A DNA stretch of 64,000 nt from an uncultured Verrucomicrobiae bacterium (GCA_963719495.1 CAVRCI010000001.1:320001-384000); one strand, 5' to 3'. Shown: positions 1 through 64,000, counted from the stretch's first letter. The notes: generated by a model not told the origin, from the letters alone. A program made the numbers and translations.

Positions 1-438
1 TTCCTCGCCGAGCACGTCCCCGCCAAGCACCGCAGACGCGCCACCCGCACCCTCGAAGGCGAAACCGTCGCTCCGACCGACGTCGATTTCCCGACCCTCC
101 TCGCCTCCCCACAAGCCTTCGACGGCAAACGCATCCGCATCACCGGCTACTACCACAACGAGTTCGAAGGCAGCAGCTTCGCCGCCACTCCAGCCGACAT
201 CGACAACTACGACGAAGCGATCTGGCTCGGCGGCAATTCCACCTTCGCCGACCCGGGCCGATTCGATCGTGGAAACAACGTCACCGCCACCGTCGAAGGT
301 ACCTTCAACATCGGACCCGGCGGCCACATGGGTCTCTGGATGGGCGAGCTCAACCGACTCACCCGCTTCGAATTCATCCACGACACCAAAGGAAACAAAC
401 GCCGAATCCTGAGGAAACCCATCAATCGCCGCCCCTGA
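1..438 (+). CDS. Hypothetical protein, 5'-truncated by the window edge
   Basis: Frame 1 is open from base 1 to TGA at 436-438 (FLAEHVPAK...FDGKRIRITGYYHNEFEG...INRRP) with the C-ending codon bias of other + genes; not in the ORF track. Confidence 0.7.
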   Translation, partial: FLAEHVPAKHRRRATRTLEGETVAPTDVDFPTLLASPQAFDGKRIRITGYYHNEFEGSSFAATPADIDNYDEAIWLGGNSTFADPGRFDRGNNVTATVEGTFNIGPGGHMGLWMGELNRLTRFEFIHDTKGNKRRILRKPINRRP

Positions 439-1030
439 ACCCACAACCAAACTCCCGCAACACCCCCACCACCCGCTCCACCGGTAACCCCACCACATTG
501 TCGAACGCCCCCTCGAGCGCCTCGATCAGCTCCCCGTCATCCTCCTGCGCCGAATACGACCCCGCCTTGTCCAGCGGGTCGATCCGCGCCAGATACGCCT
601 CGATCTCCGCCGCGCCAAATTCCCGAAACCGCACGAACGTCGACTCCGCGAACACGTCCTTCCGGCCGCTCACCCCGTCCACCACGCACACCCCGGTGAT
701 GACCTCGTGCGTCCGCCCGGCCAGCCGCGCCAGCATCCGCCGCGCACCATCCAGATCGCCCGGTTTCCCAAAAATCTCCGCTCTCAGCACGACGATCGTA
801 TCCGCGCCGATCACCACCGCGTCCCGCCTCCGCGCCACGACCGCGTTCGCCTTCAGCTCCGCGTTGAAAACCGCCAGATCCCGCGCCGCCCCGTCGATCT
901 CCACGGCCTCACGGACGTCCGCCGACACGCATTCGATCACCATCCCAGCCGCCGCGAGCAGCTCGCGCCGACGCGGTGACCGCGACGCCAGCACGATGTT
1001 CCGCCGACCCCCCGCGTCGCCCGCCGCCAA
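422..1030 (-). CDS. maf: Maf family nucleoside triphosphate pyrophosphatase
   Basis: IVLASRSPRRRELL, IGADTIV, GKPGD, DKAGSY, NVVGLP motifs. Confidence 0.93.
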   Translation of the reverse strand: MAAGDAGGRRNIVLASRSPRRRELLAAAGMVIECVSADVREAVEIDGAARDLAVFNAELKANAVVARRRDAVVIGADTIVVLRAEIFGKPGDLDGARRMLARLAGRTHEVITGVCVVDGVSGRKDVFAESTFVRFREFGAAEIEAYLARIDPLDKAGSYSAQEDDGELIEALEGAFDNVVGLPVERVVGVLREFGCGFRGGD

Positions 1031-1033
1031 AGC

Positions 1034-1333
1034 TCAAACGATCTCTTCGAGATCGCGCAGACTCGCGTCGCCGCGGATCGAATCCAGCTGCTGCCGCATC
1101 CGGCTCGAAGACTCCGGCCGATCCTTGATCCGCGTGAAGACACCCGCCGCAAACGGCACCACCGCCGCCGTGCCAGCCCCAATCAGCGCGATGGCCGTGC
1201 GCTGACGCGACACCATCCCCATCTTGTCGGCGACAAGGAGACCAATGCCGAGACCCACCGCGGCTTGGGAAAAAGCGACCAGACCAGACACCGGGAGGTT
1301 CTGACCAAACTTCGAAATCGGGAGAAAGACCAT
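1034..1333 (-). CDS. Small hypothetical membrane protein
   Basis: C-terminal part of ORF 1034..2029 from ATG 1333 (MVFLPISK...); two hydrophobic segments; the upstream part of that ORF is antisense to ruvX/truA. Confidence 0.6.
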   Translation of the reverse strand: MVFLPISKFGQNLPVSGLVAFSQAAVGLGIGLLVADKMGMVSRQRTAIALIGAGTAAVVPFAAGVFTRIKDRPESSSRMRQQLDSIRGDASLRDLEEIV

Positions 1334-1375
1334 AGGCTGGAAGCTAGGAGCGGCCTGTGCCATTTTCAACTTCAA

Positions 1376-1795
1376 ATGACTGCCCAACGCACCCTCGGCG
1401 TCGACCACGGCGACGCCCGAGTCGGCCTCGCGCTCAGCGACGAACTCAACTTCCTCGCCCATCCGCTCGAGACCATCGTCGTGAAAACGACGTCGCCCAT
1501 CCGCCGCATCCGCGAGATCGTCGAGACCCGGGAAGTCGGCCTCATCGTCGTCGGACTCCCCCGCAACATGGACGGCACCCACGGCCCCGCCGCCGAGAAA
1601 GTGACCGCCTTCGTCGAAAAACTCCGCGCCTCCATCCGCTGCAAAGTCGTCACCATCGACGAACGCCTCTCCACCGTCGCCGCCCAGCGCTCCCTCCAGG
1701 AAGCCGGCCGCAAAGCCCACCAGCAACGCGCCGTCATCGACCAGGCCGCCGCCCAGGTCATCCTCCAAACCTACCTCGACAGCCAAAATCCGTAA
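1376..1795 (+). CDS. ruvX: YqgF/RuvX resolvase-like protein (pre-16S rRNA nuclease)
   Basis: LGVDHGDARVGLALSD, IVVGLPRNMDG, DERLST, IDQAAAQVILQTYLD. Confidence 0.93.
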   Translation: MTAQRTLGVDHGDARVGLALSDELNFLAHPLETIVVKTTSPIRRIREIVETREVGLIVVGLPRNMDGTHGPAAEKVTAFVEKLRASIRCKVVTIDERLSTVAAQRSLQEAGRKAHQQRAVIDQAAAQVILQTYLDSQNP

Positions 1796-1849
1796 CCAAG
1801 TCACCCAATCCAAAATCCAAAATCTAGAATCCAAAATCCCCCCACCCGT

Positions 1850-2581
1850 CTGCGGCTTACGATCGCCTACGACGGCACCCCCTTCGCGGGCTGGCAACGC
1901 CAGCGCGACGCCGACGGCATCCAAGCCCGCGTCGAAGCCGCGTTCTTCAAGATCACCGGTGAGTCGGTCGCCGTCCACGGGGCCGGCCGCACCGACGCCG
2001 GCGTCCACGCCCTCGCCCAGGTCGCGCACGCCGACGTCCCCGGCCTACGCCTCGATCCCGCCGCCTGCCTACGCGCCCTCAACGCCGTCCTTCCCGCCGA
2101 GATCCGAGTCAATTCCGTCCGCCGCGCGAAACCCACTTTCCACGCCCGCTTTCTCCCAATCGCGAAGATCTACCGCTACGACATTTACACCGGCCCCATT
2201 CTCCCACCCCCGCTCGTCCACCGGGTCTGGCACGTCCCCCAGCCGCTCGACCTCGACCGGCTCCGCGCCGCCCTCGCCCTCTACGAAGGCGAACACGACT
2301 TCCGCAACCTCTCCGCCAACCGCCGTCCCATCCCCACGAACACGGTTCGCAATCTCCACTCCGTCCGGCTCACCACCTCACCGCACCGAGTCCGCATCAC
2401 CTACACCGGCAAAGGATTTCTCTACAAAATGGTCCGCATTCTCACGGCCTCCGCCGTCCGCGTCGCCCTCGACCGCGAGCCGATCTCCTGGCTCGCCGAC
2501 CTCGTCGACAACCCGACCGCCAAGCGGTCCAACCGAGTCGCCCCACCCGACGGCCTCACCCTCGTCCGCGTCGTCTACTGA
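1850..2581 (+). CDS. truA: tRNA pseudouridine(38-40) synthase, no canonical start codon
   Basis: Manual translation: LRLTIAYDGTPFAGWQRQ, GAGRTDAGVHALAQVAH, FHARF, GEHDFRNL, GFLYKMVR, APPDGLTL; absent from the ORF track; start placed at CTG 1850 (uncertain). Confidence 0.9.
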   Translation: MRLTIAYDGTPFAGWQRQRDADGIQARVEAAFFKITGESVAVHGAGRTDAGVHALAQVAHADVPGLRLDPAACLRALNAVLPAEIRVNSVRRAKPTFHARFLPIAKIYRYDIYTGPILPPPLVHRVWHVPQPLDLDRLRAALALYEGEHDFRNLSANRRPIPTNTVRNLHSVRLTTSPHRVRITYTGKGFLYKMVRILTASAVRVALDREPISWLADLVDNPTAKRSNRVAPPDGLTLVRVVY

Positions 2582-2639
2582 GAAAAATCGCGCCAGCGAT
2601 CCCCTCGAAGGTAGGGCAGCCGCCCCGCCGGGCGCCCAT

Positions 2640-3130
2640 TCCCGGTCACCCGTTGCGAAGACCAACCAGAAAGCGACCCATACTCCGCCAACAACTGCGC
2701 AGAACATTGCCAAATGCGAACCGTCCCATGGCGCAGAACACTTCCCCCCCCAAAGCACCTCCCACGACCCGCGCCCAGCGCGAATGCTCCCGATCAACAA
2801 CTCAGTGACGAATCCGAACGAGCAGTGCCAATCCAGCCACGATCATCATCAAAAAAGCCAGTGGCCACGCCTGAACGTAGGAGAATCCCAGCCGTTCAGC
2901 CGCGCCATCAAGGAGCCCGGCGGAGCCCAGGTCCGGGATCGCACTCACCCGCGCAAGTTCCATCGCCGCTGGCCCGAAAAACACGACGATCGCGGCAAAC
3001 ACGACGTAGCCCGCAACCAAACAAAAGATCTGAAAGTCCGTTAGATCGGTTTTCCGTCGCCGGGGCCGCCCTGACAGCACGCTCGGGCTGAGCTCGCGGT
3101 TGTCCGCGGGTGGCTGGTGGTAACACCACC
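2640..3130 (-). pseudogene. Possible small membrane protein, perhaps frameshifted near 2819
   Basis: Hydrophobic segments in ORF 2802..3293 (FQIFCLVAGYVVFAAIVVFF; WPLAFLMMIVAGLALL) continue in an adjacent frame (FGFVTELLIG...AMFCAVVGGVWVAFWLVF); boundaries approximate. Confidence 0.3.
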
Positions 3131-3373
3131 GATCCGGGTTGACGGGTTGGACCGACCGTTGATCGGCACCGAGCCCGATGGGGCCGCTCGGGTTCTTGGC
3201 TGGCTTGGGAGCGGTCGGATCGCGAAGCGCGGAAGCAGTTTGCATGGCGGAACGTTTAACGAAACCGCCTTCGCTCTCGCAATCGGATTGCACCCTGATT
3301 GAAGCATCGGGGCGGCCATCGGGGAGTCAAAATTCGCCAGTGAGTCGCAAATCTGCCTCAGCCGCCCACCAAT

Positions 3374-4387
3374 TCAGCGCCAGCCCCGGGGTCCGCCCGT
3401 GTGCCCAAGATCATTTCGCGAACCGTTCCGATCTCGAAAACGACGCCCCGTTACCCCAGCGTCGATCCCGGGACTGGTCCGGCGAAGAACGAACGACGCA
3501 ACGTCCAATTCGCGCGGAATCCGACGGCCCGGCGCGCGCCGGAAGCGGGGCTCTCCGTCCTGATTCGCGCGAAACCGTGACTCGCCGACCGCCACCTCGG
3601 CGTCCGTCACGAATTCGAAATCCTTAAAATCGCCCGTCAACACCGCGGCGCGCGCGTTGCGATGGAAAAGATTCTCCCGAATCTTCGCCGAGCCGCTGAA
3701 GTCGCAGATTCCCCGACCGGTCGGCGCGCCGCTCGAAAGCCGCGAGCCGTTCAGCACGAAAAGATTGTTCCTCACCACGGAAGCCCGTGGGCCGTTTTGC
3801 ACGAGCAACCCATTCCCATTCCCGCGCACGACCGTGTTGTTCACCACGACCGCACTCGCGCCCCCGTCGACGTAGACCTGATGCGCGTCCGAAGTCGCCT
3901 GCGGACGCGGATCGAAATTGTAGGCGATGAGGTTGTTCGCGATCACCGGGCGCGACCGCCGACCCCGAACGTAAATCCCCGCTCCGGTATCGTTCGCCCG
4001 ATTGGCGAAAATCACCGTCCGCCGGATGCTTGGCGAGCTGTTCGAAACGAGAATCCCGCCCCCGCCATCGGCAAAACCTCCCGTAATCTGAACGGAATCC
4101 AGAACCGAGCGCCGCCCCTCCCCGGACGTGAACCTGACCACCGACCCAACACCGTCCCCCACGATCAGTGTCGCGGGTCCCGCGCCCCGCACGGTCACCG
4201 CTTTTCCCCGAAAATCGATATTTCCCTCGTAGCGCCCAGCTTCCAGCTTGATCCGTTCGCCACTCTCGGCCGCGTCGACCGCCGACTGCACCGATCCACC
4301 CGATGGCACCAGGATTTCCGCCCACGCGGACGGAACGACGATCGAAGCGGCGAGCAGAAAAATGGCTTTCATGCGCATGAGAGCCAT
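3374..4387 (-). CDS. Secreted right-handed parallel beta-helix (pectin-lyase-like) protein
   Basis: Signal peptide; SVQSAVDAA..G.Y..NIDF.GKAVTV; GGGI...SSP.I; repeated NN/N-ladder; C-terminal SPGIDAG...RNDLGHTGG. Confidence 0.8.
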   Translation of the reverse strand: MALMRMKAIFLLAASIVVPSAWAEILVPSGGSVQSAVDAAESGERIKLEAGRYEGNIDFRGKAVTVRGAGPATLIVGDGVGSVVRFTSGEGRRSVLDSVQITGGFADGGGGILVSNSSPSIRRTVIFANRANDTGAGIYVRGRRSRPVIANNLIAYNFDPRPQATSDAHQVYVDGGASAVVVNNTVVRGNGNGLLVQNGPRASVVRNNLFVLNGSRLSSGAPTGRGICDFSGSAKIRENLFHRNARAAVLTGDFKDFEFVTDAEVAVGESRFRANQDGEPRFRRAPGRRIPRELDVASFVLRRTSPGIDAGVTGRRFRDRNGSRNDLGHTGGPRGWR

Positions 4388-4438
4388 TCGCCCGGGCTTT
4401 ATTCCCGTGGAAGCGGAGGCAACGACGCTCTCGATTCG

Positions 4439-6112
4439 TCAGCCGCGCCGCGCCGCATCCGGCAGCGACAATTCGACGCCGAGATCGCCGAGCTTGATGA
4501 GCGAAAGCCCCGCCAGCGCCGGAGTGTCCGCCGCCATCGCCTTGAAGACCTCCTCAATCGCGTAGATCCCGTTCGAACCGCCGACGGCCTGGATCAAATC
4601 GCGCAGGATTTCCCAGTCGTCCCGAGCCTGACCCGGCGAACTCACCGCCCGGTTCAGTCGCTGTATCCGACCCTCGAGGTTGATCATCGACCCGCGCTTC
4701 TCCGAGAAGCCCGCCGACGGCAGCACGATGTCCGCCGCCCGCGTCGTGTCGCTCGGGAGAATCGCCATCGCGATCATGCAATCGAGCATCGCGAAATCAT
4801 CGGCCTCGAAGCCGCAGTCGCTTAGATCCTCACCGAGACAAATGAGCGCCTTCACGCTCCCGTTGCCGACGCCATACGCGATGTCCGTCAGCTTCCCGGT
4901 CGCGACACCGAGCAGCTTCGCGCCCGTGGTGTTGGGATTCCCGTCGTCGGAAACCAAGAAGCCGTCGCCCTCCTGACGCCGCGAGACCACGTCGATCTGC
5001 TTCGTGCCGAGCGAATCCGCCAGCCGCTTCGTAAGGTAAAGTTCCTCGTTGGTCATCCGCGCCGACGCGATGATCGCGATCTCGGACGGCTCGAAGGATT
5101 TAAGCCGATCACCGGCGAATCGGATCGCTTCCGACCACTTCGTCGGAGCCTCACCGTCGCGAATGACCGGCTCCTTGAGCCGCGCGTCGTCGTTGAGATG
5201 GTGAAAGTTCAGCCGGTGCGTGTCCGGCATCCAGCAGGAATTCACCGCCTCGTTCTCGCGCGGCGTGATCCGGAAGATCGTGTTCTCACGACTGCCGATG
5301 AGGATGTTCGTCCCCTGTCCGCAGTTCACGTCGATCGACTTCGTTTCCTTCAAAAACCAGACCCGCATCTGGAAGCGGAAGTCCTTGCTCGTGAGCGCGC
5401 CCACCGGACAGATGTCCACCGTGTTGAGCGAGTAATTATTGTCCAGCCGCTTGCCCGGATACACCGACAGCGTCGTGTGACTCCCGCGGTTCATGAACCC
5501 GAGGACGTCGTCCTCCGCGATCTCCTGCATGAACCGGACGCACCGCGAACACATGATGCAGCGCTCGTCGTCGAGGACGATGTTGCGACCGATGTCGACC
5601 CGCTTCGGCTTCTTGACCTTGTCCTCGAGGAAGCGCGAATCGCCGTTGCCAAACTCCACGCTGAACTCCTGCAACTTGCACTCACCGGCCTGATCGCAAA
5701 TCGTGCAATCCAGCGGGTGATTGATCAGGAGAAACTCCAACACGCCCTTGCGGCACTCCTCGACCATCGGCGATTCCGTCCGCACGCCCATGCCCTCGGA
5801 GATCTCGGTCGCACAAGAGATCGCGGGCCGCGGCCCCCAGGCGATCTCGGGCTTCCCGTCATCGCCCGTCACGACATTGCGCTCGGCGTCGCGCTTCGGC
5901 ATGCCCATTTCGACCAGGCACATGCGGCAATTCCCCGGCGTACTCAGCTTCGGGTGGTAGCAGTAGTGCGGCACGTAGTGACCACTCTTCATGCAGGCCT
6001 CGATGAGCTTCGTTCCCTTCGGAAACTCCTTCCACTCGCCGTCCACCTGGACGTTGATCATCGGAATCTCCGTCTTCGCCTCGGTTTTCTTGTCAGTCTC
6101 GGTCGCCGTCAT
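4439..6112 (-). CDS. nuoG: NADH-quinone oxidoreductase subunit G
   Basis: CYHPKL..GNCRMC, HPLDCTICDQAGEC, CIMCSRCVRF, DICPVGAL Fe-S motifs; molybdopterin-fold C-terminus. Confidence 0.92.
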   Translation of the reverse strand: MTATETDKKTEAKTEIPMINVQVDGEWKEFPKGTKLIEACMKSGHYVPHYCYHPKLSTPGNCRMCLVEMGMPKRDAERNVVTGDDGKPEIAWGPRPAISCATEISEGMGVRTESPMVEECRKGVLEFLLINHPLDCTICDQAGECKLQEFSVEFGNGDSRFLEDKVKKPKRVDIGRNIVLDDERCIMCSRCVRFMQEIAEDDVLGFMNRGSHTTLSVYPGKRLDNNYSLNTVDICPVGALTSKDFRFQMRVWFLKETKSIDVNCGQGTNILIGSRENTIFRITPRENEAVNSCWMPDTHRLNFHHLNDDARLKEPVIRDGEAPTKWSEAIRFAGDRLKSFEPSEIAIIASARMTNEELYLTKRLADSLGTKQIDVVSRRQEGDGFLVSDDGNPNTTGAKLLGVATGKLTDIAYGVGNGSVKALICLGEDLSDCGFEADDFAMLDCMIAMAILPSDTTRAADIVLPSAGFSEKRGSMINLEGRIQRLNRAVSSPGQARDDWEILRDLIQAVGGSNGIYAIEEVFKAMAADTPALAGLSLIKLGDLGVELSLPDAARRG

Positions 6113-7590
6113 TTTGTAAGATTAGATGCGCTAATATCCACCGATTGTCTACGAGCAAACACCCCATCGCCGTTGCGAAAAAACGCCGCCAGCCCCGTCG
6201 CCACGCAAGCGATCACGAAAAAGTAGTAGTTGCAGAACGCCTGCTTGCTCAGCACGAAAAACACCGCCAGCGCCAACCCGCTCCCCACCCCGAAGCGGAA
6301 CAACCCGTCGCCCCCACCCCGCCCGAGCCCCCACACGACCCCGCCGAAACACCCCAGACCCAGCCCCCACCACACCGGCCCGGGCAGATCGACGCCGACC
6401 GAGTGCAGCCCGGCCCCAATCGTCAATCCATCCGTCCGGAAGGGCGTGCCGCCCAGAAAAACGACCGCCGACTGCCAGAACGCCGCCGGGTCCCACAGGA
6501 TCAGCGGCAGCGTCACCACCGTCCCGGCCACCAGCATTCGCCCCAGGAACGCGACCCGCCGCGTCTCCGGCAGACACGCCCACGCCACCGGCAGCACCAG
6601 CAGCGGCAAATGCTGCTTGCTCACCAGCAACAGCCCAAACACCCACGGCGCCACCGCCCGTCGCCGCCCGCCCGCCTCCCCGGCCAGGCTCCAAACGAAC
6701 CCCGCAAACAGCCCCGCCGACACGGCCTCGGTCCACGCCATTTCGAGAACGAAAAAATTCATCGGCGAAAACAAAAACGTCAACGCCACCAGACGCCCCC
6801 AGGCCCCGCCGCCCATTCCAAGCAGACACGCCGCCGCGACAACGACAGCGGCCAACCCGGCATAACGCACGTCGCCGAGCAGCTTTCCGCCCACAGCCGT
6901 GAGAATCGTCAACGGTAGGTAGGTGTACCCCGCGTCGAGCCGCCCCTCCTCGTCCAGGGCATCGGACCCGTAGAGTTCAAGCGCGAGCTCCGGTGAATAG
7001 ACCTGCTCGAAGCGCATACCGTAAGGATTCGCTCCGTTCAACAGCCCCACCACCGCTCCGTCGTGAATGGCGAACACATCGATCTCCGGTCGTGGTGAAG
7101 CGTGCAGCACCCAGACGGCCGCCAGCGCAAACAATCCGACCGCCAGCCACGCCGCCCACCGTCCGAGTTGTTCCCCACCCAAAAACGCAACTCCACTCGC
7201 AAACGCGGCGACCGTCACCAATCCGGTGAAATCCTGGACTCGCGACCCGGCCGACATCTCCAACGCCGGCTCGGTCCCACCGACCAGAGCCACACTCACC
7301 AGCAGCCCCGTCAATCCCATCACCACCACCAAGCCCGTCCTCACCTCGCCGCCACCCCCTCCCAGCGCCGCCGCCAGGAGCGCCACACCCGCCAACAGAA
7401 AACTCAACGCCCGCGGCGAATACCCGCCGTGCCAATCGAAAATCGCCAACCCGAACACCAGCGATGCCAGCAGCACCAAAGCCACCACGGACCCATTTCC
7501 ACTCAGGTCCGGCAGCGACCCGCGTCCCCGCGCCCATGAGCTTTTGGTCGACTCGATTCCAACATTCGTTTCCGGCGCAATCCGCTCCAC
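6109..7590 (-). CDS. Multi-pass membrane protein, GT-C/GT87-like glycosyltransferase
   Basis: About 12 TM segments; IDV, G.NPY, YTYLP, GDVRY, SKQ, FCNYYF motifs. Confidence 0.65.
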   Translation of the reverse strand: MERIAPETNVGIESTKSSWARGRGSLPDLSGNGSVVALVLLASLVFGLAIFDWHGGYSPRALSFLLAGVALLAAALGGGGGEVRTGLVVVMGLTGLLVSVALVGGTEPALEMSAGSRVQDFTGLVTVAAFASGVAFLGGEQLGRWAAWLAVGLFALAAVWVLHASPRPEIDVFAIHDGAVVGLLNGANPYGMRFEQVYSPELALELYGSDALDEEGRLDAGYTYLPLTILTAVGGKLLGDVRYAGLAAVVVAAACLLGMGGGAWGRLVALTFLFSPMNFFVLEMAWTEAVSAGLFAGFVWSLAGEAGGRRRAVAPWVFGLLLVSKQHLPLLVLPVAWACLPETRRVAFLGRMLVAGTVVTLPLILWDPAAFWQSAVVFLGGTPFRTDGLTIGAGLHSVGVDLPGPVWWGLGLGCFGGVVWGLGRGGGDGLFRFGVGSGLALAVFFVLSKQAFCNYYFFVIACVATGLAAFFRNGDGVFARRQSVDISASNLTK

Positions 7591-7762
7591 CGGTCCAGTA
7601 AATCTGGCGGAGGTCTCGTTTGTCGACGTCGGAGCCGATTCCGGGAAATCCCATCAGTCCGGCGACGAATTTCGGGCGACAAATTCTTCACCGGAATCAC
7701 CCACGCGGATCGACCAATCCGCTTGACCTCCCAAAGAATTTCTGGGCGTCTCGGTCCCCCCA

Positions 7763-9034
7763 ATGACCAACCAAGACCTCCCTGATAATCGATGGCTCCC
7801 GGGTTTCGTTTCAAAATCCGACACCGCGCTCCTGGCGTGCGCTCTGCTGGCCACGTTGGGTCCGCTGACCCTCCGGGCAGCCGAACCGGGCAAATCCTTT
7901 CAGCCTCTTACCGAGGACTCCGGGAAAGCCGTCGAGTCTGTCGTCGTCGAAGAGAAATCGTTCTCCCCGGACGACATCTTCGACAAGATCTGGGCGCTGC
8001 CAATCCTCTACAAAAACCCGGAGAACCCATTCATCCAGAAGATCGCTTTCACGGGCCGTTATCACGGTCAGGTCTTTGGACTGAACTCCGATGCTGGCAG
8101 CGCGAGTGGCTGGCAGAACCGGCGGGCGCGTTTCGGCGGTAAAGTCGAGTTCCTCGAAACCATGGAGGCCTACGTGACTTTCAACGCCAATTTCGAGGGC
8201 GCGACCACCGGGCGCTTCGTCGAAAACTTGGAAGACTTCGGCGTCGTCTGGGAGCCCATCTCGTGGTTCAACGTCGAGGCCGGACTTTTCAAGGTCCCGA
8301 TCACCAACGAATGGCGTGAATCGTCGAACCGCATCATCACCATCGAGCGATCGAACTTTATCAACCAAGCCATCGCGCCCAAGCTCGGCGGCGCTCTCAT
8401 CACCGGCGAGGTGAAGGGCTTCACGGAAGGTTCGGCTTTCACCTACGGCGGCGGACTCTACAGCGCGGCCCGGACCGAGGACTGGGAGGCCCCCGCCCTC
8501 GACGGTAGCGCCATGATCTACAGCGGCGTCGGCTACAAGTTCAGCGACACCCAGACCGTTCGTTTCGATAACGGAATTATGACCGGCGAAAACGAACGCG
8601 ACGTCACCCGCCCCTACTCCTACACGGCGGCACTGAATTACGAGGGCTTCTTCCTGTCCGAGAAACTCCGGCTGCAGTCCGACCTCGTGACGGCCATCGC
8701 CGACAAGGAGAACAGCAACGGGGACCTCTTCGGCCTCATCGTCCTGCCCTCCTACAAACTGACGGATCGGATCGAATTCGTCGGACGTTACCAATACCTC
8801 TTCAGCAATGAAGATCGCGGCGTCTCCGCCCAAAGCCGCTACGAAAGACGGGCACCCGACCTCACTTCGTCACGGGGCAACAACTACCACGCCATTTACG
8901 CCGGAGCGAACTTCTACGTCTACAGGGACAAAATGAAGTTCATGACCGGGCTGGAATACTCCCACCTGGACCTTCCCGATGGCGAGGACTTCAACCAGCT
9001 CACGCTCTTCGCGGCCTTCCGCGTCTGGTTTTAA
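7763..9034 (+). CDS. Outer-membrane porin, OprO/OprP phosphate-selective type
   Basis: RRARFG, G.FKVP, SSNRIITIERS, terminal aromatic residue (RVWF); lies upstream of pstS. Confidence 0.8.
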   Translation: MTNQDLPDNRWLPGFVSKSDTALLACALLATLGPLTLRAAEPGKSFQPLTEDSGKAVESVVVEEKSFSPDDIFDKIWALPILYKNPENPFIQKIAFTGRYHGQVFGLNSDAGSASGWQNRRARFGGKVEFLETMEAYVTFNANFEGATTGRFVENLEDFGVVWEPISWFNVEAGLFKVPITNEWRESSNRIITIERSNFINQAIAPKLGGALITGEVKGFTEGSAFTYGGGLYSAARTEDWEAPALDGSAMIYSGVGYKFSDTQTVRFDNGIMTGENERDVTRPYSYTAALNYEGFFLSEKLRLQSDLVTAIADKENSNGDLFGLIVLPSYKLTDRIEFVGRYQYLFSNEDRGVSAQSRYERRAPDLTSSRGNNYHAIYAGANFYVYRDKMKFMTGLEYSHLDLPDGEDFNQLTLFAAFRVWF

Positions 9035-9263
9035 CGAAAATCACCCCGGAGCCACCCGGAACGGACCGCTCCCGCTTCGGTGGAAACCGCCACTCGGCTG
9101 AATTGCTTCAGCGGGGGTGGCGGTTTTTCCGCTATGACCCCGATCGTCGACGGCCTGCAAGCTCGCCACCGCCCGTTCGTGTCGCTTTTGTAACAAACCC
9201 ACCTTTGCCGCAAAAAACCCAACGCCTCAAATCTCACCCGGTAACCCAAATCCCATCCGACCC

Positions 9264-10337
9264 ATGAAATCCTCACTCTTCTCCCGCTCCGCCGCCTTCG
9301 CCTGCCTCGCCACCACCCTCGGCCTCGTCGGCTGCGGCGACTCCGACACCAATTCCGGCGACCAGACCACCTCCGGCTCCGGCACCGCGGGCACCATCCA
9401 GATCACGGGCGCCGGTGCCAGCTTCCCCGCGCCACTCTACCAACGCTGGGCGCAGGAATTCCACGCCGCCAACCCCGACATCCAGGTCAACTACCAGTCC
9501 ATCGGCAGCGGAGCCGGCATCAAGCAATTCACCTCCGACACCGTGAATTTCGGTGCCAGTGACGCCGCGATGAAGGATGAGGAGATCGCCGAGGTCTCCC
9601 GCGGAGCCATCATGATCCCGGCCACCGCGGGCAGCATCGTCGTCGCCTACAACCTGCCGGAGTTCCCCGCGCTCAAGCTCTCCCGCGACGCCTACGTCGG
9701 CATCTTCCGCGGCACGATCACCAACTGGAACGATCCCGCCATCGCCACGGCCAACCCCGGCGTTACCCTGCCCGATCAGGACATCATTCTCGCCACCCGA
9801 TCCGACGGCTCCGGCACGACGTTCGTCTTCACCAAGCACCTCGCGGCGATCAGCCCGGAGTTCACGACAGAAATCGGCGAAGGAAAAGCCGTCTCCTGGC
9901 CCGGCAACAGCATCGGCGGCAAGGGCAACGAAGGCGTAACCGCCCTCATCCAACAGGCCCCCGGCACCGTCGGCTACGTCGAATACGGCTACGCCAAAAA
10001 CAACGGCCTCGAAATGGCCAGCCTCGAGAACAAATCGGGCGAGTTCGTCGTTCCGACCGACGCCAGCGCCGCCGCGACCCTCGCCAGCGTCGAGCTCCCC
10101 GCGAACCTCCGCATCTGGCCCTCCGATCCCGAAGGCGCCGGCGACTACCCGATCGTCACCTTCACCTGGCTCCTCGTCTACGGCGAATACCCGGACGCGG
10201 CCACCAAGGAAGCCGTCAAAAAATTCGTCACCTTCGGTCTCACCGAAGGTCAGAAATTCGCTCCCGAGCTGGGCTACGTGACCCTACCGGAGCCCGTCGT
10301 CGCCAAGGCCAAAGCCGCCCTCGAAACCGTCAAGTAG
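9264..10337 (+). CDS. pstS: Phosphate ABC transporter substrate-binding lipoprotein
   Basis: Lipobox LVGC; GAGASFPAPLY, YQSIGSGAG, RSDGSGTT. Confidence 0.96.
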   Translation: MKSSLFSRSAAFACLATTLGLVGCGDSDTNSGDQTTSGSGTAGTIQITGAGASFPAPLYQRWAQEFHAANPDIQVNYQSIGSGAGIKQFTSDTVNFGASDAAMKDEEIAEVSRGAIMIPATAGSIVVAYNLPEFPALKLSRDAYVGIFRGTITNWNDPAIATANPGVTLPDQDIILATRSDGSGTTFVFTKHLAAISPEFTTEIGEGKAVSWPGNSIGGKGNEGVTALIQQAPGTVGYVEYGYAKNNGLEMASLENKSGEFVVPTDASAAATLASVELPANLRIWPSDPEGAGDYPIVTFTWLLVYGEYPDAATKEAVKKFVTFGLTEGQKFAPELGYVTLPEPVVAKAKAALETVK

Positions 10338-10354
10338 GTTCCGACCTCCGACCC

Positions 10355-11347
10355 ATGCCTCCGGACCGTCCCTCCACCGCGCCCCGCTCGCTGGATGACA
10401 TCCGCGTGGGCCCCGACTACTTCCGCATCCTGTGCTGGGTGGCGGCGGCGGCGACCGTTGCCACCCTCGCCTGGATCGTCGGCGAAATCATCCACCAAGC
10501 CTGGCCCGCCATCCGCGCGTTTGGGCTCAAATTCATCATCAGCACCGAGTGGGTGCCCAACCGCGGCGAATTCGGCGTCCTCCCGTTCCTCGTCGGCACC
10601 ACCGTCAGCTCACTCATCGCCATCCTGCTCGCCCTCCCCCTCGGCCTCGCGGTCGCCATTTTCCTGAGCGAAGACTTTCTCCCCCTCCCCGTTCGCAACG
10701 TCATCCGGTTCGTCGTCGAGCTCCTCGCCGCCATCCCCAGCGTCGTCTACGGCCTCTGGGGCATCGCCGTCGTCATCCCGCTCGTCCGAAATTACGGCGG
10801 CCTCCTCGCCGACGCGTTCGGCGGCGAGAAGAGCTGGCTCGGCGAACACCTCGGCTTCAGCCTCGCCATCTTCAAAGGCCCGTCCTTCGGCAACAGCATG
10901 CTCACCGCCAGTATCGTGCTTGCGCTCATGATCCTGCCGACCATCACCGCCATCGCCCGCAGCGCGATGGTCGCCGTCCCGAAATCCCTCCGCGAAGGAG
11001 CCTACGCCCTCGGCGCGACCCGCTGGGAGGCCATTTTTGGAGTCATCATGCCGACCGCTGCCCCCGGCATCGTCGCCGCCACCATCCTCGCCCTCGGTCG
11101 TGCCATGGGTGAGACGATGGCCATCGCCATGCTCATCGGTAACAGCTCGAATCTCGACTGGTCCGTCCTCCGTCCCGCCGGCACCCTCGCCGCCCTCCTC
11201 GCCAACGAATTCTCGGAAGCCAGCGGCCTCCAAATCGCTTCGCTCATGTATGCCGCTCTCCTCCTCGTCGTCCTCACGCTCGGCGTGAACGTCATCGGCG
11301 AGATCGTCCTCAAACGCGCCCAGAAGAACGTCAGCGGAGCCCTCTAG
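10355..11347 (+). CDS. pstC: Phosphate ABC transporter permease
   Basis: ELLAAIPSVVYGLWG, LGRAMGETMA. Confidence 0.95.
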   Translation: MPPDRPSTAPRSLDDIRVGPDYFRILCWVAAAATVATLAWIVGEIIHQAWPAIRAFGLKFIISTEWVPNRGEFGVLPFLVGTTVSSLIAILLALPLGLAVAIFLSEDFLPLPVRNVIRFVVELLAAIPSVVYGLWGIAVVIPLVRNYGGLLADAFGGEKSWLGEHLGFSLAIFKGPSFGNSMLTASIVLALMILPTITAIARSAMVAVPKSLREGAYALGATRWEAIFGVIMPTAAPGIVAATILALGRAMGETMAIAMLIGNSSNLDWSVLRPAGTLAALLANEFSEASGLQIASLMYAALLLVVLTLGVNVIGEIVLKRAQKNVSGAL

Positions 11348-11354
11348 AATCACC

Positions 11355-12269
11355 ATGGACAACGTCGCCACCCGGGAACCCGATTTCTTCCAGGACCACG
11401 CCATCGACAGCGGCAGCGCGGGGCGTTCCTTCGGCAACCGCGTCCTCACCACCCTCTGCGTCGCGCTCTCGTTCCTGACGCTCATTCCCCTTTTCTCGAT
11501 CGTCTACATGCTCTTCGCGAAGGGCCTGCCGCTTCTCAGCTTCAGCGTCTTCACCGAACTCCCCCCGGCTTCGGGAATGACCGGCGGCGGCTTCGGCAAC
11601 GCCATCATCGGCACCTTCGTCATGGTCGGCATCGCCCTCGCCATCGCCACGCCCCTCGGCATGCTCTCAGCAATCTACGTCACGGAATACGCCCCCTTCT
11701 CGCGGCTCTCGAAAACCGTTCGCTTCGTCGCCAAGCTCCTCACCGGCATCCCATCCATCATCGCGGGCGTCTTCGCCTACGCGATCATCGTGATCAGCGG
11801 CATCTCGATCTTCGGCATCGAAATCGTCCCCCGCGGCTTCTCGGCCTTCGCCGGCGGCGTTGCCCTCGCCGTCCTCATCCTCCCCACCATTCTCCTCACC
11901 TCCGAGCAGGCCCTCCTCGGCGTCCAACGCGCCTACCGCGAAGCCTCCTTCGGCCTCGGCGCGACCCAGTTCCAAACCATCTGGCGCATCGTCCTCCCCG
12001 AGGCCCTCCCGGCCATGATGACCGGCGTCATGCTCGCCGTTGCCCGGGCCGCCGGCGAGACCGCCCCCGTCCTCTTCACCGCGCTTTTCAGCTTCTTCTG
12101 GGCCTCGTCGATCATGCAGCCGACCGCCTCGCTCTCGATGCTCATCTACAACTTCGCAACTCTCCCCTTCGAGCACCAGGTCAACCTCGCGTGGACCGCC
12201 TCCCTCGTCCTCGTCACCATTGTCACGATCATCAACGTCGTCGCTCAACTCGCCTTCCGGAAAAAGTAG
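11355..12269 (+). CDS. pstA: Phosphate ABC transporter permease
   Basis: GIPSII.G, ARAAGETAP. Confidence 0.95.
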   Translation: MDNVATREPDFFQDHAIDSGSAGRSFGNRVLTTLCVALSFLTLIPLFSIVYMLFAKGLPLLSFSVFTELPPASGMTGGGFGNAIIGTFVMVGIALAIATPLGMLSAIYVTEYAPFSRLSKTVRFVAKLLTGIPSIIAGVFAYAIIVISGISIFGIEIVPRGFSAFAGGVALAVLILPTILLTSEQALLGVQRAYREASFGLGATQFQTIWRIVLPEALPAMMTGVMLAVARAAGETAPVLFTALFSFFWASSIMQPTASLSMLIYNFATLPFEHQVNLAWTASLVLVTIVTIINVVAQLAFRKK

Positions 12270-12296
12270 TCGCCGCACCCGGCCCCACTCGTTCAA

Positions 12297-13169
12297 ATGA
12301 ATACCGTCATGGAGAGACCTTCCGACCCAGCCTCCCACCCCCAGCCCGTGTCCTCGTCCCAGCCCGATTCCAGCCCATCGGATCGCTTCGCCGCCGCGCC
12401 GACCGCCGAATCCCGCGAAGACTTCATCGTCGTCCGCGACCTCGATTTCTTCTACGGATCCAAGCAGGCCCTCTTCAACGTCAACCTCCAGATCCCCGAG
12501 AAGCGCGTCACCGCCTTCATCGGCCCTTCCGGATGCGGCAAATCCACCCTCCTGCGGAATTTCAACCGCATGAACGAGCTCATCGATGGCACCCGCTACG
12601 AAGGCGACATCACCATCAACGACCGCAGCATCTACGATCCCAAGATCGAGGTCATCGCCCTCCGCCGCTCCATCGGCATGGTCTTTCAGAAGTCCAACCC
12701 GTTCCCGAAATCCATCTACGAAAACATCGTCTACGGCATGCGCATCGCCGGCCGGAAAAACAAAAAACTCCTCGATCAAACGGTCGAGGAAAGCCTCCGC
12801 GGAGCCGCCCTCTGGGACGAAGTGAAGGACCGCCTCCACGACAGCGCCCTCAGCCTCTCCGGCGGCCAGATGCAGCGCCTCTGCATCGCCCGCGCCATCG
12901 CGAACAAGCCCAAGGTCCTCCTCATGGACGAACCCTGCTCCGCCCTCGACCCCATCGCCACCGCCAAGGTCGAAGAACTCATCCACGAACTGAAGAAGGA
13001 GTTCACCATCATCATCGTCACCCACAACATGCAGCAGGCCACCCGCTGCTCCGACCGCTGCGCCTTCTTTTACCTCGGCAAGCTCATCGAATACGACCAC
13101 ACCCGAAAGCTCTTCTCCAATCCCGCCGAGAAGCAAACCGAGGACTACATCACCGGCCGCTTCGGCTAA
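12297..13169 (+). CDS. pstB: Phosphate ABC transporter ATPase
   Basis: [37 protein letters not shown]. Confidence 0.97.
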
Positions 13170-13179
13170 ACCACCAACC

Positions 13180-13872
13180 ATGCCCGACACCCCCGGCCCC
13201 CACATTTCCGCGACCTTCGACGGCGTCATGCAGAACTTGCGAAACAACGTTCTCATGATGTCCAGCCTCACCGACCGCAACGTCCAGAACGCCTCGAAGG
13301 GCCTCTTCCAACGCGACGACGACCTCTGCAACGTCGCCATCGCCGACGACGAGGAAATCGACTCGCTCGAAATCCAAATCGACCGCGACGGAGTCGAAAT
13401 CCTCCTCCGCTACAACCCCCTCGCCACCGACCTCCGCCAGGTCGTCACGGCCATGAAGTCCAGCGTCAACATCGAGCGCATCGCCGATCAGGCCGTCAGC
13501 ATCGCCCGCCGGGGAAAAAAGCTCAACGCCGTCGCCGAACTCCCCGCCGTCCACAAGCTCGAGCCCCTCTTCGCCCTCGCCACCGGCATGTTCCGCGACG
13601 CCACCAAAGCCTTCTCCGACTCGGACGTGGAATTGGCCCGATCCCTCAAACCCCGCGACAAGGAACTGGACGTCCTGAACCACGAATTCGCCGACTACTG
13701 CACCGACCGCATGGCCGCCGAGTCCGCCAACGTCCAAGTCTACCTGAACTACATCTTCATAGCTCGTTCGTTAGAGCGAATCGGCGACCACGCCACCAAC
13801 CTGGGCGAAGACATCGTCTACGCGGTAGCAGCCGAAGAAGTCCGCCACAAACAAAGCAGTCCCATCTTGTAG
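13180..13872 (+). CDS. phoU: Phosphate signalling protein PhoU
   Basis: Two ERIAD/ERIGDHATN repeats. Confidence 0.95.
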   Translation: MPDTPGPHISATFDGVMQNLRNNVLMMSSLTDRNVQNASKGLFQRDDDLCNVAIADDEEIDSLEIQIDRDGVEILLRYNPLATDLRQVVTAMKSSVNIERIADQAVSIARRGKKLNAVAELPAVHKLEPLFALATGMFRDATKAFSDSDVELARSLKPRDKELDVLNHEFADYCTDRMAAESANVQVYLNYIFIARSLERIGDHATNLGEDIVYAVAAEEVRHKQSSPIL

Positions 13873-13993
13873 GGGAGCGCACGCGTCCCCGCGTTCGAGC
13901 CGCGGCGTCCCGCCGCGGCAACCCGGCAAATCGAGCGAAGCGAGAGAGCCGGACCCGCTCAAGGAGCGGCGATTTGCAATCGCCGAACCAACC
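13872..13993. repeat. Composite REP-like element, copy 1
   Basis: GGGGAGCGCACGCGTCCCCGCGT...CGAGCGAAGCGAGAGAGCCG...CTCAAGGAGCGGCGATTTGCAATCGCCG; near-identical to 19028-19146. Confidence 0.85.
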
Positions 13994-14021
13994 CAAGCGG
14001 CAAAGCCGCCACTCCCTCACC

Positions 14022-15286
14022 CCAGGGCCGACGCATCTAAAAATTGAGGAGGTGCAGGAGGAAGTCGTGATCCCAGGCTGCGACGAGTTGTTTGGTCTTG
14101 ATGCTGCGTTTTTTGGACTTTTCGCGAGAGAGCAGGTTTAGGGCGAGGCGGCGCAGGGTGGCGAGATTCTCGGCGGCGTGAGCGGTTCGAGCGCGGGAAC
14201 CATCTTCGCGCAGGATGACGTCCAAGACCCAGTGGCAGGAGTTTTCCACGCCCCAATGTCCACGGACGGCTTGAGCGAAAAGTCCGACGTCGAGGGGCAG
14301 GCTGCTCAGGAAGTAGCGTCTTTCCACGCTGATTTGACCTTTGATTTCGCGGCTGGATTCGACCATTCCGACGCTCTGCAGCCCTTCCCATTGGCTGATG
14401 TCTGCGAACCAGTCGATGGCGACGCTTTGGAAATAGCGCCGGATTTCCAAGCGCCCGTGGCCTTTGTCGACGGTTTCCAGGAATGCGAAAGTGGGAGCGC
14501 TTGGTGGTTTCTTCGTGGATGGTTTGGGCACTGGAGGGCTCTGGAGCTCGCGATCAAATTCGGCATCGAGGAAGCTTTTGACTTCCTCATGGACGGTTTG
14601 GTGATTGCCTTTGAGAGCGAGAACGTAATCGGCGTCGGCCTCGATGATTTCTCGGGCGATCTCTTTCTGGCACCCCATCGCGTCGGTGCTCACGATGCAG
14701 CCACGCAGTTCCAACGCTCGCAGCAGCGTGGGAACCGCCGTGATTTCGTTGGTTTTGTCGGGCACTTCGAGCTGCCCCAGGACAAGTCGATTGCTGGTTG
14801 CCCAAGCATTGACGATGAAGCGCACATTCCCGCCGTCCTGGCAGGCTGCGCGGAGGGCTTTGCCGTCGACGGCGACGATTTCCCGGTCGATGTGTTCGCG
14901 CACGCTCTGCGTCCACCTCATGAAGCACTCGTGAAAACTCGCCGGATTGATCAGCGAAAACACGCGATTGAACGTGTCGTGGCTGGGGATGCCGTTGGGC
15001 AACTTCAGAAACGTTCGGAACCATTTTTCCTTGGCCCGACCGAACTCTTCCATGTCGTAGAAAGACGTGCCCGCGCACAAAAGCGTCGAGATCGCGATCA
15101 CTAGAATGTCGCTCAACTCATGGTAGCGAGTGCGCGATACTCGCGGATCTTCTATGCGTTTGAACTCTTCGATCAGGCTTTTTTGGATGGGATGCGTTTC
15201 GGGCATCTCCTCCATCTACGCACGGGAAAATATAGTACCAGCCCAAACTTCCTCCATCGCGATCTTTTTTGATGCGTCGGCCCTGG
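14022..15286 (-). mobile_element. ISAs1-family insertion sequence
   Basis: Terminal IRs CCAGGGCCGACGCATC / GATGCGTCGGCCCTGG; flanking direct repeat CCTCACC (14015-14021, 15287-15293). Confidence 0.92.
14037..15215 (-). CDS. ISAs1-family DDE transposase
   Basis: DPR, GIPSHDTFNRVF, AVDGK, KTNEI, DAMGCQ, ALKGN, RGHWGVEN.CHWVLDV..RED. Confidence 0.95.
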   Translation of the reverse strand: MEEMPETHPIQKSLIEEFKRIEDPRVSRTRYHELSDILVIAISTLLCAGTSFYDMEEFGRAKEKWFRTFLKLPNGIPSHDTFNRVFSLINPASFHECFMRWTQSVREHIDREIVAVDGKALRAACQDGGNVRFIVNAWATSNRLVLGQLEVPDKTNEITAVPTLLRALELRGCIVSTDAMGCQKEIAREIIEADADYVLALKGNHQTVHEEVKSFLDAEFDRELQSPPVPKPSTKKPPSAPTFAFLETVDKGHGRLEIRRYFQSVAIDWFADISQWEGLQSVGMVESSREIKGQISVERRYFLSSLPLDVGLFAQAVRGHWGVENSCHWVLDVILREDGSRARTAHAAENLATLRRLALNLLSREKSKKRSIKTKQLVAAWDHDFLLHLLNF

Positions 15287-15338
15287 CCTCACCCCAACCC
15301 AGCGTGACACCCACCCCACCCCCCGCTACCGTCCGCCC

Positions 15339-16256
15339 ATGATCAGCATGACCGGATACGGCCGAGGAGAATCAAAAACCACCACCCCCCGCTGCGTGGT
15401 CGAGTGCTCCTCGGTCAACCGCAAGGGCCTCGAAGTCGCCTGCCAAATGCCCCGCGACCTCGCCGCCATCGAAGTCAAAATCCGCGACCTCGTCCAACGC
15501 CGGATCGCCCGCGGCCGGGTCGCCGTCGTCATCCAATTCCCCGCCAACCCAGCCACCCCCGATTCCGCCCCACCCGAAACCACCGCACTCCAGCCCCCCC
15601 CCACCATCGACACGCCCCTCGCCCGCAATCTCCTCACCCAACTCCGCGCCCTCCAGACCGACCTCGACCTCCCCGGCACCCTCGACATCAACACCCTCCT
15701 CGCCATCCCCGGGATCCTCCGCCCCCCCGAGCCCGCCGCCGAAATCACCGAAACCCCCGACGTCTGGCCGTCCCTCCAGCAAGCCCTCGAATCCGCCCTC
15801 ACCGCCCTCGTCGCCATGCGCCGCCAAGAGGGCGAAGCCCTCGCCACCGACCTCACCACCCGCCTCGCCCACCTCGCCACCCTCCGCGACCAGATGGCCG
15901 CCCACGCCCAGCAAGTCGTCACCGACTACCGCGCCCTCCTCCACAAACGCCTCGCCGAAGCCGCGCTCGAATTCCCCGTCGACGAACACCGCCTCGCCAC
16001 CGAAATCGCCATTTTCGCCGAACGCTGCGACGTCTCCGAAGAGCTCACCCGCCTCGCCAGCCACTTCGACCAGTTCCGCGAAAAGCTCGCCAGCCCCGAA
16101 CCCATCGGCCGCGCCCTGGAATTTCTCACCCAGGAAATCTCCCGCGAATTCAACACCCTCGGTGCGAAAGCCGGCGACAGCGCCCTCTCCCGCTTGGTCG
16201 TCGACGCGAAGGTGGAACTTGATAAGATGCGCGAGCAGATCCTCAATGTTGAATAG
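15339..16256 (+). CDS. yicC: YicC family endoribonuclease
   Basis: MISMTGYG, SVNRK, DVSEELTRL, QEISREFNTLGAK, REQILNVE. Confidence 0.93.
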   Translation: MISMTGYGRGESKTTTPRCVVECSSVNRKGLEVACQMPRDLAAIEVKIRDLVQRRIARGRVAVVIQFPANPATPDSAPPETTALQPPPTIDTPLARNLLTQLRALQTDLDLPGTLDINTLLAIPGILRPPEPAAEITETPDVWPSLQQALESALTALVAMRRQEGEALATDLTTRLAHLATLRDQMAAHAQQVVTDYRALLHKRLAEAALEFPVDEHRLATEIAIFAERCDVSEELTRLASHFDQFREKLASPEPIGRALEFLTQEISREFNTLGAKAGDSALSRLVVDAKVELDKMREQILNVE

Positions 16257-16884
16257 CACCTTCAGCCGCACCGGCATCCTCTTCGTCCTCTCCGCCCCCT
16301 CCGGCGCGGGAAAGACCACCCTCACCACCTCGCTCCGGCAGAAGCCCGACTTCGTCTACGCCGTCTCCTGCACCACCCGCCCCCCCCGCCCCGGCGAGAT
16401 CGACGGCGAGGACTACATCTTCATCTCCGAAGACGACTTCGCCACCCGCGTCGCCGCCAACGAATTCCTCGAGCACGCCGAAGTCCACGGCCGCCGCTAC
16501 GGCACGCTCAAAGAAACCGTCCTCACCCAGCTCCGCGCAGGCGTCGACGTCCTCATCGACATCGACACCACCGGAGCCGCCAACATCCGCGCCTGCGACG
16601 ACCCCATCATCCGCGACGCCCTCGCCGACATCTTCATCATGCCCCCCAGCCTCGACGAGCTCCGCCGCCGCCTCACCAAGCGCGGCACCGAGACCGAAGA
16701 CCAGATCGAAGTCCGCATCGCCAACGCCGCGTCCGAAATGCGGCACTGGCGCAGTTACCGCTACACCCTCATCAGCGAATCCATGGAAGAGGATATCCAA
16801 AAATTCCGAGCCGTCATGCGAGCCGAACGCTACCTCAGCCACCGCCTCGCCGAGGTCCCCGCCATCCACCCGGCCGCCCCATGA
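16246..16884 (+). CDS. gmk: Guanylate kinase
   Basis: SAPSGAGKTT, SCTTRPPRPGEIDGEDY, YGT. Confidence 0.95.
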   Translation: MLNSTFSRTGILFVLSAPSGAGKTTLTTSLRQKPDFVYAVSCTTRPPRPGEIDGEDYIFISEDDFATRVAANEFLEHAEVHGRRYGTLKETVLTQLRAGVDVLIDIDTTGAANIRACDDPIIRDALADIFIMPPSLDELRRRLTKRGTETEDQIEVRIANAASEMRHWRSYRYTLISESMEEDIQKFRAVMRAERYLSHRLAEVPAIHPAAP

Positions 16885-17456
16885 CCCCAATCCGCAATCC
16901 GAAATCCGCAATCCGCAATTCCCCCACGATCCTCCTGGGAATCAGCGGCTCCATCGCCGCCACCAAGTCGCCCGACCTCGCCAGCCGCCTCCGAAAAAAC
17001 GGTTTCGACGTCCACGCCATTCTCACCACCGCCGCCGCCGAATTCGTCACCCCCCTCGCGCTCCAGACCCTCACCCGCAACCCCGTCACCACCGGCATCT
17101 TCGACGAGAAGCAATCCTGGCACCCCGGCCACATCCACCTCGCCGACGTCGCCGACCTCCTCCTCGTCGCCCCCGCCACGGCCAACGTCATCGCCAAGCT
17201 CGCCCACGGCATCGCCGACGACGCCCTCACCTCCATTGCCCTCGCCACCGAAGCACCCCTCGTCATCGCCCCCGCCATGAACGGCAAAATGTGGCAGCAC
17301 CCCGCCACCCAGCAAAACGTCGCCACCCTCACCCAGCGAGGGGCCACCTTCATCGGCCCGGAATCCGGAATGCTGGCCTGCGGCTACGAAGGGCTGGGCC
17401 GCCTCTGGCCAGTGGAAGAGATCGTAGAAACAGTAAGAGCGCTCCTGGTCGGCTAG
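16881..17456 (+). CDS. coaC: Phosphopantothenoylcysteine decarboxylase (stand-alone CoaC flavoprotein domain)
   Basis: GISGSIAA, APATANVIAK, APAMN..M, GMLACGYEG.GRL; no CoaB domain. Confidence 0.88.
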   Translation: MTPIRNPKSAIRNSPTILLGISGSIAATKSPDLASRLRKNGFDVHAILTTAAAEFVTPLALQTLTRNPVTTGIFDEKQSWHPGHIHLADVADLLLVAPATANVIAKLAHGIADDALTSIALATEAPLVIAPAMNGKMWQHPATQQNVATLTQRGATFIGPESGMLACGYEGLGRLWPVEEIVETVRALLVG

Positions 17457-17527
17457 CGCCCCGTGCCCATCGGCTTCCAGCCGATCACCACCCAAAATCG
17501 GCCCAAGCCGATCAAACCCCTCACCCC

Positions 17528-17938
17528 CTACACCCGGTAAACCGCCCCATCATCGAACACCTTCTCCTCCCTCACCGCCACCACGTTCCCCGCCCGATCC
17601 ATCTCCTGAAAGAAGCAGCTCCGATACCCCACGTGACAAGCCCCACCCGCCTGCTCGATCTCGAATAAAAGCACGTCCGCGTCACAATCCTTGAACCACC
17701 GCACCACCCGCTGCGTGTGGCCGCTCGTCTCCCCCTTGAGCCACAACTTCCCCCGCGACCGGCTCCAGTAGTGCATCGTCCCGGTCTCCAGCGTCTTCTC
17801 CAGCGCCTCCCGGTTCATCCAGGCAAACATCAACACCCGCCCCGCCGGAGCCCCACCGCCCGCACCGGCCTCCTGCGCGATCGCCGGAATCAATCCATCC
17901 GGCCCAAACTTCAGATCCAAATCCATACCTGCATCCAT
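17528..17938 (-). CDS. hisI: Phosphoribosyl-AMP cyclohydrolase
   Basis: YWSRSRGKLWLKGETSG, DCDAD, ACHVGYRSCF. Confidence 0.95.
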   Translation of the reverse strand: MDAGMDLDLKFGPDGLIPAIAQEAGAGGGAPAGRVLMFAWMNREALEKTLETGTMHYWSRSRGKLWLKGETSGHTQRVVRWFKDCDADVLLFEIEQAGGACHVGYRSCFFQEMDRAGNVVAVREEKVFDDGAVYRV

Positions 17939-17990
17939 CCCACAAAACTCTTCCCTCGGAAAACCGAAAATCCGACACTCCCCGCCTTCC

Positions 17991-19007
17991 ATGAGCGAAA
18001 ACACCTCGCCCCCCGCCTCGCCCCCTGAACCAGCCACCCCGCGCTACCGCCACTTCACCGTCGCGCCGCGCACGATCGATCTCCCCGCCGAAGTCCTCCT
18101 CTCCGCCGTCCCCGCCGACGCCCGCACCCGCCGCGACCCCGGTGGTCCGCTCACCATCCCCTGCGCCGACGTCCTCGCCTCCAACTCGCCCCGAGTCCGC
18201 TCGAGCCGCCTCCGCGAATGGCTCCCCGACTCCATCGCCCCCGACGCCGACCTCCCCGAGTGGCTCCCCCTCCCCACCGCCAAAGTCGCCCTCGCCTACC
18301 GCCCGACCACCGGTCGCGAAGCCCTCCCCACCCCCGCCGAGCCGTTCACCGGGAGCCAATCCGTCCCAGTCGAGAAGCCCGTAACTCCACCGCCGACCCC
18401 GTCCAAACCCGGCTGGAAACGAATTCTCAAACCCGTTCTAGGCCCCTCCGTCGAAGAGCTCGAAGAGCGCCGCCAAGCTCTCCTTCGCCCTCAGCAGGAA
18501 ACCGCCCAGCCTTCCCCGCCCGAAGAAAAGCCCGTCCTCAACCTCCCCCCCAAGCCAATCCCGGCACCGACGCCACCCACCCCCACCCCGACCCCGGCCC
18601 GCACCGACGTGCTCCCCACCTCCGCCGCCCTCCGCGCGATCTTCCACACCGACGAAGACCTCACGCTCCAGAACGTCACCGATCTGGCCGGCTCGCTGGC
18701 CGGGGTCCAGGGTTGCGTCCTCACCGTCGGCGAAGACCTCCGTTTATCCGCCGACATCCCGGAAGGTTTCGACGTCCGCGCGATCCGCGACCAGCTTCTC
18801 AATCTCCTCACCGACGCCCCAAAAAACGTCACGTCCCGAGGCGCCATCCGCACCCCCGCCCTCACCCTCTACTTCGAGCAAGGTCCGATCAGCATCATGC
18901 GCCACGGCAACGCCAGCTTCCTGATCGTCCATCAGGAGCGAACCTTCCTCCCCGGCCTCAGGGAAAAACTCTCCACTGCCCTGGAGTCCCTGAACACCGA
19001 AAAATAA
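17991..19007 (+). CDS. Hypothetical Pro-rich protein with a C-terminal Roadblock/LC7-like domain
   Basis: Pro-rich linker; C-terminal LAGVQGCVL..GEDL.LSA...ISI...FLIVH pattern; host-like codon bias. Confidence 0.6.
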   Translation: MSENTSPPASPPEPATPRYRHFTVAPRTIDLPAEVLLSAVPADARTRRDPGGPLTIPCADVLASNSPRVRSSRLREWLPDSIAPDADLPEWLPLPTAKVALAYRPTTGREALPTPAEPFTGSQSVPVEKPVTPPPTPSKPGWKRILKPVLGPSVEELEERRQALLRPQQETAQPSPPEEKPVLNLPPKPIPAPTPPTPTPTPARTDVLPTSAALRAIFHTDEDLTLQNVTDLAGSLAGVQGCVLTVGEDLRLSADIPEGFDVRAIRDQLLNLLTDAPKNVTSRGAIRTPALTLYFEQGPISIMRHGNASFLIVHQERTFLPGLREKLSTALESLNTEK

Positions 19008-19027
19008 GGACACTGCAAGGAGCCGCC

Positions 19028-19146
19028 GGGGAGCGCACGCGTCCCCGCGTGCGAGATGCGGCGTCCCGCCGCATCATTCGGCAAGTCGAGCGAAGCGAGA
19101 GAGCCGAAACTCAAGGAGCGGCAATTTGCAATCGCCGGACCAACCA
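19028..19146. repeat. Composite REP-like element, copy 2
   Basis: Matches 13872-13993; lies between convergent genes. Confidence 0.85.
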
Positions 19147-19257
19147 CATTCCGCGCAGCGCAACCAACCCACCCCGGCAACCCGCGCCAGCGGGAGCCGG
19201 TCGCCCTCCACCAGTCACCAGTCACCAGTCACCAATCACGGCGTAATCGCCTCTCCC

Positions 19258-20670
19258 CTAAGGCCTCGTCATCGAAGCCGGCTCCACCCACACATCGAAA
19301 TCCTCCGCCGAAACAAACCCGAGCGCCACCGCCGCCTCCTTCAAGCTCGACCGATCCTTGTGCGCCTTCTTCGCGATCTGCGCCGACTTGTCGTAGCCGA
19401 TGTGCGGATTCAGCGCCGTCACCAGCATCAACGAATCCGCCACGTAACCCGCGATCTTCTCGAGATTCGGTTCGATCCCCACCGCGCAATGCCCGGTGAA
19501 CGACCGGCACCCGTCTGCGAGCAGCCGCACCGAATTCAAGAAATTGAAGATGATCACCGGCTTGTAAACGTTCAGCTCAAAATTCCCCTGAGACCCCGCG
19601 ATTCCGATGGCCGCGTCATTCCCCATCACCTGCACCGCCACCATCGTCAGCGACTCGCACTGCGTCGGATTCACCTTCCCCGGCATGATCGAACTCCCCG
19701 GCTCGTTCTCTGGAATCGTCAACTCGCCCAATCCACACCGCGGCCCGCTCGCCAGCCACCGCACGTCATTCGCGACCTTCATCGCCGTGCAAGCCAGTGA
19801 TTTCAACGCCCCACTCGCAAAAACGAACTCACTGTGCGCCGAAAGCGCCGTGAATTTATTCGGCGCGGACGTGAACGGCATCCCGGTCAGCTCCGCGATC
19901 TTCGCCGCCGTCCGCTCCGCGAATTCCGGGTGGGAATTCAGCCCCGTCCCCACCGCCGTCCCGCCGATCGCCAGCGCGCACAACCCGGGCAGCCCCGCCT
20001 CGATCCGCGCCAGATCGTCGTCCAACGCCTGCACGTAACCCGAAAACTCCTGCCCCAGCGTCAGCGGCGTCGCGTCCTGCAAATGGGTCCGCCCGATTTT
20101 CACCACGTCGGCGAACGCCTCCGCCTTCGCCGCCAGCACGTCCCGCAACCCCCGCACCGCCGGCAGCAACCGCTCCCGCACCACCGTCGCCGCCGCGATG
20201 CTCATCGCCGTCGGAAACGTGTCGTTCGAGCTCTGCGACATGTTCACGTGATCGTTCGGATGCACCGGCTGCTTGCTGCCCATTTCTCCCCCCGCCAGCT
20301 CGATCGCCCGGTTCGAGATCACCTCGTTCGCGTTCATGTTGCTCTGCGTCCCGCTCCCCGTCTGCCAGATCCGAAGTGGAAAATGATCGTCCAGCGACCC
20401 GGCGATCACCTCGTCCGCCGCCCGCACGATCAGTTCGCACTTATCCTTCGGCAGCTTCCCAAGCTCCGCGTTCACCAGCGCGCAAGCCTTCTTGAGCACG
20501 CCCAGAGCCCGGATCAACTCCGGCGGCTTCACGTCGTCCCCGATGTCGAAGTGGATCAGCGACCGCGCCGTCTGCGCCCCGTAATACCGGTCCTTCGCCA
20601 CCGGGATCTCCCCCATGCTGTCACTCTCCAACCGCTGCGAAGCGGGATCAAAATCAAACGTCTCGGTCAT
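19258..20670 (-). CDS. fumC: Class II fumarate hydratase
   Basis: [29 protein letters not shown]. Confidence 0.97.
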
Positions 20671-20884
20671 AGAACAACGAAGTTACGCAGATCCGCCACC
20701 GCAACAAAAGGGGAGAACAGGGTTGCCTTCGGCGGCCTCCGCTATGCTCCGGCTCCAGCCTGTCGCACCGGGCTTCCAGCCCGGTGCTCCTCCCCATGTG
20801 CAAAGCGCCACTTTCCAGAAGTTTCCCACTCGCGAAACAAAAGAAACGAAGCCCCCAAACAATAAATCACCTCCGCCCCACCAT

Positions 20885-20945
20885 TTTCATTGACGTTTCA
20901 CTCCCTTCGGTGGGACAAAGTGGGGTGAAGTGGGAGTCAGTGGTA
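20885..20945 (+). promoter_or_regulatory. dcw promoter region with MraZ-binding direct repeats
   Basis: GTGGG at 20910, 20920, 20930 and GTGGT at 20940 (10-bp period), the known MraZ box arrangement; TTGACG at 20890. Confidence 0.85.
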
Positions 20946-20968
20946 TGTAGACCCTAGGAAACAACGAA

Positions 20969-21427
20969 ATGGCCGAGGAATCAACAGTCGGAAAACTTTT
21001 CGCGGGAACCTTCCCGCGAACGATGGACGCGAAGAATCGCGTCTCGCTTCCGTCTGAATGGAAGATTGCCGCCGACGACTCCCTCTACGTCGTCCCCTCC
21101 CTCGATCAGGAATACCTCGCGGCCATGACCCCCGCGATTTTCGCGTCCAAGCAGACCGAGATCCGCGCCAAAGTCCCCGACGACGACTGGCCCGAAATCC
21201 GCCGCTCCGTTTTCGGCGGAGCCCGTCTCATCAAGGCCGACAAACAGGGCCGCATCCTCGTTCCCGACGACCTCTGCAAAGTCGCCGGCATCTCCGGCAA
21301 CGCCACCCTGCTCATCGGCGTCATCGACAACTTCGAAATCTGGGAGCCAACCAAACGCGCCGCCCCCGCAACGAAGGACACGCTCTCCGACGTCGCCCGC
21401 AAGGCCGTCCGAAACATCGGATTCTAG
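20969..21427 (+). CDS. mraZ: Division/cell-wall cluster transcriptional regulator
   Basis: MDAKNRVSLP and DKQGRILVP repeats, IGVIDNFEIW. Confidence 0.9.
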   Translation: MAEESTVGKLFAGTFPRTMDAKNRVSLPSEWKIAADDSLYVVPSLDQEYLAAMTPAIFASKQTEIRAKVPDDDWPEIRRSVFGGARLIKADKQGRILVPDDLCKVAGISGNATLLIGVIDNFEIWEPTKRAAPATKDTLSDVARKAVRNIGF

Positions 21428-21613
21428 CCCCGCCAACTCACCCAATTTTTCAACCCAACACCACACGCCAACCCAAACGGAGGAACCACGAATCGAATGA
21501 AAGGACACGCCGGATGAAATCCACCGGGCACCGCTACCTCGTCGGCTTCAATCCCGCGAAGGACGGGCAACCCGCCGGCGCCATCGTCATTAAATTCAAA
21601 CCTCGCAACGCGT

Positions 21614-22597
21614 ATGAACTGCTTGGACTTCGAAGACCACCTCGACTTGCTCCTGGAAAATTCTGAGCCCGCACCCGGCTCCATGGATTACCACGTTCCC
21701 GTCCTCGCCGACGAAGTCATCACCTTCCTGCGCCCCACCCACGGCGCCACCTTCCTCGACGGCACCCTCGGCGGCGGCGGCCACACCGCCCGTCTACTCG
21801 AAGCCGGCGCCCACGTCGTCGCCCTCGACCGCGACCCCGACGCCCTCGCCTACGCCGGCAACCGACTCGCCCCCTTCGCCGACCGCCTCTCGCTCGTCCA
21901 GTCCAACTACGCCGACGCCGACCGCGCCCTCGACTCCGTCGGCGTCGATCACCTCGACGGAGCCCTCATCGACATCGGCGTCTCGTCCCACCAACTCGAC
22001 GAAGCCACCCGGGGCTTCTCCCTCATGCACGACGGCCCACTCGACATGCGCATGGGCCCCGACGCCACCCAATCCGCCGCCGACCTCGTCAACCACGCCC
22101 CCGCCGAAGAGCTCATCCGAATCTTCCGCGAATACGGCGAGGAAAAATCCGCCAGCCGCATCGCCGCCCACCTGGTCCGCGTCCGCGCCGACCAACCGAT
22201 CACGACGACAGGCCAACTCGCCGACGCCATCTCGCAGATCATCCCCCGCTTCGGCAAACGCCACCCTGCCACCCGAGTCTTCCAAGCCCTCCGCATCGCC
22301 ATCAACGACGAACTCGGCTCCCTCGAACGCGGCCTCGACACCATCACCGACCGACTCGCTCCCGGAGCCCGCTTCGCCGTCATCAGTTTCCATTCCCTCG
22401 AAGACCGCATCGTCAAAAAATACTTCAAACACCGCAGCAACGCCTGGATCGACCGCCCCGAGTGGCCCGAACCCCGCCGCAACCCCGACCGCGCCTTCCG
22501 CCTCCTCACCCCCCACCCCATCGACCCGGGCCCGGAGGAAGTCACCGAAAACCCCCGCTCCCGCAGCGCCAAACTCCGCATCGTCGAACGAATCTAA
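21614..22597 (+). CDS. rsmH: 16S rRNA m4C1402 methyltransferase (alternative start 21683)
   Basis: HVPVL, DGTLGGGGH, DIGVSSHQLD, ISFHSLEDRIVK, NPRSRSAKLR. Confidence 0.96.
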   Translation: MNCLDFEDHLDLLLENSEPAPGSMDYHVPVLADEVITFLRPTHGATFLDGTLGGGGHTARLLEAGAHVVALDRDPDALAYAGNRLAPFADRLSLVQSNYADADRALDSVGVDHLDGALIDIGVSSHQLDEATRGFSLMHDGPLDMRMGPDATQSAADLVNHAPAEELIRIFREYGEEKSASRIAAHLVRVRADQPITTTGQLADAISQIIPRFGKRHPATRVFQALRIAINDELGSLERGLDTITDRLAPGARFAVISFHSLEDRIVKKYFKHRSNAWIDRPEWPEPRRNPDRAFRLLTPHPIDPGPEEVTENPRSRSAKLRIVERI

Positions 22598-22665
22598 AAC
22601 CCACCACCGCAGCCCGCCACCAGCCATCAACTTAAGACTTAATTCTTAAAAACTTAAAACTGACC

Positions 22666-23031
22666 ATGAACACCCGCCGCCGCCCCAACAACACCGTCCA
22701 GCTCCCGAAGATCTTCCTCGTCGTCCTCCTCGCCCTCACCGCGGGCGGAGCCGGCCTCTGCTACCTCACGCTCAAAAATACCCAGCACGCCCTCGGTGAC
22801 CGCGTTCGCCAAACCGAGCGCGAACTCCGCGAGCTCCGCTCCCGCAACCAGGACTTCCAGAGCCGCATCGCCCGCCTGTCCTCGCGCATGGCCCTGCGCA
22901 GCGCCGTCGAAAACGACCTCGTCGCGCTCATCCCCGTCCAGGCCACCGCCATCGCCCGCCTCGTTCCCGCCACGGTCGCCAGCTCCGACGACGTCCTCCG
23001 CACCGCCGCCAACCAATTCCAGCGCCCGTGA
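22666..23031 (+). CDS. ftsL: FtsL-like cell division protein
   Basis: Single TM plus coiled coil, between rsmH and ftsI. Confidence 0.7.
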   Translation: MNTRRRPNNTVQLPKIFLVVLLALTAGGAGLCYLTLKNTQHALGDRVRQTERELRELRSRNQDFQSRIARLSSRMALRSAVENDLVALIPVQATAIARLVPATVASSDDVLRTAANQFQRP

Positions 23032-24776
23032 GGTGGACCGCCCGAACCCGCATCACCGTTGCTAGCATCGTCCTCGCGACGATCTTTACCGGCTTCTCGG
23101 TTCGGCTCATCTACCTCGGCGTTACCAAACACGCCGAATTCGCCGAACTCGCCGCCCGCAAGAATTCGATCCGCCAGACGATCTACGCGGCTCGCGGCCT
23201 CATCTACGATCGCAACGGCGAAGCCCTCACCGAGAACGCCCCCATCCGCACCGCCTTCGCCGACGGCTCCCACATCAAGGACCCCGGCCTCCTCGCCGCC
23301 GCCGCCGCACCCTTCCTCCGCATCGACGAACTCGAGCTCCGCGCCATCCTCACCAAGGCCGTCGAGACCGACGACAAATACGAAATCCTCGCCCGCGGCC
23401 TCCCCGCCGAGAACGCCATCGACCTCCAGAAATTCATGGGGGAACAAGGCCTCCGCGGCATCTACTTCGAGCACGACTCCGAGCGCATCCACCCCAATGG
23501 CTCCATGCTCAGCCACGTCCTCGGATTCACCAACCACGAGCGCATCGGCGTCCAGGGCATCGAAGCCTCGATGGACGAATTCCTCCAGGGCCAGAATGGC
23601 TTCCGCCACATCGAACGCGACCGCACCGGCAAGGAAATCGTCGTCTACCGCGGCCAGGAACGCGCCCCCCGCGACGGTATGAACGTCAGCCTCACCATCG
23701 ACATGGGCATCCAATCCATCGTCGAGGACGAACTCGACGCCGCCTTTGCGGAACTCCGCCCCGAGAAAGCCATCGCCGTCCTCGTCGACCCAAAAACGGG
23801 CGAGGTCCTTGCCATGGCCAACCGCCCCGCCTTCGACCCCGACGACATCGGCTCCGCCGACCCGACCGCGATGAAAAATCGCGCCATCATCGATCAGGTC
23901 GAACCCGGCTCCGTCTTCAAGATCGTTCCCGCCGGCGGCGCGCTCAACGAAGGCATCGTCAACAGCGAGACCACGATCTACTGCGAAAGCGGCCGCTTCG
24001 CCTACGGCGGAAAAATCCTCCGCGACCACCACGGCTACGGGAACCTCAACGTCCACGACATCATCAAGAAGTCGTCGAACATCGGCTGCGCCAAACTCGC
24101 CCTCCGCATGGGCGACAATCTCTTCTACGAATACGCCAAGCGCTTCGGCTTCGGCGAACGCACCGGCATCGAACTCCCCGGCGAGATCTCCGGCACCGTC
24201 CACCCGCCCGCCAATTGGGACGCCCTCACCATCACCCGCATGCCCATGGGCCACGCCGTCGCCGTCACCCCCCTCCAAATGGTCATGGCCATGGCCGTCG
24301 TCGCCAACGGCGGCAACCTCATGGCCCCCCGCGTCGTCAAATCCGTCTCCGACAGCCAGGGCAAAGTCATCCGCGAGTTCGCCCCCAACGTCGTCCGCAA
24401 CGTCCTCAACCCCGAGACCGCGTACCTCCTCAACGACGCCCTCGCCTCCGTCGTCGGCCCCGGCGGCACCGCCCAACTCGCCGCCGTCCCCGGATTCACC
24501 GTCGCGGGCAAAACCGGCACCGCGCAGAAGGTCGCCGACACCGGCGGTTACGCCGACGGCAAATACGTCGTCTCCTTCGTCGGCTACCTCCCCGCCGAAG
24601 ACCCCGCCTTCGTCTGCATCGTCATGATCGACAACCCCGACATCCCCGCCCACCTCAACTACGGAGGCCTCGTAGCCGCCCCCATCTTCTCGAGAATCTC
24701 CGAAAGAACCGCCCGCCAAATGGATCTAAAACCAGTCATGCGAGCCGAAGCCGTGGTCGCCACCAGCAAACGATGA
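23028..24776 (+). CDS. ftsI: Class B penicillin-binding protein
   Basis: EPGSVFK (SxxK), SSN, KTGT. Confidence 0.93.
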   Translation: MRWTARTRITVASIVLATIFTGFSVRLIYLGVTKHAEFAELAARKNSIRQTIYAARGLIYDRNGEALTENAPIRTAFADGSHIKDPGLLAAAAAPFLRIDELELRAILTKAVETDDKYEILARGLPAENAIDLQKFMGEQGLRGIYFEHDSERIHPNGSMLSHVLGFTNHERIGVQGIEASMDEFLQGQNGFRHIERDRTGKEIVVYRGQERAPRDGMNVSLTIDMGIQSIVEDELDAAFAELRPEKAIAVLVDPKTGEVLAMANRPAFDPDDIGSADPTAMKNRAIIDQVEPGSVFKIVPAGGALNEGIVNSETTIYCESGRFAYGGKILRDHHGYGNLNVHDIIKKSSNIGCAKLALRMGDNLFYEYAKRFGFGERTGIELPGEISGTVHPPANWDALTITRMPMGHAVAVTPLQMVMAMAVVANGGNLMAPRVVKSVSDSQGKVIREFAPNVVRNVLNPETAYLLNDALASVVGPGGTAQLAAVPGFTVAGKTGTAQKVADTGGYADGKYVVSFVGYLPAEDPAFVCIVMIDNPDIPAHLNYGGLVAAPIFSRISERTARQMDLKPVMRAEAVVATSKR

Positions 24777-24894
24777 AACAAACCGGCGAGCGCAGCGAGC
24801 GAGGGGACCGCGAGCTTCCAGCTCGCTCAAGCTGGCTTCCAGCCAGCTTGCTCCAACCCAAAAACGAGCGAAGCGAGTTCAAACCAACCTACCA

Positions 24895-26412
24895 GTGACC
24901 ACCGACCTAAAAAAACTCCTGGTAAAGAGCAACATCCACCCCCCCGCGGATGCGGGAAACCGCGTCGTCACCTCCCTCGCCTACGACTCCCGCCAGGTCA
25001 CCCCCGGTGCCCTTTTCTTCGCCCTCTCCGGCGAGCACACCACCGGCGCCACCCACGCCCAGCAAGCCGCCGCCAACGGAGCCACCGCCATCGTCTCCGA
25101 GATCGACCTCCCCGACCTCGCCTCCGACAGCTCCCAAGTCCCCCCAGTCCCGGTCGCCCGCGTCCCCGACGCCCGAGCCGCCATGGCCGACGTCGCGAAA
25201 GTCTACCACGACAACCCCGCCGCCCACCTCAAAGCCATCGGCATCACCGGCACGAACGGCAAGACCACCACCGCCTTCCTCGTCAAACACATCTGCGACA
25301 CCGTCCTCCACCGTTGCGGCCTCATCGGCACGGTCCGCACCGTCGCCGGCGACCGCACCTTCGACTCCGTCCGCACCACCCCCGAGTCCCCCGACGTCCA
25401 GAGCCTCCTCGCCGAGATGGTCGACGCCGGCTCCCGCGCCGTCGCCATGGAGGTCTCCTCCCACGCCCTCGTCCAGCACCGCGTCCGCGGCATCGACTGG
25501 GACGCCGCCATTTTCACGAATCTCACCCAGGACCACCTCGACTACCACAAGTCGATGGACCGCTACTTCGACGCCAAAGCCTCCCTCTTCGAAAACGTCT
25601 ACGCGCAAACCGCCAAACGCGGAAAGTCGATCATCAACGCCGACGACCGCTACGGCCGCTTCCTCATCGAGCGCCTCCCGAAAAACGCCAAACCCTTCAC
25701 CTACGGCCTCGGCGTCCACCCGCAGTATCGCGCCTCCAACGTCCGCATCGACTTCACCGGCACCCAGTATCAGCTCACCGCCCGCAACCGCGAATACCTC
25801 GTCCGCACCCCGCTCATCGGGATGTTCAACGTCTACAACACCCTCGCCGCCCTCACCGCCTGCGCCGCCATCGGCATCGAAATCCGCAAGGCCGTCGCCG
25901 CCCTCGCCACCGCTCCGCAAATCCCCGGCCGCCTCGAGCGAGTCCCCGCCAAACGCAATTTCCACATCTTCGTCGACTACGCCCACACCGACGACGCCCT
26001 CACCAACGTCCTCCGCACCCTCCGCGACCTCCAACCCCACCGCCTCATCTGCGTCTTCGGCTGCGGCGGCGACCGCGACCGAAAAAAGCGTCCCCTCATG
26101 GGCAAAGCCGTCGCCCAACTCGCCGACTACGCCATCGTAACCTCCGACAACCCCCGGAGCGAAGATCCCGACCGCATCCTCCGCGACATCGTCCACGGCA
26201 TGCGCGACACCGGCCACGAAACCATCGTCGACCGCAAAGAAGCCATTTACCGCGCGGTCGAGCTAGCCAGCCAGGGCGACATCATCCTCATCGCCGGCAA
26301 AGGCCACGAAACCTACCAGGAATTCGCCAACAACCGCCGAATCGACTTCGACGACATCTCCGTCGCCCGCAACGCCATCCAAGCCAAACCCACCATCAAA
26401 GAAGAACTCTAA
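24895..26412 (+). CDS. murE: UDP-MurNAc-tripeptide synthetase
   Basis: TGTNGKTT, MEVSSH, DYAHT, DNPR (meso-DAP type), AGKGHETYQ. Confidence 0.96.
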   Translation: MTTDLKKLLVKSNIHPPADAGNRVVTSLAYDSRQVTPGALFFALSGEHTTGATHAQQAAANGATAIVSEIDLPDLASDSSQVPPVPVARVPDARAAMADVAKVYHDNPAAHLKAIGITGTNGKTTTAFLVKHICDTVLHRCGLIGTVRTVAGDRTFDSVRTTPESPDVQSLLAEMVDAGSRAVAMEVSSHALVQHRVRGIDWDAAIFTNLTQDHLDYHKSMDRYFDAKASLFENVYAQTAKRGKSIINADDRYGRFLIERLPKNAKPFTYGLGVHPQYRASNVRIDFTGTQYQLTARNREYLVRTPLIGMFNVYNTLAALTACAAIGIEIRKAVAALATAPQIPGRLERVPAKRNFHIFVDYAHTDDALTNVLRTLRDLQPHRLICVFGCGGDRDRKKRPLMGKAVAQLADYAIVTSDNPRSEDPDRILRDIVHGMRDTGHETIVDRKEAIYRAVELASQGDIILIAGKGHETYQEFANNRRIDFDDISVARNAIQAKPTIKEEL

Positions 26413-26514
26413 GAAAAAGCAAACGGAGTGGGGACGTCTCGTCCCCGACCCCGGCAATGCGAAGCGAGCCGAAGAAACCCCACCAGTCACGAATCACCAA
26501 TCACGCGCCGAGAA

Positions 26515-27924
26515 ATGGACCCGCTCACCCTCAACCAAATCGCCACCTGGACCAAGGCCACCCTTGTGTCCGGCGATGAGTCGAGCGCCCTCACCGTCAC
26601 GCGCATTTCCAAAGACACGCGCACTCTCCAGCCCGGCGACCTCTACCTCGCCCTCCACGGCGACAACCACGACGGCAACAAGTTTGTCGCCGCCGCCATC
26701 AAACGCGGAGCCGCCGCCGCCCTCGTCGACGCCGACGTCGACACCCCGCCCAACTTCCCCGTCATTCGCGTCGCCAACACCCTCGCCGCCCTCCAAGCCC
26801 TTGCCACCGCCTACCGCGACGAACTCAACCTCCACGTCATTGGAATCACCGGATCCAGCGGCAAGACGAGCACCAAAGAGTTCACCGCCGCCGTCCTCTC
26901 CGCGCGCTACCCCGTCACGAAAACGATCGGCAATCTCAACAACCACTTTGGCCTCCCCCTCACCATCCTTGAAGCCACCGCCACCCACCAAGCCGCCGTC
27001 TGGGAAATGGGCATGAACCATCCCGGCGAGATTGCCGCCCTCGCCGCGATCGCGAAACCAAACACCGCGATCATCACGAACGTCGGCACCGCCCACATCG
27101 AATTCTTCCCCGAAACCGGTCGCAAAGGCATCGCCGTCGAAAAATCCGCCCTCGCCGAAGCGATCAGCCCCGACGGCGTCGTCATCATCCCAAACGAAGA
27201 CGACCACGCCGACTTCATCGCCACCCGCACGCGCGCCCGCGTCGTCCGAGCCGGCCTCACCGGCGGCCAAGTCACCGGCAAGATCAAGAAAACCACCCCC
27301 GACGGCACCACCTTCCAGATCGAGGCCTACGGTGAGACCACCACGGCCCACCTCCCCGTCCCCGGCGAGCACATGGTCCGCAACGCCCTCCTCGCCATCG
27401 CCGCCGGCCTCGAGCACGGCCTCTCCCTCGAGGACTGCGTCGAAGGCCTCGCCACCGCCCGCCTCACCGGTGGCCGCTTCAAGCAAAGCCTCGTCCGCGG
27501 CATCCGCCTCATCGACGACAGTTACAACGCCAACCCCGACTCCGTCGAAGCCGCCCTCAAAACGCTGGCCACCTTCCCCACCACCGGCCGCCGCATCGCC
27601 GTCCTCGGCAAAATGGGCGAGTTGGGAACCTACGAAGCCGAAGGCTACGAAAGAGCCGGCCAAGCCGCCGCCACCCACGCCGACATCCTCATCACCACCG
27701 GCCCGGAAACCGCCCCCCTGGCCGAAGCCGCCCGCCACGCTGGACTAAGCCAAGTCGAAGAAACCACCGACACCACCGAGACCGCCACCCTCCTCCGCGA
27801 CCTGGCCCACGAAGGCGACACCATCCTCATCAAAGGCAGCCGAGCCGCAAAGATGGAACAGATCATCGAGAGCTTCGCGTCCTCGAATCCCACCATTCAC
27901 CATTCACCATTCACCATTCACTAG
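26515..27924 (+). CDS. murF: UDP-MurNAc-pentapeptide synthetase
   Basis: TGSSGKTSTKE, EMGMNHPGEI, DSYNANP, KGSR. Confidence 0.95.
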   Translation: MDPLTLNQIATWTKATLVSGDESSALTVTRISKDTRTLQPGDLYLALHGDNHDGNKFVAAAIKRGAAAALVDADVDTPPNFPVIRVANTLAALQALATAYRDELNLHVIGITGSSGKTSTKEFTAAVLSARYPVTKTIGNLNNHFGLPLTILEATATHQAAVWEMGMNHPGEIAALAAIAKPNTAIITNVGTAHIEFFPETGRKGIAVEKSALAEAISPDGVVIIPNEDDHADFIATRTRARVVRAGLTGGQVTGKIKKTTPDGTTFQIEAYGETTTAHLPVPGEHMVRNALLAIAAGLEHGLSLEDCVEGLATARLTGGRFKQSLVRGIRLIDDSYNANPDSVEAALKTLATFPTTGRRIAVLGKMGELGTYEAEGYERAGQAAATHADILITTGPETAPLAEAARHAGLSQVEETTDTTETATLLRDLAHEGDTILIKGSRAAKMEQIIESFASSNPTIHHSPFTIH

Positions 27925-29069
27925 TGTTCTACTACCTCTACAGTCTAAGCGAGCACCTCAAAGCCAGCGGCTTCGAGAACGACTTCGTCAGCGCGCTCAA
28001 CGTCTTTCGCTACGTTACCTTCCGGGGCATCTGCGCCGGCGTCACCGCGTTCCTCCTCTCGCTGATGTTCGGCAACTTCGTCATCCGCAAGCTCATCTCG
28101 CTCAAGTTCGGCCAACCCGTCCGCACCAAGGAGGAGGTCAACAAACTCTTCGAACTCCACGGCTCCAAAGCCGGCACGCCCACCATGGGCGGCATCCTCC
28201 TCCTCGGCAGCGTTCTCGTTTCCACCCTCCTCTGGGCCAAGTATTCGAACCCCTTCGTCTGGCTCGTCCTCGTCGTCATGCTCGCCCACGGCATGATCGG
28301 CTTCTACGACGACTGGCAAAAAGTCGCCAAGAAGAACAGCAAAGGCATCAGTTCCCGCGCCAAGTTCGGCCTTCAGTGCCTCCTCGCCGCCGGCGTCACC
28401 GTCTTCTTCATGTTCTATCCCTTCAACGGCGAACCCACCCTCTGGCCCCTCGCCCGCGAGCTCTACGTACCGTTCTTCAAAGCCCCGATCATCCCGAATC
28501 TCGGCATCTTCGCCTTCGTCCTCTACCTCTTCGTCATCGTCGGCACCTCCAACGCCGTCAACCTCACCGACGGACTCGACGGACTCGCCGCCGGCTGCAC
28601 CGTCTCCGTCGCCGCCACCTACGCCGCTCTCGCCTACGTGGCGGGCAACTCCATCGCCGCTGGCTACCTCGACATCCCGTTCGTCGTCCCCGCCGGCGAA
28701 GTCGCCATCCTCTGCATGGCCTTGGCCGGAGCGGGCTTGGGCTTCCTCTGGTGGAATTGCCACCCCGCCCGCGTCTTCATGGGCGACACCGGCTCCTTGG
28801 CCATCGGCGGGATGCTCGGAGCCGTCGCCATCTGCGTGAAGCAGGAATTCCTCCTGGCGATCGTCGGAGGCGTCTTCGTCATCGAAGCCCTCTCCGTCAT
28901 CGGTCAGGTCGCCAGCTTCAAACTAACCAAAAAACGAATCTTCCGTATGGCCCCCATCCACCACCACTTCGAGCTAAGCGGTTGGAAGGAAAGCACCGTC
29001 ATCGTCCGCTTCTGGATCATGTCCCTCATCTTCGCCCTACTAGGCCTGGCAACCTTAAAACTCAGATGA
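27924..29069 (+). CDS. mraY: Phospho-MurNAc-pentapeptide transferase
   Basis: GTPTMGG, NAVNLTDGLDGL, FMGDTGS, MAPIHHHFE. Confidence 0.97.
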   Translation: MFYYLYSLSEHLKASGFENDFVSALNVFRYVTFRGICAGVTAFLLSLMFGNFVIRKLISLKFGQPVRTKEEVNKLFELHGSKAGTPTMGGILLLGSVLVSTLLWAKYSNPFVWLVLVVMLAHGMIGFYDDWQKVAKKNSKGISSRAKFGLQCLLAAGVTVFFMFYPFNGEPTLWPLARELYVPFFKAPIIPNLGIFAFVLYLFVIVGTSNAVNLTDGLDGLAAGCTVSVAATYAALAYVAGNSIAAGYLDIPFVVPAGEVAILCMALAGAGLGFLWWNCHPARVFMGDTGSLAIGGMLGAVAICVKQEFLLAIVGGVFVIEALSVIGQVASFKLTKKRIFRMAPIHHHFELSGWKESTVIVRFWIMSLIFALLGLATLKLR

Positions 29070-29192
29070 ACAAATTGGGGAGCGCGGGCTTCCAGCCCGC
29101 CCTGCCGAGCTTCCAGCTCGGCAGTCGTCCCAAAAGCGCGAAGCGCCAAACTAATAACCAATAACTAATAACCAATAACCAATACCTCCTCA

Positions 29193-30515
29193 GTGATCCA
29201 CAGCGGAAAAAACACCCTGGTCCTCGGCCTCGGCCACAGCGGCCGCGCCGCCGCCATCCTCCTCCAGGAGGAAGGCGCCCGCGTCACCGTGTCCGACTCC
29301 AACGACACCCCCGCCCTCCGCGAATCCGCCGCCGAACTCCTCACCCACGGCATCACCACCCTCCTCGGCCCCACCGCCGAGACCGACCCCACCCGCTACG
29401 ACCTCTGCGTCCTCAGCCCCGGCATCGACCCCGCCAACGCCATCGTCCAAAACGTCGCCGCCAAAAACATCCCGATCATCGGCGAACTCGAGCTCGCCTT
29501 CGAAGAATGTCACTGCCCCGTCGTCGCCATCACCGGCACCAACGGCAAGACCACCACGACCCTCCTCACGACCCACCTCCTCAACGCCGCCGGAGTCCGC
29601 ACCACCGCCAGCGGCAACATCGGCACCCCCTTCGCCCAGGCCATCCGCGAGTCCCGCGCGCTCGACGTCATGACCCTCGAAGCCTCCTCCTTCCAGCTCG
29701 AGACGCTCCGCCACTTCAAAGCCCACGTCGCGGTCTGGCTCAACTTCAGCCCCGACCACCTCGACCGCTACGCCGACCTCGCCGAATACCGCGCCGCCAA
29801 ACTCCACGTCTTCGAGCGCCAGACCGCCACCGACTTCGCCGTCGTCAACGCCCGCGAAGCCGCCGACCTCCCCACGGCCCCCGCCACCACCGTCACCTTC
29901 AGCGCCCACGTCGCCGACGCCGACTTCACCCTCACCGGCACCACGCTCCACTTCCGCGGCCAACCCATCCTCGATCAAAACAACACCCCCCTCCGCGGAG
30001 CCCACAACGCCGAAAACCTCATGGCCGCTCTCGCGATCGGCCACTGCCTGGGCGTCGACCTCGACCGCCTCGCCGCCGCCGCCGCCAGCTTCCCGGCCCC
30101 CGCCCACCGCTGCGAATTCGTCCGCGAACTCGACGGCATCCGCTACGTCAACGACTCCAAAGCCACCACCCTCGAGTCCACCGCCGCCGCCCTCACCGCC
30201 TCCGACACCCCGATTGTCCTCATCGCCGGCGGCAAGGATAAAGGTTTCGAGTTTCACCCGCTTGCCGAACCAGTGAAGGCAAAAATCCGCGCCGCCGTTC
30301 TCATCGGAGAAATGAAGGACCGCATCGCCGCCGACTGGCCCGACACCGACACCCACCTCGCCACGACACTCGAAGAAGCCGTCACCACCGCCCGCCGCCT
30401 CGCGCAACCCGGCGACACCGTCATCCTCTCCCCCGGCACCAGCAGCTTCGACATGTTCACCAACTACGGAGCCCGCGGCAACGCCTTCAAAGCCGCCGTC
30501 CAGGCTCTCGAATAA
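29193..30515 (+). CDS. murD: UDP-MurNAc-L-Ala:D-Glu ligase
   Basis: TGTNGKTT, EASSFQL, DHLDRY, NDSKAT. Confidence 0.96.
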   Translation: MIHSGKNTLVLGLGHSGRAAAILLQEEGARVTVSDSNDTPALRESAAELLTHGITTLLGPTAETDPTRYDLCVLSPGIDPANAIVQNVAAKNIPIIGELELAFEECHCPVVAITGTNGKTTTTLLTTHLLNAAGVRTTASGNIGTPFAQAIRESRALDVMTLEASSFQLETLRHFKAHVAVWLNFSPDHLDRYADLAEYRAAKLHVFERQTATDFAVVNAREAADLPTAPATTVTFSAHVADADFTLTGTTLHFRGQPILDQNNTPLRGAHNAENLMAALAIGHCLGVDLDRLAAAAASFPAPAHRCEFVRELDGIRYVNDSKATTLESTAAALTASDTPIVLIAGGKDKGFEFHPLAEPVKAKIRAAVLIGEMKDRIAADWPDTDTHLATTLEEAVTTARRLAQPGDTVILSPGTSSFDMFTNYGARGNAFKAAVQALE

Positions 30516-30562
30516 TTTCTCATTTCCAAAAAACAAAACCAAGAACCACCAGCCAGCCGACC

Positions 30563-31435
30563 ATGAAAATCAAACTGCCCAACCGCCAAAAAGCAGCCGC
30601 CCCCCGCCCCGCGCGCCGCCCCGGAGCCACCACTCGCAAAGGCCCCGTCAAACTCAACGCCGCCGTCGCCCGCCGCGCCCCGCGCATGGTCGAGGAAGAC
30701 GAGGATGACTACTACGACGAGCAGGAGCCCAACATGAAGCTCTCCCACGCTTTCGTCGTGGTCCTCGTCCTCCACGTCATCGCCGTCGCCGGAGTCTTCG
30801 CGTTCAACACCATCAAAACCCGCCAAAGCCCCGTCTTCAGCGAAGAGACTGCTGACAAAACGGAGAACTTCGCCACGGCCCCCGTTGCCAAGACCGACCC
30901 CGCCGAGGAACCCGCCGCCGCCGCCCGCACCTTCGAACCCCGCGGCCTCACCGAGAACCCCAACGAAGCCCAATCGGCTTCCGAGAAGGCAACCGCCGAG
31001 TTCGCTGGCAAAACCCACGAAATGCGCCCCGGCGACACCCTCACCCGCATCTCCAGTCTCTACGGCGTGAGCATCGCCGCCATCCAGGCCGAGAACAACA
31101 TCACCGACCCCACCAAAATCCGAGTCGGCGAGATCCTCCGCATCCCCGCCCCCGGGGCACCAGCAACGGCCGCGCCAGTCGTCCAACAATCCGCACCGGC
31201 GGCAGCTAAACCGGTCGCCGTCGAGAAAACCGCACCCGCCCCGGTCGCCGCAGCAGCAACGGAAGCCCCAGCCACCGGATCAACCACGGTCTACGAAGTC
31301 GCCTCCGGCGACAACCCCTGGAGCATCGCGAAGAAGCTCAACGTCAGCTACCAGAAGCTCATCGAGCTCAACGAAATCAGCGACCCGACGAAGATCCAGA
31401 TCGGCCAGAAACTGAAGGTCCCAGCGTCGAACTAA
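30563..31435 (+). CDS. Membrane-anchored protein with two LysM domains
   Basis: One TM; HEMRPGDTLTRIS...I.VGEILRIP and YEVASGDNPWSIAK...IQIGQKLKVP. Confidence 0.9.
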   Translation: MKIKLPNRQKAAAPRPARRPGATTRKGPVKLNAAVARRAPRMVEEDEDDYYDEQEPNMKLSHAFVVVLVLHVIAVAGVFAFNTIKTRQSPVFSEETADKTENFATAPVAKTDPAEEPAAAARTFEPRGLTENPNEAQSASEKATAEFAGKTHEMRPGDTLTRISSLYGVSIAAIQAENNITDPTKIRVGEILRIPAPGAPATAAPVVQQSAPAAAKPVAVEKTAPAPVAAAATEAPATGSTTVYEVASGDNPWSIAKKLNVSYQKLIELNEISDPTKIQIGQKLKVPASN

Positions 31436-31929
31436 TGCAGACAAGAGGGCAAGATAACGTAAGGGGGAGAGGGGGAGATTCGTCCAAGCGACGCATCAAT
31501 TCTTTTCGGGACCTCAACGTGTGGAACAAATCGATGGACACCGCCATGGACGTCTTCGCCCTGACCCGACACTTCCCGCCCACCGAACGATACAGTTTAA
31601 CTGACCAAATTCGCCGCAGCTCCCGTTCAGTCCCAGCCAACATTAGCGAAGGCTGGCGCAAACGCCGTTACCCGCTCTCCTTCATCAGCAAACTGAACGA
31701 TGCCGAGGGCGAAGCCGCCGAAACTCAGACGCACATCGAGATTGCCTTCCGCTGCGACTACATCGACCAGTCAACTTTCTCGAAGATCGACCAAGCCTAC
31801 GAAGAAATTCTCGCCATGCTCACCAAGATGGTGACCAACGCAGATGATTGGACAATTCCGCAGGCCACCGCCCACAAATCAGTCTCCCCCTCTCGCCCTC
31901 GCGCCCTCTCGCCCTCTTCACAAAAATGA
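31435..31929 (+). CDS. Four-helix-bundle protein (23S rRNA-IVS protein / bAvd-like family)
   Basis: SFRDLNVW, FP..ERYSLTDQIRRSSRSVPANISEG, A.GEAAET.T. Confidence 0.92.
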   Translation: MQTRGQDNVRGRGGDSSKRRINSFRDLNVWNKSMDTAMDVFALTRHFPPTERYSLTDQIRRSSRSVPANISEGWRKRRYPLSFISKLNDAEGEAAETQTHIEIAFRCDYIDQSTFSKIDQAYEEILAMLTKMVTNADDWTIPQATAHKSVSPSRPRALSPSSQK

Positions 31930-33095
31930 AACCCGCCGCATTCATCCAACGCCACAGCATCACGATCCTGTCCTTCGGGATCGCGATCCTCGTCATGCTC
32001 GGTCTGGTCATGCTCTTCAGCACGAGCGCTTTCGCGCAACAGGCCCACGGCGACGTCTATTACTTCGTAAAGAAGCAGGCTTTCTGGCTTCTCATTTCGA
32101 TCTCGGCCCTCATCGCGGGAGCCGTCATCGACTACCATTGGTGGCAGAAGACGTGGTGGATTTGGTTCGCCGCCGCGATCCTCCTCCTCGCCGCCTGCTT
32201 CGCCCCGGGCATCGGCCGCAACATCAACGGCTCGAGCCGCTGGATCACCCTCGGCTTTGCCAACTTTCAACCCAGCGAATTAGCCAAGATCGCCGCCATC
32301 TTCTTCCTCGCCTTCTGGTATTCGAAGTATCAGCAAAAAAGCGCGACCCTGTTCATGGGCTTCGTCATCCCCGGCCTCGTCGTCGCCGTGCTCATGGCTC
32401 TCATCGTCATCGAGGTCGACCTCGGCGCGACCGCCCTCATCGGCGGCACGATGTTCGGCGTGATGTTCGTCGCCGGAGCCGGTCTTCGTTACCTCCTCCC
32501 GCTCGCGACCACCGGCCTCGTCGGCGTCCTCTACGTCGCGACCCACATCGAGGAGCGCAACGCCCGCCTCGTTGCCTTCCTCAACCCGGAAAATTTCAAA
32601 CTCACCGAAGGCCTCCAGCAATGGCAGGCCCTCATCGCCATCGGCTCCGGCGGACTCACCGGACTCGGCCTCGGCGAAGGACGGCAAAAATTCCTCTACC
32701 TTCCCGAGGCCCACACCGACTTCATCTTTCCGATGATCGGTGAAGAACTCGGCCTCTTCGCCAGCCTCGGCGTCGTCAGCATCTACCTCGTCATCTGCCT
32801 CTGCGGCTACCTCGTCGCGATGAACGCCAAAGACCGCTTCGGCCTCCTCGCCGGCTTCGGCATCATCACCGTCATCGCCCTCCAAGCCAGCGTGAACATC
32901 GGTGTCACCACCTCGCTCCTACCCAACAAAGGCATGCCGCTCCCCTTCATCAGCTTCGGCGGCTCGAACCTTCTCGTTTGTTTGTTCCTCACCGGAATTC
33001 TCATCAACATCCATCGCCACGGCCACCCCGTCGCCGCCGGCCCCGTCCGGCGTCAAGTCAGCCTCGCCGCCCGCACCACCACCCGCCGATTCTAA
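31926..33095 (+). CDS. ftsW: SEDS peptidoglycan polymerase
   Basis: NGSSRWI, FQPSELAK, LPEAHTDFIF, KGMPLPFISFGGS. Confidence 0.95.
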   Translation: MKPAAFIQRHSITILSFGIAILVMLGLVMLFSTSAFAQQAHGDVYYFVKKQAFWLLISISALIAGAVIDYHWWQKTWWIWFAAAILLLAACFAPGIGRNINGSSRWITLGFANFQPSELAKIAAIFFLAFWYSKYQQKSATLFMGFVIPGLVVAVLMALIVIEVDLGATALIGGTMFGVMFVAGAGLRYLLPLATTGLVGVLYVATHIEERNARLVAFLNPENFKLTEGLQQWQALIAIGSGGLTGLGLGEGRQKFLYLPEAHTDFIFPMIGEELGLFASLGVVSIYLVICLCGYLVAMNAKDRFGLLAGFGIITVIALQASVNIGVTTSLLPNKGMPLPFISFGGSNLLVCLFLTGILINIHRHGHPVAAGPVRRQVSLAARTTTRRF

Positions 33096-33129
33096 TGATT
33101 ACCTTTTGCTTCAACGTTCCGAAACGACC

Positions 33130-34218
33130 ATGCGCGTAGTCATCGCCTGCGGCGGCACCGGCGGCCACCTTTTCCCCGGCCTCGCCGTCGCCCAAACTCT
33201 CAAGGACCGCGGCCACGAGATCCTCCTCCTCGTGTCCGAAAAGCCCATCGACGCCCAGGCCCTCAAGGCCCACCCGGACTTCCGCGCGGAAAAACTCCCC
33301 TCCGTCGGCCTCCCGTCCATCCTATCACCGGCCTTCATCCGCTTCCTCGGTCGCACCTGGGAAAGCATGTCCCAGTGCAAGGGCATCTATCGGAAATTCA
33401 AGCCCGACGCCGTCCTCGGCATGGGCGGATTCACCTCCAGCGCCCCCCTGCTCGCCGCTTGGCGCGGAAAAATACCCACCTTCATCCACGAATCGAATTC
33501 GATTCCCGGCAAAGCCAACAAATACGCCGCCCGCATCGTCGACCACGTCCTCCTCGGCTTCGAAGCCTGCCGCGCCCAGTTTCCCAACGCCCACTGCGAA
33601 GTCACCGGCACCCCCGTCCGCCAGGACCTCGGCTCCCCCCTCGACCGAGCCACCGCCCTCGCCGCCTTCGACCTCGACCCCGCCAAACGCACCCTCCTCG
33701 TCATGGGCGGCAGCCAGGGCGCGACCGGCATCAACCAACTCCTCTTCAAAGTCGCCCCGCACCTCGCGGGCAAAGACATCCAGCTCATCCACCTCACCGG
33801 CGAGCGCGACGACCGCCTCGCCGCCGCGAACTACCTCCGCGAAGGCGTCCCCGCCTACGTCTCCCCGTTTCACCACAAGATGCAGGAAGCCTACTCCGCC
33901 GCGGACCTCGTCATCTCGCGAGCCGGAGCCGCCAGCCTCTCCGAGCTCTCCCACTTCGGCCTCCCCCTCCTCCTCATCCCCTACCCCTTCGCCGCCGAAA
34001 ATCATCAAGAACTTAACGCCGACATCTACGTCGAAGCCGGAGCCGCCGAAAAATTTCTCGAGTCCAAAGCCAACCCCGACACCATCGCCGCAAGAATCAC
34101 AACGCTGCTAACGAACGAACCAGAAAGATCCGAAATGGCGAGTAAGTCAAAAGCCCTGGCCCCCACCCAAGCCGCCGCCAAAGTAGCCAACGCCATCGAG
34201 GAGAGTCTTAAGGATTAA
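33130..34218 (+). CDS. murG: Lipid II GlcNAc transferase
   Basis: GGTGGHLFPG, HESN, GGSQGA, SRAGA. Confidence 0.96.
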   Translation: MRVVIACGGTGGHLFPGLAVAQTLKDRGHEILLLVSEKPIDAQALKAHPDFRAEKLPSVGLPSILSPAFIRFLGRTWESMSQCKGIYRKFKPDAVLGMGGFTSSAPLLAAWRGKIPTFIHESNSIPGKANKYAARIVDHVLLGFEACRAQFPNAHCEVTGTPVRQDLGSPLDRATALAAFDLDPAKRTLLVMGGSQGATGINQLLFKVAPHLAGKDIQLIHLTGERDDRLAAANYLREGVPAYVSPFHHKMQEAYSAADLVISRAGAASLSELSHFGLPLLLIPYPFAAENHQELNADIYVEAGAAEKFLESKANPDTIAARITTLLTNEPERSEMASKSKALAPTQAAAKVANAIEESLKD

Positions 34219-34334
34219 GTTTAAAGAATTAAGCATTCAACAACCAACCCAACCCCCATCCAAACGCCAAAAACCACCTCACCACTTAATTCTTAAAACT
34301 TGATTCTTAATTCTTAAAACTCCCACCTGCCACC

Positions 34335-36770
34335 GTGACAATCAACCCGACCAACCTCCTGACCGCGTCCTCAGCGCACCGCATCCACCTCATAGGAGTG
34401 GCGGGCAGCGGCATGAGCGGCATCGCCGCCCTCGCGTTGGCGTTGGGTCACCGCGTCAGCGGCTCCGACAAAGTCACCACGAAGGAAGTCGCCCGCCTGC
34501 AAAAGAAAGGCCTCGATTTCCACACCCCCCACGCCGCCCACCAAGTCCAGGACGCCGACCTCGTCATCTACAGCTCCGCCATCAAACCCGGCAACCCAGC
34601 CTTCGACGAAGCCCGTCGCCTCGACAAGCCGATGATCCGCCGAGCCGACGCCCTCGCCGCCATCATGGCCGCCAAGCAAGGCATCGTCGTCAGCGGCATG
34701 CACGGCAAGACGACCACCTCGGCCATGGCTGCCCACGTCCTCCGATCCTGCGGCTTCAAACCCTCCCACTACGTCGGCGCGGAAATCCCCATCCTCGGCA
34801 CCAACGCCCGCTGGGATTCCGAAGGCGACCTCTTCGTCGCGGAGGGCGACGAAAGCGATGGCACCCTCATCAATTACCACCCCCACCACACCATCGTCCT
34901 CAACGTCGAACCCGAGCACCTCGACTTCTACAAGGACCTCGCCGCCATCGACGCCGTCTACACCCGCCTCCTCAACCAGACTTCCCACCACATCTTTTAC
35001 TGCGCCGACGACGAGGGAGCCACCCGCCTCTGCGCCCCCTACGACCGCGCCATCGGCTACGGAGCCAGCGCCAATGCCCGCTACCGGCTCACCGACCTGC
35101 ACACCGCCAACTTCTGCTCGAAATTTTCCGTCACCCGCGACGGCGAACCGCTCGGCGAATTCGAACTCAACGTCCCCGGCGCGCACAACGCCACCAACGC
35201 ACTCGCCGTCATCGCCCTCGCCACCGAACTCGGCGCCGACCGCGACGCCATCGCCGCCGCCCTGACGACGTTCCGCGGTGCCCGCCGCCGCTTCGAGATC
35301 AAATACCAGTCCGACCGCAACCTCCTCGTCGACGACTACGGCCACCACCCCACCGAGATCGCCGCCACCCTCGCCACCGCCCGCACCGGCGGCTGGAAAC
35401 GCACCCTCGTGATGTTCCAGCCCCACCGCTACTCCCGCACCGTCGCGCTCAAGGATCAATTCGGACCCGCCTTCCGCGATTCAGATTCCGTCGTCATCGC
35501 CGACGTCTACCCCGCCAGCGAGCGACCCATCCCCGGCATCTCCGGTCTCACCGTCGCCGAATCCCTCACCGCCGCCGGCCACCCGTCCGTCCGCTTCCAA
35601 CCCGAAATGATCCAGGTTCCCTGGGAAATCGGACCGCAAATCCGCGACGGCGACCTCATTCTAAGCTTGGGCGCCGGCAACATCCACGAAGCCGGCACCC
35701 AGCTCACAGCCGACCTCATTCTCCGCGACAAACTCCAGACCCTCATCGGCCCCGGCACCGTCCGCCTCTACGAACCTCTCTCCAAACACACCACCATCAA
35801 AATCGGCGGCCCCGCCCAATTCTGGGTCGAACCCGAAACCGAAGAAGGCTTCGCCGACCTCGTCCAGCACTGCTTCGACACCGCCATCCCGTTCATGGTC
35901 ATCGGCCGCGGCAGCAACCTCCTCGTCCGCGACGGCGGCATCCCCGGCGTCGTCGCCCACCTGTCAAAGGGCGAATTCGCCCACCACAGCCTCGACGGTG
36001 ACACCATCACCGCCGGAGTCGGGGTAAAGTTCAAACAACTCGCCGCCATTGCAAAGAACGCCCACCTCGGCGGCTTCGAATGGATGGAAGGCATCCCCGG
36101 CAACGTCGGCGGCGGCCTCCGCATGAACGCCGGAGCCATGGGCATCCAGACCTTCGACCAGGTCCTGCGCGTCCGCACCTGCGACGAAGACGGCAACATC
36201 GTCACCCGCACCCCCGCTGAAATGAACGTCGCCTACCGCCACGTCGATTCCCTCACCACGAACTACGCCCTCTCCGCCGTCTTCACCGGAGCCACCGCAC
36301 CCCGCGAAGAAATCGAGACAAAGCTAGCCGCATCCGAATCCCACCGACGCGAAAGCCAGCCCATCGCCGCCTGCGCCGGCTGCATCTTCAAAAACCCAAA
36401 AGAGATCCCCGCCGGCAAACTCATCGACGAACTCGGCTTCAAAAACTTCACCGTCGGCCACGCGAGGGTCAGCGAAGTCCACGGCAACTTCATCGTCAAC
36501 GACGGCGGAGCCACCGCCGAAGAAGTCCTAACCCTAATCGAAGAAATCACCGCCGCCGCCAAAAGAGACCGAAACATCGACCTCCAAACCGAAGTCCAAA
36601 TAGTAGGCCAAGACCAAGGGTGCGCCAGCACCCCGGGGACCGCGAGCTTCCCGGGGACCGCGAGCTTCCCGGGGACCGCGAGCTTCCTGGGGACCGCGAG
36701 CTTCCAGCTCGCCCCGACGGGCTTCCAGCCCGTCGGCCCCACCCAAATCGAGCAAAGCGAGATCAAATAA
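34335..36770 (+). CDS. murC: Fused MurC-MurB
   Basis: N-terminal IGVAGSGMS, HGKTTT, EGDESD, DDYGHHPTEI; C-terminal GRGSNLL, GIPGNVGG..MNAGA, GCIFKNP, HGNFIVN. Confidence 0.95.
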   Translation: MTINPTNLLTASSAHRIHLIGVAGSGMSGIAALALALGHRVSGSDKVTTKEVARLQKKGLDFHTPHAAHQVQDADLVIYSSAIKPGNPAFDEARRLDKPMIRRADALAAIMAAKQGIVVSGMHGKTTTSAMAAHVLRSCGFKPSHYVGAEIPILGTNARWDSEGDLFVAEGDESDGTLINYHPHHTIVLNVEPEHLDFYKDLAAIDAVYTRLLNQTSHHIFYCADDEGATRLCAPYDRAIGYGASANARYRLTDLHTANFCSKFSVTRDGEPLGEFELNVPGAHNATNALAVIALATELGADRDAIAAALTTFRGARRRFEIKYQSDRNLLVDDYGHHPTEIAATLATARTGGWKRTLVMFQPHRYSRTVALKDQFGPAFRDSDSVVIADVYPASERPIPGISGLTVAESLTAAGHPSVRFQPEMIQVPWEIGPQIRDGDLILSLGAGNIHEAGTQLTADLILRDKLQTLIGPGTVRLYEPLSKHTTIKIGGPAQFWVEPETEEGFADLVQHCFDTAIPFMVIGRGSNLLVRDGGIPGVVAHLSKGEFAHHSLDGDTITAGVGVKFKQLAAIAKNAHLGGFEWMEGIPGNVGGGLRMNAGAMGIQTFDQVLRVRTCDEDGNIVTRTPAEMNVAYRHVDSLTTNYALSAVFTGATAPREEIETKLAASESHRRESQPIAACAGCIFKNPKEIPAGKLIDELGFKNFTVGHARVSEVHGNFIVNDGGATAEEVLTLIEEITAAAKRDRNIDLQTEVQIVGQDQGCASTPGTASFPGTASFPGTASFLGTASFQLAPTGFQPVGPTQIEQSEIK
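36631..36740 (+). repeat. Tandem 18-bp REP-derived repeat inside the murCB 3' end
   Basis: (C[C/T]GGGGACCGCGAGCTTC)x4 followed by CAGCTCGC and the hairpin CCGACGGGCTTCCAGCCCGTCGG; encodes (PGTASF)x3 plus LGTASF. Confidence 0.9.
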
Positions 36771-36780
36771 ACCAAGCAAG

Positions 36781-37719
36781 ATGACCGAAAACCCACCAAC
36801 CCTATCCACCAAAAAAATCGCCGTCCTCCAAGGCGGCCCCGGAGCCGAGCGCGAAGTCTCCCTGCGCTCCGCCGCCGCCGTCACCCGCGCCCTCAAATCC
36901 CTCGGAGCCCAAGTCACGCCCGTCGACGTCCACGACGCCACCTTCACCCTCCCCGAGGACACCGACCTCGCCTTCAACATGATCCACGGCACCTTCGGCG
37001 AAGACGGCCAGATCCAGGCCATCCTCGACGAGCGCGGCATCCCCTACACCGGAGAAAACGCCGCCAATAGCCGCACCGCCTTCGACAAAATCGCCAGCAA
37101 GCGAGCCTTCGAAGCCGCCGGTGTCCCCACCGCCAAGTGGCAGGTCATCAAAGACGGTGAGCGACCCACCCTCCCCGTCCCCCTCGTCGCCAAGCCCCCC
37201 CGCGAAGGCTCCAGCGTCGGCGTCCACATCGTCAAAGACACCAACGACCTCCAGACCGCCCTTGACGACTGCTTCGCCCGCGACGGCGAAGTCCTCATCG
37301 AAGAATTCATCGCCGGCCGTGAACTCACCGTCGGCATCGTCGGCGACGAAGCCCTCCCCATCGTCGAAATCGTCCCCAAGGTCGACTTCTACAACTACGA
37401 AAACAAATACACCGCCGGCGCCTCCGAATACACCTGCCCCGCCGCGCTCCCCGCCGACACCACCGGCCGCGTCAAAGCCGCCGCCCTCGCCGCCCACCGC
37501 TCCCTCGGCCTCCAAGTCTATTCCCGGGTCGACGTCCTGCTCGACACCAACGAGAACCCCTACGTCCTCGAGGTGAATACCATTCCGGGCATGACCGAAA
37601 CCTCCCTCCTCCCCAAGTCCGCCGCCGCCGAGGGAATCACGTTTCCTCAGCTCTGCGAAAAAATCGCCTCACTCTCCCTGGCGAAGCCAGCCGCATCGCC
37701 AATCACCAACAACCAATAA
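36781..37719 (+). CDS. ddl: D-Ala-D-Ala ligase
   Basis: GG..AEREVS, HGTFGEDG, EGSSVG, EVNTIPGMT. Confidence 0.96.
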   Translation: MTENPPTLSTKKIAVLQGGPGAEREVSLRSAAAVTRALKSLGAQVTPVDVHDATFTLPEDTDLAFNMIHGTFGEDGQIQAILDERGIPYTGENAANSRTAFDKIASKRAFEAAGVPTAKWQVIKDGERPTLPVPLVAKPPREGSSVGVHIVKDTNDLQTALDDCFARDGEVLIEEFIAGRELTVGIVGDEALPIVEIVPKVDFYNYENKYTAGASEYTCPAALPADTTGRVKAAALAAHRSLGLQVYSRVDVLLDTNENPYVLEVNTIPGMTETSLLPKSAAAEGITFPQLCEKIASLSLAKPAASPITNNQ

Positions 37720-37738
37720 CCATCAACATTCCAACAAG

Positions 37739-38680
37739 GTGACTAAACGCCGCACCGCCGCCACCACCGCCAAGACGCCGCCCAACCGCCGCGCCGCGCG
37801 CCCGCGCAGCCAGCGCACGAGCAACCACCTGCTCGACGTCCGAGTCCGCCGCTCCACCGCCACCCGCGCCCGCAACCGCCGCGTCACCCGCTTCGTCGTC
37901 CGCGCACTCCTCCTCCTCACCACCGCCGCCGCCCTCTATTTCGGCTACAACGCCGTCACCGAGAAATTCTTCCTCGCTAACCCCGAATACAACCTCCGCA
38001 CCGTCGACGCCGACACCGAAGGTCTCATGTCCACCGACGAAGTCCTCGACCTCGCCGGCGTCACCCTCGGCACCAACATCTTCAAGATCGACATCGGCGC
38101 CGCCGAGCGCGCCCTCCGCGCCATCGACCAGCTCGACACCGTCCGCATCGAACGCCGCTGGCCCGACACCCTCTCCATCCTCGCCACCAAGCGCCACCCC
38201 GTCGCCTGGCTCGCTCGCGCGAACACCGACGCCTTCTCCGCCGACAACGCCCTCCTCGTCGACGCCGCCGGTCGCACCATTCGCCCCTACCGCATCGAGT
38301 CCGACTACTGGCACCTCCCCATCATCTACTGCGCCGACCCCAGCCTCATCAAAACGCGCGACCCCCTTGCCGCCTCCGATCTCGGAGCCGCCCTCGACAT
38401 CATCAGCGTCAATCAACAAACCCCCGACTCCCTCCTCAAGATTCGAGCGCTCGACATCACCCGAGGCTACGCCATCGAAGTCACCAACGAGGCCAAAGCC
38501 ACCATCCTCTTCGATCCCAAAAACCCCATCGAACAACTCGAGCGCCTCCAAAAACTCCTCGCCCACTGCGCCACCACCGGGCGCCAACTCGAAAGCGTCA
38601 ACCTCATCCCCACCAAATACACCCCCGTCCAGTTCACCATGGCCGCCAACGCCACGCCCACCCCCCGCCCAAGCAATTAA
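37739..38680 (+). CDS. ftsQ: FtsQ/DivIB
   Basis: TM plus POTRA domain (ERRWPDTL.I..TKRHPVA), between ddl and ftsA. Confidence 0.85.
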   Translation: MTKRRTAATTAKTPPNRRAARPRSQRTSNHLLDVRVRRSTATRARNRRVTRFVVRALLLLTTAAALYFGYNAVTEKFFLANPEYNLRTVDADTEGLMSTDEVLDLAGVTLGTNIFKIDIGAAERALRAIDQLDTVRIERRWPDTLSILATKRHPVAWLARANTDAFSADNALLVDAAGRTIRPYRIESDYWHLPIIYCADPSLIKTRDPLAASDLGAALDIISVNQQTPDSLLKIRALDITRGYAIEVTNEAKATILFDPKNPIEQLERLQKLLAHCATTGRQLESVNLIPTKYTPVQFTMAANATPTPRPSN

Positions 38681-38735
38681 CGCCCGCGCCGCTCACCCAC
38701 CAATCACCATTCACCCCTCACCAATCACCAGCTAA

Positions 38736-39953
38736 ATGCGCTCCCCGCTCATCGTCGGACTCGAAATCGGCACCACGAAAGTCTGCGCCGTCGTCGGCGA
38801 AACCCGCCCCGACGGAGCCCTCCGCATCCTCGGAGTCGGCGAATGCAAATCCGCCGGCATCCGCAAAGGCGAGATCGTCGACTTTGCCGGAGCCGTCGGC
38901 TGCGTCCGCGAAGCCATCGCCGAAGCCGAGGAAAAAGCCGACGCCGAGATCGGCAGCGTCTGGGTCGCCGTCACCGGCTCCCACATTCAATCCTTCAACA
39001 ACCGCGGCGTCACCCAGATCCCCGAAGACCGCGGCGAAATCGACGAAGAGGACATCGCCGACGTCGAATCCAGCGCCAAGGAAGTCAGCATCCCCGACCA
39101 GAACTGGTTTATCCACACCATCCTCCAGCACTACTACGTCGACAAACAGGAAGGCGTCCTCAGCCCCGTCGGCATGCTCGGCAGCAAACTCGAAGCGGAC
39201 TTCCACATCGTCCACGGCATCAAAACGCGCGTGCAAAATACCCTCCGCTGCGTCACCGACGCCGAAGCCGAAGTCGAAGACGTCGTCATCAACTCCCTCG
39301 CCGCCGCCCAGGTCGTCCTCGACCAAAACCAAAAAGACCTCGGAGCCCTCGTCATCGACATCGGCGGCGGCACCACCGACTACATCGTTTACCTCGACGG
39401 AGCCGTCCGCCACTCCGGCGTCCTCGCCATCGGCGGCGACCACATCACCAACGACATCTCCATCGGCCTCCGCATCCCCATCGCCCGAGCCGAACGCCTG
39501 AAAGTCGAAGAAGGCAGCGCCCAAGTCGATGACGCCATCCCCGGCGAAACCATCATCCTCAAAAACGACTCCGGCTTCTCCGGCTGCGAAATCGAGCGAG
39601 CCAGTCTCTACCAAATCATCGACGCGAGAATCCGCGAACTCTTCCACTTGGTGAGAAGAGACTGCGACGCCCACTGCGACTTGAACATGATCCGAGCCGG
39701 AGTCTTCCTGACCGGTGGCTGCTCCCTCCTCCAAGGCCTCCCAAGGGTAGCCGAGGAAGTCTTCGACATGCCCGTCCAAGCGGCAATCGCGCAGGAAGTC
39801 GCCGGCCCCACGTCCGTCTTCCAAAACCCCCGCTACGCCACCGCGATCGGCGTGGTCAAGTATGCCCAGCTCATGGCCGTAACCCCCGAGCCAACCTCCC
39901 TCTTCGGCAACTTCGGAAAAAAAGTCGGAGGCCTCTTCGGCAGAAAGCGGTAG
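38736..39953 (+). CDS. ftsA: Cell division protein FtsA
   Basis: GLEIGTTKV, IDIGGGTTD, LTGGCS, PRYATAIG. Confidence 0.95.
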   Translation: MRSPLIVGLEIGTTKVCAVVGETRPDGALRILGVGECKSAGIRKGEIVDFAGAVGCVREAIAEAEEKADAEIGSVWVAVTGSHIQSFNNRGVTQIPEDRGEIDEEDIADVESSAKEVSIPDQNWFIHTILQHYYVDKQEGVLSPVGMLGSKLEADFHIVHGIKTRVQNTLRCVTDAEAEVEDVVINSLAAAQVVLDQNQKDLGALVIDIGGGTTDYIVYLDGAVRHSGVLAIGGDHITNDISIGLRIPIARAERLKVEEGSAQVDDAIPGETIILKNDSGFSGCEIERASLYQIIDARIRELFHLVRRDCDAHCDLNMIRAGVFLTGGCSLLQGLPRVAEEVFDMPVQAAIAQEVAGPTSVFQNPRYATAIGVVKYAQLMAVTPEPTSLFGNFGKKVGGLFGRKR

Positions 39954-40116
39954 CAAAGCCAAACCAAAGGTAGGGAAGCCGCGCCGCCGGGTTCCCACTT
40001 CCAAACGACGAGAAGATTCAGACATCCCCACCAACCGCCGCCGAACCCAAGAGCAGAGCCATCCAACCCTTTCACTCCTTTGCGCCCTTAGCGACCTTCT
40101 GTTCAAAAATCATATC

Positions 40117-41442
40117 ATGATCGAACTCGCAACAGCAACCCTCAACCGCACCCCCCCCACCCCACCCCGCGTCCTCGTCCTCGGAGTCGGCAACGCCGGC
40201 GTCACCCTCGCCGACCGTCTCATCCTCGCCGGCTGCACCGACCACGCCACCATCGCCGCCGTCAACACCGACAGCACCTCCCTCGACGCCTCCGTCGCCG
40301 ACACCCGCCTCCTCATCGGCTCGAAAACCGCGCGTGGCCTCGGAGCCGGCGGCGATCCCGACCTCGGCCACGACGCCGCCACCGAATCCCTCGACGAACT
40401 CACCACCCTCCTCGGCGACGCCCAAGTCGTCATCCTCTGCGCCGGCCTCGGCGGCGGAGTCGGCAGCGGTGCCCTCCCCCTCATCGCCGAGACCGCCCGC
40501 CGGCAAAACGCCCACGTCCTCGCCGTCTGCACCCGCCCCTTCACCTTCGAAGGCAAACGCCGCACCCAGCAAGCCGCCACCGCCATCGACGCCCTCACCC
40601 AGCACACCGACGCCCTCTTCTTCTTCGACAACGACCGCATGGCCGAACTCGCGGAACCCCTCTCCGGCGTCCACGAGACCTTCTCCGCCTCCGACGAACT
40701 CATCTCCGCCAACGTCGCCGCCCTCCTCCGCCTCACCCGCTCCAGCGGCCCCATCCACGTCTCCCTCGGCGACCTCATCGCCCTCTTCCAAGGACCCGCC
40801 GACACCTGCGCCTTCGGATCCGGCACCGCCACCGGCCGCAACCGAGCCAACGAAGCCGTCGAGCTGGCCCTAAAGAACCCCATGCTCGACCGAGGCAACC
40901 TCCTCGCCCAAGCCCGCACCGCCCTCCTCCGCATCGAAGGCCCCGCCGACCTCCGCTTCATCGAAGTCCAAGCCATGATGCAATCCCTCACCCGCCACCT
41001 CGCGGAAGACTGCACCCTCAACTTCGCCGTGGAAACCACCCCCGAAGAAAACACCCCGGTCACCGTCTCCATCCTCGCAACCCTCGGCCAGCGCCCCGCC
41101 AAGCCACCAGAATCAGCCCCCGCTCCCGCACCCAAAGCCGAGCAGCTCGCACCGACGCCGCCGCCGACCGCGGACCCCGTCCCAGTCGAACAAATCGAAG
41201 TCCCGGACCCAACCCCGGTAGCCCAAGCCACCCCAGCCCCGACCGACGACACCGAACTCTTCGACACCGACCCCTTCACGATCCCCAAGACTCCCACGTC
41301 CAAAAAGACGAAGCCAAAGCAGGAAACTCTCAGCCTGGACACCGGAAGCCGAGGCCGCTTCGACAAAAGCGAACCCACGATCGTCGGAGGAGAAGACTTG
41401 GACGTCCCCACCTTCATCCGCCAAAAAATCCGACTCTCCTAA
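40117..41442 (+). CDS. ftsZ: Divergent FtsZ
   Basis: LGVGNAG, NTD, GLGAGG.P..G, AGLGGGVGSG, PFTFEG, C-terminal EDLDVPTFIR. Confidence 0.88.
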   Translation: MIELATATLNRTPPTPPRVLVLGVGNAGVTLADRLILAGCTDHATIAAVNTDSTSLDASVADTRLLIGSKTARGLGAGGDPDLGHDAATESLDELTTLLGDAQVVILCAGLGGGVGSGALPLIAETARRQNAHVLAVCTRPFTFEGKRRTQQAATAIDALTQHTDALFFFDNDRMAELAEPLSGVHETFSASDELISANVAALLRLTRSSGPIHVSLGDLIALFQGPADTCAFGSGTATGRNRANEAVELALKNPMLDRGNLLAQARTALLRIEGPADLRFIEVQAMMQSLTRHLAEDCTLNFAVETTPEENTPVTVSILATLGQRPAKPPESAPAPAPKAEQLAPTPPPTADPVPVEQIEVPDPTPVAQATPAPTDDTELFDTDPFTIPKTPTSKKTKPKQETLSLDTGSRGRFDKSEPTIVGGEDLDVPTFIRQKIRLS

Positions 41443-41637
41443 GGCATTCGCCACCCGTGAAACCGGGTTGCCTTCGGCGGTCTCCGCTCCGCTCCGGCTC
41501 CAGCCGATCACCATCCAAAAATCGGCTGAAAGCCGATTCCATTCGAAGTCAGAAAGGCCCGATCCAACGAGGCCCCAGGCTGCGCCCCCACAACCCATTT
41601 CTCATTCCTCATTTCAAATTTCTCATTTCTTATAAAG

Positions 41638-44223
41638 ATGCGCCCCGACCGATTCACCCAAAAGACCCAGGAAGCCTTCGCCACCGCGCTTGACCTCGCG
41701 TCCAAGCGCGACCACCAGGAGATCGGCAACGAACACTTCCTCCTCGCCCTCCTCCAGCAACCCGACGGCCTCACCCGCCCCCTCCTCGAAAAGCTCGGCC
41801 TCGCCCCCGCCACCGTCGAATCCGCCCTCGAATCGACCCTCGCCAAACGCTCCACCGTCCACGGCGGCAACACCCCCACCCTCAGCACCGACCTCCGCCG
41901 CACCCTCGACGCAGCCGAGGCCGAGATGGCCAGGCTCAAGGACGAATACCTCTCCGCCGAACACTACCTCCTCGCGCTCCTCGCTTCGAAAGACGAAGCC
42001 GCCCGCCAACTCACCACCGCCGGCATCACCCGCGACAAACTGCTCTCCGCCCTCACCTCGATCCGCGGCAACCAGCGCGTCACCGATCAAGACCCCGAAG
42101 GCAAATACCAAACCCTCGAAAAATACGGCCGCGACCTCACCGACCTCGCCCGCAAGGGCAGGATCGACCCCGTCATCGGCCGCGACGAAGAGATCCGCCG
42201 CACCATGCAGGTCCTCTCCCGCCGCACGAAAAACAATCCCGTCCTCATCGGCGAACCCGGCACCGGGAAGACCGCCATCGTCGAGGGCCTCGCCCGCCGC
42301 ATCGTCGCCGGCGACGTCCCCGAATCCGTCAAAAACAAACGCATCATCGCGATGGACATCGGTGCCATGGTCGCCGGAGCCAAGTTCCGCGGCGAATTCG
42401 AAGACCGCCTCAAAGCCTTCCTCAAAGAAGTCACGTCCTCCGAGGGCCAGATCATTCTCTTCATCGACGAACTCCACACCATCGTCGGAGCGGGAGCCGC
42501 CGAAGGCTCCATGGACGCCTCCAATCTCCTCAAACCACAGCTCGCCCGCGGCGAACTCCGCACCATCGGCGCGACCACCCTGGACGAGTATCGCAAATAC
42601 ATCGAAAAAGACGCCGCCCTCGAACGCCGCTTCCAACCCGTCAAGGTCGACGAACCCAGCGTCGAAGACACCATCGCCATCCTCCGCGGCCTCAAGGAAC
42701 GCTACGAAGTCCACCACGGCGTCCGCATCCAGGACAGCGCCATCGTCGCCGCCGCCGTCCTCTCCGACCGCTACATCAGCGACCGTTTCCTCCCCGACAA
42801 AGCCGTCGACCTCATCGACGAAGCCGCCTCCCGCCTCAAGATCGAACTCGATTCCCTTCCCACCGAGATCGACCAACTCGAGCGTCAGGTCATGCAGCTC
42901 GAAATGGAGCGCCAAGCCCTCAAAAAAGAAAAGGATCCCGCCAGCCGAGATCGCCTGGAAAAGCTCGAACGCGACTTAGCCAACATCCGCGAATCTGCCG
43001 ACCACCTCAAAGCCCAATGGCAGAAGGAGAAAGCGGAAATCGGCAAAACCCAAAAACTAGCCGAGCAAATCGAAGCTCTAAAAACCGAACTCGAACAAGC
43101 TCAACGCCAAGGCAACCTCCAGCGAGCCAGCGAAATCCAATACGGCGACCTCCCTGACCTCCAGCGCCAGCTGGACCATCCCCCAAAAACGGAGGGCGAG
43201 GCTCCCGCCGAGCCCACTTCGACACCCTCCCTCCTCCGCGAAGAAGTCACCGAAGAAGACATCGCCCGCACCGTAGCCACCTGGACCGGCATCCCCGTCA
43301 CCCGCCTCCAGGAAGGCGAACGAGCCAAACTGGTCAAGATGGAAGACCGCTTGGCCGCCCGCGTCGTCGGCCAACTCCAAGCGATCAAAGCCGTCTCCAA
43401 CGCCGTCCGCCGCGCCCGAGCCGGTCTCCAGGACGAAAACCGCCCCATCGGCAGCTTCCTCTTCCTCGGCCCCACCGGAGTCGGTAAAACCGAACTTAGC
43501 AAGGCCTTAGCCGAATTTCTCTTCGACGACGAAAACGCCATCGTCCGCCTGGACATGAGCGAATACATGGAAAAGCACACCGTCGCCCGCCTCATCGGCG
43601 CGCCCCCCGGTTACGTCGGCTACGAAGAAGGCGGCCAGCTCAGCGAAGCCGTCCGGCGAAAGCCCTATTCCGTCGTCCTCTTCGACGAAATCGAAAAAGC
43701 CCACCCCGACGTCTTCAACGTCCTCCTCCAAGTCCTCGACGACGGTCGCATCACCGACGGCCAAGCCCGCACCGTCGACTTCAAGAACACCGTCCTCATC
43801 CTCACGTCCAACATCGGCAGCCAATACATCATGGAGGAGCTGCCCGTCGAAGAACGCAACGCCCGCGTCACCACCGCGCTCAAGGACCACTTCCGCCCCG
43901 AATTCCTCAACCGAATCGACGAAACCATCATCTTCGACCGCTTGGCCGAAGACCAGATCACCCGCATCGTCGACATCCAACTCGACCGCCTCCTCGCGCG
44001 ACTGGCCAAACAGAACCTCACCCTCACGCTCACCGACGAAGCCCGCCAATTCCTGGCCAGCGAAGGCTACGACCCCGCCTACGGAGCGAGACCCCTCAAG
44101 CGAGTCATCCAACGCCAAATCCTCGACCCACTGGCCATCGACCTCCTCGACGGCAAATTCGCCCCCGGCGACACCATTCAAGCCGACCTGGAAACCGACC
44201 ACCTCACCTTCCAGAAACGCTGA
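41638..44223 (+). CDS. clpB: ATP-dependent disaggregase ClpB
   Basis: Two AAA+ modules ([16 protein letters not shown]), M-domain coiled coil, GYVGYEEGG. Confidence 0.97.
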
Positions 44224-44282
44224 TCCCAGCGCCCCCGACACCCCGCGCCCACCCAAACCACAGCCAAGCCACTCCCGACCCG

Positions 44283-44322
44283 TTACCGATAAAACGTAAC
44301 GGCCGTTACGTTTTATCGGTAA
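44283..44322. repeat. Island palindrome R1 (perfect, 40 bp)
   Basis: TTACCGATAAAACGTAACGGCCGTTACGTTTTATCGGTAA. Confidence 0.97.
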
Positions 44323-44360
44323 GCTTTTCCCTCTCAGCCTGCCCTGTTAACCTACGCGCC

Positions 44361-47030
44361 ATGCCACCCAAAGCGTCCACCAAACGCGCCGCTTCCGCGA
44401 AGTCCGCGCGCGAATCCCGCCCCGCCAAGAAGCAACGCCGCAAAGAAGGCCCCGCCCTCCCACCCGCCACCGACTGGCGCACCACCGACGCCGACGAACT
44501 CGCCAAACGCCAGCTCCGCGCCCGCGAGGAAAAATTCCGAATCACCCCGCTCGGCGACGCCCACCCCATCTTCACCAACTTCGCCGTCGCCTCCCCCAGC
44601 GGCATGACCTACCACGCCGAGATCCGCGACCTCGCCACCCGGCAATTCTCCTGCACCTGCACCGACTTCCGCACCAACGGCCTCGGCACCTGCAAGCACC
44701 TCGAAGCCATCCTCCTCCACCTCGCCCGCCGCCACCGCGCCGACTTCAAAGCCGCCCAGCGCGTCCCCTCCCCTCACGTCGACATCGTCCCCGATCACGA
44801 ATCCAACCGCCTCCGCGTCGAGCGCAACCTCGAAAAACTCCCACCCAAGCTCCGCGCCCACTTCGATCCCCACGGCCTCCAGCTCCCCGACATCACCCCC
44901 GAAGACCTCGCCACAAAACTCGCCGACTCCCGCTCCGCCGCCCCCCGCCTTTCTCAGGACGTCGCCCCCTGGCTCGCCGCCCGCGCCCGCGAGCGCGACC
45001 GCACCCTCTCCCGCCGCGACTACGAACTCGGCGTCCGCGAAGGCCGCCACCCCGAACACGTCACTCTCAGCCCTCTCTTCCCCTACCAGCGTGAAGGCAT
45101 GCTCCACCTCGCCTTCACCGAGCGCGCCCTCCTCGCCGACGAAATGGGCCTCGGCAAGACCATCCAGGCCATCGCCGCCTGCGCCCTCCTCCACCACCTC
45201 GGCAAAGCCAGCCGCGTCCTCATCGTCACGCCCGCCTCCCTCAAAACCGAATGGGAGGAACAGATCGAAAAATTCACCACCCTCCCGCTGCGCCTCGTTT
45301 TCGGCCCCCGCGCCGCCCGCACCCGCCTCTACGACGACCCCACGCCCCCCATCTTCACCATCGCCAACTACGAACAAATCCTCGCCGACACCCTCGACAT
45401 CAACACCCGCCTGCGCCCCGACATCGTCGTCCTCGACGAAGCCCAGCGCATCAAGAACTGGTCCACCAAAACCGCCCAGGCCGTCAAACGCCTCGACAGC
45501 CGCTACGCCTTCGTCCTCACCGGCACCCCCATCGAAAACCGCATCGACGAACTCCGCTCCCTCGTCGATTTCCTCGACCCCGCCCTCCTCGGCCCCCTCT
45601 TCCGCTTCAACCGCGAATACTACCAACTCGACGAACGCGGCCGCCCCGAAGGCTACAAAAACCTCGACCGCCTCCGCGACCGCGTCCGCCCCCTCCTCCT
45701 GCGCCGCCGCAAAGCCGAGGTCGAGACGGAACTCCCCGACCGCACCGACCGCACCCACTTCATCGCGCTCACCAAGACCATGCGCGACGACTACGCCGCC
45801 TACGAAGCCACCGTCACCAAACTCGCCAACGCCGGCAAACGCCGCCCCCTCACTCCCAAGGAGCAGGACATCCTCATGATCTCGCTCAACTGCATGCGCA
45901 TGATCTGCGACAGCCCCGGCCTCATCAAAGACAACCCCTCCCGCGAGTGCCCCAAGCTCGACGAACTCACCCGCATCCTCGACGAACTCCTCGCCGACCC
46001 CGACGTCAAAGTCATTATCTTCTCCGAATGGGTCGGCATGCTCGAACGCATCCGCGAATACGCAGAAAAGGAAGACCTCGGCTACGCCTGGCACACCGGC
46101 AGCGTCCCCCAGCAGCGCCGCCGCGGCGAGATCCTCGCCTTCCGCTCCGACCCCGACTGCCGCCTCTTCCTCAGCACCGATTCCGGCGGCGTCGGCCTCA
46201 ACCTCCAGAACGCCAGCGTCGTCATCAACTGCGACCTCCCCTGGAACCCCGCCCGCCTCGAGCAACGCATCGCCCGCGCCTGGCGCAAAGGCCAACTCCG
46301 CCCCGTCACCGTCATCAACCTCGTCGCCGAGAAAACCATCGAGCACGGCATGCTCGCCAGTCTCGCCCAGAAGATGGAACTCGCCTCAGGCGTCCTCGAC
46401 GGCATCGGCGACCTCGGCAAAATCCAACTCAAAACCGGACGCCAGGCCCTCCTCAAGCGCCTCGAGCAAGTCATGGCCACCACCCCCTCCGGTTCCGCCC
46501 CGCCGCCATCCGCCGCCCCGGTCATCCCCTCCGACCCCGCCGCCAGCTTCGCCCAGCAGGCCAAATCCCGCCTCGGCGAACGCCTCACCCACTGCGAAGA
46601 AACCTACCTCCCCGGCTCCGCCAACCCCGTCATCCTCGCCGTCCTCCGCGACACCACCGGCAGCGCACCCGAGCAGATCGAGGCCATCTTCCGCGCCGCC
46701 ACCTGGCGCGGCGACCCGCCCACTCTCCAAGTCCTCGACGCCACCGCCTGGGCCGCCCTCGAGAACCTCGCCGCCGCCGGAATGATCACCATCCACACCC
46801 GAGCCACCCGCCCCCTCCTCCCCGTCGACGGTCGGCCCACCCCACCCCCACTCACCGAAGAAGAACTCGCCAGGATCGCCGACCTCCGCGCCACCGCCGA
46901 CAAAAAGCGCCGCGCCGCCGCAGCCCTCATCGCCGCCGATCTCCCCGAAGAAGCCACCCCGCTAACAGCCGCCGCCGAAACCGCCGAAACCCAGGCCCAA
47001 GCCATCGAAACCCGCCAACCCCCCAACTGA
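44361..47030 (+). CDS. SWIM zinc finger plus SNF2-family helicase
   Basis: CTCTDF...CKH; LADEMGLGKT, LDEAQ, LTGTPIEN, GVGLNLQ, WNPARLEQRIARAWR. Confidence 0.92.
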   Translation: MPPKASTKRAASAKSARESRPAKKQRRKEGPALPPATDWRTTDADELAKRQLRAREEKFRITPLGDAHPIFTNFAVASPSGMTYHAEIRDLATRQFSCTCTDFRTNGLGTCKHLEAILLHLARRHRADFKAAQRVPSPHVDIVPDHESNRLRVERNLEKLPPKLRAHFDPHGLQLPDITPEDLATKLADSRSAAPRLSQDVAPWLAARARERDRTLSRRDYELGVREGRHPEHVTLSPLFPYQREGMLHLAFTERALLADEMGLGKTIQAIAACALLHHLGKASRVLIVTPASLKTEWEEQIEKFTTLPLRLVFGPRAARTRLYDDPTPPIFTIANYEQILADTLDINTRLRPDIVVLDEAQRIKNWSTKTAQAVKRLDSRYAFVLTGTPIENRIDELRSLVDFLDPALLGPLFRFNREYYQLDERGRPEGYKNLDRLRDRVRPLLLRRRKAEVETELPDRTDRTHFIALTKTMRDDYAAYEATVTKLANAGKRRPLTPKEQDILMISLNCMRMICDSPGLIKDNPSRECPKLDELTRILDELLADPDVKVIIFSEWVGMLERIREYAEKEDLGYAWHTGSVPQQRRRGEILAFRSDPDCRLFLSTDSGGVGLNLQNASVVINCDLPWNPARLEQRIARAWRKGQLRPVTVINLVAEKTIEHGMLASLAQKMELASGVLDGIGDLGKIQLKTGRQALLKRLEQVMATTPSGSAPPPSAAPVIPSDPAASFAQQAKSRLGERLTHCEETYLPGSANPVILAVLRDTTGSAPEQIEAIFRAATWRGDPPTLQVLDATAWAALENLAAAGMITIHTRATRPLLPVDGRPTPPPLTEEELARIADLRATADKKRRAAAALIAADLPEEATPLTAAAETAETQAQAIETRQPPN

Positions 47031-47077
47031 ACCACCCTCCCCGCACGCCCAAACCCCAGATTCTCGGCGCTCTTCTC

Positions 47078-47113
47078 ACCGATAAAACGTAACGCCCGTC
47101 ACGTTTTATCGGT
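47078..47113. repeat. Island palindrome R2
   Basis: ACCGATAAAACGTAACGCCCGTCACGTTTTATCGGT; contains the stop codon of the paaX-like gene. Confidence 0.95.
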
Positions 47114-47884
47114 AGAGCGTTCGACGAGCTTACCGAGCTTTGACAGCGTTCCAGCCCGCCGATCCCACGCCTCCCGTCCCTTGTAATTCGGTGGGAGCAG
47201 TGCCTCCGGCAGGAGCGGATCCACCGCCATACACGCCATCCAGCGCCCCCGTTCCTCCGCCATCCAACCTGCCAGCGACTCCTGCGAAGCTCGTTTGCCT
47301 GCGGCATCAAGGGTCTTCAAATGATCTCCGTGCCGCCGATAGCACCGCTGGATCTCCGCAAAGTCCCACGCCCTATCCACGATGTCGCAGTTCCGTTCCC
47401 CACCGCAGGCCAACCCCTCGAAAAACAGCAGGGTGCCAGCGTCCACCTTCAACGATTTCAGCCGTTCGCGCACCACCTCCAGACGATCCGGCGTCACCCA
47501 AACACTCTGCTGCAGGCATCCCAGATTCGCTCCGCGCAGCTTCCTCCTCAATCTGTGGCGTAGTGAGCGTTGCGACTCCGGCAGATCAAAGATCACCATT
47601 CGCCAGCTCCCATCCCACGGTCGCGCCCACCATTCCTCCGGGTCCCGCCCTCCCAAAGCCGCCAGCCGGCCCGCCTCAGTGAGGCGGTAAACCCGGTCCG
47701 TCGACCCAGGCTTCGTCGAAGACTCCAGCATCTGCAACTGCTCCAACGCGTGGACTTGCCGCAGAAAGCCACCGCGATAAGCCCATTCCTCGAACGACCC
47801 CGACAAATTACGAAAAGTCGGCTGCATCACCGTCTCAGCCGTCCACAGCAAATGATACATCAACAACTCAGTCCGCGCCTTCAT
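47099..47884 (-). CDS. PaaX-family protein (wHTH, Cas2-like central domain, PaaX C-terminus)
   Basis: From ATG 47884: YRLTEAG, WDGSWRMVIFDLPE..RSLRHRLRRKL...LGCLQQSVWVTP, AWDF, DPLLPEALLP. Confidence 0.88.
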   Translation of the reverse strand: MKARTELLMYHLLWTAETVMQPTFRNLSGSFEEWAYRGGFLRQVHALEQLQMLESSTKPGSTDRVYRLTEAGRLAALGGRDPEEWWARPWDGSWRMVIFDLPESQRSLRHRLRRKLRGANLGCLQQSVWVTPDRLEVVRERLKSLKVDAGTLLFFEGLACGGERNCDIVDRAWDFAEIQRCYRRHGDHLKTLDAAGKRASQESLAGWMAEERGRWMACMAVDPLLPEALLPPNYKGREAWDRRAGTLSKLGKLVERSTDKT

Positions 47885-47897
47885 CCTCACAATCTCT

Positions 47898-47933
47898 ACC
47901 GATAAAACGTAACGGCCGCTATGTTTTATCGGT
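47898..47933. repeat. Island palindrome R3
   Basis: ACCGATAAAACGTAACGGCCGCTATGTTTTATCGGT, 13 bp upstream of the paaX-like start. Confidence 0.95.
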
Positions 47934-48016
47934 GAAGAGGTGCATCGAGTGACGGTAGGATTATGTGAACCCTGGGTTTCCGTAGGTTGGAAGCGGCTCG
48001 CTACCCCCTTTCCGAT

Positions 48017-50830
48017 GTGACCCCCTCCGCTCTCGACAACCACTCGCCACCCGCCGCCAAGATCGCCCGTTACCGATCCCTCTTCCGCGGCCGCACCGAC
48101 GTCTATCCCCGCCGATTCCAAAGCCGCCGCACCGGCAAATCCGGCTACTCGCCCGCCTGCGGCAACCAATGGGTCCGCGGCATTTGCGAAAAACCCCGCA
48201 TCAAGTGCTCCGACTGCCCGCAACAGCACTGGCTCCCCGTCACCGACGATGTCATCCACTGGCACCTCGCCGGTCAGGATTCGCAGCACCAGCCCTTCGT
48301 CATGGGCGTTTATCCCATGCTCCTCGACGAGAGCTGCTTCCTCCTCGCCGCCGATTTCGACGGCGACCAATGGCCCGAGGACACCGCCGCCTTCCGCGCG
48401 ATCTGCGCGGACCGCGGCCTCCACCCCGCCCTCGAACGCTCCCGCTCCGGCAACGGCGCGCACCTTTGGCGGTTCATCAACGAAGCCACCCCCGCCGCTC
48501 TCGCCCGCCGCCTCGGCACCCACCTTCTCACGGAAACCCTCGACCGCCGCCCCGGCCTCGGCCTCGCCTCCTACGACCGCTTCTTCCCGAATCAGGACAA
48601 CCCTCCCCCGCGGCGGTTTCGGCAACCTCATCGCCCTCCCCCTCCAGAAAGCCGCCCGCGAAAACGGTAACACCCTCTTCCTCGATGACCACCTCCGTCC
48701 CCACCCCGACCAGTGGGCGCACCTCGCCAGCCTCCCAAAAATCACTCGCCCTCAAATCGACGACCTCATCGCCAAGGCCGAACGAAAAAACCGCATCCTC
48801 CCCGTGCGCCTCGCGCCCGACGAAGACTTCGCCCTCACCCCCTGGACCGTGCCCCCCTCCCGCCGCACCTCCGAGCCCCCCATCTCCGGGCCCATCCCTC
48901 CCACCCTCGACGTCATTCTCGCCGACCAGATCTACATCCCGAAAGCCGATCTTCCGCCCTCCCTCCGCAACCGCCTCATCCGCCTCGCCGCATTTCAGAA
49001 TCCCGAATTCCACCGCGCCCAGGCCATGCGCCTGCCCACCTACGACAAACCCCGCATCATCGCCTGCGCCGAAGACTATCCCGCGCACATCGCCCTTCCA
49101 CGCGGCTGTCTGGAAGACCTCCAAACCCTCCTCGGGAAACTTCACATTCGCCTCAAGGTGCGGGACGAACGCCAGCCCGGCACCCAGCTCGATGTCCGCT
49201 TCACCGCCACCCTCCGCCCCGAGCAGGAGGCCGCCGCCCTCGCCATGCTCGCCCACGACACCGGCGTCCTCGCCGCCACGACCGCCTTCGGCAAGACCGT
49301 CCTCACCGCCTGGCTCATCGCCCGGCGCGGAGTGAATACCCTCGTCCTTGTTCACCGCCAGCAACTCATGGAGCAATGGTTCGAACGCCTCGCCACCTTC
49401 CTCGACCTGCCCGCAAAATCCATTGGTCGCTTGGGCGGCGGACGCCGCAAACTCACCGGCACCCTCGACATCGCCCTCATCCAGAGCCTCGTTCGCAAAG
49501 GCACCGTGGACGACCGCGTCGCCGACTACGGCCACCTCGTCATCGACGAATGCCACCACCTCCCCGCCCGCAGTTTCGAACTCGTCGCCCGCCGCGCCCA
49601 ATCTCGATACGTCACCGGCCTGTCCGCCACCGTCACCCGCAAGGACGGCCACCACCCCATCATCTTCATGCAGTGCGGACCCATCCGTCACCGCGTTGAA
49701 GCCAGGCAGCAGGCCGACGCCCGCCCCTTCACCCACCACGTCATCGTCCGCCCCACCGCGTTCCGCCCGCTGGACGACCCCTCCGACGACGCCCGCGTCG
49801 AGTTCCAACGCCTCTGCGACGCCCTCGTTCACGACGAAGCCCGCAACGCCCTCATCCACGCCGATGTCACGCAAGCTCTCGCCGAGCGCCGCGTCCCCCT
49901 CGTTCTCACCGAACGGACCGCGCACCTCGACATCCTCGCCGCCAGCCTCGGCACCACTGGCGTTCCCATCATCCAACTCCGCGGCGGCCTCGGCAAAAAG
50001 CAACTCCACCACGCCCTCACCCAGCTTCGCGACCTCCCCGCATCCACCCCCCGCGTCATCCTCGCCACCGGGCGATTCATCGGCGAAGGCTTCGACGACC
50101 CCCGGCTCGAAACCCTTTTTCTCGCCATGCCCGTCTCCTGGCGCGGCACCATCACCCAATACGTCGGACGGCTCCACCGCCTCCACGACGGCAAACGCGA
50201 AGTCCGCGTCCACGACTACGCCGATCTCGACATCCCCATGCTCTCCCGCATGTTCGACCGCCGCTGTGTCGGCTACGAAGCCGCCGGCTACACCATCCTT
50301 CTACCCGCGAGCGCCCCCCCCCCGGCTGGCCGGTCGAGACACTCCTCCCCGTCGAACCCGAGTGGAAACGCGACTACGCCGGCAGTGTCCGCCGCCTCAT
50401 CCGCGACGGCGTCGACCGCCCCCTCGCCAATCTCTTCCTCCACGCCACCCAGCCGCACCCCGGCCCCGATCACGCCCGCAGCGCCAGCGAAGCCTTCCTC
50501 CACCGCCGCCTCGAGACCCTCCCAGCCACCCGCGGCCGCTTCCGCCTCAACACCAGACTCCCCATCCCCTTCGATCAGGAAGGCCGCATGGAAGTCGACT
50601 TCTACTGCGAGGAAGCCCACCTCGCCATCGAACTCGACGGCCCCCAGCACCTCGCCAACGAAGACGCCTGGCGCCGCGACCGCCGCAAAGACGCCCTCCT
50701 CCAGCGGCACGGCATCCTCATCCTCCGCTTCCTCGCCACCGACGTCTGCAAAGACCTCGCCACCATCCTCGACACCATCCAGGCCGCCCTCGCCAACCGC
50801 CACACAACCGCAAAAATTTCCGCGCGATGA
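48017..50830 (+). pseudogene. TOTE-type AEP primase domain + SF2 (ResIII/XPB-like) helicase + DUF559/Vsr-like nuclease, with two frameshifts
   Basis: LFRGRTDVY, YSPAC.N.W, ADFD, ERSRSGNGAHLW, DRFFPNQD | TLPRGGFGNLIALPLQ, ATTAFGKT, DECHH, GEGFDDPRL, QYVGRLHR | PGWP...EVDF...IELDGPQH...RDRRKD..L...G..ILRF; breaks at ~48599 and ~50320. Confidence 0.85.
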
Positions 50831-50862
50831 TCCCCACGCCCCTCGCTCACGACCCGACAGCG

Positions 50863-50900
50863 TTACCGATAAAACGTAACGGCCGTTACATTCTATCGGT
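50863..50900. repeat. Island palindrome R4
   Basis: TTACCGATAAAACGTAACGGCCGTTACATTCTATCGGT. Confidence 0.93.
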
Positions 50901-51040
50901 CACAGTATGGGCAAAATTCGGTGATCGGGTCGAACGACGATTTTGCCACGCGGCCAGTGTCGCCGGAACCAAGAAGGGGGGCCGAACGGTGTCCGTTTTG
51001 TCGGCACATCTTTTTGACGCTGGCTCACACGGATGTGGTG

Positions 51041-51829
51041 TCACCACCGCGTTCCGCCGAACCAATCTTCTTCCTCGCGGATCAGCTTTTCGACCATGCC
51101 TTCGCGGTCGTTGAGGAAACGCCGCGTGAGAATGTAATGATCCGTTTCTTCGTAGGCGACGGGGCGCATCCCGTCCTCGTCGAGCTGGTAGATCTCCGCC
51201 TCGGGATAGGCCAGCAGGATGGGCGAGTGGGTCGCGATCACCATTTGAGATCGATGGAGAACGAGCCGGTGCATGAGCACCAACATCGCCAACTGTCTCT
51301 GGGGCGAGAGCGCGGCTTCGGGTTCGTCGAAGACGTAGAATCCACCTCCGTTGAGCCGATTGTTCAGAAGGCTGAAAAACGCTTCTCCGTGCGACTGTTC
51401 GTGCAGGGATTTACCGCCGTAGGCCGCGGTGAGCGGCATCCCGCCATCCGGTCCTTCATCGAGTTCCTCGAGGTTGGTCGCGAGATTGTAGAAGCTCTCC
51501 GCCCGCAGAAAATAGCCATCCGTCATCCGCGTGCCCCCGGGAGCCAGCCGGATGGCACTGGCGAGCTCCGATTGGCTCTCTCGCGTGGCGAAGCGAAAAT
51601 TCCGGCTCCCGCCCTCGGGGTTGAAGCCGGCGTTGATCGCGATGGCTTCGATGAGAGTTGATTTCCCGCTGCCATTTTCGCCGACCAGAAACGTGACCGG
51701 AGAGTCGAAGCGAAGCCGGTCCAATTCGCGCACCGCCGGGATGGAAAACGGATAATCCCCGCCCTGCCGCCCGCCCCGCCAATTCACCCCGCTGTAGTAG
51801 CTCGCGCGCCCGGGTTTGGTTGTTCGCAT
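51041..51829 (-). CDS. AAA/ABC-type predicted ATPase (COG3910-like)
   Basis: YPFSIPAV, GENGSGKST, FNPEGGS, FLRAES, SHGEAF, DEPEAALSP, ATHSP. Confidence 0.88.
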   Translation of the reverse strand: MRTTKPGRASYYSGVNWRGGRQGGDYPFSIPAVRELDRLRFDSPVTFLVGENGSGKSTLIEAIAINAGFNPEGGSRNFRFATRESQSELASAIRLAPGGTRMTDGYFLRAESFYNLATNLEELDEGPDGGMPLTAAYGGKSLHEQSHGEAFFSLLNNRLNGGGFYVFDEPEAALSPQRQLAMLVLMHRLVLHRSQMVIATHSPILLAYPEAEIYQLDEDGMRPVAYEETDHYILTRRFLNDREGMVEKLIREEEDWFGGTRW

Positions 51830-51877
51830 TCCGGGAAAATAGGCAGAGCCCGCTTTCCAGACAATGATTGTGCGCCT

Positions 51878-52858
51878 ATGACCACCGACCAAGCCCTCGA
51901 CTCACTCCGCGACCAGATCCGCCGCCAACGTCTTTCACTTTCCACCGAACGCACTTACCTCCAGTGGCTGCGCCGCTACGTCGATTATCTCAAACACCAT
52001 CCCCAGCTCTCCGCGGACCCCGGTCCCAAAAAAATCACGGATTTCCTGACGTCGCTGGCGGTTTCCCGCACCTCCGCGTCCGGCCAGAACCAAGCGCTCG
52101 CCGCCGTTCTGTTCTTCTATAAGCACGTCCTCGAGCAGGATCCCGGTCCGATCAAAGCTCTGCGCGTCCGACGTCCCGAGGGGCACCGCCACGCTCCCAG
52201 CCAGACGGACACGTTGCGGCTGCTCGATTCGATTCAAGACACTCCGCAATACCCAATTCGCCTCGTCGTCCACCTGCTCTACGGTTGCGGTCTTCGGCTG
52301 AATGAAGCCCTCGACTTTCGAATGAAAGACGTCGATCTCGACGGGAACCGCTTGATTATCCGCGAAGCCAAGGGAAACAAAACGCGCATCGTCGCGCTGC
52401 CGGGAGGTCTGCGGACCGCTCTGGCGACCCAGATGCAATCCGTGCGAAGAATCTGGGAGCGGGATCAGTGGAACGCCATTCCGGTCCCGCTCCCCGACCG
52501 TCTCCTCGAAAAGTCGCGACGTTGGGAGGCGACCCTGGCCTGGTATTGGCTCTTCCCCGCCGCCAAGCCCTGCCTTGACCCGCGTTCCGGCCGCCGCGTG
52601 CGCTGGCGATGTCATCAGGCCACCATTCAGCGCGCCGTCGGGAGGGCCAGCGACCAACTTGGCTTTTCGCTCCCGATCACTCCGCATCATTTGCGCCACG
52701 CCTACGCGACCCACGCGCTCGAACGCGGGGCCAACATCCGGGCGCTCCAGCTCGCGATGGGACACAAATCGCTGGAGACGACGCAAGGTTACCTGACCTC
52801 CGATGCGCTGAACGTTCCGAGTCCGCTGGATGGACTCGATCTTGATTGTGAGCTGTGA
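51878..52858 (+). CDS. intI: Integron-type tyrosine recombinase
   Basis: SLSTERTY..W, SASGQNQALAA.LFFYK, LYGCGLRL.E, KG.K.R, IntI-like patch WYWLFPA...DPRSG, HHLRHAYATH, MGHK..TT.GY. Confidence 0.85.
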   Translation: MTTDQALDSLRDQIRRQRLSLSTERTYLQWLRRYVDYLKHHPQLSADPGPKKITDFLTSLAVSRTSASGQNQALAAVLFFYKHVLEQDPGPIKALRVRRPEGHRHAPSQTDTLRLLDSIQDTPQYPIRLVVHLLYGCGLRLNEALDFRMKDVDLDGNRLIIREAKGNKTRIVALPGGLRTALATQMQSVRRIWERDQWNAIPVPLPDRLLEKSRRWEATLAWYWLFPAAKPCLDPRSGRRVRWRCHQATIQRAVGRASDQLGFSLPITPHHLRHAYATHALERGANIRALQLAMGHKSLETTQGYLTSDALNVPSPLDGLDLDCEL

Positions 52859-53036
52859 ATTTACGGGGAGGCCGGTCGCATTTGGGTGAAATCTGAATCC
52901 CGTTGGGTGCGTTGACGTTGCGCGAAAGCCAGGGAACGCGCGGCGCGCCTTCCCTACCATCCGAGGGTGGGGCGTTTCGCGCCGCAAGCGCCGTGGCTGC
53001 CTCGCTGACGTTAGCCGTCACCCCAGCGCGTCGTCT

Positions 53037-55328
53037 TCACTCCACGCCCCACCATTTCGGCAGAAGCACTTTCGTCCTCGTCTCGCCGAAACGTTGGTCG
53101 ATCAGCAACGCGGCCCCGCGATCCGTCTCCGATCGAATCAATCGACCCACGGCCTGCAGCACGCGCTGCATTCCGGGGAACCGATAGGCGAAATCGAAGC
53201 CCGCGCCGTGCGTGCGTTGAAACTCGTCGACCAACACGTCGCGTTCGACCGACAGCCCCGGCAGACCAATCCCGATCACCGTCACACCCACCACGCGGTC
53301 GCCGGGCAGGTCGATGCCTTCCGAGAAAATCCCGCCCAGCACCGCAAGTCCAACGGCATTCCCCGACTGCGCGAAGTTTCGCAGGAATTCATCGCGGGCT
53401 TCCTCGTCCATCCCGGACGTCTGCTCGACCAGGTGGATTCCCGCGGATTCCAATTCGTCGGACAACGCACTCAGGTAACGGAACGACGGACAGAAAACGA
53501 GATGGTTGCCGGGCCATTCGGCGACGTGTGCCGCGAGTGCCCGGCCGACCTCCGGCAGCGAGGCCATCCGCCCCTTGTAACTGACGTCGATGGCGAGCGC
53601 GGTCACCCGCATTTGCTCCGATCCGAAGGGGGACTCGATCTCGAGCGAGCGATCCGTCGCCACCCCACCGAGCAATTGCTGAAAATAGTCGAGCGGCGTG
53701 AGCGTCGCCGAGAAGAACACCGCCGCGCGAAGACCTTCCAGCGTCGCGGCCAGTCGCTTCGAAGCGTCCGCGCAAAAGAGGGTCACGCGTTGATCGAGCG
53801 GTTCGACGATCACCCGGCACGAGTCGTCGTAACCGTCCGCCGCCCGAAGAAATGCGAGCAATTCGAACCATGGCTCCAGCCAGGACGAAAGCTCCGCGCC
53901 CTCCGGCTGCTCCGTGAGGAAGCGCTCGATGGCACCCGAGCTCTCCCGTAATTCGATGATTAATTCCTCCGGCCATTCCTTCCAAACTTTGGCACCGTCG
54001 TGATAGGCGCGGGCGGGCAACTCCGAAGGCGTCTCGGTCGCCGTCAGAGTTTTCAGGGCTCTTGCCACCGCGGCAAACGCCCCGCGGGCGCGCCCAGCCC
54101 CCGTCCCCTCCATCCTGGAGGCTCCGAGGAGTGCGAACTCCGCCGCCGTCAGCGAAGCGGAATACATCGCCCGGCTTCGGTCCACGAGGTTGTGCGCTTC
54201 GTCGACGAGAACGACGTGGCGACCGTCCGCGTTCTCGAAGTGCCGTTGCAGCCGCGCCGTCGGATCGAAGACGTGGTTGAAATCCCCGATCACCACGTCG
54301 GTCCAGACCGAGGCGTCCAACGACAACTCGAACGGGCACACCGTGTGGGCCCGCGCCACCTCCTCGATGGCATCGCGATCAATCCGCTCGCGCTCGAGCA
54401 AATCCCGCACCGCCGGCCGGCAGCGGTCGAAATACCCGAGCGCGAACGGGCAGGTCCGCGGATCGCAGCCGGTCGTACCGGCGTTGAAACAAATTTTCCG
54501 CTTCGCCGTGAGACTCACGCTTCTCAGCCGCGCCCCGGCTCCGCGCAGATGCTCCAGCGCCTCGTCGGCCGCGATTCGTCCCGGCGTCTTGGCGGTCACG
54601 TAGAAGATCTGGCCGTCCACGGTCGGCAACGACTTCACCGCCGGAAACAACGTCGCCAGCGTTTTGCCCGTCCCGGTGGGTGCTTCGGCAAAAAGCCGCC
54701 CGCCGTCGCGAATCGTGCGGAAGACCTCGACCGAAAATTCGCGCTGTCCCGGGCGAAATCCGCCGAGTGGGAACTCCATTGCCGCTATGCTGGCGTCCCG
54801 CTTCTCGACCCAGCGCGCTTTCGGAATCAACCATTCGAACCAAAACCGCAACGTCGCTTCGAGGAATGCGGCCAGCGTTTCCGCTTTCTCGATCTCCGGA
54901 AAATTCGTTTCCGCGTCGGTGTCGAGATCGAGGTAGGTCAGCCGCACCTCGACCTCGGTCCACGCGCGCTGGGCGGCCAGCAATGCGGCGTAGATTCGGA
55001 CCTGCGCGCGGTGCAGGGGAGCGGCCTCGCCGGACCAACCCGTCTCGACGGTCTTGATCTCCTCGACCACGGGGGGGGCGGTGTTTGCCGTGAGGCCGTC
55101 GACCCGGCCGACGAGTTTCAACTTCACACCATCACGCTCGAACTCCGCTTCGAGCGGAATTTCCGCCTCGTAGCCGTCGCCGCGGGCTCCCTGGATTTTG
55201 CGGTGACCGCGGGTGCCTTCCAACGCGCGGGTGCTCGAGAGAATCCTACCGCTGCCGCCCCGGTCACCCGTCCGATAGGCGAATTCGACAAGCTCGCGGA
55301 CGGAGACGCGTTGTTCGAATTGACCCAC
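53037..55328 (-). CDS. DinG/XPD-like Fe-S helicase with an N-terminal PD-(D/E)XK nuclease domain
   Basis: GRVDG...EEIKT; APTGTGKT; KICF..C...CPF; VDEAHN; FSATL; EGID; QAVGRLIR. Confidence 0.88.
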   Translation of the reverse strand: MGQFEQRVSVRELVEFAYRTGDRGGSGRILSSTRALEGTRGHRKIQGARGDGYEAEIPLEAEFERDGVKLKLVGRVDGLTANTAPPVVEEIKTVETGWSGEAAPLHRAQVRIYAALLAAQRAWTEVEVRLTYLDLDTDAETNFPEIEKAETLAAFLEATLRFWFEWLIPKARWVEKRDASIAAMEFPLGGFRPGQREFSVEVFRTIRDGGRLFAEAPTGTGKTLATLFPAVKSLPTVDGQIFYVTAKTPGRIAADEALEHLRGAGARLRSVSLTAKRKICFNAGTTGCDPRTCPFALGYFDRCRPAVRDLLERERIDRDAIEEVARAHTVCPFELSLDASVWTDVVIGDFNHVFDPTARLQRHFENADGRHVVLVDEAHNLVDRSRAMYSASLTAAEFALLGASRMEGTGAGRARGAFAAVARALKTLTATETPSELPARAYHDGAKVWKEWPEELIIELRESSGAIERFLTEQPEGAELSSWLEPWFELLAFLRAADGYDDSCRVIVEPLDQRVTLFCADASKRLAATLEGLRAAVFFSATLTPLDYFQQLLGGVATDRSLEIESPFGSEQMRVTALAIDVSYKGRMASLPEVGRALAAHVAEWPGNHLVFCPSFRYLSALSDELESAGIHLVEQTSGMDEEARDEFLRNFAQSGNAVGLAVLGGIFSEGIDLPGDRVVGVTVIGIGLPGLSVERDVLVDEFQRTHGAGFDFAYRFPGMQRVLQAVGRLIRSETDRGAALLIDQRFGETRTKVLLPKWWGVE

Positions 55329-55484
55329 GCGGCGGAGCCTATCCGACTTGATTCGGATGTGGAGTCGCTTCGATGCGCTCGAGTCGAGTCTTCACCGGGG
55401 AAATTTGCGTTTGGTGTGGGTTTGGCCGGTTTGGGGATTGCGGCGTCCAGGGAAGGAAGCGACGGCACCCGGGGCCCGGTTGCC

Positions 55485-56240
55485 CTACCTGATCGGTCGA
55501 TGGGGCGGGGCTGGCACCGCTTGGTTGGCCCGGTTGGCTCGCTTTTCGCGATGGCCAAGTTCGTCAGCTCCTTCGATCACCAGGCAAATTTCTCCTTTCG
55601 GTGGGCGGACCGTGTAGTGCTCGAGCAAAACTGACGGTGACTCGATCCGATATTCTTCGAATTTCTTGGTCAGCTCGCGGGCGACGCACACGCGACGCTC
55701 CGGGGCAATTTCCGCCAGGACAGCCAGGGATTTGACCAGTCGGTGCGGGCTTTCAAAGAAAACGCTCGTGCCCGTTTCCGCGAGAGCGGCTTCGAGCGCG
55801 TTGCGGCGTTGGCCGGACTTGACCGGCAGGAATCCGGCGAATCGAAAGTGCGTAGCGTCGAACCCCGAGCCGACGACCGAAGTCACGACCGCCGACGCAC
55901 CCGGCAGCACCGTGTATTCCACATCCGATTGCGCGCACGCCCGAACCAGTCTCATGCCCGGATCGGACACGCCCGGCATCCCCGCGTCCGTGATCAAAGC
56001 GACGTTCTTCCCGGCCCTCAGATCCTCGAGCAATTCCGCGGTTCGCTGCGCTTCGTTGTGGGCGTGGAAGCTGACGAACGGTTTCGAGATCCCGTGGTGC
56101 TTGAGCAGGATTCCCGAGTGGCGCGTGTCCTCGGCCGCAACAACGTCCGCATCCCGCAGCGCGGCCAAGGCCCGCAGGGTGATGTCGTCGAGATTACCGA
56201 TCGGCGTCGGAACGATGGTCAACACGGCCGCGCCCTCCAC
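55485..56240 (-). CDS. rsmI: 16S rRNA C1402 2'-O-methyltransferase
   Basis: PTPIGNLDDIT, AEDTRH, DAGMPGVSDPG, ESPHR, RELTKKFEE. Confidence 0.95.
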   Translation of the reverse strand: MEGAAVLTIVPTPIGNLDDITLRALAALRDADVVAAEDTRHSGILLKHHGISKPFVSFHAHNEAQRTAELLEDLRAGKNVALITDAGMPGVSDPGMRLVRACAQSDVEYTVLPGASAVVTSVVGSGFDATHFRFAGFLPVKSGQRRNALEAALAETGTSVFFESPHRLVKSLAVLAEIAPERRVCVARELTKKFEEYRIESPSVLLEHYTVRPPKGEICLVIEGADELGHREKRANRANQAVPAPPHRPIR

Positions 56241-56264
56241 TCGAAAATCGAAAATCGAAAATCC

Positions 56265-56822
56265 TCAGAACCCTTCCGTCAGCTGCCCGGTGAGCTCGAT
56301 TGCCACCTGCTGAACGGCCTGAACGAACGCCTGGCGCTCGTCGGTCTGGAGATCGTTGTTGATGAAGAACGAAGTGTCGGCGTTGACGGTGCCGCCTTGG
56401 ATCACCCGACCGGTCACTCGATCCACCAGCTCATATTCGACGGAGAGGCGGAGGTTGAACTCCTGAGTCGCGAGCACGTTGTTTCGAACGGCGCGAGCCT
56501 GGCGACGTTCGGCGTTATCGAGCGTGCAATAGAGGATGGCGTCGGCCCGCTCATCGGACACGATTTGGTAGGTGCCATCCTGCTGCAGTTGCTTGATGAG
56601 CGTGTCGGCCATGAGGACCTCGATGCGCGGCTCGTAGGTCTTGTTTTTGAAGGTTTGGACCGCCAGCGTCTCGACATCGCGCAAAATGGCGGGCTTGGCG
56701 GGCCCGAGGTGGTAGCCGCAGCCCGAGACAAGGGCGGACAGAATCAGCACCAGTGCAAAGGCAGAGCGTCGCAGTGGAATTTGGCACCAGGCTGGCGCGG
56801 CAAGTGGCTGGGAAGCGCTCAT
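56265..56822 (-). CDS. lptE: LptE-family lipoprotein
   Basis: Lipobox LVSGCGYHL, F.NKT.EP. Confidence 0.8.
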   Translation of the reverse strand: MSASQPLAAPAWCQIPLRRSAFALVLILSALVSGCGYHLGPAKPAILRDVETLAVQTFKNKTYEPRIEVLMADTLIKQLQQDGTYQIVSDERADAILYCTLDNAERRQARAVRNNVLATQEFNLRLSVEYELVDRVTGRVIQGGTVNADTSFFINNDLQTDERQAFVQAVQQVAIELTGQLTEGF

Positions 56823-58069
56823 TCCGTTGGCAGATCGGGTTCCACGGCTGGGAGCGGCCGCACGTCGTCCACCGAGGTCCGCATGCGCGGGGCGCTGGCT
56901 GGCAGTTCATCCGGGACGATCGTGCGGGTCGGCGGGCCGGAGTAGTCGGCCAACGCCGAAGTCTCGACCTGCGCTTGGAGGCGGCGGCGGAGCGCGGCTT
57001 TCTCGCCCGTATCGGCGCTCTCGGGGCCGGTTCGTAGCGCGTCATCGCCGTATTGGCTGCGAAGCTCCTCAATGCGGGCCTTCGCGAGATTGGCGTCTTC
57101 GGTGTTCGGCTGGCGACGGATGACGTCGTTGTAATAAATGACGGCTGCTTTGAGATCCTTGCTGAACTCGTAGAACCTCGCGATCCGAAGAATGTCGGAG
57201 GACTGCTTGCCGTCGAGCTGTTCGAGATTCTCGCGAGCCTGCGGGAGCTTTTCGCTGTCGGGATACTCGATGATGAAATCCTCGAACGTGTTGCGGGCCG
57301 CCACGAGCGACGACATGTCCTGCGACTGGTCGGCGAAGCCGACTCGCATGTAGACGAATCCGATCTGGTAGAGTGCGTCGTCGCAGACGTCGCTTTTCGG
57401 ATAATTGTCGAGGAGGGTCTGGTAGGAACGGACCGCTTCGAAGGGGAGACTCTGCTTCTCGTAGGCGAGGCCGAGGTTGAACTGGGCGATGGGCGCGAAT
57501 TTGCTGAAGGGCGCGTTGCCGACGATGGCGGCATACATTTCCTGGGCACGCTCGGCGGAATTTCCAATGGGGATTCCGAAGAAGACCTGGGGTTTTCCGG
57601 CGAGGTAGGCGTTGGCGATGGTGACCTGCGCGGCGACGGCTCGCTCGAAGTTCGGCGTGTCCGGGTAACGCTGCAGCAGGTATTGGTAGGCGTCGAAGGC
57701 TTTGGACGCCTTCCCCTGAGCTTCGAGTAGCTCGGCGACGCGGAACTGGGCGGGGCCGGCGGGCTTGGCGAACGGATACTGCTTGATGGCCCGCTTATAC
57801 GCGGTGAGCGCCCGATCGACGGACCCGGCTTCGTCGAGAGCCAGCGCGCTGGCGTAAAGCGCTTGGGCGTCGGCGATCTGGGCTTCCGTCATTTCCTCGG
57901 CGGAATCCGTCTGCACAATCGGTGCCGCCTCGATCCGCTCCGGCACCTGCGCGCCGGGCGATCGGCCCGTCTGAGCGAGCGCCAAGTCGACCGCACAGAC
58001 CGTCAAGATCCCGGTCAGCGCAAAGGTGCGGACCGAGCTAATCGAGGAGTGGCTGAAACCAAGTCGCAT
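56819..58069 (-). CDS. bamD: BamD-like TPR outer-membrane assembly protein
   Basis: TPR repeats, F...YPDS, IARFY...AA..YY; adjacent to lptE. Confidence 0.8.
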   Translation of the reverse strand: MRLGFSHSSISSVRTFALTGILTVCAVDLALAQTGRSPGAQVPERIEAAPIVQTDSAEEMTEAQIADAQALYASALALDEAGSVDRALTAYKRAIKQYPFAKPAGPAQFRVAELLEAQGKASKAFDAYQYLLQRYPDTPNFERAVAAQVTIANAYLAGKPQVFFGIPIGNSAERAQEMYAAIVGNAPFSKFAPIAQFNLGLAYEKQSLPFEAVRSYQTLLDNYPKSDVCDDALYQIGFVYMRVGFADQSQDMSSLVAARNTFEDFIIEYPDSEKLPQARENLEQLDGKQSSDILRIARFYEFSKDLKAAVIYYNDVIRRQPNTEDANLAKARIEELRSQYGDDALRTGPESADTGEKAALRRRLQAQVETSALADYSGPPTRTIVPDELPASAPRMRTSVDDVRPLPAVEPDLPTE

Positions 58070-58135
58070 GCGGACGGTGAAGGTATGGAGGGGCTAGTTG
58101 AGCGTCAAGGGAACGATGGTTGGTTCGTGTCGAAC

Positions 58136-59884
58136 GGGTGCAGGACAAAAATCTTCAATCATGCGGCGAGGGGGAGCGTGTCGTTCTCAGCGGCGCGTGA
58201 GTTGAGGCGGTATTTCCAGAACGAGTTCGTTCTGCGGCTGGCATGGATGCACCGGAAGGCGAGGACTTTGTCCGCGCCAGGCTCGCCCCAGAACATGCCC
58301 GATTGCTTGCATCGCTTTCCGATGAGTGAGCGGCAGCCGGCTTCGACGACTCCGGAGCCGATGAAGTATTTTCTGGCCCGGAAGGTTCCGTATTGCATGC
58401 GCGGGATGTTGTTCACGAAGTAGCCCAAAGTGGTTTCCACCTGTGCCACATTGCCGCGAAGGAGGGCTTCCTGGCGCGCCTGCTTGATGATGCGCTCGAC
58501 CCCGTCGTGAGCGAGGAGTTTTTTCCAGTGATGTCTGCGGCGCTTGTTGCGGGCCTGCTCCGCTTTGCCCCAGAGGGTTTCGATCAGGGTCTGGAGGTGT
58601 TCCATGGCGTGGTAGAAGTCCACGATTTGGACGGCATCCGGAAAGTAATCGTGCCCGAGCTTTTCCAAGCCGGGGGCTCCGTCGATGAGCAGGACGGTTT
58701 CCGGGGCCGAGAACAAGCCGCGCCGAATGGCCTCGCGACGCAGGCTGATTCCAAAGTCCGAGGGGCTCTGGAAGGCGGAGAGGTAGGTGGTGGAGTCGTG
58801 GTCGCGCAGGGGGCGACCTTGGTCATCTTCTTTGGTCTGGGTGAAGACGCAACCGAGCGTGGCCATGCGGGTTTTGGCTTTTGCGTCGGGGGCTTTGCCT
58901 TTGCGGCCAGCGAGTTCATCCCGGCGCATGGGCACTCCGGTGGCGTCCGCGCTGACGTAGAGGATCCTGGCCTCGCAGGGGCCGGGGGCCGATTCTCGTT
59001 TTTGCCACGCCACGGCGCACTCGCCCGTGCGGCCAACCACACGCTGGATCTGGCGCTCGGAGACGGAGATGCCGCCAGTTTCCGCGAGGTGGAAGCAAGC
59101 CTGCTGGAAGCTGCTTTCATCCGCTCCCTCCAAGCAGATGAGCCGGGCCAGGGCGGGGGTGTAGGCCCCTTCCAGACCGAGGGCCGAATCGGCCGGGAAG
59201 TGGCCGCATTTTTTCCCGGGATGGTAGTAGTATTGGCGCAGCAGCGCGAAGGAGCCGAACATGCCCTGGACCATGAGAACCTCGCGCCCCTTGGCTTGTT
59301 CGCCGGGCTTGGGGAGGTAGGCCGCGTCAATGCGCTCGGCGGCTTGCTGCAGGAGCATGGCCACCAGTTCGTTGGCTGGTTTGAAGATGGCTGTGCGCAC
59401 GAGGACTTCCAACTCGGCGACGGCAGTTCCGGCTGGCTCTTTGCTGCGGAACGCGGCGATCAGGTCTTGGATTTCCGCTTCCTGGGCGAGGCAGATGTTT
59501 GGGTCGGGCGTTTTTTTTTAGCCCCGGCCTTGCGATCCTGCCTGCTCTGCGCGGTGATCAAGTCCGCATACTCGCCGACAAGAGACTGGAAGCGATGATG
59601 GGCATCAATGTTCTCCTGGGCTTGGGCCACCTGATCGGCCGGGACGTATTCGGTCACGTTTCGCCCACCCTCCCTACGCTGGAGATTGAAGTAAGATCCG
59701 CTCTGGCCTTGACGGATCACCGAGAGCTTTCCTCGCTCCATGCGGTCGATGGCCGCGATTTGATCAAGGATGGCACGAGGTGCGGTATTTGGGTTCATCA
59801 ATCAAACGTATATGTAAACGCATATACTTTGGCAGTAAAAATACCTCGCTGAAATGCTTTTTCAGAGATTTTTGTCCTGCACCC
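58136..59884 (-). mobile_element. ISKra4-type insertion sequence (1749 bp)
   Basis: 19-bp IRs GGGTGCAGGACAAAAATCT / AGATTTTTGTCCTGCACCC; perfect 9-bp TSD GTGTCGAAC (58127-58135, 59885-59893). Confidence 0.92.
58159..59801 (-). CDS. ISKra4-type transposase (orfA 59460-59801 plus orfB 58159-~59518, probably joined by a -1 frameshift)
   Basis: SADATGVP, IDGA, DFYHA.EH, Y...R...IGSGVVEA.C..LIG.R.KQSGM.W; A9 run at 59511-59519. Confidence 0.85.
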
Positions 59885-59931
59885 GTGTCGAACCGCGCGA
59901 AGTGAAAATCGCCGCGGGGCGTGTCCAAACC

Positions 59932-60024
59932 TGTCATTTTGAGCGAAGCGAAAAATCTCTGGCCCACACTGCATTTCACCCCAGGGTGAGAAGTCAGAGA
60001 TGTTTCGGTTCCCTCAACATGACA
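59932..60024. repeat. TGTCAT-type REP doublet (inverted pair)
   Basis: TGTCATTTTGAGCGAAGCGAAAAATCTCT ... AGAGATGTTTCGGTTCCCTCAACATGACA. Confidence 0.8.
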
Positions 60025-60155
60025 TTGATTTGGACCGAGGCATCATCCGGCAGTCTAACGCGCTTGCCCGACCGACATTCTCGCAGCACCACTACCGTCC
60101 CGCGCCAACGACGCCGCCCTTCCGGGCGAACGCCATTGGCGACCGGACTCCCGAA

Positions 60156-60623
60156 CTACGCGTCGGGCGTGGTCTCCGCGTCTTTCGCGGCTTCCTTCTT
60201 CGGCTTCGTGGCCTTGGCTTTCTTGGCGGGAGCGGCGACCTCGACGGCCTCCACATCAGCTTCGACGACGGTGTCGACCCACTCGATGAAGGCCATCGGC
60301 GCGGAATCACTCTGGCGGGGCCCAAGCTTGATGATGCGGGTGTAACCGCCTTGGCGCGAAGCCGCGCGGGGCGCGATCTCGGCGAACAGTTTCTGCACGG
60401 CGACCTTCTGGCCGAGGTAACCGGCGGCGAGTCGGCGGGCGTGGAGATCACCCCGTTTTCCGAGGGTCACCATCTTCTCCGCGAACGGGCGCACGGCCTT
60501 GGCCTTGGCGAGGGTGGTCTTGATGCGATGGTGCTCGATCAGGCTCACGACCTGATTGGCGAGCATGGCGTCGCGGTGGGCCTGCGAGCGGCCCAGCTTG
60601 ATGGTTTTGACTTGATGTCTCAT
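60156..60623 (-). CDS. rplQ: 50S ribosomal protein L17
   Basis: MRH....[21 protein letters not shown]. Confidence 0.97.
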
Positions 60624-60643
60624 GGCTTAAAGGAGGCTTGGGA

Positions 60644-61657
60644 TCACTCCGCCGCCGGGGCTTCGGCGGGAAGGTCGATCAGACCGGGTTCGAATTTCAG
60701 ACCAAGGCCGAGTCCAAGCTGGATGAGCTTGTCCTTGATCTCGTTGAGCGACTTCTTGCCGAAGTTGCGATACTTGAGCATCTCGGCTTCGGATTTCATC
60801 GCGAGCTGACCGACGGTCGTGATGTTCGCGTTGTTGAGGCAGTTCGCCGCGCGGACGGAGAGCTCGATCTCGTTGACGCTCATGTTGAGAAGCTTCTTGA
60901 GGCGGCTGTTTTCCTGACTGACTTCCTGCGGAGTCTCGTCGAACTCGATCTGCTCGTCGTCGTAGTTGACGAAGACGTCGAGGTGCTTGCGGAGAATCGC
61001 GGAGGCTTGGAGCACCGCGTCTTCGGGCGTGATGCGACCGTCCGTCCAGACGTCGATCACGAGCTTGTCGTAATCGGTGCGCTGGCCGACGCGGGTCTGC
61101 TCGACGGCGTATTTCACGCGGGTAACGGGCGAGAAAATCGAATCGATGGCGATCTGCCCGATCGGCATGTCGGCGAATTTGTTCTGGTCGCCGGTCGCGA
61201 ATCCACGGCCAACCTTGACCTCGAATTCAGCCTCGAACTTCTGCTTCTTATCGAGCGTGCAGATGTGCTGGTCGGGGTTAAGAACTTCGCACTGGGTCGT
61301 CGACTGGATGTCGGCGGCGGTGATGGCGCCTTCGCGGTTCACCGAGAGGGAAAGGTTGCGAATTTCGTTCTCGTGGGCTTTGAATTTGACCTTCTTGAGG
61401 TTGAGAATGATGTCGACCACGTCTTCGACCACGCCGGGGAGGCTGGTGAACTCGTGGGCCGCGCCCTCGATCTTGACGGAGGTGATGGCGGCGCCTTCCA
61501 GCGAGGAAAGCAGCACGCGGCGGAGAGAGTTCCCGACGGTGTGTCCAAATCCGGCCTCGAATGGCTCGGCGATGAACTTCGTGTAGGTGTCGGTGGCGGT
61601 GGCCTCGTCCCGGGAAAGGGATTTGGGCATTTCGAATCGTCCAAGACGAACAGGCAT
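60644..61657 (-). CDS. rpoA: RNA polymerase subunit alpha
   Basis: EPFEAGFGHTVGNSLRRVLLSS, IDSIFSPV, ELSVRAANCL, NFGKKSLNEI. Confidence 0.97.
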   Translation of the reverse strand: MPVRLGRFEMPKSLSRDEATATDTYTKFIAEPFEAGFGHTVGNSLRRVLLSSLEGAAITSVKIEGAAHEFTSLPGVVEDVVDIILNLKKVKFKAHENEIRNLSLSVNREGAITAADIQSTTQCEVLNPDQHICTLDKKQKFEAEFEVKVGRGFATGDQNKFADMPIGQIAIDSIFSPVTRVKYAVEQTRVGQRTDYDKLVIDVWTDGRITPEDAVLQASAILRKHLDVFVNYDDEQIEFDETPQEVSQENSRLKKLLNMSVNEIELSVRAANCLNNANITTVGQLAMKSEAEMLKYRNFGKKSLNEIKDKLIQLGLGLGLKFEPGLIDLPAEAPAAE

Positions 61658-62054
61658 GATGATAATTGAGTTTGCGAACACCGGGTTTCCCCCGACGCGG
61701 AAATGAGATCGTCGAAGACGATTCATCGGGGACCAACGGCGCGATTTGATACTGACAGAATCCGCGCGAGCCGGGGAAAGTGCGGGACGAAGGCGCGGTT
61801 GTCAAGGACTGGATGCGGACTGGATGCGGAATTCGCGCAACCCAGGACTTCGAGACCAGTCCATCAGCTTGCCGTCCGAATCGATGCTAATCGTTGCGGA
61901 AAAGCATAAACTTCCCGGTCAGGCGTTCCCGCTTCCGATCCGGCAACGCAAGCTTCCAGCTTGCACGAATGCGTTCAGGCAAGCTGGAAGCTTGGGCTAC
62001 CCCGTTTGACTCGTCTTTCCATCCGAAGCTTTTGCCCACTGTCGACACCGACCG

Positions 62055-63038
62055 TCACGCCAAAGCCTCGCGCACCACGTCGTCCGGCGAAACGCCCTCG
62101 GCCTCGCCTTCGAAGTTCATCACCACCCGGTGCCGCAGAGCCGCCAAGGCCACCGCTCGGATATCTTCCTTCGCGACGTGATAACGCCCCGCCAGCAGCG
62201 CCTCGATCTTCGCGCACAGCACCAGCGCCTGCGCCCCCCGCGGACTCGCCCCGTAGCGCACGAAGCGCCGCGCGGAGTCGGTCTTCCCGGCCTCCGGGTG
62301 CGTCGCCATCACGAGCCGCACCGCCTCGGCCTGCACCTCCCGCACGATCGGGACCTCGCGGATCAGCCGCTGGTGCGCCCGCAGATCCTCGGCCGAAGCC
62401 ACGATCCGCCGGGCCGTGTCGTCCGCCGCCGCCGTCGTGCGATCCAGGATCGCGTGCAGTTCGTCCTCCGATGGATACCCGACGAGCAACTTCAACAAAA
62501 ACCGATCCAGCTGCGCCTCGGGCAGCGGATACGTGCCCTCCATTTCCAAAGGATTCTGCGTCGCCAGCACGAGGAATGGGTCCGGCATGCCACGGGTCTC
62601 GCCGCCCACCGTCGCGTGCCGTTCCTGCATCGCCTCGAGCAGGGCGCTCTGCGTTTTCGGCGTCGCGCGGTTGATTTCGTCGGCAAGCAGGATGTTCGTG
62701 AAGATCGGCCCAGGCTGGAATTGAAACTGCTTCGTCCCGCCGTCGTCGAAGATGAGACTCGTCCCGACGACGTCAGCCGGCATCAGGTCGGGCGTGAATT
62801 GGATCCGCGAAAATTCCAGCCCCGTCACCGCCCCGAGCGTCCGCACCAGCAACGTCTTCCCCAATCCCGGCGCGCCCTCGAGCAAAACGTGCCCCCCCGC
62901 GAAGAGCGCCGTCAGCAAGCCGCGCACCGTCTCGCGCTGACCCACCACGACCCGCCCCAGCTCCTCCTCCAGCGCCGCGAACGACCGCCGAAACTCCGTC
63001 ACCCGCTCCTTCGTCTGCTCCGAATCGTCCACGATCAA
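62055..63038 (-). CDS. MoxR-family AAA+ ATPase
   Basis: GAPGLGKT, RIQFTPDLMPAD, DEINRATPKTQSALLEAM, EGTYPLPEAQLDRF. Confidence 0.94.
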   Translation of the reverse strand: MIVDDSEQTKERVTEFRRSFAALEEELGRVVVGQRETVRGLLTALFAGGHVLLEGAPGLGKTLLVRTLGAVTGLEFSRIQFTPDLMPADVVGTSLIFDDGGTKQFQFQPGPIFTNILLADEINRATPKTQSALLEAMQERHATVGGETRGMPDPFLVLATQNPLEMEGTYPLPEAQLDRFLLKLLVGYPSEDELHAILDRTTAAADDTARRIVASAEDLRAHQRLIREVPIVREVQAEAVRLVMATHPEAGKTDSARRFVRYGASPRGAQALVLCAKIEALLAGRYHVAKEDIRAVALAALRHRVVMNFEGEAEGVSPDDVVREALA

Positions 63039-63104
63039 AATTCAAGCGCAATCACGACCCCCCACCAATCACTATTCACCAGTCACCGATCACGCGCCGC
63101 CGCC

Positions 63105-64000
63105 CTACTCCTCGGGCTTGATCCGCTCGAAATACCGCCGCACGAGCTCGCGCGATCCATACGGCAAATCCTCGCGCGTCACCGCGTCCTCCGCCGCCCG
63201 CGCCGCCGCGTCGTAGGCCTCGCGGTAAGCCGCGTTCGCCCGCCCCGGTCCGTCCACCGACACCGTCCCAACGGTCACCGCCGCCCCCTCGCCGCCGTCC
63301 AGTCCCGCCTGATCGTCAAGCCCGCTCACCGCCACATCCGTCCGTTCCCCGAAGAGTTCACCGCCCCCGCCCGCGTTCTCACCCGGTCCGCCACCTGGCT
63401 CGTCACTGGCCATTTTCCCCGCCTCGGCCGACTCCTCACCCGACCCCATCTCCCCCGCCAACTTCGCCAATTCTCCGCCGCCTTCGCCGCGCTCCCCCTC
63501 GCCCGCTCCCGGTCGCTGCTCGCCCGACCGCACCGCCCGCTTCATCTCTTCCAACCGCGAAGCCATCGCCGCCAACTCCGCTTCCGAAAGCTGCCGGGTG
63601 TCCCCCGTCGCCGACGCCTCGCTGCTCGCCAAGTCCGTCGCTGCCGGCGGCGCCGAATCCCGCGTCGCTCCCGCGTCCGCCGACCGCCCCGCGTCGCCAC
63701 CATCCCGACCGGCGGCCCGTTCACCGCGCAGTCGTTCGACGTCCGCCGCCGCCGCCACCAGCGCCCGCAACGCATCCTCCCGCGGGGCGTCCGCCAACCG
63801 CTCGCGCAGAGCTTCGGCCCGCTCCTCGAGCTCCCGCCCGGTTTGGGTCAACGACTCCTCGCCCCCCTCCGAAACGACCGCCGCGGCTTCGTCCAACACC
63901 TCCGCCGCGGCCATCCGCTCGGCGGCACTCGTCCCGGCCCGCTCCCGATACCCGAGCGCCATCCCGAGCGCGACCACCACCGGAATCATCGCCCAACCCA
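63105..64000 (-). CDS. Hypothetical coiled-coil/low-complexity protein upstream of moxR, 5'-truncated
   Basis: Open to the window edge; C-terminal LPYGSRELVRRYF motif. Confidence 0.65.
   Translation of the reverse strand, partial: GWAMIPVVVALGMALGYRERAGTSAAERMAAAEVLDEAAAVVSEGGEESLTQTGRELEERAEALRERLADAPREDALRALVAAAADVERLRGERAAGRDGGDAGRSADAGATRDSAPPAATDLASSEASATGDTRQLSEAELAAMASRLEEMKRAVRSGEQRPGAGEGERGEGGGELAKLAGEMGSGEESAEAGKMASDEPGGGPGENAGGGGELFGERTDVAVSGLDDQAGLDGGEGAAVTVGTVSVDGPGRANAAYREAYDAAARAAEDAVTREDLPYGSRELVRRYFERIKPEE

Follow-up and report, generated by a model that had tools for sequence, protein, structure and literature searches.

The four palindromes, R1 to R4, that punctuate this part of the 64,000-nucleotide stretch of DNA analyzed (the window) belong to a 36-bp palindrome family that is dispersed genome-wide and whose partner is probably the PaaX/Cas2-like gene between R2 and R3, in a pairing that resembles that of REP repeats and RAYT genes. 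As judged by sequence comparison, the unit of palindrome, gene and palindrome is conserved, with a matching palindrome particular to each lineage of the gene, and the small gene in the middle likely encodes a protein that recognizes the palindromes. The features of the locus are as follows.

44283..44322 (core 44285-44320), no strand: R1 palindrome, perfect, 40 bp including its TT/AA ends
44361..47030, plus strand: SNF2-family helicase gene (Pfam SNF2-rel_dom and Helicase_C)
47078..47113, no strand: R2 palindrome, where the PaaX-like gene ends and converges with its neighbor; conserved in the congener G005
47099..47884, minus strand: PaaX/Cas2-like gene (Pfam PaaX_M 3.8e-20, PaaX_C 8e-5)
47898..47933, no strand: R3 palindrome, in the region from which the PaaX-like and primase-helicase genes diverge; conserved in G005
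47987..50879, plus strand: AEP (TOTE-type) primase and SF2 helicase fusion, in two frames (47987-48670 and 48249-50879)
50865..50900, no strand: R4 palindrome, between convergent gene ends
51041..51892, minus strand: AAA_15/AAA_21 ATPase gene (Pfam)
51878..52858, plus strand: probable integron-type tyrosine recombinase gene (TIGR02249)

The initial annotation was correct that the four palindromes are real and occur nowhere else in the window: eight half-site matches were found there, all of them accounted for by R1 to R4, and 100 shuffles gave none. The invariant left 17-mer, ACCGATAAAACGTAACG, is present on the plus strand at 44285, 47078, 47898 and 50865 without a mismatch in any copy, and the mirror arms on the minus strand have 0, 1, 2 and 2 mismatches to it in R1 to R4, respectively, all five arm substitutions being in right arms as had been noted. 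Four of these five do stay paired as G:T on the bottom strand, a count that is statistically not meaningful with three mutated copies only. Hairpin energies were lower for the bottom than the top strand in R2 (-20.0 versus -18.1 kcal/mol) and R4 (-10.8 versus -7.1 kcal/mol), with the order reversed in R3. R1, which begins 62 bp downstream of the clpB stop and ends 41 bp upstream of the SNF2 start, folds as a DNA hairpin of 18 bp (-17.8 kcal/mol, z -5.6) and was scored in a scan as terminator-like, with a T-rich tail. It was also held that the palindromes mark module borders, and this was upheld in that they lie between genes, but R2 and R4 overlap 3' coding ends, encoding the stop and the last four codons of the PaaX-like and primase-helicase genes, respectively (the two proteins share the C-terminus ...TDKT*), the ATPase gene is on the minus strand, so that R2 and R4 both lie between convergent gene ends, and the primase-helicase is split near 48.6 kb. 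R3 is separated by 13 nt from the ATG of the PaaX-like gene and by 54 nt from the primase-helicase start. An Rfam search of 43.5-53.5 kb gave no match at E up to 1, and a sigma-70 scan returned no promoter-like sites. The two DNA runs covering the locus consisted of low-depth metagenome contigs with gaps at 46.9-48.9 kb, in which no usable joints were found; a loose end at 44319, where the palindrome runs into sequence of a MITE in a metagenome contig, was set aside as an assembly cross-over.

In the full-length PaaX-like protein a winged helix, a Cas2-like domain in the middle and a PaaX_C domain were recognized, and Pfam, sequence profile and fold agree on this three-domain PaaX architecture (wHTH, Cas2-like dimerization and C-terminal helical domains). 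By sequence profile it matched PDB 8A39 with an E value of 3e-12, and its structural model (pLDDT 84.5) matched 8a39 in Foldseek with an E value of 3e-8; the middle domain was matched by Cas2 chains. When the Cas2-like domain was searched by itself against PDB sequences it aligned to Rv0674 only and to no Cas2. The domain may retain a catalytic acidic residue. The start codon is most likely the ATG at 47884, next to R3, and the consensus N-terminus of the family is MKxKTEL. Against TIGR02277 the protein scored 46 bits, far under equivalog level (cut-off 264.6), and no paa genes were found beside its gene, whose neighbors encode the SNF2 and AEP-helicase proteins.

Across the 4.5-Mb genome of this free-living Verrucomicrobium there were 75 half-site matches, with none in a backwards control, and the half-sites comprised 38 paired palindromes, distributed over 13 of the 16 contigs and referred to here as family 1, plus 11 that were unpaired or degenerate. 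The copies are near-identical across the 36 bp and adjoin housekeeping genes, for example hisS, lptF and bioB. Twenty-one of the 38 are carried within a non-coding MITE of ~590 bp that has 22-bp terminal inverted repeats (TIRs), 8-9-bp target duplications and many copies but no open reading frame matching PaaX. No autonomous parent of the MITE was found, all TIR pairs being 377-650 bp apart, and the notion that the MITE is a decayed palindrome-gene-palindrome unit was rejected, since tblastn of both PaaX-like proteins of the genome against the MITE copies gave a best E value of 0.25. By crude gene calls, the majority of family 1 solo copies precede a gene start by 13-144 bp, and about 10 of their neighbors are of nucleic-acid repair or defense type (dnaE-like, PolB, two SNF2, AEP-helicase, RlaP, RtcB, a WYL regulator and the ATPase). 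One copy, C4:333731, lies between convergent gene ends in the manner of R2 and R4. No target duplication was recognized around solo copies. It was also observed that many copies follow gene ends. Of the two possibilities raised initially, these data bear out a dedicated dispersed repeat family, and sharpen it to one paired with the PaaX-like gene that had been listed merely as a module.

Elsewhere in the same genome a PaaX-like paralogue lies between two copies of another 36-bp palindrome, family 2, of which 25 copies are dispersed in the genome; each of the two genes has two palindromes of its own family, ~400 bp from the gene center. Nine of the 25 family 2 copies have stems lengthened by 8-14 complementary bases, giving GC-rich extended stems. 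The arrangement was then sought at 80 homologous loci, mostly of Verrucomicrobiota, with palindromes called at a set threshold and windows 1.5 kb away serving as controls. At the threshold used, a palindrome was present upstream in 58 loci, downstream in 54, on both sides in 45 and on neither in 13, compared with 2 of 135 control windows. In 39 of the 45 two-sided loci the two palindromes match each other, sharing at least 12 identical nucleotides, and the palindromes vary from locus to locus, including among paralogues within one genome. The distance from the upstream palindrome to the start codon is fixed and short in most loci. Overlapping-frame artefacts aside, no neighbor gene was shared by more than 7 of these loci. 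An FDLP motif is invariant in the subfamily, at a position that aligns with LSE in E. coli PaaX. Palindrome copy numbers in six further Verrucomicrobiota genomes were 2, 2, 8, 8, 8 and 23.

Among 40 relatives, G005 was the only one with the palindrome and the only one with an intact close orthologue of the PaaX-like protein (93% identical); G001 has a frameshifted PaaX-like copy with half-decayed flanking palindromes and three relic palindromes elsewhere. G005 keeps the order R1, SNF2 gene, R2, PaaX-like gene, R3, in a block (44284-47946) that is 95.4% identical, and the SNF2 gene is co-inherited with the PaaX-like unit there. Its assembly, which is 79% complete, has four palindrome copies, the fourth without a counterpart in the genome under study. 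In the congeners, family 1 copies are missing from the syntenic intergenic DNA at rtcB, SBP|lptF and polB. The extra DNA exceeds the palindrome length at lptF (~115 bp) and polB (~60 bp or more), the intergenic DNA at rtcB is too diverged to place the edges of an insert, and the hisS site is not comparable in G005 because synteny is broken there. Family 2 copies are inserted in frame in genes for a CDF transporter and an HrpB-like helicase and are missing there in five of five congeners; inserts within genes are ~50-63 bp. Orthologous genes of different species can have a palindrome at the same place, each in the variant of that species, with the changes mirrored in both arms. By these alignments, solo copies have been gained in the genome under study since its split from the congeners, both between genes (family 1) and in frame within genes (family 2).

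We propose that a dimer of the PaaX-like protein would bind the palindrome through its winged helices and would repress its own gene, autorepression being likely because the upstream palindrome abuts the start codon. E. coli PaaX represses its own gene and has a long inverted-repeat operator, TGATTC(N27)GAATCA, composed of two inverted hexamers spanning 39 bp (PMC9493321). That span resembles the 36-38 bp of the palindromes described here. R1 and R4 would have inserted as solo copies close to the master gene. By analogy with RAYT proteins and REP/REPIN elements, the PaaX-like protein may also be required for keeping or spreading the copies, with the Cas2-like domain as no more than a candidate for any chemistry. 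A role in spread has to be set against the fact that PaaX homologues are by default repressors and not recombinases. It is possible, and we suggest it tentatively, that PaaX/Cas2-like proteins are the partners of a second, HUH-independent REPtron-like class in Verrucomicrobiota and CPR bacteria, each recognizing its own 36-bp palindrome and copying or re-writing it. Such copying or re-writing by the partner would explain both the in-frame entry into genes and the species-own variants that are mirrored in both arms. No published account joining PaaX-like genes to dispersed palindromes was found in the literature searched.

The known repressor function of the homologue, with its long palindromic operator, also lends itself to a plain regulon, in which the palindromes are operators of a stress or DNA/RNA-repair and defense regulon that includes the SNF2 and primase-helicase genes, and the MITE-borne and intragenic copies are accidental. 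The fixed short distance of the upstream copy from the start codon in most loci suits autoregulation, and dnaE-like, PolB, SNF2, AEP-helicase, RtcB and WYL-regulator genes do have solo copies upstream of them. Nevertheless, we consider this explanation unlikely. The sites are not kept upstream of the orthologues in G005 (there is none at rtcB) despite the 93%-identical protein and the same palindrome, of which there are only four copies in an assembly that is 79% complete; R2, R4 and C4:333731 sit between convergent gene ends, and some copies lie in frame within conserved genes. In addition, the copies are near-identical over 36 bp, whereas operators are degenerate, the 8-14-base stem extensions in 9 of 25 family 2 copies are needless for a duplex operator, and copy number ranges from 2 to 38 among genomes. 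That the palindromes are instead host-selected hairpins, acting as bidirectional terminators, insulators or mRNA stabilizers, with the PaaX-like gene merely insulated by two of them, is improbable. The terminator-like R1 with its T-rich tail, the strong folding, the GC-rich extended stems and the gene ends that precede many copies would all fit, but this explanation does not account for the presence of its own palindrome on both sides of each PaaX-like lineage, the absence of the family from congeners without the gene, or the copies in divergent promoter regions and within genes. There is still less to be said for ordinary REPs moved by an HUH/Y1 (RAYT-type) transposase of the genome, with the PaaX-like gene as a bystander: the genome has 12 Y1_Tnp matches, but none of them comes within 11.7 kb of a copy of either family, while both PaaX-like genes are bracketed by copies, as are 45 of 80 distant loci.

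The initial annotation offered first a cassette-like capture system for defense genes at non-attC palindrome sites, in an island ending at the integrase, and parts of the description on which it was based hold. The integrase is probably of integron type, matching TIGR02249 over its full length (profile positions 2-315 of 315) with 249 bits, just under the cut-off of 265, and it lies 1 kb from R4; the palindromes are not canonical attC sites, R1 being a perfect palindrome and neither of the two terminal box patterns named (RYYYAAC and GTTRRRY) being present at the ends of R1 to R4. The SWIM and nuclease domains assigned to neighboring genes were not detected by Pfam. The SNF2 protein matched DpdE, ZorD and DrmD (PADLOC/NCBIfam) in the helicase core only and far under cut-offs, and the ATPase gave weak PADLOC matches to mad3, AriA and PtuA. 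In the primase-helicase gene, positions 2-177 of the AEP-TOTE profile lie in one frame and positions 174-229 together with ResIII/DEAD in the other, and it therefore has a frameshift or a sequencing error near 48.6 kb; G005 lacks the gene at the corresponding place, homology stopping 13 bp past R3. This stop could be taken to favor capture, but in G005 a multi-copy element of 700 bp lies directly against R3, and synteny between the two genomes is broken at many other places without palindromes, which makes the comparison of module breakpoints uninformative. Against capture, the 38 copies are scattered genome-wide, a pattern that the initial annotation had itself named as counting against it, mostly far from any integrase, beside housekeeping genes and with 21 of them in the MITE; the genes between copies are on both strands; the palindromes are perfect and lack attC boxes; and the ATPase-integrase pair of G005 (78% DNA identity), ~8.7 kb away, has no adjacent palindrome. 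On a separate contig there is an integron array of classical appearance, which comprises 195 other repeats and has an integrase of its own, and the integrase of the window is 34% identical to that gene (C2:176420-177349). Capture of cassettes by the integrase at the palindromes is therefore hardly credible. No link was found between the integrase or the ATPase and the palindromes, and on the best reading the SNF2, primase-helicase, ATPase and integrase genes are neighbors, not captured cassettes.

Returning to the pairing of a dispersed palindrome with a PaaX/Cas2-like gene, if this is indeed a second, unrelated partner family, the repeat-plus-guardian lifestyle would have arisen more than once, hundreds of naturally occurring combinations of a protein with a 36-bp site, orthogonal in specificity, would become available, and the many genes whose present annotation is phenylacetate regulator or Cas2 would acquire a role. 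The analysis also corrects the tempting reading of such loci as defense-gene capture systems. REP-type repeats are among the commonest bacterial non-coding repeats, the partners described are HUH/Y1 transposases only, and for entire classes of REP no partner is known (PMC3733652). Like the REPtrons formed by REP/REPIN elements and RAYT genes (PMC2817692, PMC3116915, PMC8266576), the system described here has a single-copy gene between two copies of a short dispersed palindrome and one repeat family per gene lineage, with several orthogonal pairs possible per genome and a copy number that varies between genomes. It differs from them in that the partner is of PaaX-type winged-helix/Cas2-like architecture and not an HUH/Y1 transposase, the repeats are perfect 36-bp palindromes without a GTAG or CGTC end tag, some copies are in frame within genes, and half of family 1 is in the MITE. 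With the phenylacetyl-CoA-responsive PaaX repressor of E. coli and Pseudomonas (PDB 8A39, 3L09) the protein shares the three-domain fold, but it reaches only 46 bits with TIGR02277, lacks adjacent paa genes, has FDLP in place of LSE, and has 25-38 near-identical putative sites, some of them within genes. Integrons also have intergenic sites that form hairpins, and a probable integron-type integrase is nearby, but here there are no attC boxes, unpaired bases, co-oriented array or attI, and copies occur genome-wide. Rickettsia palindromic elements are short palindromic repeats inserted in frame in conserved protein genes, where they add a short peptide. The in-frame insertion into conserved genes, with its added short peptide, is common to both, whereas the elements described here are shorter (~50-63 bp) and have a bracketed partner gene.

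The four palindromes R1 to R4, at positions 44283, 47078, 47898 and 50865 of the window, lie among the following genes:

41638-44223, + strand: clpB
44361-47030, + strand: SNF2 helicase
47099-47884, - strand: PaaX-like gene
47987-50879, + strand: fusion of a TOTE-type AEP primase and an SF2 helicase, in two frames
51041-51892, - strand: AAA_15/21 ATPase
51878-52858, + strand: integron-type integrase (score 249 bits; cut-off 265)
53037-55328, - strand: DinG-like helicase

The genes on either side of R1 run in tandem and those around R3 diverge; R2 and R4 each separate a convergent pair. The PaaX-like gene takes its final four codons and stop codon from R2, the primase-helicase gene takes its own from R4, and both proteins end in TDKT*. 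The two frames of the primase-helicase gene overlap at 48249-48670, and the cause must be a frameshift, an error in sequencing, or recoding. The invariant 17-mer described in the initial annotation was recovered as four plus-strand matches with no mismatches and was found neither elsewhere in the window nor in 100 shuffles. The mirror arms of R1 to R4 have 0, 1, 2 and 2 mismatches to it, R1 being a perfect palindrome, and all arm substitutions are indeed in the right arms. Four of the five substitutions do stay paired as G:T on the bottom strand, as had been proposed, but this pattern has no statistical weight in a sample of just three mutated copies, and the hairpin energies agreed with it only in part.

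R1 to R4 had been read, as one of two options, as sites for an integron-like capture of defence-gene cassettes, a reading which is contradicted by the finding of copies throughout the genome (4.54 Mb, 16 contigs, 63% G+C). Searches with the half-site returned 75 matches with two or fewer mismatches versus none for a backwards control, and resolved into 38 paired palindromes, here termed family 1, plus 11 unpaired or degenerate half-sites. Twenty-one of the 38 are inside a non-coding element of ~590 bp (10 full copies of 88-93% identity, 3 internally deleted and 6 divergent), which was designated a MITE based on target duplications of 8-9 bp and terminal inverted repeats of 22 bp. A second palindrome, of variant sequence, is located ~165 bp from the first one in this element, for which no autonomous parent was found in this genome. 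The remaining 17 copies, including R1 to R4, have only 45-57 bp in common with one another.

Several other features were identified in the genome. Inside the MITE, the palindrome is adjoined by a (TCGT)n/(TTCG)n microsatellite whose length varies (contig C4:230580-230620 and other MITE copies). Family-1 copies also adjoin PolB, dnaE-like and RlaP/RtcB genes, and one is at, or just inside, the annotated 5' end of a WYL-WCX regulator gene (C4:166681-167751). Contig C2 holds an array of 195 repeat units of ~60-75 bp (C2:27011-175116; 187 co-oriented, median spacing 643 bp) that extends over 148 kb and ends beside an integrase gene (C2:176420-177349) whose product is 34% identical to the window's integrase; we consider this array a probable chromosomal integron of very large size. 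The comparison of a 6-kb stretch of C4 with the genome brought up another dispersed repeat (80-200 bp), which has no relation to the palindromes and is present at window positions 13872-13980 and 19026-19132 and in ~100 places genome-wide.

Among 40 relatives, the family-1 palindrome was found only in G005, a congener whose assembly is 79% complete, where two copies 820 bp apart, the same spacing as R2-R3, surround an orthologue of the PaaX-like gene (93% identity). The block from R3 through the PaaX-like gene, R2 and the SNF2 gene to R1 is 95.4% identical between the two genomes over 3678 bp, and the adjacent clpB is 91.2% identical. In G005, R3 is abutted by a multi-copy element of ~700 bp that carries a DUF6788-type ORF (L038:9428-10122); our genome has three copies of this element (C2:754711, C13:506934 and C14:29671). 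Matches to the PaaX-like protein were identified twice in its own genome, in G005 and in a second congener, G001, where the gene is frameshifted and in two pieces; two other genomes gave weak matches. On both sides of the paralogue (C4:68530-69291, 49% identity) is a different 36-bp palindrome, family 2, with 25 paired copies genome-wide. The frameshifted G001 gene is closest to this family-2 partner; half-decayed palindromes flank it and only three relics are present elsewhere.

Scanning one genome per species with a profile yielded at least 574 PaaX-related loci, mostly in Verrucomicrobiota, of which 80 were retained for a survey of flanking palindromes. A palindrome was present upstream in 58 of these, downstream in 54 and on both sides in 45, with at least 12 identical nucleotides in common between the two sides in 39 loci; 13 loci had none, and only 2 of 135 control windows contained such a palindrome. 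Its sequence varies from locus to locus, and also between paralogues within one genome. Copies of the locus's own palindrome numbered 2, 2, 8, 8, 8 and 23 in six other genomes. No other gene recurred beside the palindrome-gene-palindrome unit in more than 7 of the 80 loci, and none of the 12 Y1-transposase matches in the window's genome was within 11.7 kb of any copy. Many homologues of the PaaX-like protein are on contigs of only ~0.9-2 kb, consistent with assemblies having been interrupted by the flanking repeats.

Comparison with congeners showed gains of copies by insertion. The family-1 palindrome is absent from their syntenic rtcB, SBP/lptF and polB intergenic regions, which, where alignable, are ~60-115 bp shorter. 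Family-2 copies are inserted in frame in a CDF transporter (~54-63 nt) and an HrpB-like helicase (~51 nt), and both inserts are missing from all five congeners. A PMT-like membrane protein has an insert in both our genome and G001, each with its own variant, and the differences between the variants are mirrored in both arms. In a GT4 glycosyltransferase (C13:469703-470890; orthologues L145 and L151-L155), an 11-codon segment of equal length in six species is a family-2 palindrome in our genome, another variant in G001, half-palindromic in the congener G003 and family-1-like in G005, which suggests either a hot spot or an old insert that has been re-written. Family 2 is stop-free in all frames, and all three reading frames were found in use. 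Stems were lengthened by at least five further complementary bases in 5 of the 38 family-1 copies and by at least eight in 9 of the 25 family-2 copies, often with a run of C on the 5' side and a run of G on the 3' side.

A plain regulon, in which the PaaX-like protein is an ordinary repressor and the palindromes are its operators, keeps real weight given that most solo copies, those that do not bracket the partner gene, are upstream of genes and that many of their neighbours are repair or defence-type genes. However, it leaves unexplained the copies located within genes or between converging gene ends, the near-identity of the copies and the lengthened stems, and the sites are not conserved in G005.

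The PaaX-like protein is a PaaX homologue (8A39: E 3e-12 by profile, 3e-8 by Foldseek). Cas2 chains matched its middle domain in Foldseek with probability of at least 0.9 and weak E-values, and the source of one homologue calls it Cas2. FDLP is invariant in the subfamily, whereas E. coli PaaX has LSE at the aligned position; the FDLP Asp may correspond to the Cas2 catalytic residue. A dimer on a 36-38-bp palindrome abutting the start codon would be consistent with both the operator span and the self-repression of E. coli PaaX. According to the review PMC9493321, that operator consists of a pair of inverted hexamers separated by 27 bp, with a total span of 39 bp, and PaaX represses itself.

No published link between PaaX-like genes and dispersed palindromes was found in a full-text literature search. 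The novel elements are the full-length branch in Verrucomicrobiota, the presence of two orthogonal pairs in a single genome, carriage by a MITE, documented in-frame insertions and the turnover of variants at orthologous sites. The data fit a repeat-plus-partner system that is built like REP/RAYT, with an unrelated protein. We infer that the PaaX-like protein would bind the palindrome and repress its own gene and may have a role in spreading or preserving the copies.
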